Below, piece by piece: positions 1 to 64,000 of a stretch of 64,000 nt of DNA (its first letter is position 1; every line of letters begins with the position of its first letter). The notes beneath the pieces are model-generated. The model was not told the DNA's origin. It worked only from the letters and a program-made list of their open reading frames with translations, and did not search any database. Made by a program: the position numbers and the translations under genes. The DNA is from Harriotta raleighana (Eukaryota), in assembly GCA_050575255.1 (NCBI GenBank), contig JBNZDD010013726.1:4919036-4983035 (forward strand). The letters are read 5' to 3'.

Positions 1-136
1 ACAATCCTTTAGATGAACTTTGGTATTGTTTTCTGTCTTACAATGTGGACCAGATTGGTCATTTGATGCCAAAACTCTGGTCTATTCATTGTTTTCAGTT
101 TGGGAATTCCAAGGACCATCTTTAAGGACCATCTTG

Positions 137-245
137 GAGTTGTGATGAAGGGTCCATGGACTTGAAACCTTGATTCACTTTCCCTTCTCCATGGATGTTG
201 CCTGACCTGTTGAGTGTTCCCAGCTATTTTGGTTTTAGTTTCGGA
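137..245 (+). mobile_element. Penelope-like element terminal fragment with degenerate minimal hammerhead motif
   Basis: GTGATGAAGGGTC-CATG-GACTTGAAAC followed by ...TCTCCATGGATGTTGCCTGACCTGTTGAGTGTTCCCAGC..TTTTGGTTTT resembles the common chondrichthyan Penelope end (CTGATGAAGGGTC...CGAAACGT...GATGCTGCCTGACCTGCTGAG). Confidence 0.65.
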
Positions 246-1009
246 CCATCTTTAATTGTTTAGTGTTATGAAGAGTCAATGAGACTGTCTTTAATAGGAT
301 TTCTTGTATTAAAAACAATGAATTGGCATTCAGATGTTTGTGAGTGAGCAGATATGTGCGCCTCTTCAGTCCATATATACAAAGGTCTACATTTTCTAAG
401 CGGAGGATGATGTGTTGGATACTGCAGCTTAGTCATAATGTTTCAGACTACTTCAAGGGATTTTTTAATATCACCTGAGCAAAACTACATAATAAACTTC
501 TTGTGGATCTCGATAAGCATAAAGCAGCTGCTTGTGGTACAAATTGATACAAATAAGGAATCGATTGATATTGGATTTGCTGCCTTCTTTTGGAGACCAT
601 GTAAAATAATGCCAGTGCCTGTGATATCATAGTCAATATCCTAGTCGTGTTTTCACCGCACTGACCTGAAACAAGACATCACCAGTAATGCAAGTGACAG
701 TCAGTCAGCACTTCCTCAGGAAAAAAGCCTAAAGAGGATTTAGGTGAATTTCCAGCCAACTTCAATTGCAACAGCTGCTGTTTTACTGAACAGGAACATA
801 TTTTAATTTTTTTAAATTACAGAAATGCTAGTTTAACATAGTTTGAATGCAGCTGTCATTGATTCAGTTGATTTAGCTATTGCAAATGAAGACAAACCCA
901 AAGACTTGGTTAGCTTGTGTGTATTAGTAATTCTCTATTAATCCCTCTTTCAACCAGGACTAACCTTGCCAAGACATAGAATGATTACATTGATTCGTGA
1001 TTAAGATGC

Positions 1010-1039
1010 TCAAACTGTCTTTTTTTTCCACAGGTAAGT
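1010..1039 (+). promoter_or_regulatory. ank3: Recursive splice site (3' acceptor immediately followed by 5' donor)
   Basis: ctgtcttttttttccaCAG|GTAAGT; AG at 1032-1033, GT at 1034-1035. Same strand as ank3 exon 1b. Confidence 0.75.
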
Positions 1040-1193
1040 GAACTTGGCACAAAAAGTCACGTCACGCATCAGAACTATGTGATAAAGCAGATGTCTTACC
1101 TCAAAGGCAAGGGATCAAAAGGTTGCAGGAAGTAGAATGATATGCGATGCACTTACTGTATAAATATTTGAAAAATATAGTTTGATAAGAATG
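1034..1193 (+). other. ank3: Putative RS-exon (cryptic exon containing premature stops, 160 nt)
   Basis: Starts at the AG|GT site and ends at a strong donor ATG|GTAAGT (GT 1194-1195). Stops occur in all three frames: TAA 1035, TGA 1039, TAG 1133. Confidence 0.6.
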
Positions 1194-2264
1194 GTAAGTT
1201 TATCTCAGTCACATTTCAGGATGTGTAAATAAGCATTTTCAAGACTATTAATCTTAAGAGTAAAGCTTGATATGGTGTATTATTTTTGTTTTGTAATAAA
1301 CAACCCAAAGGATTAGAATTCTCCCTGTGTACTTGAGCAATGAGCAATTGCTGGAATTATAACTAGGATTCATGTTCAATAATCAGTATTAGGGTTTGAC
1401 TTCTTGATGTTTGAAGTGTATTCAAGTTCTCGGTACAGATAATAAACACCGGATTGACCTAACAAGCTATGTTTTAAGTTAAGATTAATATTTATTCAAG
1501 TTCATTCACTTATTTGAGATGAGAAATTAACTCTATCATCATCATTGTTTGCAGATGTCTAAAGGGATTTTGAAAAAGGAATGACTTTTGTCAAATTGTA
1601 GCACTTTATTGAATTTTTTATATAAGGTTGCTGCTTTGTGTGCTAGTTGGCATGGAGCCTAGGTAATCAGCATTTTAAAATCAGTGTTGAATGTAATTAA
1701 GTTCAGGGGGTAGCCTGGTGTTCAGTTATTTGAACAGTTTTGCAGCAGGGCAGTTTTGCGCAGAAGATAATTAAGGTAATTTACAGTTTGAGTTGGTTGC
1801 CATTTGTGGTGAATAATGGAAGTATGCAGCCGAGTTCTGGAGAGGATACCATCAACAGAGTTTTGTTGGAGCCAAAGTTTACGAAGACTGGCACTAGACT
1901 AGAGAGACTGGTCAGAAATAAAGTGTTGGAAAAAATACTTACTTGAAGATAGTGCTGCTTTGAAAGCAAATGGCTGCAGGGTTGTGCGATAATGCAAATT
2001 ATAAATCATCAGATATGCAGTTTGTTGGTACAGTATGTTTCAGTGCTGTATCCTGATTGCTGTCTTCCCTTGTACTTGTGCAATTGGCACATTTAACTCC
2101 TTTCATAGATTTGAAACACTCCACTACATTCTTGCTGATGCAGTCATTCTCTGTCCAAGTTAATTAAGGTTGATGGATTCTATTGGAGTATTTGCTGAAC
2201 TGCTCTAAAGTGACCAGCTAAACATAATCTTTCAGTGATTTCTTCACATTCTTCAAATACATTT

Positions 2265-3414
2265 CATAGAATCAAATAATTTTACGGCACAAAAAGAGGC
2301 CATTCGGCCCATCTAGTCTGCGCCGCCTCTTTGAAAAGAGCAACTCAATCCCACTGCCCAGCTTTCTCTCCATAATCTAACAGACCCGTTCTCCCTAAAT
2401 AAAGATCTAATTCTCCTTTAAAAGCTGTTATCGAATCGGCCTCCACCACCTTTTCAGGCAATGCATTCCAGATTTGAACAACCTGCCGAGTGAAAAATTT
2501 TCTCCTCAGCTCCCCTCTGCTTCGTTTGAAACTATTTTAAATCTGTAATCACGAGTCACAGATTCGCCCACCAGTGGAAACAGTTTTTCCTTATTCGCCT
2601 GTTGAATCCCCTCATGATTTTGTAAACCTCTATTAGGTCTCTTCTCAACCTTCTCTGTTCCAAAGAGAATAAACCTAGCCTATCTAGCCTTTCCCCATAA
2701 CTGAAGTCCCTCAATCCTGGTATCATTCTAGTAAACCTTATTTGCACCCTTTCCAATGCCTTAACATCCATAATATAGTGTGATGACCAGAATTAGACAT
2801 AGTACTCCAGCTGAGGCCTAACCAAAGTCTTACAGAGGTTAGTCAGCACTTCCTGGCTTTTGAACTCTATACCCCTATTGATAAACCCTAGTATCCCATA
2901 TGCCATCTTAACGGTTTTGTCTACCTGTCCTGCCACCTTCAAAGAGTCACTAACACAAATCCCCTGGTCTCTCTGTTCCCTCACACCCCTTAAAATTGTA
3001 CCATCTAGTCTATATTGCCTCCCCTCATTTCTTCTCCCAAAATGTATCACCTCACACTTCTCTGCATTAAACTTCATCTGCCATGTGTCTGCCCACTTAC
3101 CATTTTATCTATATCTTCTTGCAGATGGTTACTATCCTCCTCACTATTTACTATTCTCCCTAACTTAGTATCATCTGCAAACTTGGAAATTGTGCTCCCT
3201 ACACCCAAGTCCAAATCATTAATATATATTAAAAAGAGCACTGGCCCCAAAACCGATCCCTGGGGGACGCCACTGCACACTTCTCTCCAGTCTGAAAAAC
3301 AGCCGCTCACCACAACTCTCTGCTTTCTGTCTCGCAGCCGGTTGTGGATCGATGCTGCCCTTGTCCCTTGAACGCCGTGGGCCACTACTTTCCCAACAAG
3401 CCTCTCATGTGGCA
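2265..3414 (-). mobile_element. CR1 LINE, 5'-truncated 3' portion (RT domain to 3' UTR), frameshifted
   Basis: ORFs 3074-3460, 2793-3077 and 2556-2771 give CR1 ORF2 motifs SGVPQGSVLGPVLFLIYINDL, KFADDTKL, MKFNAEKCEVIHFG, LVRPQLEY and LGLFSLEQRRLRRDLIEVYKIM. The 3' tail reads ATTCTATG on the minus strand. Confidence 0.95.
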
Positions 3415-4742
3415 TTTCGTTTTTGTTTGATTGAAACCAATTTGAGTCCATGGTTAACATTTATCATTTTCTGCAAAATTGCTGAAGGGGGGAAAGAAAG
3501 ACACTTATTTGTTTAATTGCCTAAGTAAGCATTGATGTGATTTGAATAGAATTCCACAGGTTTTCCAAATGTTGTAAACATTAGCATGTTTGCACCAATG
3601 CTTTTAAAAGGTTAAATGTCTTTCAGAAAATGTAAAAACTGGAGAACATTTCCCAGTGTCCTGATCAACAATCCCCCTAATCGCTGTGTGCAAAATTGGA
3701 TGTTGCATTAGCCCACATAATCCACAGTCACAGTGTAATTTGTGAAGCACTGCGATGCATCTGGATAACACAATAAGGAACCGAACCAAATGCAAGCGTT
3801 ATTGTTCTTATTAAACGATCGAACAGTTAAGAAAGGTAGAATGGTAAAGTTTGTGTTGGGCAGAAATATAATGGTACTTGGATGGAAGATGGAGGGTCAG
3901 GGCTATGGACTCTTCGTCTCACTGACCATTCTGCAAGCTGCCATGGGAAGTGGCACAGATTTGAGCCCTTGATCTCAGCCTCGATGTACAATGAAATGTA
4001 GAGACTTTCACTCACCTCTCGTTGGCTGGTGAAATGTGGGATTAGAGATACAAAGGGGCCATCTATCCTGTCCTTTTGCTGCCAGGACATGTTTGGAGCA
4101 GTGGAGAACTTATTGGAAAGACAACTGGGCATAAAGGAAGGTGTATGCAAGATTGTCGATGCTTGCAAACATCTGTATGATTTGGGATCACAATGACATG
4201 ATCCACAACATTATTTCTGTTCTTCTTGATACCAATAATTGTTGCCATGCACAGGTAGGGCTTCGTTGTGATGAGATTCTCAATGTGAGGTTGGCCTGGC
4301 TTGTTACCAAGCTGGAGGATGTACAGTCTTCAAACCGTGGGCAGACAGACTGGTGCGGTTGTATTTGTGTAGCACCAAATTGATTGCCAGCATTTCCCAT
4401 GGAAAGGGGGAATTCCAGGAATCTCCTTGCAGTTTGTCAACAAGTCTACTACAAATTCACTTCTAATTTGAACAGTTGCAATTCAGTGGTTTAGAATTCA
4501 ATGCATAATGCCTTCAATTCTATTCATGGCAAGCTATGTGGTTTTGGCCGACTAGACTCTGACTCCTAGTACCTGAACATACACTTTGGGGTCCCCATCC
4601 CTTGGTTCTTGCAACCTGTGCCTAATACTTTGGGAAATGGGTAAGCAAGATGCATACCTCCAGATAAAGAGTGCACATTCCATTCCAACAATCTATCTCT
4701 GGGATTTCCATGTGTAAGTGGCATACATGGACAGCTTTACAT

Positions 4743-5037
4743 GCCTTACAAGCATGAGACCTGTGTTCGAATCCAGGCAGATCAGGGCGAAACCTTGGGC
4801 AAGTTTCCTTACTCCACATGCCTAATAATAATCCCTCCAAAAAAACGACAATAATAAAATTGGTCATTTCAATCTATGACTGTTTGTGGGACACTGCTGT
4901 GCGCAATTGGCTGCCGCGTTCCGCCCACAAATATACAGTCAATTCACTTTACAGTATATTCTGTGAAGCGCTTCGGGACATTGATAAGATGTGAAAAGCG
5001 CTATATCAAATGCAAGGATTAATATTATTATTATTAT
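4743..5037 (+). mobile_element. tRNA-derived Deu-domain SINE (holocephalan CmiSINE-like), 5'-truncated, young
   Basis: B-box-like GTTCGAATCC, CCTTGGGCAAGT, Deu-type CTGTTTGTGGGACACTGCTGTGCGCAATTGGCTGCCGCGTT, L2-type tail GTGAAAAGCGCTATATCAAATGCAAGG and (ATT)n. Nearly identical to the copy at 63466-63793. Confidence 0.9.
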
Positions 5038-5327
5038 CTCAGCTTGGATTGGATACAGTTAAGCATAGTGATAGGTGTCCACATGTATCAGATATCCGGC
5101 TGACCAAAAACAAATGCAATTTCATTACATTGTTGACTGAACAGACCTTCAGTGCCCAGAGAAAATTTGTTTCTTTTGTGGAATTCACATGTGAATGTTT
5201 TGCTGTTTCATCTTTGGGGAAATGTTTTTTGTTTTCTACAAAAAAGAAGCAAAAATGCAGCATTTGCTTTATCTTTAATTTAAGTTCAATACCAGAGTCA
5301 GGAGGTGGAGATAAGAATTATTACTAA

Positions 5328-5463
5328 GTCGCCCACAAATATACTAAGTCGCCCACAGATATTAATATCAATTAACTTCACAGTATATGCTGTGAAGTGC
5401 TTTGAGACATCTAGAAGACATGAAAAGCGCTATATCAAATGTAAGGATTCTTAAAATTATTAT
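5328..5463 (+). mobile_element. Same SINE family, 3' fragment
   Basis: CGCCCACAAATATA...CTGTGAAGTGCTTTGAGACATCTAGAAGACATGAAAAGCGCTATATCAAATG, with a short local duplication of tactaagtcgcccaca. Confidence 0.8.
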
Positions 5464-6014
5464 CAAGTCCAAGATGGTAATTATATTCCTCAATTAATAT
5501 TTGAAATATTACTGATTCAAGCCTCAGGTAGAGCCCTGGTCCCCTTAGAAAATCCAATGTGAATTGTCTCCAAGCCAATTAATCTGACTTTTGATTACTA
5601 ATGAATAATAAAAGGATTACAGTCATGAAATGGAAAAATTCAGTGTGTTCGCTGTCTAAAGACTGTTCCAATAGTTGATGCCATTTGTGTTATATTTTTA
5701 AATATATATTGCAACCCTGCCTGGAGGAAAACAGATTTTTCCCCCAAATCCCCCGAACCACATTTGACTACAAATACAAAGGCACTGCACATGATAGTAA
5801 AGTGCTGTGAGATGCCATGATAAGCACATTTAAACCAAATGCAAACATTATTATTATAACTTTGGATCTTCGTGTATACAACCTAGAATACAAAAGGTGG
5901 AATGCAGATTTATTTACCTAAGTAATTATTATTATTATCTCCATCTGAAACTGATTAGGAATGAAAGAACAACATTGATACCATGAAACAAACACATACT
6001 GTTAAAATCCAGAT

Positions 6015-6190
6015 ATAAGAACATAAGAACATAAGTAGGAGCAGGAGAAAGCCATTCAGCCCCTCAAGCCTGCCCCGCCATTTGATAAGATCATGGCTGA
6101 TCTTCTATCCTAATTCCATTTACCCGCCCTATCTCTATATCCATTTATCCCTTTAGCTCTTAAAAAACTATCGACCTCAGCCTTGAATAT
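6015..6190 (-). mobile_element. CR1 LINE 3' end fragment
   Basis: ATAAGAACATAAGAACATAAG..AGGAGCAGGAG..GCCATTCAGCCCCTCAAGCCTGCCCCGCCATT..ATAAGATCATGGCTGATCT is the reverse complement of a typical shark CR1 3' terminus. Confidence 0.85.
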
Positions 6191-8826
6191 GGTTAATAAA
6201 TAAGTTCAACATGAACGTAAGGAGCCAGTGGTTTTGACTTGTCACTTCCTAACCAGATCCTTTGAAATATTGTGCAAAGGACAGTAATGACTTCTATCAA
6301 AACATCAAATGTTGTTCCAAGCATTATCTGTAGTTAATTCCAGTTTTGGAACATGATTTATTTGTGCCAATTGCCCTGGAGCACACTGACTGCACCACAG
6401 AAAATGATAGACATTCAGATTAATTGTAGGTTCTATGGAAACTATGAATAGAATATATTTAATAAAAAATTCTCCATCATGTTCCTCTTAAACACATGAT
6501 GCTGTGGCTTGCATTCCAGTTCCTAGTAGTGTTAGCTAGGTTCTCCAATTTCACGTACCACTTTTGTTTAAGGTTGATTATTAACATCATTATATCAAAA
6601 TTAAGTGATTCGATGAAACAAATGCATCAAAAGGTATTACAACAATTTGCATTTATAGAGCACCTTGAAGCAGAGAATGCCTTGATCGATTACAACTTCA
6701 TTGCACTTCATTGACAGTGAAGGTTAGGTGGGCTCTACAATACCTTTGTTCATGCAATGCTGTATTCTCAATGCATCACAAATTATCAGACAACAACAAT
6801 TTTGATTTATATAGTGCCCTTCACGCCGGATGCCATCTCAGAGCGCTCAGATATTGCACTGTTGTTATTAATAGGTTCTATAGATTATTTAATGGTGAAA
6901 GGAAATAGAATTTATAGAAATTGTCCAGATATGACCTTGATTAAGCATCATTTTATAGGCCTTTTCAATTTGAATCAAAACATTTTGTTATGGAAAGCAC
7001 TGCGCAATGTGCATTCCTCCGGCTATAGTAACAGAGAGCATGTCATAACAATGAGATCTCACTTTATATCCTCTGTCAGCCGAGGAGTTATAGCATTACT
7101 TGAAGCTACAGAGATTAGAATGACGCTAATCTAAATTGATTGTGTTGATTCCCTTTTAGCTTATTTGAAAGATACATTTTCCACAATTCCAGTTTGAATA
7201 TAAAAATTCTGTTTACTTTTAAGAATATATTTCCTTTTGTGTATGATGCAAATTAGTTTTGCTGTTTTTAAATTAAAAAAGTATTCTTGAAACACATAAT
7301 AATTTAATGTAAGTGACAGAAAGTGAAACAACAGAATGTGCATCCATTTACATGATCCCATCCTGGAGTATGTCACTCCACAAATAGCACACATTCCCTC
7401 TTTAGGGGAAGTGAGCATGTAGGAAACGCTGAACAAATTCCTATAGAATCCCAGGAGGCAGCTGCATCAGTTTTCAATCCAACCAGCCATTAATTGCATG
7501 AGTTTGTAAACTTTATTTTAGTCCTACTTATAGAGTCCTATGCATTTAAAAGGATATGCTGGGAATGTTCTAATTTGAAGGGGATCATACATGTATGGTA
7601 ATTACTATATAATTACATGCATATTCATGGGTAGGTCTGTATATAGTATATAGTTAAATGTATTCATTATTACAGTCATACCTCAGTGAATTTGCTGCTT
7701 TAAAGGAATAGTGCTGTGGCCTGAGCAATGTTTGTAACTGCAGTACTGTATTAAAACTAGGTATTGATTGTATAAACCATTAATTTCATAGATTACAGTA
7801 TTCTGCATTTGTGTAAATTATTCATAGAGCAATATTGAACAAAGTGTTGAGATTATTTTTGTCCATGTTTTAGTGTTCGCAGACTTTTGTCAGTATCACA
7901 ACACTGCAGGCTTCAGGAAGATTTCACCCTGCAACAACCCCACTAATGACATTGGACAAGACTTATCTTGCTAATATGCTTTTTAACAGAGACGTCTTAT
8001 TTACGTCAGATCATAAACTGGCAGCAGACTCTGGCATTCCTCTTCAGCATCATAAGTAAAGTCTTAAACCTTCCAGTCTGATTTTTGGCGTTCTGACTTC
8101 TCCAAAATGGTACATTACAGATATTTCTTTATTTTTATATCCAAATAAGTCAGCGTGCTCTGTAAAACAAACTAATTGAAGCCCAGTACATTGCTATGCC
8201 TTTCTCTATTATAAATTATCAAAACGAAATCCACTTTGCGTGTAGTCATGAAAGAATTTGTGTCAATAGTGTTTGCAACATTAAAAATAACACCAGAGCG
8301 CCATGTACTGGTTGCTAAAGGTATTACATTAGTCAGGCTGCATAGTATCAAAAAATACACAGCTAACAAAATGCACTGACTGATAAGTGAAATGTAGGTT
8401 ATAACCACATTATAACATATGAATGGAACCTTTTCAGCCAGCAATATGGATATGTGGTTAGATCACAGGATACTTGTAGAGTATCCAGTTCCTCGTGGAA
8501 AAAGTTCCCAATTCTAGACATTGATTCAATAAGCACCCACTTGTGCGGTGGCAACAGAACTATAGAGATTTCCAGCACAGAAAAAGGCCACACGGTCTGT
8601 TGTGTCTGTCCTGGTTCCCACCACCCTCGTCTTTCAAAACTGACCTAGATGAAGATGATTTTGCTTTTATTTCTGCATGTCACGGACTATTTAAGATCTG
8701 TGTGACCTTAGATTTTTCACCTGTTTGGAAAGTGCCCTGGATTACCCACAATTGTGAAATGTCAATGTGGGTGATTTACAATCCACATCCCACACTTCAT
8801 ATCCGCTAAACCTACATAATTAGGAT

Positions 8827-9046
8827 CACGCCTGATAATAATCCCTCAAAAATATACACAATAATAAATTGGTTATTTCAATTCACAACTGTTTGTGGGA
8901 TACTGCTGTGCGTGGTCGGCTGCCGCATTTCTCCCACAAATATACAGTCGATTCACTTTACAATATATTCTGTGAAGTGCTTTGAGACATCTAGAAGACA
9001 TGAAAAACGCTATATCAAATGCAAGGATTATTAGTATTATTATTAT
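8827..9046 (+). mobile_element. Deu-domain SINE, 5'-truncated
   Basis: Matches the body and tail of the 4743-5037 copy. Confidence 0.85.
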
Positions 9047-9134
9047 ATGTGAAAAAAATCAACAACAAATTGCTATTGTGGCAGATTACAATGCTGAACT
9101 AATAAACCACCTTCACTTTATCTCTTCAAACATC

Positions 9135-9362
9135 TTCTCATCTATATGCTGCCTCCTGGCAATGTCATCCGCAGACATGCGGTAAACTTCCACATGTTTG
9201 GGGATGACACACAAAGCTACTTCTCCTCCTCCAACTGCTACTCCAGGCCAGCAGATGTCCTGTCGGCTTATCTAGTGGATATCAAGGCCTGGATGAGCAT
9301 TTCTTACGAGGAAATGTTGACAAGATGGAAGCCATACTTCTTGGCTTCCATCAACATCTTCT
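9135..9362 (+). mobile_element. L2 LINE RT fragment (degenerate)
   Basis: ORF 9146-9382 LPPGNVIRRHAVNFHMFGDDTQSY...DIKAWMS matches the L2 motif LPLG.IIR.H...FH.YADDTQLY...DIK.WM. Confidence 0.8.
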
Positions 9363-9904
9363 ATCATAAATCTGTGCTGTAAATTGTTGGAACATATTTT
9401 AAACATTTTTGAATGGAGTCCTGTACTTATTTACTCGGACTATCTATAACTCAAGGCCATAATTAAAAATGTTCTTACAACAGAATGAAATTACCCATTT
9501 TACCAGCACAACTATTAATATCTCCCACTGCTCCAATAAACATCTCATAATATAATTTGTTGCATTTCTGTCTCTAGAGTCTAATGTTTAGTAAGGTTGT
9601 AATTAGACTGATATCCTATGAAATACTGTCAGTGAAATCCTGGTTATAAACAGGCATGTGATACATAATGCATTCTGTGTTAGATTTTGGACCTGAGTGA
9701 AAGTAAAACATAAATCTCCTGAAAATGAAACTAGTGATTAAACAATGAAGCTTGTAGATTGGTGTAAGAAAGATGTAGCAGAAGATGAATTTCAGTTGAT
9801 TTCTTGTGTTTGTGTGTTTCAAAGAAACAAAATAAAATGAGTGAAAGCTCGAAGAAGGTTGGGGTGGACTGGAAGCCCATAAGCACAATTCATTCTGATT
9901 GGGA

Positions 9905-10160
9905 AAGACTAAGTAGGAACCCAATTACCAGTCGATTGGTGGATTACTTTTCCACCAATGATTCAATGAGAAATGATTCCTTAAAAAAAATTAGTCACTT
10001 CAATCCATGACTGTTTGTTGGACACTGCTGTGAGCGCAAATGGCTGCAGGTTTTGCCCGCAAAATAAAAAGTTAATTCACTTTACAGTATATTCCATGAA
10101 GCTTTTCATCTTGACAATGTGATGGGGTGCGATATCAAATGCAGGGATTTTTAGTATCAT
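9905..10160 (+). mobile_element. Older Deu-domain SINE copy
   Basis: CAATCCATGACTGTTTGTTGGACACTGCTGTG..AATGGCTGC...AATTCACTTTACAGTATATT...ATATCAAATGCAGGGATT. Confidence 0.75.
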
Positions 10161-10534
10161 CAATAAGACTTAAGAAGACCCTAATGCTGAAGAGGAAGGG
10201 GTGTAAATTGTAGCTTTACTGAAGTTTCCAAATTGAGCCAAACTGGAACAAGAATGTGGTGTTAATGTTGCTTTATAAAACTGAATCTTGAAATGCTTTA
10301 TAAAATAAAATGAAACAAGAGCCTAAATGCAACATTATTGGGAAGGAAATTCTGGGGCTTTTCACCCAGGGGTCCTGGTTTGAAGGGGTAATATTTCCAT
10401 CACTTTCTCAGTTATACTGTAAATGCCTTTAAAATGTTGTATCATTGTCTGAAATACTAGTTTTTCAAGGATAAAATTCACCTCACCAATAATTTGGAAA
10501 GAGAAGGGACCCTCCATTACATTGCTGCTTTGTC

Positions 10535-10725
10535 AGCTTTTCCTGGTGTTCTGGCCAACAATTCTCTTAATCAATCGGTGAATCGTTACAGCTGTTGGTG
10601 GGAGGGACCTTCCCGGTGTAAATGGCTGCCACGTTTGCTGACTGAAAGCAGCTGCTACCCTTGACTGCAATTCCCTGCAAAGTTTCCTGAGATGTTTCGA
10701 TGTGATAAGGTGCCATAAAATGTTT
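10535..10725 (+). mobile_element. Ancient SacSINE1/Deu-type SINE fragment
   Basis: TTCCTGGTGTTCTGGCCAACATT...GCTGTTGGTGGGA...AAATGGCTGCCACGTTTG...GATGTGATAAGGTGCCAT. Confidence 0.6.
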
Positions 10726-10935
10726 TGTGTCACCTGTCGCGTCTGTAGTACAATACAGTACTGCACTTAGAANCCCCGGTGTAAATGGCTGCCACGTTTG
10801 CTGACTGAAAGCAGCTGCTACCCTTGACTGCAATTCCCTGCAAAGTTTCCTGAGATGTTTCAATGTGATAAGGTGCCATAAAATGTTTTGTGTCACCTGT
10901 CGCGTCTGTAGTACAATACAGTACTGCACTTAGAA
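10612..10935. repeat. 161-bp direct duplication around N at 10773 (probable assembly artefact)
   Basis: 10612-10772 is repeated at 10775-10935 with a single G/A difference, with the N between the copies. Confidence 0.85.
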
Positions 10936-12044
10936 ATTAATTGCTTCTTATTTGGTTTGAAAACAGTCTCGGAAAACTCGCGTGGCTCAGATGGCAATTG
11001 CACCAAAACGTGAGTTGCGCTGAAGTTAAATATTATAAATTTTCCATGTTGTGTATATTTTCTGTCTCAGTGTCAGCGATGGTTTAAACTAAACTAAAAG
11101 ACAGCAATCTGAACAGGGAGTCCACCAAGCTGATTCATATTTGAATAATGCGCTAGTTTTCACTGTAGAAATGGTTGTTCAAATAGAACAACAGGATGCT
11201 ACAACATTGGTGCATTACCATTGGCAGATTTGAGACCAAGGTGTATCTTGCGTCAATATGTCCCAACTCATGTCCATCATCACGTGAAATTTCCTTTCTG
11301 TGCATGTTGGAGAACCTTTGAATTCGGTTTGATTTCCTAATTGAGTGGTGTGAGTGCACAGCATGTGCAATCTACCTGCTCACACCGCTCGAAGTCATGA
11401 CACATCAGTTCAAATGGTACGGAAATACAGCACTGTTGTCTTTATACTCTGGGCTAGGAATTGTGATCAAAAGTCTCCAGTTATTCATGATGCTGCAGAA
11501 GGCTCTGCTCACAATGGGAGAATTTCTACAAGCAAAAACCCTGCACAACTTCCAAAATCTTTCCTAAAAAAGGTGACACCTGAGGCCTGATATTTCTTAT
11601 ACCCACACAGATACACACATCATCTTGCATTTATATAGCGGCCTTCATATGTGCTAAATATTGGTTGGAATTTTTCAACAAAATACTAATAATATGAGTC
11701 ATGCCACACTGTGACAGGAATATTAAAGCAGTATTATATAAGAATTTCAAGCTTTCTTCCCTATGATACGGCTCCCACACAGAGCTGCTGCTTGTGATTC
11801 TTCTGGGAGGCTGAAGTGCTTTCATGTGATGTATGAGCACCATTCTCTTCAATTCATCTGCCTTCTGACTGTGATCTCAATGCAATGTCTCATCAACCAA
11901 CAAGAACAATTTAAAGCCTAGATAAATAACTGAGATAGGATAACATCATCGTTGGCTTTACATGTAGGTGAATGCTACAATTTCGAGACCTGGCAAAATT
12001 CAGCATATTGGATCCTTTTTTTTTCACTAAATGTTGTGAAGGTT

Positions 12045-12172
12045 AATAATAATAATAATTTTTAAAAATCCTTGCACTTTATAGAGTGCTTTATCATATC
12101 TTTGAGACGTTTCAAAGAGCTTTACGGAATACGTTGTAAAATGAATTGACTGTATACTTTCTGGGCGAAACA
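12045..12172 (-). mobile_element. Deu-domain SINE 3' fragment
   Basis: (AAT)n..ATCCTTGCACTTTATAGAGTGC...GAATTGACTGTATA..TGGGCGAAACA is the reverse complement of the SINE tail. Confidence 0.75.
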
Positions 12173-13413
12173 CAGAAGGCTCTGCTCAGCATACAATAAA
12201 TTCATAATTTTGACAAGGATTAAAACTGATGGCAAACGATGTCGCTCAAGTGAGTTAAGTATCTGAACATGTGCACACTGAGGTCTGTATATTGGTTCTG
12301 GATGGCTGACTCATTCAAGTGGAGATAATACATTGTTGAACCTACTCAGATTTTCCACTGGGTGGCTGTAAAGTGAACTGTTTGGCATTGTCTCCATTGA
12401 TCAGGATTGGGAAAGGCAGAATTCAAATGTGATTTATAAGCAACTGCATTTTACTTTTTATTTCAGAATTCTGAACATTTTAAAATGCAATGGATTTTAC
12501 ATGTCGTGAAATCTTTGATTTCTCTTGCGACTTTAATTGCTGGATCCAAATGATTTTTAAAATTGTGTTTGAAGCAAAGATCTCCCAATTAGTTTTAAAC
12601 ACGGAAACCCACCGTATGGCAGTTTATTAATCAGTTCAGAGCCATTTGTTACATAAACATTTGTATATTACATAGATTCCTGCTGGGAAATGTATGTTTA
12701 GGAAAGGATTCAGAAATGTAAACTTTTTTTATTTTGTCATTGATAATTTTTGCATTCTGTTGTTTGAAATATTCCATTAGTTAACCTACGTACACTGTGC
12801 TATTGTTTATTATTAGACAAATGCCCCTTTTGTATTGCTTAACATCCAAATATTCCTCACAGGAATATGCAATGATTTATACTTTGGTGATTCTGTGCCA
12901 CATATAAAGTTAAGTACATCGATAACAGCAACAACAACTTGCATTTATATAGTGCTCCACACACAGGATAGCATCCCAGAGTGCTTCCTTCACAGTGCTC
13001 CATTAATTGCTGTCAAGGGCACTAATCACGAATGTGGCTGCCTGTGGTTGTGGTTCAGATCAGCAAACTCATCACAAATCAGGAATGAAACCTAAGTTGT
13101 AACTTCACTAGCTTGTCTATCAGGAAAGTACTGCACTCACCAGCACTAGCCACCAGTGCATACCTGCTTATTATCCTTTTAATGTGACAATAACCTAACT
13201 GCATTTTACCGAAACGGTAAACCCTAGATTAGTTCATACTTGTACCAGAGAGATCAGATGGTGGTAGATTTCTTATCTCTATGACGATGCTAACAAAATA
13301 TTATTTTTGATCTTTGCCTGGTGGATTCTGCTAAGTTGCAGTTATGTTATACAGTAAATTCTGCACTCTGGGATGGAGCTATGAATGATGCAAAAAACAA
13401 GCACAGGGAGAGA

Positions 13414-13482
13414 CAACAAAAAACAACAATACAGTTGTATTTATAGAGCGCCTTTCATGTCCGGAGGACGTCCCAAGGCGCT
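13414..13482 (-). mobile_element. L2 LINE 3'-terminal stem-loop fragment (representative of many ~60-100 bp copies)
   Basis: (CAA)n..GTATTTATAGAGCGCCTTTCATGTCCGGAGGACGTCCCAAGGCGCT. Similar copies lie at about 6791, 12930, 18955, 19341, 27425, 33593, 40478, 47362, 55340 and 56310. Confidence 0.75.
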
Positions 13483-14882
13483 GAAAGGGGTTAACCAGGA
13501 ATGTACAAAATTCTAGCGATTGGAGATACAGTAGAAATCATCTTAGATTAAATATTGATCTTGTAGAGGGTTTAAATTCCCCCCACCACCCCCAAAAATA
13601 TCAGTATTTTTACAATTGAATTGAGACACACACACGAGCAAGCCAAAACTGAAAGTGCTAGGATTCAAGACATTGCCTAATAAATCAGCAGTCTGGTATG
13701 GGAACAGCCTTATTCCTGTAATGTTCTTGCATTTGTCAAACAAACCAGAAACTATGATGACTGATCAAAGCATCCCGTCCTCCCCCACCCCATAAACCTC
13801 ATCATATTCCTTACTGCAAATTTCTTGACAGTTATATACATAAATAATAAATTACAGCACACATCATAAGTCTTCCACATCAGTGAAATATAATAAGAAT
13901 TTTGTGGGTTTTAACAACTAAAGGATATTGTCATCAATCCATGAGATAACCACACACACACACTGTTAATAAGAGCACTATTCTTGTATACATGTGTACA
14001 ACTCACTGTGGAGCAGCATTACTTGTTGTGAAGTGAAATAAGATTTTTTTTATTGTACTTGCTGAATTTTTTCCCTGGGCCTACGTTACCTCATGGCGTT
14101 GTCTGCCATTTTATTTTTCAGTATTCTTTTTTAACTGTCCAGTGGAATGATTTCCCACGGGTGGAGTAGAGTAAAGCGCAATAATAAATTCTCGCTGTTT
14201 CATCCAGCAACATTCTGCTCCAGTGTCTGCAGCTGTGAAATTGCAGAACAACCCACCTAAAGGATCTTCCGTTTTTTAAATGATTGTGGAAATGAAGCTT
14301 GCAATTAATGCAAAATACCTCTACTGCTATTGATCAATAGTGATAAATAGGTCTGTATTAAACGTTAAGGTCAAAATTTCACCTGTAGTCTGGACCTTTG
14401 GCACGGTCTGTAATCTTTAATCTTTAAATTGGAAACCATTCCAAAGCAACCCTGAATATCAATGAATTTCCATAATTCTGTACAGATGTACATTTTTGAC
14501 TACATTAGGCTTTTTGTCAATTGTTCCCAGAAGAATGGAAATCCAGAATTGTCTGTTAAGCAGCATTCTAGAGCAGGTTTACTATGATCAAAAGGCACCA
14601 TTTTACTGACATTCTTCCCACTGTCAATGCTCGTTCTTTGAGTCTGATGGTCAATTAAGCATTGCATTCTGACATTTAGATATGGTAGTTGAATATGAGC
14701 CATACTAGTGTGTATAATGATTTGCTCAGCCGTGTGATCCACTACAATGCAAATCTAAATGAATATTTATTTGCATTTACATTTGATGTTTCTGCTAGTA
14801 TAAAAGCCTCACTATGACAAGTCATAGGAAAGAATGAGCAGCCTATTTCCTCAGCAGCCAAATTCCTATTTGTTCCGACTTT

Positions 14883-15186
14883 AATAATCCTTGCATTTGA
14901 TATAGCACTTTTCACGTCTTCTAGACATCTCAAAGTGCTTCACAGAATATACTGTAAAGTGAATTGACTGTATATTTGTGAGCGAAATGTGGCAGCCAAT
15001 TGCACACAGCAATATCCCATAAACAGCCATGGATTGAAATAACCAATTTTATTATTGTGTTTTTGTTTGGAGGGATTATTATTAGGCGTGTGGAGTAAGG
15101 AAACTTGCCCAAGGTTTCGCCTGCCTTGAACTGAACCTGGGTCTCTGGCTTGTAAGGCAAGTGCTCTAACCACTGAGTTACAGGAC
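14883..15186 (-). mobile_element. Deu-domain SINE, near full length
   Basis: On the minus strand the head reads CCTGTAACTCAGTGGTTAGAGCACTTGCCTTACAAGCCAGAGACCCAGGTTCA and continues through the Deu domain to the L2-type tail. Confidence 0.9.
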
Positions 15187-15949
15187 TACTATTTGCAAAT
15201 CACAAACTGGAAAAGGCATATTTTTGGATGAGTCAAAGGTGGATCTGGGCTGATTTGGGTCTGTGCCATGTTTAAATTAGAAAACAGAGATTGGGCGCAT
15301 CTGAATTTACATGTACAATCAAGCTCCTTTTATGTAATGAACAGGTCATTGTTTGTGCTGATAATAATTGCGCCACTGTGAAGTCTGTTTCAATGAGTCC
15401 CGAAGGCTGTTCTGGTTGCTAGTGCATCCATCATCATTGGACTAATTTTCAACCACACTGTGTGCTGCAAGCCTATGCATTCCCTTATGCCACAAACAAA
15501 TTCTTCATCTTCTTCTCCTCTTGCTGCAAATCTACTCATTTCAATTTTTAAAATTATTTTATTCGGCCTGCATTGTTAATTGTCTTTTATCATTGGTTTT
15601 ATCAGATACAATTATTGCTCATGTGTATTCTACTGAACCCACAAATGACAACTGGTATTTGATAAACAGTATTTGTTTTGTACATGGCTGACTCCAGTTT
15701 AACCTAGTACTTTGTGGTGTGAATTAACTGTGAATAATAAATAACCAATTTATTTAGCAATTGTCAAAATAGCACATTGATTGCAATGTTCCTGCATCCT
15801 TACTACTTGCATTTTGTTTAGGGTAATGCACAGGAAACATGAAACACCCAGATATGTAAATTCATAGAACGATCCGGGAGGCCGGAACATGTGATAGAAT
15901 CAGTAAGGTTAAGAAATAATATCAGGTTTTAACCATCAACAGGGTTTAG

Positions 15950-16293
15950 AGTCCTTTAGCATGCTCCTTGCAAACAAAACACCTGGGTTCGATTCCCAGC
16001 AGGATAAAATGTTGAGCAAGTTTCCTTACTTCACTCGCCTCTGTTTACCTAGCAGTAAATAGGTCCCTGGGTGTTAGTCCATTCGTGAATCACTGTTTGG
16101 GTGGTAATAATTTCTTAAAAAAAAAAATAGATTGCTTATGTCAATCCATGCCTGTTTGTGGGACACTGCTGTGCACATTTTACACACAGAATATAAACTC
16201 AATACACTTTACAGTATATTCTGTAAAGCGCTTTGAGACATCGTGAAGATGTGGCAAAGCCCTATATCAAATGCAAGGATTATTATTTTTATT
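15950..16293 (+). mobile_element. Older, longer SINE subfamily copy with CORE-like internal segment
   Basis: GGTTCGATTCCC B-box, then GCAAGTTTCCTTACTTCACTCGCCTCTGTTTACCTAGCAGTAAATAGG (the segment after GCAAGTTTCCTTAC is absent from young copies), the Deu segment and the same tail. Confidence 0.8.
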
Positions 16294-16879
16294 ATATCTA
16301 CGTTTTGGCTTCTGCAAAGTTTACATAGACGAATATGCCACGTTACATTCAAAGTTCTACGGTATACATGTGTTGCATACATTTTAAATACTTGCATAAG
16401 TAGTGATACATGCAAGCTCGAATAACATCCAAGCATAATGCAATGAGTCATGGTACATGGTAAGATCCATTCAAAAGTAGGTTGAGATAGGTGATCCAGT
16501 ACGGTGAGTGTTGTACATAAATGTTACATTGAAACCTCTGGGAGTGAAGCTGCCTCATTTCTGACAGTACAGTGATATGCAGGGTGAAGTGTAATTTACA
16601 TTGCTTGTTCTACATTGAATCAAATGCCTGATTTCAGCATTCTGTGCATGAGGGGTTGCACAGCCCATAAGCTTTCAACGAAGCGTGAAGGAAGAAGTTC
16701 AGTGTTATTTGCCGCATCCGCTGCATGTCGAGTGTACAGGTGGGAATCGCATTGTAGAAGACACGTGGTGTGTTCTCCAGTGCGACAAGGCAAAATGCTG
16801 AATTAAATAGCATTAATTATAATGGCTACTGGCCATGACTTTCATTCACTGTGCGGTGAGAGAGAGATGTATTCCTCCG

Positions 16880-17160
16880 TTCTTCTAATGAGACTTTAAA
16901 CCGAGGTCCTGTCTGAAGTGATTGTGTATTTATATGCAAAGGCAGCAGCCAATTTGTACTGTGCAATGTCCCACAAACAGCCATGAAGTAAATGACTGAC
17001 AATATCAGAGAGATTGTTAACCAGAAAAGTGGGGAATCTCCGTTCCCTTTTCGAGTCATGTCAAGGGATATTTGATTTCCACCCAAATAGGCAGATGGGG
17101 CATCGATTTAACGTTTCATCCAATGTTAGGTGCTTCACTGTACCTATAGATTGTTGCCTT
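16880..17160 (-). mobile_element. SacSINE1/Deu-type SINE fragments (short + piece abutting a longer - piece)
   Basis: GCAGCCAATTTG..TGCAATGTCCCACAAACAGC and GCAGATGGGGCATCGATTTAACGTTTCATCC are minus-strand pieces. ATGAGACTTTAAACCGAGGTCCTGTCTG is a plus-strand piece. Confidence 0.6.
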
Positions 17161-17371
17161 AATATTTCCACGCTGTGGACTCTTAAAAACACACAACCTG
17201 AGTTATTTTAAATCCCATGTGAATGCTGTTGGAAGCTGTAATCAGGATAAATTTATTTGACTTTTAAATGCTGACATTTAGATTTTTTTTTACTGAAAAA
17301 CATTGAAATTAGTGGTCAGAAGCCATCATTATGTATCCATTTGAAGGAATTTATTTCTTAACCAGTTGTCA

Positions 17372-17652
17372 CCCTGGCTCAGTTGGCAGTCCTTGCACCT
17401 GTAGGTCAGAAGGTTGTGGCTCAAGATCCACTCCAGAATTTTGAGCTCATAATCTCATGTGACATTTAGTGAAGCACTGCACTGTCGGGGATGAGATTAT
17501 TCCTCGGATGAGATTATTTGTAGAACCCTAATAATATGGCAATATTGTCTGCCATGTTCACCTACAAACACGCAGTTACAAAATGTTAGAGTAATTCCTT
17601 GGAGACATTTTCGATGTTACAGGCACAATATCAGCTGAAAGGATTATTATAA
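17372..17652 (+). mobile_element. Ancient SacSINE1/LmeSINE1-like SINE
   Basis: TGGCTCAGTTGG...GTCAGAAGGTTGTGGCTCAAGATCCACTCCAGA..TTGAGCTCATAATCT...GCACTGCACTGTCGG...CGGATGAGA. Confidence 0.65.
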
Positions 17653-18187
17653 TATATTATTCAAGTGTAGAACAGTATCACCCCGTGTCTGTTAATAGAT
17701 GCGATAGCATATGGCCTATTTTGTTCATTTTGGTAACATAATTCTTTGCAAGCATTCAGCTGAGTTTGAAACACCACACTTCCACAGTGAAATAGACTAT
17801 ATTTCCCCAAAGATATGGATGCTACTGTCTTCAATTTGTTACAGATGCATATTTGCGGTGGGCTGTGTATTAAGATACATCCCAAAGGTACTGGGAGGTA
17901 CCACTCATTCCTCTTGTTTGAATGTGAAATTCCTCCAGTTCCTAACACTGACACACAGAACGGGATTTGATTAAAGAGAGCTGCCCACCGATAGCAGTGC
18001 AAAGAAGAAAAAATCCAGGTTCCTCAACTGGATTTGTATTCAAATTCAAAGTGTAGAAAGGACCTTCTTAGGTGTACCCATATGTGATGATCAGTGATAT
18101 TCCATGAGGAAAAGTATATATTTTGGCGATAATTTCAAATCAAACCTATTCAATCTCAGTTACTATCTAAAATAGCACTCACCTTAC

Positions 18188-18450
18188 CTGGTTTTGATTC
18201 ATGGTAGGATGAAACCTGGGCAAGTTTCCTTACTCCACATGCCTAATAATTCCTCAAAAAAAAGCAATAATAACTTGGTCATTTCAATCCACAACTGCTT
18301 GTGAGACTCTGCTGTGTGCAATTGGCTGCCGTGTTTTTGCCCACATATATACAGTATTCAATTCACTTTACAGGTATGTTCTGTGAAGCGCTTTGAGACG
18401 TCTAGAAGATGTGAAAAGTGCTATATCAAATGCAAGGATTATTATATTAT
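18188..18450 (+). mobile_element. Deu-domain SINE, 5'-truncated
   Basis: CCTGGGCAAGTTTCCTTACTCCACATGCCTAATAAT...TGCAATTGGCTGCCGTGTT...CTATATCAAATGCAAGGATTATT. Confidence 0.85.
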
Positions 18451-20686
18451 AAATACACTGGAGTCCAACAAACTCCCACAGATCTTTGCTCAGGAGAGAG
18501 ACACATAAAGTCACAGAGAGGTGTTTTTAAGAGAGGTCCAGATAATGGAAAAAAATTATTGGAGTTTTTAATCTGTACCAACAAATTGTTCTTGAGATGA
18601 ATGTTTTGGCCAAATTACATTTCAAATATTATTTGTCCTAAATTATTTGATTGTGATGTGGAAAGAAACAAATGAGGGTAGCTAAGACATTGTGGGGGGG
18701 ATAATTGATTTCAAGGAGCATTCTTGTTGATCTCAGTTAGGTTACTGGCAAGTATGCAGACAATGTTTTTAAGTGGTGTCAATAAAAGGGTGTTAAAAAT
18801 AGCGTACTGCCTTGTATGTAGTGTTGGAACTAAGTGTAGTTGTGAGCAACAATAATTTCCTGAGTGCTCACTGCATACTGTGAGAGCTAACTTTAGAATT
18901 CTTCTTATTGTTCTCCTAAACTGGAGATTTAAAAATCTTTTAATACCACTTAAAACAACAACAAATTACATTTGGTAACGGCTTTCGCGTCCAGACGACG
19001 TCCCAAATTGTATTGTGAGATGTGTTGACTCTTATTACTACAGTATTTTGCGTAGTTTGTTCATAGACTCATTTCAAACTGTCCTTCCTGTGTAAATGTT
19101 TTTGACACTCATTAACAATATCATTAGCCCTTTTTGAACCATGCCCAGCCTGTTCTTAGTTGCTATGTACAGTATTTGGAGAATGTGAATACTTAAGTTA
19201 AGTACTTGTCATTAACAGCTCCCTATAAAAGTCTTGTAAGTAACGACTTCTTACATTTACATAGCATTTTCACGTAGGATAACGTCTCTCGGTACTTTAT
19301 AAGGACAATGTGGAAGCCTGGGCAAGGTGGGAAATAACCACAACAACAACATTACATTTGTATAGTGCCTTTCACGTCAGGAAAATTTCCCAAGGCGTTG
19401 GACAATCAGTATAGGTGGGAAATAAGGGGTAGATGGAAAATGACCAAAAGCATAATCAAAGAGAGAGTTTTTTTTAGAAGGGTGAGGGAGAGTGTGAGGC
19501 ACAGGGATATTTGCAGGAAGTTTGAAATCGGAACAAAGGCAAGGAGGAGTTGCTTCAAATAGCTTCGAACTGCAGAAGGAATGGTTTGCATTTCCATCGC
19601 TGTTTCCTTTCTGTTTTGCCTGTACAAAACATGAATTGTAAAATGGGTACAATTATATGGTAACTTTGATTTCCCGGTTGGTTGATAAGGGAGGGAGACT
19701 TATACACTTAGGAAATGTGCTTTTCAAAGAAAATCATTTAATCTTTTTGAAATAAATAGTTTTCTTTGTTTTCCATCCTTATTTTCTCATTTGAGAACTG
19801 TACATGTAAATTTTTTTACAGGAAGACTAGCCTGTGATAGGGATAAGTAAGCCCACATTGATTCCTTTTGGAGTTCAGAGTTGCTGAATCGTGCATATTG
19901 TCAGCCCAGCTGAGATCGACCAACTCAATACAAGGCCAAACAAGTTTATTGGAGTCCCTTGATCAGAAAGTTGTATCCTATATTGTTTTGCGGGGGTCAG
20001 CTGGTGTCTAACACATACGGAAACCCTTCACTATACCTAAGAATATCCAAACTAAACAAAGTTCCATGCATCCCACCTATTCACAGAAATTCCCAAGATA
20101 TTTATTGGAATGGAATGTAAACTCTCCCTGGATAGACCCAAACCTCTCACTTAATTTCACAGAGTAATTTGCACAGGTTAGAAACAAGTGGATTTGAGCT
20201 TCACAAAAGTCCTATTTATTTCTTGAAGAAAATATTTTAAATGTAATTGCACAAAAACAAGTAAGGATAGGTCTATCAATAGTGCAAACTGCAGGCCCCT
20301 TTATATGGCAGCTATTTGTCTCACCTACATCTAGCTGTTCTCTACCCCTCTATTTTGCTTTCGCTTCCTTCCCCATTCCTAGCATCAAAGTATCCTGTAT
20401 CCAACTGAAAATTATACATTACTACATTCTACTATGTGCATTAGTGTCCCATATGTGCCACTTGCTGGGAATCCTTAAGCCTTACACTAAATACGCATGC
20501 AACCACACTTTCATTCAAATTGACCCAATTCTATCAGTACTTTCCCATCTCTGGCATTAAATCTATACAATTAACCCAAATTCACCCGATTAAAACCATC
20601 GGATTTATTATTCATCGTTAATTCTTGTGACCTCCTCCCCCAAGAAACCCCACATTCAATTCTTTGTTGTTCATTTTTTCTCTTTT

Positions 20687-20981
20687 GTGGAGGCCTGTAG
20701 TTCAGTGGTTAGAGCACCCGCCTTACGAGCGAGAGACCTGGTTTCAATCCTTCGGCAAGATTCCTTAATCCACACACCCAATAATAATCCCTCAAAAAAA
20801 CAATAATAAATTGTTCATTTCAATCCATGACTATTTGTGGGACACTGTTGTGTGCAATTGGCTGCCCCATTTCACCCACAAATATACAGTCAATTCACTT
20901 CACACTATATTCTGTGTAGTGCTTGGAGATGTCTAGATAGACGTGAAAAGTGCTGTATCAAATACAAGGATTATTATTATT
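20687..20981 (+). mobile_element. Deu-domain SINE, full length
   Basis: Starts GTGGAGGCCTGTAGTTCAGTGGTTAGAGCACCCGCCTTACGAGCGAG (A box, tRNA-like head) and ends with (ATT)n. Confidence 0.9.
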
Positions 20982-21626
20982 CAAACTTACCTGCTGGATC
21001 TGGTCAGCATTTGCTTCCTCACACACCATTATTTGCTTCCAAGGTGTTCTTACCTCCTCTTTTTGTGCCTGAACTCTTAAAATGCAAAATCTTCAATCAT
21101 CAGCCAAAGTTCCAAACCACAAGGGCATACATACATTTCTCAATTTAACCTGCCCAATAACAGACTTTGAACGTCACTGAAACCATCAGCTGATCTGTAG
21201 CATAGACATACTCTGTCCTCTGAAGGTGCCTTTACTTCATTTCTAATGAATATTTTTTTTTGTCCATTTCACCAGTGTTAGTATTTTAATAAGAGATAAG
21301 CTTCTAATCAAAAAGTCAGTTTTGACGGTCTAACCAAACCAACACTGCTCAGATTACTTTGTGCTTTGCAGTGGGAATTTTGCTGAAGGCATAACCCCAT
21401 CTGTTTTGGCTCTTCATGCTCTTAAATGGGCATTTTCATTGCCATTGTGATTGTTGTAACGTACTTACAAAAGAAGGACAGATGAAGAAAGCTTGTTTCA
21501 GACCATATTCCAGAGAATCCACTCTTTTGTCTTTCAATTGAGTATCAAGCCATTCTCTAGAAATGAATCCAGTGTCCTGACTTCAAGGACTTTTATTGGT
21601 AACCCATTAAAATTAACCTTCTGAGT

Positions 21627-21885
21627 ACAACAACAACAAAATTACATTTGTAAAGCGCCTTTCACGTCAGGAGGACATCCCAAGGCGTTGGACAGGTTAC
21701 TGCTTCAGACCAGAGCTAAGGACAGGGGGAGGGGTGGGGAGAAGGAATCGCCGATGGGACCATCGAAGAGGAGAGTCTTGAGGCGAGACTTGGAGGAGGC
21801 CAGGGAAGGTGCGAGGCGGAAGGACTTCGGGATGGAGTTCCAGAAGTTGGGGGCAGAGTGACTGAAGGCTCGCCCATCAATGGTG
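21627..21885 (-). mobile_element. L2 LINE 3' end
   Basis: (CAA)n plus the stem-loop tail, then GAAGAGGAGAGTCTTGAGGCGAGACTTG...GGAGTTCCAGA...CTGAAGGCTCGCCC (reverse strand encodes G.RAFS....LWNSIP...FKSRLKTLLF-type C-terminus). Confidence 0.85.
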
Positions 21886-21957
21886 GAGTAAAACTCAATC
21901 TACATACAATATTTATGTAGAAACAGTTAAGACATATAATAATGCTTGATTTGATAC

Positions 21958-22272
21958 AATAATAATAATTCTTGTATTTAATATATCCCCTTACCACATC
22001 TTCAAAATGTCGCAAAGCGCTTAACAGAATATACTATTAAGCGAATTGACTATATTTTGGTTGTGAAATATGGCAGCCAGTTGCACACAGGACTGTCCTA
22101 TCAACCAATATGATTTAGGGATTATTACTCCCAGGAAACCGATCTGCCTATCGACTAACAAGTTTGTACTGAAGTGTTAAACTGCTACACAGGTCATAAT
22201 TATCCTTGCATTCAATATAGAGCCTTATCACATCATTGAGACATCTGAAAGTGCTTCACTGAANATACTGTA
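21958..22272 (-). mobile_element. Two adjacent SINE fragments (older subfamily 21958-22170; tail 22196-22272)
   Basis: Reverse complement of the SINE tail and Deu segment appears twice. Confidence 0.7.
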
Positions 22273-23269
22273 ACACGGAATGATAGTATTTTGTGGTTAG
22301 CAACATCATAACTTACAAATGTCAAACCTCCTGAGAGTATACTGTTATTTGGCAAAGTTTCATTAATGTAATTTCGATATAAAAGGCACAACTAGGCTTT
22401 CGAGGCAAGAAGTGTTCTGGCCAAGTGATGCTCATCATCCATTTCCTCATTCATCCACAATGGGTCAAGTTTGTATTTGAACTGTTGGCTTGCATGTGTG
22501 ATGTATTCTGTTACTTCATAGTTGGATCATCAATGCTGCTACTGTATTTCTGCCACTCTTTTACATAATCAGCTAGTCACTTTTTTGTGTTATTAGTTCA
22601 GAGAACGGAGAATACATGAGAAAGGCCTTGACTTCATCCAATGCTATTGTTTTGACAATCAGAACATTCTTCTAAGTAACTATAATCACGAAGATCTGAA
22701 CAAAGCTCACTTCTGCAAACCTTTGTTCACACATAAATCTTTCTTATTATCCATGCCCAGTTTGGCCACTGTATTGGTTATTTAGATCAGATGATGCGAA
22801 AATAAAAAATGTGAAATAAGTCACTCTCAAATCTTATTGACTATATATGCTTTGCAGAGGAACAAAAAATATATATTTTTTCATTTACAGGCAGTGATGA
22901 TTTATAGCACCCATGAAAGGTGTGCTGCAGAGAAATGGGTCTTTCTACAATGCTGGTGCAAAAATAACATAAGCCATTTTCCACATAGGATGAAAGACTG
23001 CATTATGAAGCAAATGAACAATGAGGATCCTGGGCACACACATTCTTCATATTTCCCCCCTAATCGTGCAATATCCTGCTTTAATATATGTCAAATACTC
23101 TACAACCCACAAATGTCTTTTCCTGTAATTTAAGGCATATTTAACTCGTTTAGGGTGTTGATGTAAGTTTTTAAGATATTCTGAAAAAATGACCTGCTAC
23201 AACACTATTTTTAAATATACATAGCTTCTGTCTGTGATTTAAATTATTACTAAACCTTAGGCCCGTGCT

Positions 23270-24320
23270 TGCAGCTTTATCCCTCCTCCCTCCCCTCATG
23301 AATATTCAAATGCTGCAGTCAGAATCAATGAAGGCATAAGTGGGAAAATACATTAAAATAACTGAAACTTGCTATGGCGAAAGATATATGAACACAAGCA
23401 TTTAATATTAGAGCAAAAATTTCAAGATTTTACCCTTTGGCTGGTTTCCTACCAAACAGATGGAAGGCAGAATGAAGCAATCCCCTTCAAAATGTGGAGC
23501 CTTCTACAAGCCAGTCTGATTATATATTTAGATCTTGCATGAAATGCACAGTAATAAGAAATTGTATCAGAGCTTTGAGGTGGCTTCTATGACCTTCCTT
23601 TAAGTTGTTTCATAGCATATTGCAAGATTAGGGAAAAATGTGGAGAATGTGTCAGTGTGAGAGTCGCATTGTTCATTTGCTCCATAATGCAGTCTTTGGC
23701 CTATGTGGAAAAATGGAAATGTTATTTTTTTTGTCTGCATCAGCATTGTAGAAAGACCCATTCCACCATAGCACAGGTTTGATGGATGTTATAAAATCAT
23801 CACTGTATATAAATACAAACACAAAATAAAATGATTCTCTATTCCTTCGTAAAGCATAAATGCCTATTAATATTTGTCTGTACAGCTTGTGTAATATTTA
23901 ACACATTCTCTAGTTTTGCAGCTCCTGATGTACATAATACCTCTATTAGGATCTTCCCCCATCATTGAAGTCACTTAGGCACTTCCAGCTTGTGGTAGGG
24001 GATACAGCCATAATACTGCCTTCACTGTCCCAGCTGGCTTCTTCATTACATTAATGCATCAGAATGGCTGCACTCTGTGAAGGTTTGCTTCTACTAAGAT
24101 GCAAAGATAGATGAGGAAATCCGCATTATACGTCCAATTAGTTCCTGCCTTTATCAGGTTAAGGACCACGGCATCATCCATGGTTTCATCTTCTTCTTGG
24201 TGACGAAAAGCAAAGAGGGAAAAAAAATCTTTCCCTGAACACTGGCTGTGCAGCTGGTTAAAGGTGTCAGGATCATACTTTACCTAAACCGGCACATTTG
24301 AGCAGATATTTGCGCCAACT
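23270..24320 (+). promoter_or_regulatory. ank3: Putative promoter / 5' UTR of ank3 exon 1b
   Basis: Repeat-free sequence directly upstream of the exon 1b ATG, with a TATATAAA at 23806-23813. The transcription start cannot be placed from sequence alone. Confidence 0.4.
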
Positions 24321-24437
24321 ATGGCTCATGCTGCTTCTCATCTTAAGAAAAATCGGGAAATAGAAGTTGTGAACTCAGTCGATGAGGAAAAAATCATAAG
24401 AAGACACAGGAAGCGTTCTCGGGATCGAAAGAAAAAG
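24321..24437 (+). CDS. ank3: Ankyrin-3 (ankyrin-G) alternative first coding exon 1b, 39 codons, phase-0 donor
   Basis: Translation MAHAASHLKKNREIEVVNSVDEEKIIRRHRKRSRDRKKK matches the human ANK3 isoform-1 N-terminus MAHAASQLKKNRDLEINAEEEPEKKRKHRKRSRDRKKK. The donor AAG|GTACCT sits exactly after KKK, where similarity ends. There is an in-frame upstream stop at 24285. Confidence 0.95.
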
Positions 24438-24832
24438 GTACCTGGAAAAAAAAAAGAGCCATCTGCACATTCCATTGTTCTAATTCCGATATGTCAAGCA
24501 TGTAATTTTTCATAAAAATCCAACATTATGTCTGCATGAAAAACATCCAGTCGTACCAACGTTCAATCTTTTTAGTTGAATTATTTTGTTTGGTCTGTTT
24601 CGATTGCTTTGTTTGCAGAGAATTTGCCTCTTTTAAATTCCTCACTGTGTACTGCAGTATTGTTGCGGGATGTGTTCCTTCAGGAAGGAGACAGCAGCAG
24701 CAGTAGACCCAATTATTTATTTCACTGACATTGGAATCTTTTACTGTTGGAAACATTATTTTTCACCTTGTAGATCGAGCACCTTTCCTGGATGGATTGA
24801 ATCTGCATTCATTTATTTTCTTAAATAATTAG

Positions 24833-24833
<1 letters not shown>

Positions 24834-24869
<36 letters not shown>

Positions 24870-24870
24870 T
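24834..24870 (+). repeat. (TG)n microsatellite
   Basis: About 18 TG units with one TA interruption. Confidence 0.95.
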
Positions 24871-26375
24871 AAAAAAAAAGAGGGTATATTTTAAGTGTTG
24901 TTTATTTCAATAAACTATATTTGGCACAAANATGTGTGTGTAAAAAAAAGAAGGGTATATTTTAAGTGTTGTTTATTTCAATAAACTATATTTGGCACAA
25001 ACGAGAGGATAGTGGTTGAGGTGTATTTTCAAATGAGGTTATTAAACCCTCAACCTAAAGAACACTTTTTTGGATGGCTGCATTTGTTTATAACAAGAGA
25101 ATTCTCTTCTTCTTTTGTATTTTTAGTAGTAGACACTTTCTATTCTGCATAACCTTAACCCTTGTGCTTCTTGTGATTTCCTCTAAAGGTTCCCCTCAGT
25201 GATGGAGGGGATTTTTTTTACACACTGATAATTTTCTTATTGTCATTGTTTCAATGGTGCAGTAGGATTTTGTCATCCCTTTTTCCCAATTAACACTTAA
25301 TTGATAATGTTTTCAACTTGAATAATCAATAATGCATCCTTTTTAAAAAAAGATTCATTTTGATTTTTTTTGTCTGCAGTGTCCTTTAGCACACTCAGCA
25401 GATTGTTGTATTCGGTACAGGTTTCCATGATAAATGACCCATTGTGCAAGGTAGTGTGGCTGCAGCTGTTTGGAGCTGTGTTCTGCATTCCTTTGTCACC
25501 ATTTCCTTTTTTTGTTGTTAAATTCTCTTGGGATAATACAATCCCAATTTGCTCTAAGCATTGAGGCATCCATCCTTCTACTAAATGATCCGCAAACATC
25601 ATTTGATGATACAAACAGCAAATACATGTGTGCAGTTTATTCAGCGCTCTTCAATATTAACCCTCTTCCTTCCACTAACTGAAACACTACTGGCATTGGA
25701 TAGTGTTTGTTGGTGGGAGGGAAGTGATTGTGGTTGTTTAATTTCCAATTAATCAGGCATTGGAGTATTTAGTGGATTGTTTTCCCAAGTCACACGTTCT
25801 GTATATCCAAGAAACATTGGTATGTTATCGATATATTACAATTGAGGCAGCGATTTCTATAATAAAGAATTCTGACAGGTTTCAAATGCTGTTTGTTAGA
25901 TGTCAGGATGGAATCCAAGGCCTCTATAAACTGTTGTCTTTCTATTTGTTGGAAGTGGTGTTCTACATAAACATGAACAGTCCAGTTAATGGCATTTATC
26001 ACTGTGATGTCACAGCCTTTTCAGTGCCAAAACTGATCCAGTCTTATTTTTAGCCTTAGGTGGAGAGAGTGTGTAGACTGGGGCCACTCAGTGATTTAGA
26101 AAAGATTGATATAGTCCTCAAGCAGCACTGCTGTTCCTTGCTTCTGCTTGTTGTGTTCTCGCGTGAAGTGCTGTTACTGAATGCTGTAGAACGTCACTTT
26201 GCAAATTTATTTTCACGATATTCACAAGATACACAAATTTAAATTGACCCCTAACAATCCAAGACGAGAATAGCATTGGTAGTGGCCTAGCTGGGAGCAG
26301 AAGCTATTTAACCAACTAGAGTCAATTAGGACCAGTGAGGTATAAATACTCTAGATTCATTGATTCTTTCTGATT

Positions 26376-26474
26376 ATACAGTCAATTCACTTTACAGTAT
26401 ATTCTGTGAAGCGATTTGAGACGTCTCGAAGACATGCTAAGCAGCTATATCAAATGGAAGGATTATTATTATTA
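26376..26474 (+). mobile_element. SINE 3' tail fragment
   Basis: TACAGTCAATTCACTTTACAGTATATTCTGTGAAGCG...CTATATCAAATGGAAGGATTATTATT. Confidence 0.85.
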
Positions 26475-29400
26475 TGACCTCCCCAGTTGATGTTGGACAC
26501 AGCAGTGGGGCTCACTAAAAACACTATTTCTTCAACTAAGACTATTTACTGAAATCCTTTTAAGAGGTAGTAAACCACAAAGCTGCAATCATCAGTGGGA
26601 ATGGTTTGGGTTTGGAGATTAATTGGGAGCAGGCATAGCTAGGAGCAGGATAAGTAAAATTTGGTAAATCAAGTTGACAATAGAATGGTTTCAGGCACAG
26701 TGTAAGGTGTTATTAACCTAAACATTCCTGAGTAATCTCGGGACATGAAATATTCACTCGACAAAATTTGTGGACTTTACTTTATTCTACTATACAAAGT
26801 GGACATTCTAAGCTAGTCAACTGAGAATGTAATGCTATTATGCCTGTGGTTGGGTATTTGCTTAAAAGGAACAGTTTATGAGCCACTGTTGATTTCTCTA
26901 TCCATTCTTTATGGACTGTAAAAGTAGAACACCAATGCCTTGGTCCCATGAGAGGGTTCCCATTAAGATGCTTCTAGTACATTTTCATTACATTAATGAG
27001 GTACCATTCCTGTTCTCTTCATGTAATTTACACCTTCTATTGCAATAACATATAATAGACTATCCTTGTAGCTGTGCAGTTTGATCTCCAGTGTGTTGTG
27101 TGCACATCTTCACTTCCCTTCAATCCCGATTGGATTGTCTAAAAGCTTCTGTGAATCCAAAAGAATTGCAGGTTATAATAGTAAATTGCAATAAAAGTTT
27201 GCCTCGGGTTACCCAATGTCACAGCTGATTGGAAGGCCAACTGTAGTCAGAGAGGCAGGCAGGGATGTTATGTTACAGGCAACAATTATGTTTCAAAATG
27301 AATTGTAAAATGTGTGTGATGCAATGAAAATTATCTATATGGGGGTTGAATTGTTAATATATTTTGTTGGTAGGCATAGTCCCATTATAGCAGCTATTAT
27401 TTTTAAATATTATTTATTTATTTATATTATATTTATATAGCACCTTTTACGTCAGGGGGACGTCCCAAGGCACTGTACAGTCAAGTGGGGGGAGGGGTCG
27501 GGGGAAAAAAAGTAGGAAAAACTGACTGTATATTATACCATGTATAAGTGATATAAGTGATGATCAGGCAATGAACACAAAATTATACACTTGATTTTCT
27601 TCAAATGATTTCCAAGATATCTGGTTGTTGTAACTGGAGAAACCAATACTAAATGCATACATATTTCTTTACATTATATATACAATTGGAAGTTTAAGGT
27701 CTTTCCTGAATATCTCACATGATCTTAAAACAATAACTGTACTTGTTTTACTTCAGCAGTGTAATAAACTCTGGCCAGCATTAAATTTGTGTCATAATGT
27801 GCAGGATTTATCGGGCAACATGTTGCTTCATTGGTAGAAAATATTATATTTGACCTGAAAATATTTATGAATTCTGCAAATTACTTTTGACATTGATCCC
27901 AGTTCATATTGCTATAACCATGTTCAATTATTGGTCTCCTGGCTTCCAACTCATGAAACAAAAGAAAATGTGTTGATGTATTATTTTACAACAACTCACA
28001 AATATTGAGATGTTGGTGGGGGGGGCAGAGGGAGGTAAACTCATTTGGTTATTTTTTGTAGCACTTGGTAATGTTCCACACTTGATGAATGCATGGCATG
28101 CAGCAATGATTTCACAACATGTTGCAGGTAAATAATCTTTATGTATGGGTTGACTTTAGCACTCTGGATGTGACCCTCGATACTCCAAATCTGTTTCTAA
28201 CTGCAGAATTTGCGATTGATATTATCAAGTTGGAATTGTCCAACCCTCCCACTTAAGTGACATAAAATCAGGTCTGCACCAATTTGGTCTTTCATTCTGT
28301 TAGTACACCTTAGAAAATAAAATCTTTAAAGATCTGTTAATATCCAACTTGGGATCAAATTTACTCAGATACATAGGAATTAACTGAAGGAAGCTCTTTG
28401 AGTGTGTGTGTTCCTATTCCATTGGAACGTACTTTACAGTGTGGTTATTTGATTGCCTCCACACTGAATAGTGTAATCCCCAATGCTACAAAATACTTTA
28501 TATTATGTAATCATTTTATATTTAAACTGTAGTCTTGAGTAATGAGCAGGGGCCATATTTACTCAGCTTCTTCACAAATCCATTTTTACTGTATACATTG
28601 CTGCAGCTTACAGGGAACAAAGCTCTATATTATGAATTGTAATATCCTCGGCAGAGTGTTTATCTGTCAGTTATTTTTTGTAACATCAATAAAATGTACT
28701 CTGTAATGTGACAACTGAATCATTCTTGAGAAACACAACATATTTACTAATATTGCTATCTTTAGCGCTAGAACTGATATGCACTTTCATATCATGAAAA
28801 ATATTGGTGTAAGTCAAGACATTTGCAGATCTCTGAAACTGATTTTCAGTGGCCATTCATTCTTGCCCTCCCCATAGGCGTCACATTTATTTTGCATCTG
28901 GTTAGAATGCCTATGTGGAACTCTTGAGCTTGAGTGAGGTTCGGAGTCATTTTTCAGTCTGTATTATTAGAGAGGAAAAAAACTCACTGAGGTACACTTC
29001 AAGTTACAAACAATGTAATTGGTCCATTGGACTTATTTCAAAGTGAATTCTTGTGGCTTTTTTGGTTTGGGCTGTACTCCAGTTGCTGTTGTTTGGACTT
29101 CAGAGTGAATGTGAAGTAAATATTTAATTGCAAAAAGCAAATCCATTCTGTCATATAGTACAGTACTTGCATCTGCACCTGTACTTTGCATTTCAATGGA
29201 GACAGAATGCTGATTTTTGACTAATATTGCACAGACACTAGTGGAGTACTGAGAATAGGTTTAACATCTACTTTTTAATTATTTTGTTGTGTTTCACATA
29301 ACACAGCAATTCATGTAACTATGACTTTTACCCATCACCAGGAGATAGCTTGTGTTGGTAAATTATGACAGAAGATAAAGGCAACATGCAAAGGAGTGGG

Positions 29401-30429
29401 GCATCATTTACAGTATGTAGCACCAAAGGTTGGATGGTATACTGTTGTCCTTTCCCATATATTATGCTGCCTCTTTCACACTCAGTCTGCCAAGAGCAAC
29501 AAAGACTAGGAGAATGTTTGAAGGACATTGGCCTTCATTTGAAAAGATGCTTGGCAAACCTATAAGAACCCGTGAGATGATGATGCAAATCACATCAAAA
29601 TACATCACCTAGTCACTGCAGAATGACATAATTGTGGCAAGATGATGCACATCCTTTTTTCAAACACCTTTTCACAAGACCATTATACCTTGTGAACAGT
29701 AAGTCACATCATACGGAAGAAATGTAGATCTTGCTATTTATCACTTCTTTCGAGAAATAGAATTACATTGCTGTAACTCACTGTCAGCTTCTTTCGGCCT
29801 GAATTCCATTCTATTAAAGGATAAAAGTGCATGTGCAAAGTATAGTTTCTAATTAAAAATGAACAAGTGACAAAGGTACAATTCAGTGAGGCTGTCAAGT
29901 GGATCATGTTTGTCAGAATGATTTTGTGAAGAAATGTTATAAGAACACTATGAGAGGTACAGGAGCCCTTTGCTCTTTACCTCTGAGCTGGCTGCTAATG
30001 GAATAGGAGTGCAACTACTTGACCACATCCAGGAGCAGGAAGTAAAACCATTGGCTAGAGATGTTTATATTAGACTCTAGGTTTGGCAGAACTTGTGTTC
30101 ACTGTGCCCAAAGGTGTTTCATTCCCTTGTATGGTGTGCACTGCAGAAAAATATTATAACATGCTTGCAGCCAGAGAAGAAATTGCATCAAAGACTGCAT
30201 CACCCTTAATGGCTCCATTAATATTAATACTGCACTGATGTCTGACCAGCTATTCCATCACAAGATCCACATTGGTGATGTGCATTCTGCCATACAGATG
30301 GCTTAGCACATCTAAAAATCCAAACCATGCTGAGGATTTTCTAGTGTGTGGAGTACATTCTCCTGAGCTATCCAATTCAGATTGATAGTTTTAGAATTAT
30401 GTGTATGAACAGATGTAGAATGATGAATT

Positions 30430-30585
30430 GTTTTCAAAACCCTTCTTAAAACTAACCCCTTTGACTGCCCCTTTGGTAATGTGCTTGCTGTCCCTCCATA
30501 TCCCTCGCACCCACTCAATTTCTGTAAAGTGCTTTGAAATGTTTAATTAATTGAAAGACTTTATATAAGGGTAAGTTGTTGTAGT
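30430..30585 (+). mobile_element. Degenerate L2 3' end
   Basis: TTCAAAACCCTTCTTAAAACTAACCCCTTTGAC...CTGTAAAGTGCTTTGAAA...GAAAGACTTTATATAAG..AAGTTGTTGT. Confidence 0.6.
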
Positions 30586-30741
30586 TAGTAAGAGGTCAAA
30601 GTACTGTTGTCTAATTGAGGATATTTCTAATCGGGGATATTTTGCATATTATTTTTGTACCTTAATTTTGTAACATTTTTCTTTGTCTCCTTTTTTGTTG
30701 TACCTCTCCCAACACTCATGTGTCAATAATATGGGGATAAT

Positions 30742-31669
30742 CATTTGCCATATGGACAGAACAGAAAACAGCTACAGTACTTTCCTCAATTACTATCATA
30801 CAATTACTGCCTGGAACAGTCAATTCTCAGAGACTGGCAAGGGAGAATACATCCAGCATTCCTGTTATATTCAGCTTTTCTTTAGAGACCCCTATGATAG
30901 AACAATGAGGTACCTTCATTTGTTGTTGAGTTTGTGTGTAATTTCCACTATTGCGATCCCATTAGGATACCTAATTTTACTGCCAGATAGCTACTTACCA
31001 GAGTAACACTATGACCTCACCTTCTGTGAAAACATGTACCTTTGATCAGCGTTAAAGGCTGATTGAATTGGGGTTGGGGGATGAGCTTGCCTTTTGGAAA
31101 ATCACAGCTGTGAATCTGTCCTAACATCCCTTGCCCTGTATGTTTCAGAGCAAATATAAACCAGTTAGTTTCAATGAGGTTTTATTTTGAAAGTGACCTC
31201 AGTTAGTACTGAACCGCTTCAGTAAAATATTACTAGAATTATGAGATTACACTATCATATGACAAATAGAATGGTTTTACAAATTTATTTTTAAAGTAGT
31301 TTACCAGATTATTTGCCACATAAGTTCTGCTTAGATGGAGCTGCTATATGAATCAACAATTTCCCAAATCACAGATAGACGTATTTTGTGTCACGTCAAG
31401 TGAATTAATAGGCTTGTTTTACAATGACAGCCTAAAGTGGAAAATACTCTCACACACGATGCCGAGGCTTTGAGTCACAATAAATGTGAAATGAAGGAAC
31501 CTAGTTGTTGAATCGTAGGAGTCTCTGAAGAAATCACTGGACATAACAGGAATGCAAGATTTATTCTCCCTTACAAGTCCCTGAGGATTGGCTGTTCCAA
31601 GCAATAATTGCACAATAGTAATTGAGGAAAGCACGGTAGATGTTTTCTGTTCTGTCCATATGACAAATG
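30742..31669. repeat. Long inverted repeat: arms 30742-30921 and 31489-31669
   Basis: Manual alignment gives about 180 bp at roughly 83% identity, e.g. CATATGGACAGAACAGAAAACA against TGTTTTCTGTTCTGTCCATATG. Confidence 0.9.
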
Positions 31670-33344
31670 GTTAATTTTCATGTTAGCGATGCATAGTAGA
31701 AAAATGGATTAGAGTCATTAAAATGAATAATTATGCTCATAGAACCATATTTAAATAATGCTTCCTATGTTTCTACCCACTGTCTCTGCTGAAGCTGATG
31801 ATGACTCATATGGAGGGACATTTCTATGAGTGGTGGTCTTTGATACCTTATTCAAGTGATTGATCTCAATGTGTGAGCTTGAACACAGTTTGATTCTGGG
31901 GCCTGTTACAGTCAAACCTGACCTTGTTTCCTACTAGAGGATAGCTTTCACAAACCAAAGATAATTTATTTGTTCTTCACAGTCCAGATATACTGTAAGA
32001 TTGAACTATAATAAACCTTGCATTTGATAGTGATGCTGAACTCGCCTTCCAGCGCCTTGGGACGTTCTCACGATGTGAAAGACACTATACAATGTTGTTC
32101 ACCTTGTAGGAGAATGCCTCAATGTGGTTCACAGGATTTTCTGCAAACTGTAGTGACTGTGCATTTTGTTAGCAAACTAGCCCATTTCTAGCTGAGGTTT
32201 ATAAATGCAACTCAGACCAGGGTTTGACTTTTGTGTCAAACTTTTCACATAAATAACATTATTTTTGTTTCACAGCATATTTGTTTCATCATAATCCTTT
32301 TCCCCAGTGATAGTCAATTGTTATAGGCAATATGGGGAATGACACTGTTGCTCAATAAAGGAATACTATGTGGAGGAGCTGATTGTTTCAGTGCGTTAAT
32401 AGTACAGACTTGTGTTTCGAAATCTTTCTAACGAAGGTTGTTCAGGGAAAGGGAAGTTGTTAAATGTCTGCATTGGGCCGCGCTCTTCTGTTGGGATAAT
32501 GTAAAGGTGAGTCTATCTTGTGTTCTCCAAAAATGATCTGTATTTCATCAATGACATAATTTCCCTGTGGTATAAACTCTCCAGAATACCTCAACAAGCC
32601 CAAGTTTTTTTTTACACACACGTGATGTAATATATTTCCCAGATCTGAGGGATCCTAATTAGAAAAAATATTTGCTGACAGATGCTCTTCCTGGCGAGAG
32701 ACTGCAGCTCAACATGCATGTTGTTTGAAATGATAGCCCAGTGCTCTGAAAGAAATGTCCGCAAATGGTGCATGCTCCATTTTGTGCCCTAATCACAATC
32801 GTCTTGGGAAGGAGCTGGAAGAGTAGTCACTTCAATCAATGCTACTCAGGCGAAGTAGTAAAGAGAGAGAGAGATGTCGTTATGCTCTGTGTCTGGACAA
32901 ATTATGATTGCAGAATCCTCCCCCAACCGAAGTCAATGTGGGGAAGTAACTCTTGAATATCTCATTTTGTAACTGACCACAATTTGCAATTATTTCTGAC
33001 ATTTTTGTGTCTTGTACACAAACAGACGGGATATTCCAATACTGTGGCTGATTTCAGGGTGACCCGTGGCCAACTGAGTATCTGGAACATGGCATATTCA
33101 TGAAGTGGTTGCACTACAACAATGTTGTTTCATTGTAACATTGACAATTTAGTTAACTGAGAATCAGATTGAAAAAAAACACTTTCAGTATGAATCACTT
33201 TTTTCCCTGCAACTTGTGGGCTGGCAGGCTACCAGTGAATGGGTAGCATCTGATTGATATTTAGAAACTACTGTACAATGCTCCAAATACCCACAAAGTG
33301 ATGCTTGCCATGAAGTTAGAGATCTTGGACTTGGGAATATAAAA

Positions 33345-33695
33345 CCACTTACGTTTATATAGTGCCCTTCACATAAGATAATATTTGATTGCTTCAAACT
33401 GATAGGGTCATATGCTGAGCAAGAGAGAGGGGAAGAAAGAGGGTGAACCATAGGGTGGGTCAAAGAGGTAGGCGTTTATAATAATAATAATCCTTGATAT
33501 AGCGCTTTTTCACATCTTATCGACATCTCAAAGCGCTTAGGCAGGATTTAGAGATGGACAGGGATTGGGTGAAAGAGAGAGGGCTGGAGAAACAAACAAC
33601 AACAAAATTACATTGATAGAGTGCTTTTCACATTGGGAGGACAGGGAGTTCTGAAGATTAAAAGTATAGTAGCTGAAGGCTCGGTCACTGATAGT
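33345..33695 (-). mobile_element. Degenerate L2 3' end interrupted by a SINE tail (33479-33538) and a second L2 tail (33593-33641)
   Basis: Three tail motifs in tandem, with L2 body pieces (GTCAAAGAGGTAGG / AGGGAGTTC...GCTGAAGGCTCGGTC) continuing across them. Confidence 0.6.
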
Positions 33696-35254
33696 GAATC
33701 AGGTGGGTTGAGGACTCATCAGGGTTTCTATCGCTGAGGCTTTGTTACCTTTTAAAACATCAAGGTCAGGAGGCATTTTAAAACGGATTGAGTGTTTTTC
33801 ATTTCGGCTACATTTCTAACGATTGAAAAGCTGGTTACTCATATCCTGCAATAACACATAGCAGAAAGAGCTTTGACATGTAATGTACGAACCAGGTTTT
33901 TAAAATGCTAAAATATTGTAAATTGAATTTGACCCCTTTGTGTCTAATATATTTGTTCTGTGACTCAATACATATCTTTGCTGATTTGCCCTTTGATAGA
34001 AAACAAAGCTCCTCTCACTGAGTTAGTGCCTTGCATGTGATGAGTTGACAATTGCATGATAAAGCCTAATTACAAGTCGTATTAATCACAATGATTGAAG
34101 ACATAGCTGTTGCTTCTGCACTCCCAATAGTAGTACATAAAGCACATACAATAGAAAATGGTGCAATATTCCCTCAGTGAGGAAGCCCCCACCATTCCCA
34201 AATGTCATTGTTGAGGGAGTTTGAAATACTTCTCCATTCCTCGATTAAAAGGACATTTTTTTCTTCTCACTGTTTATATTGCAGTTGTATCAGAAACTGT
34301 CCCTCCAGGAGTTTTAATGAATAAAATGTTGAGTTGGGACAAAGATGTTTTAAGCCTTATACAGTACAGTGAAGTACCGCACTGTTAGGGTGTGACATAT
34401 TGAATTTCAACCAAATCACATTAAATGTTGTGATAGAACTCTGGAATAATTTGAATTATTGAATACTAAATGAATACTAAAACTGTGAAATATAAAGTGA
34501 ACATTTAACGTGTCATACTTTCTGAAATGGACAAAATCTCTTTACTGTTGTGGGTAGATGTCACTCAGCTACATAGCAATTTGCATTTCCTGCTGAACAG
34601 TGCACATGTATATTATTTATGAATTCCTGCGTAAAATGAGTTTATTTAGAAAGTGTGTCCCTAAAGTAAAGCATTTTTGTTTAAATTATAGAACCCTAGC
34701 AATTCCTATGTAATTATTTAGTTTTTGTGCCTATAAATACAAGTTTCTAAAGAAAATTGTGCTTCCAATATATGGATGGAAATCAGGGATTTAGATACCG
34801 TGAAGTTTCATTAAAGTTCTTCCACAAAATAAGCTATAGTCTTTCAATCATAAATATTGTGACTGAGTCTTTCAATCCTGAATACTGTTAGATACTGCTC
34901 TTGCTCACAGCAATATTTGAGCTACCAGAATAATCTAATAATCGTGATGATCTTTGCATTGCTTGTTGATTACAATGACCAGTTTTCAGGAACTATCATA
35001 CCAAACCTATCCTCTTCACCAAAACATTCTGCAGACAGATGATGTGGCAGTTACAAGAAATAATGATCACCATTAATATTTTAATACTTAACAACGCTGT
35101 GCATTGATATTCTGACAGTAATCAATGTTTTTAATTGTGTGATGTCACTGTGACTTTGACAGGATTTTATGCTTTTAGAAAATCGATTGCTTTCTAATAA
35201 AATCATTTATAGGTACAGTATTGGTATTTCAATTTTCCAAACTTGGGGTGGGGA

Positions 35255-35445
35255 CTCGCCAGGGTAAATACAGAGACACTATTTCCACTGTTGAAGGAAT
35301 CCAGAATAAGGAGGATAATCTTAGAATTAAAGATAGGCCATTTAGGAGTGAAACCAGGATGCATTTTTCATACAAAAGGTTGTGGAAATCTGGAATGCAC
35401 TTCCTTGTGGGTGTTTGGTCAATTGTAATTTTTAAAACTGAGATC
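35255..35445 (+). mobile_element. CR1 ORF2 C-terminal fragment
   Basis: Reads LRIKDRPFRSETRMHFSY and GGTTGTGGAAATCTGGAATGCACTTCC (RVV..WN.LP motif). Confidence 0.75.
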
Positions 35446-38400
35446 TGCAATCCAGTTATAAATATAAAGTTGGACTCTATACTGTATGGCTAATTTAAAA
35501 CTAACATTGAGTTAATCTTCTAACTGTGAACTCAATATAAACAATAGTGGTATATGGGAAGAATAAATTTGCATCAATTCAAACTCGTGCAAGTCAGTTT
35601 ATTTCACTGCAGTGAAGATTTGGGCATATTTTGAAGTATTTCTGTGGTTTTCTCCAAGCAGGTGTCTTCACTACAAAGATAACCTGAATAAACATTCTCC
35701 GGTGTTAATCCTCACCTTTTACTCAGCAGATTAAGAAAAGGTGCTGGAGAATGAGTTGCATTGATGCCCTAGTCTGAAGTGACACTGATATTACCCCTCA
35801 CTATACCAAGGTTGAGTCATGTAACACCTTTCCAGTATTTTACAGAATAAAGTAACTTTTTTTTTCAAATTTATACCTCAAAATTTATAAAGATGACACA
35901 TCAATTTAGTATAATCTGAAGTATTTTTACGTATATTCTAGAAACTTCTATCTTGATAGGAAGGTATTTATTTTGAACCCATAAAACCAAGCCTAATAAT
36001 CTAATGGTAAAGCAGAGTCTGGCTCTGAAGTGAAGTGCACTGATCAGGTGTGCAAAGCAGAAAAGCCATTTGATTGTATGAAACCCAACTGATAGCGAAG
36101 AGCATATTTTTAAATATGCTAGAATTGGCCCCACATTCTTAACATGCAGGTTATGTACTAGAAAAAAACAACAATGAGTTATTTTGCACTAGTTCAGGCC
36201 AACAGAGCTTGGATGTGAGTGGTTTTCTGTGGATGCTGTGTTAAGCTATGAAATGCTCAGTGCAGTTTCAGGGATGGTATCTTATGCAATATTCAAATCA
36301 GATTTTACACTGTGCTGTTTCTGATGACCCAGTAGAATGAAGATTATGCTGCTTGTAATTTGTGCTATATCTGCCAAGGCACCTATCGATTCTCTCACAG
36401 CACACTCAGAGGTGACTCCTTGACTGTTATCTGCAGTGTTCAAAGAATTCTGTGTTGGCGAGTTTCCAAAGCAGGATCCGCACTTTTGGGGTTTTAAAGT
36501 GTACAAAAGTAGCACAAAAGTGCTGTTTAATCCTTGCATTTTCAGAGATGTTAGTTTTGTACTTGACTCAGGCAGCAGTGTTTTTAGTTTGAACTAAACA
36601 GAGTAACTGCTTTCCCCTTTCCCACAGAAAAATAGCAATCATTCTCCCCAAATGACCCTTTGTTCTCTACAGTTTGTTTTTTGCTTAGTTTTGTAATGCA
36701 TCATATTACATTGTAGAATTTCACTGTGATTTAAAAGTGTTTTGTCTATACCCACCCATGTCTTGCAATTCCCAAAGGATCTATTAAAAATAACTCCCTG
36801 ACTATAAATATTGTCATTGTCCAGTAAAGTGATAACTCACATTAGTAGAATATAAATTGATATACACTGATGTACATCAGTAATGATCTTTGCCCCTCAC
36901 AGCTGAGACCACAGTCAGATTGAAGGGATCGTTCACTATCACTGAGCACACAGAACACCTCACTGGTGCCTGTGTGTTACAGACAGTCTGCCATGTGTGA
37001 AACGGTTGCAAGAGCTCACTAGGACCTGCTCATGGATAATGGGCAGTTTCGTGCTCCGCACACAACACTGGTAGTTGACTGTTCACCAGTGAGGTACTCC
37101 ACGTAATCTCTTCCCTTTCACATAAAACGAGAAAGAAATGGGTATCAAAGAAGAATAGGAAAGGATAAAACCCAAACTGGAAGACAGTGGAAGAACAGAT
37201 GAAGGAGGAGTTCATTAATTCATGCTTTCTGTCTGTGAAAAAGATTACATAATAAACTCTTAATTTATTATCACTGTTGGGAAGGTACTGAGATGATCTT
37301 TGTTAGATTAACAATGTTAAGTGCTGACTTTGTTGCTACTGGACTTAATCGAGCAGTGATTAAGTGGAAGTATCCATTGCTTTGCAGTTATTTAATTTTC
37401 AATGAGTTGAATTTTGAAACATTGCACTGATCAGAGACAAGTAATTGTAAAACAATTCCTCTAGTTGGTACTCCATCATGACTGCAGCTACTATTTGAAA
37501 TAGAAGCAAGGTAATCTTAAATGTAATACGGTATTTACTGATTTTTGCTTGGTTTGTGGGTTTGGATTTTGAAGGCTGTGGTTCAGTGTTGCAGATAATA
37601 TCATGAAACCAGAGTCAGGGAGCATCAAAGTTTCTGGTTTGACAAGGCTCTTAATCATGCAGTTGCTTAGAAACAAGTGTCAGCCTGATGATTTAAATGC
37701 CACTATGTTTGGCTAACAGCTTATTCCGATGAAGTAATTCAGTGAGGTCAATTGATTTAAAGCAGATTTTGATACTGTACTTCACTTGTTCAAACTCCCT
37801 TCTACAGTTATATTTATGCATATTCCATTTTTCAAAGATATCGTAAAGATACACAAGATGTGGGACATTAAGCAGCGAAGATCCCAGCGGAAGGGTTTAA
37901 GTTGAGATATAAAGAATGGTTCAGTTCTATAAATCAGCTAAATTAAACACTCGAAAATTACAATTAAGGTTAACAAAATCAAACACACTGACCAAGAGAC
38001 TAATATGTAAGTCCCAAATATACTTTACAAATCTCTAGAAAATATAAAGTACTGTTTCTTCAGAAGAAAGAGAAAGAAAGGTTCTGGAGTCCTCGATCAA
38101 TTAAAAACGTTGTGGAAAATTAATCTAAAAGCAGGTTACAGTGTTTTTAAGTATTTATACTAGAATTCTGTCTCTGACATGAACCATAGTGCCTGATCTT
38201 GGAGTGACTTTTACTGAGTGGTGGAGCTGACCAGTTAGTAAAACTCTTCTGGCTGGTACTCGCATTGAGGCAAAGGTTACTGCAATTACTGATCCAGTTG
38301 TGGACACTTGATGCTGTATTTGTCTTGTGATCCGACCCTCAGCCTTCCCCTGGCTGGTATCCCAGCCTCTTGTCACCAATACCTATGACCATGGATCTTT

Positions 38401-38844
38401 TAAAAAAAGGTTTTAATTTGATAGGTATTTCCTTGAGTGGGAAATGCACCAGGCAGGAGATGGGGTGATTTATTGCTGGCCACAGGGAAAGCAGATCGTG
38501 TTATCCTAATATGGTGCAGCATGAGGACAAATTGTGCTGTCAATACAGAAGCAAACCAGAGGAGATTCCATAATTCTATGTTTCTGCAATAAAGTCAATT
38601 TTCCCTAAAGTCCTAACGTCGTGAAATATGATTGAGGCATAAGGAATAATAGACCATTTTTATATCTCTGTAATTAGGAACACAGGATTTGAAGTCATTT
38701 TTCAGGTGGTTAATTTCATTTCAGGGTGATGCTGTGGTTTTTTTTGAATTTTGAAACATTTTGTTTCACTACTACATCTTTCAATGGTACTGTATATTGG
38801 AGAGGAGAGAGGGGAAAATGCTGCAATAGAGATCAACTCTGTCT

Positions 38845-39243
38845 TCACTGTCTTCCAGACTTCACTGGCTCCCTGTCCCAGAGAGGATTGATTTCAAGAT
38901 CCTCACCCTTGTTTTCAAATCCCTCCACTCTTCTGCACCCCCCTTTACCTCTCCAACCTCCTCTTTCCTCAAGCCTCCTCCTTGTCCCCAGTATCCTCCG
39001 CTCCACCATTGGCAGCCGTGCCTTCAGCCACTACGCCCCAAGACTCTGAAACTCCCTTCCTCACTCCCTTCACCTTGCCCCCTCTCTTCCCAGTTTCAGG
39101 TCTCAGCTAAAGACCTTTCTCTTTGACCGCGCCTTTGGTCACCTTTCTACCCCTGCCCCTGGCTTGGTCCTGGGATCCATTATTGTGAAGTATTCTGAGA
39201 CGCCGTCCGAGTGGAGGGTGCTATATAAATCTGAATTGTTACT
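38845..39243 (+). mobile_element. L2 LINE 3' end
   Basis: CTTCACTGGCTCCCTGTC..AGAGGATTGATTTCAAGATCCTC (LHWLPV..RIDFKI), then STIGSRAFSHYAPRL, AAGACCTTTCTCTTTGACC and the tail GTGCTATATAAAT. Confidence 0.85.
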
Positions 39244-40331
39244 GTAAAGAAGTAGACTGAGTAGACAAAGAAAATTTTGAAAAAAAAACGTGTAGATTGC
39301 AAGCCTGATTAAAAATAATTTGTAATGTCTGGCCTTTTAGTACCGAAAATGGTTTAAAAAGAAAGAACCTGTGTATCTCTGATATCAGGTGGCAGTTAAT
39401 GTATTTGATCTAACTTGTATGTTGTTATTGTTCTGGACTAGAAAGCTTCCCACATGGGGCAAAAGGATGTACTGGCCTCATGTTGAAATCTAATGCTTCA
39501 CTATTGTTCTGGAGTAACATCTGTGCACATCATGATTGATCCATTAGGGAGGGATGTTACATTCATGCTATGTTACAGTCCTGTTTTCTCCTCACTCTAG
39601 TTTTTCATGCTCTTTCTATGAATGTCTCTATCTTTTTGGCCACCTCTTCGATCCCTTCCATGTTCTACTGTATGCTTTTCCAGTCACCTTGAATTTGCAC
39701 CTCTCAAATCAATTCAGAATTTATTTCCTTTGACCTTTCCGATGATTGTAATCTCTTGCTTTTTATATTCTTTCCATTTAACCTATTGTATTTTGAATAC
39801 CTATCACCCTGTCATGCTGTTCTCTGTATCAGCACTTTTTCACCATCATTTTCATATACTGTATAATATATAGGGACAGATTAACCAGCTCACTGGACAT
39901 TGATGGAGTTGCCTATTCAGTGTGGGGGACCAGCCATCAATTTAATATGATGTTGATAAGCCTTTCACACTGTGGTTTGAATTTATCTGAAGCAGCAAAC
40001 TGCGTATTTTGCTCAGTTTCTTGATAACTGAGTTGTTTCTCCTGATATCTTGAAGAGATTAATCTGGCCACAGTACCATCTATGACATATCATCCAACCT
40101 TTTTTTACAAAAGTAAAGTTCAGGCCCTTGATATTCAGTAATGTGATTCCTTTGGTTTGATCGGTTACATCCATAGTTTCCTGTACAGATATGAACAGCA
40201 CGCCAAAAGCAAAAGTTTCTTATGTTTAATAACATTGAAGAATAATGCAGTCTTCTTGGGAGGAGAGAGCACTGTAAATTTCCAGTCTGTGTATTAACAC
40301 TGGGAGAATAGTTTATGCTGAGTCAATTTTA

Positions 40332-40430
40332 ATAATAATAATCCTGGTATTTGATATAGCGCTTTTCACATCTTCCACATATCTCAAAGCGCTTCACAGA
40401 ATATGCTGTAAAGTGTATATTTGTGGGTGA
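40332..40430 (-). mobile_element. SINE 3' fragment
   Basis: (AAT)nCCTGGTATTTGATATAGCGCTTTTCACATC...AAAGCGCTTCACAGAATATGCTGTAAAGTG. Confidence 0.85.
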
Positions 40431-43400
40431 GATTTTGATTTATATTCCACATTTCATGAAAAAGTAGTGATGATTCCAACAACAACAAAATTATATTTGT
40501 ATAGAGTCTTTCACTTCAGGAGGATGTCCCAAGGTACTGATTACCACCAAACATGCAGCATAAAAACAGCCTAAGCCACCGTTGATTGTGTATTATTTAA
40601 AATTGCGCAGTTCTGTCTGGTTTTATAAACTGTTTGTATCCTGGATAAGACGTTCAAATGGCCTTGCTATCGTGATATAGCCCTTTGACAACAGTGCTAT
40701 GTGTCTCTGTTAAATATCATTTAACTATGATATTTCTGCACAAGTAGAATAGCAGCTGAGGGTTGGTGGACTTCATTAACTTCCAGTGCATCTCTCTCAT
40801 TCTTCCCCGTCACAGTGTTGCCTCTCTCCAAGAGATTACAGCACTTCCCTTCCAACATTGCTGCCACTGCACCTTTTTCAAGGTCACCATTACAGTGTGC
40901 TGCTGTTACCATCTCATTAACAACACAAGCAACTCACAGATTTCTATATGCTCAACAGATATTGTGCAATGTTTTAAATCAAATGCCTTTTAACTCGGGG
41001 CAATGAGTCACTAAAAATTCAGTCCCTTTGTCTGAACCCTATGTTCCCTTGGTTGCACATCCACGAAAGGCATGTGTAAAATTATGGCTTCAATACATTT
41101 AAAAATATCAACAGACCCAAGTTTCAGCCTTTTTCCCGCCCACGTTTTCTTAATACTTGTCACCCTCAAGCCAAGATCATTGAACTTCCACAATGCCATG
41201 CAATCTTGCATAGCACAATTGCATATTAGAGAGTTATCACAGCTCTTCCAATATTAGTACTGTACTAGAGCCATTAACTTATGTGAGATTGGCTAGCCTT
41301 CTCTTTAATCACAAAAGCAAGAATGGATTTATTTTACATAGGGAATTAGGACAAAACAGTGGCACCCTTTTCACATATTTGTCCTGATGTGAGATTAGTA
41401 CCTTATTTCATTTCATTTTAAAGATTTCTTAAGCTTTTCACTTGCAAGTAGACCCATTATAGAACAGTTCGAATCACAAAACACCTCCCAAAATACTATT
41501 AAATTAAATGTTGGATTGACAGATGTACTGTATCACTAAGCATAAAATTAGTCATTAATCCGACTCTACATCCACAACAACAAAGGCTTGTATTTATATA
41601 GCTCCATCATGCTTTTCAATTAAGGGCAGTAAGTCACCAATAATTCAGTCCCATTTTCTGGACCAAGTTTTCCTTGCTTGACAGGTACTAAATGCAGTCA
41701 TGCTGGAGTACTTAACAACTGTGTGGTTTGGTTTGATGTTGAGGGGAAGCGACCGAAGGTCCAGTGGAAGAGGAAAATCCTCGGGTGTGATTTGCAGACA
41801 GGCAAAGAAGGGATTTAGGCCTCATGGCTAACAGGATGAGGTGACTTGCAGAAGACCTGAACAAGTTGAGCGAAGGTGGCGGGTAGTGGAGTGGGTCAGA
41901 TCCTATCCTGGAATTTCTTTGACTTCAGTCTACTACTAGTTCTTCATTGTCTGCAACTAATATTTCAGACTGTAATTTCATTAGATGCAAAGTGTTGTCA
42001 ACAGATGCCAAGTGATGCAATGGCAATTGCTCAGAGTAAAATTGCAGATAGTATCGCAATTGATTTAGGTCCATTTCACTCTCTCGCGGGACTTCCTAAC
42101 ACTGGAATGGGCAGTTTAATTAATCTCTTCCTATTCACTGCTCAGTGAAGCATTCAAACTTTAGTCCCGGGTGACCCTCTCCATGAGCCCAGCTGGCTCT
42201 GCATGCCATGGAAACTGGTGAAATCTGAGAAAATCTCATTCTATCTCCAGCATAGGAAATGTTTCTTAGCTTGGGTCCTGTCAGAATTTTTTTTCCCACA
42301 AGACTCCCATACCAACCTCAATGATGCACTCTCCATAAACTAGCTGGTGGTTATAGAGGATCTCCTGGTTCTCATCCTTTGTTAACTGAGTGTTACCCAG
42401 CACCAACACCCTCTGCTTTCCCTACACCAATCATGTGGAATGCGATCTTTGAATTAAATCTTTTTTTTCCCTTTTTTGAGTTGTGGATGTCATTGAAATT
42501 CTGGAACTAATGTATGTGACATATTTACTGGAGTGTAAATGATATTTATGAATAACATTTTGATTTTACATTTGTTCTGTGCCAAAATATTTTTTTTTGA
42601 AAAAAAAGCTTCATGTATTTAATGAACCAAATATAATTGTAACAAGGCTAGTGTAGCTGTGAGTTTATGATGTCTGCTCCTCAGTCCTCAGTAATACAGA
42701 TGTCACACCTACCATTATGCAGCGCCCAGCCACACATGTATGACTTGATTCCTTTTGTTGTCATGGTTTTAATTTTCAAACCCAAAAGTATATTGTTTCC
42801 TGATTTTGCAGCGTTTTGGGGGTTTCTGAGAGCCTTTTCTCCAATCTGGAGATGGTGCTTTATTTGAGCATAACCATAATAATGAATGTGTGTCTGGTTT
42901 GCGACTGCTTTGTTTCATTGGTGTTCGATAACTGCAGAAGAATGAGCTGATCCATGAAACTTCCATCTGTGGCCTTGTCAGGCTCCCTGCACGTGTCCCA
43001 TTCTTTTCTGTAGCATCTGCTCTCTGCAGCTCACAAACATTCTGAGTGTTAGCACTTAGATGGACCCAAACCCATAGTTTACAAAAGGGAGCAGAATGCA
43101 ATATATCTCTCCCATTGAATGTTAAATAGCCATCAGAGTCACACACAAATTACACTAAAATATAACAGCAGAACTGGAAGCCAATCTATGCCCAATGGCG
43201 GGTCATATTTTCATAAAATCCCAGGAACCAGATGATGAGCATGTGAAATGTACTATATCCTCTCCCAATTGTACTTTTTTTCATACAATTGGAAGTAATG
43301 TGAGCTGTGGGGAGCAGGAGAGGAATGCTGTGTAACCATTCTGAATCTACTTGGGGGATTTCTCTTGTGCAGTTCGTCTGCTGTGCATTCCACTTTCTGT

Positions 43401-44324
43401 CATAAAGATGTCTTCAGTGGTGGTGTGGCCACAATCCAAATAATGTTATTACCTATATTTATATGCACGTCTATTCGTGGGTTAGGAGTATCCCAACTAT
43501 CTGTAGTGAAAATAAAACCAGAGCTTGTTGCCAATTAGGAGGCTGGCATTGGAGGGATTCCAGGGGGAACAGTGCCATTCTCTGGAATGCATACCATCAT
43601 AGTGAATCACTGCATGAGTCCAGGGAGAAGACATGCATGGACCATACTTATGCACCCTCCAGTAACTAGTTACATCATATTATTGCCGCAGCCCAAGGTG
43701 CGGTTGCCTCTCCAGACGTTTCAACAGAGAACGATGCTCAGTTGGGGAACAGTAAAAGGGAGAAATAATGAATCTTATAAAAATATATTTCCCATGTTTT
43801 TCCAATAGTGTGGAGTTTTATTATTGGTTAATGGTATGACTCATGCTGCAACTGATTTCCAATGCTTCTCATATTGTACTTGAATATTGTACAAGGTTGT
43901 GGGTTGAAGCCACAAAATACATGGTCGCTATCTTTCAATCCTGTCAAGACTTTGAGAAATCTGCCTGATGTGAAAAATGTTATATCAAAGGCAAAGGCTA
44001 TTATTATTATTTTTGAATATTGAAATGATGCATTATGGAATTGCTTTCCAGCAAATATAACTCTCACCTGTGATCCGTGTCATTTCGTTTTGTGAAAGTG
44101 CTGTGTAGCTCCAGGCTAGCCATGTGCTTTATTCAGCTCTGACAAAGTGAGATAGAAAACCTGAAATATGCATATGCCGAACTGTAGATCCAGGCACTAC
44201 TTTTAACATCAGACTGAAAATAATAGGCTCCGGGTTACCAAGTCTCCCTAAACCAGAAGTGTGACTTGTATTCTGTGATGTTCCTTCTGATTGCTTAAAT
44301 TCAGTAGCTCTATAGATCTGGGGC

Positions 44325-44530
44325 AGCATTTTCTCACTACTGGGAGCTGGATTTCACTCTAACCTGACCAGATGGAATGAAAGCTTCCTCTCTGATGACT
44401 GTTAAGGTTAGAAGTGCAGCTTCCAGTGCACACAAGTCCACAGGACAAACTGTCTAGGATTTGGCACTGGTTAGAGATGCTCCCTGCCAACAACCCATAA
44501 GGATAGACTGTGTGAAACTGAAAAGTCACA
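44325..44530 (+). mobile_element. Possible ancient LF-SINE-like remnant
   Basis: TTTCTCACTACTGGGAGCTGGATTTCACTCTAACC...GAAAGCTTCCTCTCTGATGACTGT loosely follows the LF-SINE head region; highly diverged. Confidence 0.3.
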
Positions 44531-45627
44531 CTTGGACAGCATTGAATGCTCTTCTGAGTTTAATTCTTAGGCTTATTGGACCAGCAACAAACCAAGATCA
44601 CTGAAAACCACATCACTGAAAAGAAGGTTCCTTTATTGTTTTCAATATTTTTCCTCATTTTTGAATGGGATAAGTTGATATCCCTAATTTCCTGCAAACA
44701 CTGAAATCTTGTCAGCAATAGAAGCGGACTTCAGTCAGGTCAGTCGTTATTTACGCCTTCCGCCGGTCCCATTTCCCCATTGAAGTTTGAGGCTGCTCAC
44801 TGACCTCTAACCATGGGCTACAAGAACACGCAACGTCTTCAAGGTGAAAACACTGTTCACCAGGAAGGAAGGAAGGAAACCCCACTGTCAAAGTAACAAA
44901 GGATAGATACATTCAGTTCATACTATTGCATCTCTTCAATGGGTCACCCAATGTCATTTTTTTCCTCCATCAATAAGTTCATTGATTTTGAAAGCTAGTT
45001 TTTAAGAGAAGCTGACTCCCAACTATGTTCACTAGAACTATTGAATTTAGTTTTAATTTTCAAAGTATTTTTTCTATGATTCTTAAAATGTTCAGACTTC
45101 CAAATGATTTTTTTTTAAAAATTCTTCTTGATCTTAAATTTGAAAACAAAATGGTCTTATGGATTTAATTAGGTAGAAAGGCAGGCCTCTGTAGTGTTGC
45201 TGACAATTTGTAGATACTTTACTATAGGTGGAAAACAGACATTCTTCAAGCACAAATCTAAGTGCTGAATACCAGTGGTAGAGGTTGGTCAGCAGTAACA
45301 CTGTCCTGCTGTTTAATCTCTGAGCACAGATGGCNCATAAAACCTCTTCTATGAGGTTGGTCAGCAGTAACACTGTCCTGCTGTTTAATCTCTGAGCACA
45401 GATGGCTCAAAGGCCAGGGAGGATTGGGGTGCAGAGAGGACAACACATTCAAACTGCTTGACAGAATGCTGGGCACAGTTTATGGTTGTAATTTTTCTCA
45501 ATGTTGCATTTCCCAAGCTGTATTGTACCACTGCTTGTAAACCAAAGAATAAAAAGACACAGGGGTAAATACACTCATGTCATCTTTTATTTCATTTAGG
45601 GTTACATTATCCCCTAAATAGTCATAT

Positions 45628-45724
45628 CCACAACATATACAGTCAATTCACTTTACAATATATTCAGTAAAGCGCTTTGAGATGCCTCGAAGACTTGATA
45701 ATGCAGGGATTATTATTATTATTA
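45628..45724 (+). mobile_element. SINE 3' fragment
   Basis: ATATACAGTCAATTCACTTTACAATATATTCAGTAAAGCGCTTTGAGA...ATGCAGGGATT(ATT)n. Confidence 0.85.
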
Positions 45725-46304
45725 AATCATAGCTGAAATGTAAACATTCTACATTCAAAAATTTCAGTTCATAAGTTAATTTACTGAAGAGGCAAAGAAG
45801 GAACTTGGTCGCAGCAGATTTTCCATCTGGGCTGCTGGCACAGTCTCCACAAATGCTCACAACAGGGAATATTGCCTCGCATGTGACTTGTACCTTCCAT
45901 TAGATTTTCCTGAAAACATCCAACACAATTGCTGATAGATTTTCTTCATCATTCATACACTGTAATAAGAGACAAATGGAATTTGAGTGTCCTCATGAAC
46001 TTCAAGTGCTTGGGGGAATATTGCAGAGTGAATTTCACTGGAGTTCACGGAATGCTGAATTTATGTAAATTAAATACATTAGAAATGCTTTAAGAACAAC
46101 TCAAGGGCCTCATGCACTTTGAGAATACTAGCCTAGCCTCTGAATCAAAGTCCAACTGTAAGCAGGTATCAGGTAAGTATTAAGGAGATTGTTGGATAGG
46201 TTAGCTTTATGTATTTCTAGCATTCTTTACATTTAAAAGGTACAGAAACTATACCCTGACAATACATGTCAGGGTGTAGTTTTTGTAGTCGAGGGTGAAA
46301 GCGG

Positions 46305-47095
46305 ATATATCCGCTTCCACCCTCGACTCCAGGACTACTGGCGTTCTGACTGCGTGTCTGTCCGTCATTGAGTCCTGGACGAGGGACAACTTCCTCCAAC
46401 TAAACGTCAACAAGACGGAGGTCCTCCTGATTGGTTTGCGTCCGCAACTCAGCAACATCAGCATTCAAGGTTGCTCTCTCCACCTCTCGAAGCGAAACAG
46501 GAAATTGGACATCCTGTTCGATCCCAAATCTGCACCATGACCAGTACAGCCTTCCACCACCTCCGCAGCATTGTCAGACTCCACCACCACCTCACCCACC
46601 ATGCTGCCGAAACACTCATCCATGGATTCATCACATCTAGGCTCAACTACGGGAACTCTCTTCTCGTCGGCCTTTCTAGATCCTCCCTGCAGATTATTCA
46701 AAACTCTGCAGCTCGTGTAATCTCTGCACTAGGCTCCGTGACCACATCACTCCTACCCTCGCCCGTCTTCCCATCTCGCAGAGGATCAAATTCAAGATCC
46801 TCATCCTCACTGTCAAGGCCATTCACGGCCTTGCCCCCTCCTATCTCTCCGAACTGCTGTCACTCTATCACCCTGCCCATCCCCTCCGTTCAGTGGGCTC
46901 TGGCCTGCTCTACATCCCCAGCGCGAACTGCTCTACCATCGGTGGCCGGGCTTTCAGCCTCTCTGACCTCACGCTCTGGAACTCCATCCCGCAATCCTTT
47001 CGCCTCACCTCCTCCCTTTCCTCCTTCAAGGCTGGTCTCAAGACCTTCCTCTTCGACCGTGCTTTCTGCTCCCCTTCTAACTCTCCCCCCTATCC
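46305..47095 (+). mobile_element. L2 LINE ORF2 C-terminal fragment, frameshifted
   Basis: CLSVIESWTRDNFLQLNVNKTEVLLIG, AFHHLRSIVRL..AAETLIHGFITSRLNYGNSLL..LQIIQNSAAR, and GGRAFSL..LWNSIP..FKAGLKTFLF appear in successive frames. Confidence 0.95.
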
Positions 47096-49652
47096 TACTC
47101 TCCTTCCCCCTATCCCTACACCCTAACCCTAAACCTCCCCCCCTCCCCCGCCCCTTGTATTGGACCTCAATACAAGAGCTACGTAGAACCTTCCAAAGGA
47201 CAGTACAAACAACCAAGTGAAATTGGTACAAATTAATCCATAATTAATCCAAATGCACCTTTGTTTGAATTTACTCTATTGATGGAGCGTTTTAGATCAT
47301 CCAGAATTCAGCAAATTGTTAAATTTCTTCTCATCTTTGAATAGAATACCAACAAAATATAAGATTACATTTATAGAGCACCTTTCACGTCGGGTTTCTT
47401 AAAATGTGTGTAAAAAATGCTTTTTAAGTAAAAAAATTAAAATTCTTAAAAAAGAATTTTTAAGTAAAAAAGAATTTGACAAATTCTGAATGGTGCATAA
47501 ATAGAATAAATCTAGACTCCAGTGGAATTTCATCTCAAGTATACCTTCAGTATTTATAGTTTCACTCAATTTTTTGAAAAGATCATTCGAATCGTTCAAA
47601 CAAATAATGTTCTTTAAATCATCTTGAATGTTTTCTGTGAGTACTGTATATAGCAAAGAAATCCATTATCTAATAAAATTATACAGACTGACAAAAAGAA
47701 TAGTCTCACCATATTCTATCTTCCAATCTATTTCCCTGCTGAAATTAATTGCACAGAAGCCAAATATCTTTAGGGCTGTGCCCTTTGTGGAGCTGGTACA
47801 TTTGTATATTTTAGACTTCTGTATTTTAAAGAATTCATAATGTTTACAATAGCATCTTTTGAGATTTAATAGATTTGGATTTAATATATAATTTTTCTTT
47901 ACGTGCATTATGCATTTAGAAATGCAGCTTTTCAGCTGCATTCACGCAACTGAAAAGCCTGTTTGATGTGTAAATTTGGCCAAGCCTGCGGGACATCAGT
48001 CTCTGGGGAATGACGCCTCAGCTGCCAGCTTGATGGCCGTTTTGTCAGCCGAGAACAGTGAGATTGCACTGATCTGGCCCACACTGCAATCTGGACTCTA
48101 TCTGTGTTGCCTGCTAAATTCACAATGTATAGTAGTATTGAGCTGTGAAATGTACAGTTGAATTCGTAACATCCGCTCCCCGCTAAGCCATTATTTATAT
48201 GTTTACAATTAACGATCAATTATAACATAAAACATTTCCTGTTGAATTATTGTGCTTTCAAATCAAGAAAAAAATCTAACGGTAAAGAACTCTGGCTGTA
48301 TCTGTCAGGCCAGCTTTGTGGGTAAAAGCACTGCAGGATGAGGCTATGCAGGTTGTGCTGGTGCAGAGGAGAGAGCATTGTGGTGGTGCAGTGTGTACAT
48401 GATTGTGGTGGAGACAGGCTTGTGGTGCAATGTGTACATGATTGTGTTGCAGTGAGAACAGCATTGTGGTGGTCAGTCGGGTAGCATTGTAGTGGCGCAA
48501 GCTTTATCCGCTGACTTCTAAATAGTTCCCCAAGCAGGTATCCGAAGGCTCCTTATACCAGGTGTTGCGTTAGAAAATAATGCTGATTTGAAAAGCTACG
48601 GTCAGTGGAGAGTTTTGTGGAAGAGCCTGTATTGCATAAATTAGCAAAGTGCTCAGTCGTACATGTTTTTCAGCAAATAGTTTCAAACACGTTTCCTATC
48701 CTAGGGAGTGTTCCATCTGGGTCTGGACTTATTCTGTTTATGTGGCATTTCAGAGAGTCCAGAAATTGGCAACTTGTTGAATTCAGTCTCAACTTTGAAC
48801 AGGTTTAAATTGCTTACAGAAATCCGACTTCAGAACCTGCACTGTAGTTAAGAATTTCAGCAAACTCTGAAGTGTTACATAAATAGAGCATATCTATTCC
48901 CAGGTGGAATTTCTACTTCCCTGCCTTGAGGTGTGCTAACTACTGTAAATGACTACAGTATTTTTCAAAAAACAAATGTACTCAGAGATAGCCAAGGAGT
49001 AACCAATAATCCCCCCTTTTAAAACAAAACAACAAACCAATTAAAATACTAGCATTTTGAAAATATATTCATTATGTCCCTTTCAATTAGTCTTGTTGTA
49101 GAACTGCCATGTTCTGAACTTATCACAACTGGAACCTTTATTTCCACAGTGAGGTGCCTGTTGATACGCTATGCCCTTCAGGTGGGAAGCCACTGGATGT
49201 GAAACATCCCACCATCATTGTTAATGGAGCTTTCTGTTCGGATGGATGGGATATGTACTGGAGCACACATATCAGTTTGAAGCTCCTTCAGGATATACTG
49301 TAATGTTTAGTAACAGTGCTTCATGTAATGAATGATTGAGAAATAACGAAATGCACCCAGTGGAGAGAGCAGGCTTAAGTGAAAAGCGTGACTGAAACCC
49401 ATGAAAGATTACTTCGAAATATTATAATTTACCATAACCCTGTGGTTAAATAAGTTTTACTTGTAACCTAAATCACTCATCCAAGGCATTGGAGATGCGA
49501 GCAAAGAAGATGAATTCCAAAGTATGATGGATGAACTATGAGTAATTAGATAAACTAGGTCCTTTGTAGCTTTGGAAAATCTGTATCTCATTGGAAGCCT
49601 TAGAGAGGGTAAATAAGATACTAATTTTGACTGAGAAAGTAAACTCAGAACA

Positions 49653-49725
49653 ACACTTTCAGGTATCCTAATGGGGAGAACAAAAGAGTACATTTTGTTC
49701 TCCCCATTAGAATACCTGAAAGTGT
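49653..49725. repeat. 73-nt near-perfect hairpin (33-bp arms, 1 mismatch, 7-nt loop)
   Basis: ACACTTTCAGGTATCCTAATGGGGAGAACAAAA-GAGTACA-TTTTGTTCTCCCCATTAGAATACCTGAAAGTGT. Confidence 0.95.
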
Positions 49726-50129
49726 GGGGATGGGAGGGAATCAAACAACCACGTTCAAGCAACCACATCCATTCAGCAACCACCCCCGGTTAGCAATGAC
49801 CTTGGAACAGCTCTGACCACCCAGTTCGCACACCTTACTCAGAGGCCAACATTATACAAAGACTTCTTTGATCCATTCCCCTCAGTGGTTGTTATAGTAG
49901 TTATGGCCACTCTTTGTGATCAGCCAACAAAATAAATGAGAAAAAAACTGAAAACTCACTACCCATCGAACATGGACTTACCTGGACTGGTGTGAATGTT
50001 CAGGGGATTGGTGGTGGAGGGTTGGGGGTTTGGGAGGTTGGGGAGGTGGTTCTTGATAGCCCAGTGAGCTACTTCCAGCCCTCAGGACAGAATTTGGCCA
50101 CCACTGCATTTTATAAAGGTTACCGGGAA

Positions 50130-63465: not shown

Positions 63466-63793
63466 ATAATAATAATAACAATCCTTGCATATGATATAGC
63501 GCTTTTCACATTTTATTGACGTCCCAAAGCGCTTCACAGAATATACTGTAAAGTGAATTGACTGTATATTTGTGGGCAGAACGCGGCAGCCAATTGCGCA
63601 CAGCAGCGTCCCCCACAAACAGTCATAGATTGAAATGACCAATTTTATTATTGTGGTTTTTTTGGAGGGATTATTATTAGGCATGTGGAGTAAGGAAACT
63701 TGCCCAAGGTTTCGCCCTGATCTGCCTGGATTCGAACACAGGTCTCATGCTTGTAAGGCGAGTGCTCTAACCATTAAGCCACAGGAGCTCCAC
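63466..63793 (-). mobile_element. Full-length young tRNA-derived Deu-domain SINE with target-site duplication
   Basis: Minus-strand head GTGGAGCTCCTGTGGCTTAATGGTTAGAGCACTCGCCTTACAAGC..GTTCGAATCC, intact CpGs, (TTA)n tail, and an 8-bp TSD ATCTGATA at 63458-63465 and 63794-63801. Confidence 0.95.
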
Positions 63794-64000
63794 ATCTGAT
63801 ATAATGTGAACGCAGCTGCGTGGGATGTGTTCCAGAAGCAGATTGTGGTGATCCCATGGAGCAGTGTGGCACACTTCTGTTCACTATTTGTGACTCTTGT
63901 GGTGAATGAATATCAGGTTTAGACTCGATAGTGTTCACAATGCTCCCAGAACTAGTAACGTGTGTCATAGATGCACAAATGTAGTCATTAGTTTTTTTTA

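Follow-up and report, generated by a model that had tools for sequence, protein, structure and literature searches.

A candidate recursive splice site in the first long intron of chimaera ank3, at the relative position of the mammalian ANK3 site

What keeps recursive splice sites in a few long neuronal introns is a question that a splice-like motif in the chimaera Harriotta raleighana raises for ank3: is the recursive site known from mammals also present here, and would it be used? The human ANK3 site, first described by Sibley et al. 2015 as cited in PMC6110456, is given in the latter source at hg19 chr10:62268383; its intron measures 292,825 nt, and the site lies 63,839 nt (21.8%) from the upstream end. 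PMC8797253 places the mouse Ank3 site at mm10 chr10:69595048, at a distance of 60,765 nt from an upstream exon that ends in AAG. The chimaera candidate lies near the start of a 64,000-nt stretch of the forward strand (GCA_050575255.1, contig JBNZDD010013726.1, positions 4,919,036 to 4,983,035), which we call the window and from whose first letter all unprefixed positions are counted. Judging from the sequence, we consider it rather likely that the junction at 1033/1034 is orthologous to the recursive site of mammalian ANK3 and that the intron around it would be removed in two steps.

The host gene is ank3, as the original prediction had it, and several observations at the locus agree on this. 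A giant-exon ORF of 2665 amino acids lies downstream in the gene, and among the best 120 of 2812 matches to its residues 30-600 are ankyrin-3 of Callorhinchus with 95% identity, 13 elasmobranch proteins with 64-76% and tetrapod and coelacanth proteins with 58-60%. Ankyrin-3 is likewise the top one of four PDB matches for a death-domain exon at the locus, and motifs of the neighbors cdk1 and rhobtb1, named by reading of the sequence, occur 67-84 kb before the window. The 95% identity to Callorhinchus ankyrin-3 also bears out the predicted chondrichthyan placement, the source being a holocephalan.

Having searched 464 kb, we located the MSEE exon, the upstream first exon of the gene, and exon 2 (102 bp) at 78879. 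The coding sequence of the MSEE exon measures 63 bp and ends in AAG at window position -21178, contig position 4897857; the intron between them measures 100,056 nt and carries the candidate site on its sense strand. A downstream alternative first exon, the MAHAAS exon (117-bp coding sequence, 24321..24437, + strand), begins 23.3 kb downstream of the site, on the strand and at the distance expected, so that a transcript starting there cannot use the site. The name "1b" given to it earlier presumably follows another naming scheme. It corresponds to exon 1c in PMC4449188, which describes five first exons of mouse Ank3, and the three chimaera sizes match those of mouse exons 1b (63 bp, ending AAAAG/gt), 1c (114 bp) and 2b (102 bp) given there. 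A search from -70 kb to exon 2 revealed no exon that resembles the bamboo-shark 1a N-terminus. The direct junction of the MSEE exon to exon 2 is present in one skate protein model (P0011) and four amniote ones (5/120), which are annotations of other species and blind to a stop-containing form.

The surroundings of the site are largely unremarkable. No repeat match was found from 246 to 2254 in a comparison with 1.22 Mb of loci, which agrees with the repeat-free stretch of about 2 kb described earlier; the region 900-1300 has a single match in the genome, and an Rfam search of window 1-5000 returned no matches. LINE-like reverse-transcriptase fragments, recognized by reading of ORFs, lie at 2255-3460 and 46372-47243 and recur at other loci. 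Further along, at 24835-25001, a near-duplicate of about 70 nt flanks a single N, which is probably an assembly artefact; N-joined duplications are also seen elsewhere, an example being a doubled PDE4 UCR1 exon.

We scored the splice signals with our own matrix, for which 28 exons of this genome served as the training set. The putative 3' splice site (1009..1033, + strand) has pyrimidines at 12/12 positions of the tract 1018-1029, followed by CACAG with the AG at 1032-1033, and a candidate branch-point A was picked out by eye near 1012. Its score of 12.6 (training median 7.9) makes it the 8th best of 5864 AG dinucleotides in the intron. The partial 5' splice site GTAAGT (1034..1039) directly abuts this AG, and a second donor, ATG/GTAAGT (1191..1199, GT at 1194; rank 12 of 5648 GT in the intron), would define a cryptic RS-exon of 160 nt (1034..1193, 3n+1). 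Acceptor, abutting donor and second donor thus all lie where the original prediction had put them. The predicted exon has a GC content of 36%, like its flanks, and 61% purines against 50-51%. It also contains a weak internal donor absent from that prediction, AAG/GTTGCA (1119..1127, GT at 1122; rank 316 of 5648), which would give an 88-nt form.

Given that the MSEE exon ends in AAG, splicing to 1034 would rebuild the donor AAG/GTAAGT, as in mouse. This 9-mer is identical to that of mouse Ank3, attains 12.8 in our matrix, which is the training maximum, and has a MaxEnt score of 11 in the table of PMC8797253; the downstream ATG/GTAAGT is given 11.01 in the same table and 10.1 by our matrix. Read in the frame of the MSEE exon, the first stop is a TAG at 1133..1135; it follows the ATG by 162 nt, and another 58 nt separate it from the end of the exon. 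An in-frame stop more than 50 nt before a later junction is a layout of the type recognized by nonsense-mediated decay (NMD), though chance alone predicts such stops. Stops are indeed present in all three frames of the exon, as had been noted, but they lose their value as evidence for a poison exon, given that 4241 of 5000 random 160-mers from the window (85%) have them too.

The site is also linked to mammals by its position. The chimaera site lies 22,211 nt into its 100,056-nt intron, that is at 22.2%; the human site is at 21.8%, and the mouse site at 22.0% if the exon 1b-to-2b intervals in the table of PMC4449188, which sum to 276,012 nt, are taken as the intron. The proposed orthology is therefore upheld by position, and so is the further expectation of an upstream first exon ending in AG, in the form of the MSEE exon with its AAG. 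That the MSEE exon is also the upstream exon used in mammals is suggested by the distance of the other human upstream exon, which is 106,560 nt away. The exact agreement at 22% must partly be luck, since the end of the MAHAAS exon falls at 45.6% of the interval in chimaera and at 62.8% in mouse, showing that the intron has scaled unevenly. The last 16 acceptor bases are the same as in mouse Ank3 at 13/16 positions by eye. We give this little weight, because another chimaera tract with a similar likeness to that of mouse Opcml (C13485:270080) proved to be the coding donor of an ATP13A1-like gene. Overall, we regard the site at 1033/1034 as quite likely homologous to the recursive site of mammalian ANK3.

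The motif could in principle be read in another way, with CAG/GTAAGT as an ordinary donor, either of a 76-nt cryptic exon (958-1033) or of a non-coding first exon, and the T-rich run as exonic sequence. Such an exon would have a plausible acceptor at 935..957, likewise absent from the earlier description, and CAG/GTAAGT unaided is the third best of 5648 donors in the intron; the ATP13A1-like case shows that a match to our pattern can be a coding donor, and the five first exons of mouse Ank3 (PMC4449188) would leave room for one more here. However, the acceptor at 957 scores 7.0, below the training median of 7.9, and ranks 251 of 5864 against rank 8 for the one at 1033. The phase-0 frame ending at 1033 lacks an ATG after its last stop and would supply no N-terminus for exon 2, nor does this sequence match the first-exon peptides of related proteins, and its CpG observed/expected ratio is 0.31. 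An ordinary donor would also leave both the second donor and the match to the mammalian position unexplained, and we consider this reading unlikely.

If the site is instead a recursive one, its use can be outlined along the vertebrate model, in which a cryptic exon is marked out by a downstream donor, with which the rebuilt donor then has to compete (PMC6224609, PMC8758631, PMC8797253); the mouse introns with such sites are longer than 51 kb according to PMC8797253. In a first step the donor at 1194 would define the 160-nt exon, the MSEE exon would be spliced to 1034 and 22.2 kb would be released. In a second step the rebuilt AAG/GTAAGT would outcompete the donor at 1194, and the exon would leave with the remaining 77.8 kb, so that the MSEE exon would end up joined in frame to exon 2. 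Should the donor at 1194 win, the stop 162 nt past the ATG would be included and degradation of the mRNA by NMD would be probable. Such early stops, it should be said, often partly escape NMD. Recursive use of the chimaera site in this manner appears likely.

A variant of this scheme accepts the homology and takes the exon as mainly included, a poison cassette that tunes the level of MSEE-type ank3 mRNA through NMD. The near-equality of the two chimaera donors in MaxEnt terms (11.01 downstream, 11 rebuilt) lends it some weight, as the mouse downstream donor reaches only 8.44 (PMC8797253). Inclusion of RS-exons is described as a competition between two donors in which the rebuilt one is open to repression by the exon junction complex (PMC6224609), and the in-frame stop at 1133-1135 is retained, as TAA, in three related runs. 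However, a mouse site with equal donors offers a precedent for the opposite outcome: at Lsamp, where both score 11, the exon is mostly skipped, with 161 up-junction against 5 down-junction reads (PMC8797253). Our own matrix also prefers the rebuilt donor, 12.8 against 10.1, and stops are expected by chance. Based on the Lsamp precedent and this preference, skipping is likely to be the main outcome, and a mainly included cassette seems improbable.

Close relatives provide a further view of the site. We compared DNA contigs of four runs over 300-2200, three of which come from two other organisms and are about 93% identical to the window. No change falls in 1026-1065, 1119-1127 or 1190-1229 among the differences listed (40/153) for these three runs, which are too close for a statement on constraint; for run X5, the list covers 14 of the 16 differences in 998-1308. 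By comparison, at least 10 places differ between relatives within the 160 nt of the predicted exon body. This pattern fits retention of the signal along with an exon body free of constraint, at a distance too small for constraint to be tested. At window 1017 all four runs, the closest included, have three extra pyrimidines, suggesting that the tract in the assembly is a shorter allele or bears a small deletion.

How rare such a motif is can be judged from pattern searches. One match to the strict pattern (12 pyrimidines, N, Y, AG, GTAAGT) occurs in the window, and 100 shuffles of the window contain none. Over both strands of the 1.1-Gb genome the count is 15, including one duplicate pair, and that of the reversed control is 49; two looser patterns give 68 against 279 and 223 against 564. 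The resulting sense-strand expectations for this intron are 0.0007, 0.003 and 0.01 for patterns of falling strictness, while a looser pattern with one mismatch has 2 matches against 0.94 expected and is not above chance. By joint score the site (25.3) leads the 335 AGGT of the intron, ahead of the next at 20.3 and of the best antisense one at 22.8, and a G/GTAAGT donor would be met within 250 nt in about 1.3% of cases by chance. The strict pattern also fits 6 of the 20 mouse RS sites, Ank3 among them, and its 8-pyrimidine form 11 of 20, as read from the table in PMC8797253, and is thus not tailored to the chimaera site alone. As a pyrimidine tract joined to YAG/GTAAGT occurs about 3-4 times less often than the reversed control, it appears that such sites are purged unless used. 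A chance or independently arisen splice-like motif with no role in splicing is very unlikely: it could appeal to the 14 other strict matches in the genome, one of them in a low-complexity repeat (L045), and to an exon body whose conservation is not visibly above that of its surroundings, but the count expected in the intron is 0.0007-0.01 even before its place in the intron and the second donor are taken into account, and the deficit relative to the reversed control (15 against 49, 68 against 279) also speaks against it.

Among the other genes known for recursive splicing, a similar site was found only in cadm1, the pde4d-like and hs6st3-like stretches being incomplete. A PDB match (E 1.3e-20) identifies the chimaera cadm1, a known recursively spliced gene in mammals, which has a strong + strand AG/GTAAGT about 34 kb before exon 2 (L181:4480-4650; C13629:2078506). 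This is the sole combination of at least 14/20 pyrimidines with YAG/GTRAG in 273 kb on either strand, the site having been picked once the match list was known; its joint score is 25.4 (next 23.2; antisense 23.3), and a weak donor follows at +134. A search for exon 1 of cadm1 did not find it, perhaps owing to an assembly gap, and the place of the site in its intron is thus not comparable with mouse. No strong site was found in the pde4d-like gene from the UCR1 exon up to the contig end 89 kb above. In the hs6st3-like gene 200 kb were covered, from 30 to 230 kb above exon 2 and short of exon 1, and they contain no YAG/GTAAGT. We did not locate lsamp, which by synteny we take to belong on the GAP43 contig, and that contig has no plus-strand match to the 8-pyrimidine pattern; ntm, opcml, cdh4, cadm2, robo2 and ncam1 were looked for and not placed in this assembly.

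The remaining pattern matches lie in varied settings; for the loosest pattern, inspection of hosts covers the first 100 of 223 matches. One match (L050, with its duplicate L042) is not in robo2, and lies 3.9 kb before an exon that reads as contactin-like in translation. L049 is 110 kb before a peroxidasin-like exon, and C13667:4044435 is 56 kb before exons that, again by reading of translations, are LASP/nebulette-like. An RS-like site on the + strand at C13713:7933868 (L052) has a 54-nt exon closed by CCG/GTAAGT, with a second strong AG/GTAAG site (L117:5019) 45 kb beyond on the same strand; no coding exon was recognized in the 100 kb following L052. Pairs of RS-like motifs on the same strand, a few hundred kb apart, are also seen at C13720:7744703 and 8505470 (-), C13730:10140058 and 10459133 (-), and C13667:4044435 and 4407740 (-). 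As a separate observation, L133-L135 (C13720:7.06-7.09 Mb) read as three tandem CD200-like genes. The single metagenome match to the pattern (L246) was set aside as an 18-nt chance match, the DNA around it being unrelated and apparently coding.

If the reading as an orthologous recursive site is correct, it would date the ank3 site to the jawed-vertebrate ancestor and would reveal no new mechanism. The original prediction went further in having the mechanism itself pushed back to that ancestor; this holds for the ank3 site alone, since recursive splicing is already established for zebrafish cadm2a and for Drosophila (bioRxiv 2025.08.14.666599, PMC5126111, PMC6224609), and the gain is accordingly one deeper node for one site. 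Our literature search recovered no report of recursive splicing in cartilaginous fish, and alignments to fish or shark sequence may already be among the figures of Sibley et al. 2015. In a human cell line, blocking the ANK3 site is reported not to lower expression (PMC6110456, bioRxiv 2025.08.14.666599). A site retained both in mammals and in the chimaera, whose intron is only one third as long, would argue for selection on something beyond sheer intron length. A more speculative combination, which we think doubtful as a whole, is that a neuronal set of recursive sites (ank3 and probably cadm1) goes back to the jawed-vertebrate ancestor, that the ank3 site was held at 22% through a threefold change in intron length by selection on its relative position, and that the equal-strength downstream donor of the chimaera forms an NMD switch between ank3 promoters.

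Set beside known systems, the chimaera site most closely resembles that of mouse and human ANK3, with which it shares the gene, by our reading the intron, the upstream exon ending in AAG, the pyrimidine tract with ACAG/GTAAGT, the rebuilt AAG/GTAAGT, the 22% position and an exon length of 3n+1. It differs in its intron, 100 kb in chimaera and 276-293 kb in mammals, and in the predicted RS-exon, 160 nt here against 79 nt ending AAG/GTTCGT in mouse; the downstream donor is a consensus one here (11.01) and weaker in mouse (8.44) (both PMC8797253). The internal AAG/GTTGCA that would close the 88-nt form can be compared with this mouse exon end. Whereas PMC8797253 gives 173 up-junction and 4 down-junction reads for mouse, the chimaera site is a prediction from DNA.

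The ratchet points of Drosophila likewise divide long introns by an AG/GT juxtaposition, which a short cryptic exon usually follows, but this implies no homology; ratchet points number in the hundreds in flies, while few efficient sites occur in vertebrates (PMC6224609). RS-exons that are annotated and repressed through the exon junction complex (PMC6224609), and RS-like cryptic exons (PMC8797253 S4C), have in common with the chimaera exon a strong downstream donor that could allow inclusion; in the latter the rebuilt donor is mostly weaker than the downstream one, whereas that of the chimaera is a full consensus. With the vertebrate RS-exons of CADM1, CADM2, OPCML, NTM, NCAM1, PDE4D, ROBO2, HS6ST3, LSAMP and zebrafish cadm2a it shares a strong 3' splice site with an abutting partial 5' splice site, a second donor no more than 350 nt downstream, a location in the first long intron and a GC content like that of the flanks. 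Among such RS-exons of long neuronal genes, the ank3 site described here is the first cartilaginous-fish candidate that we met in our searches.
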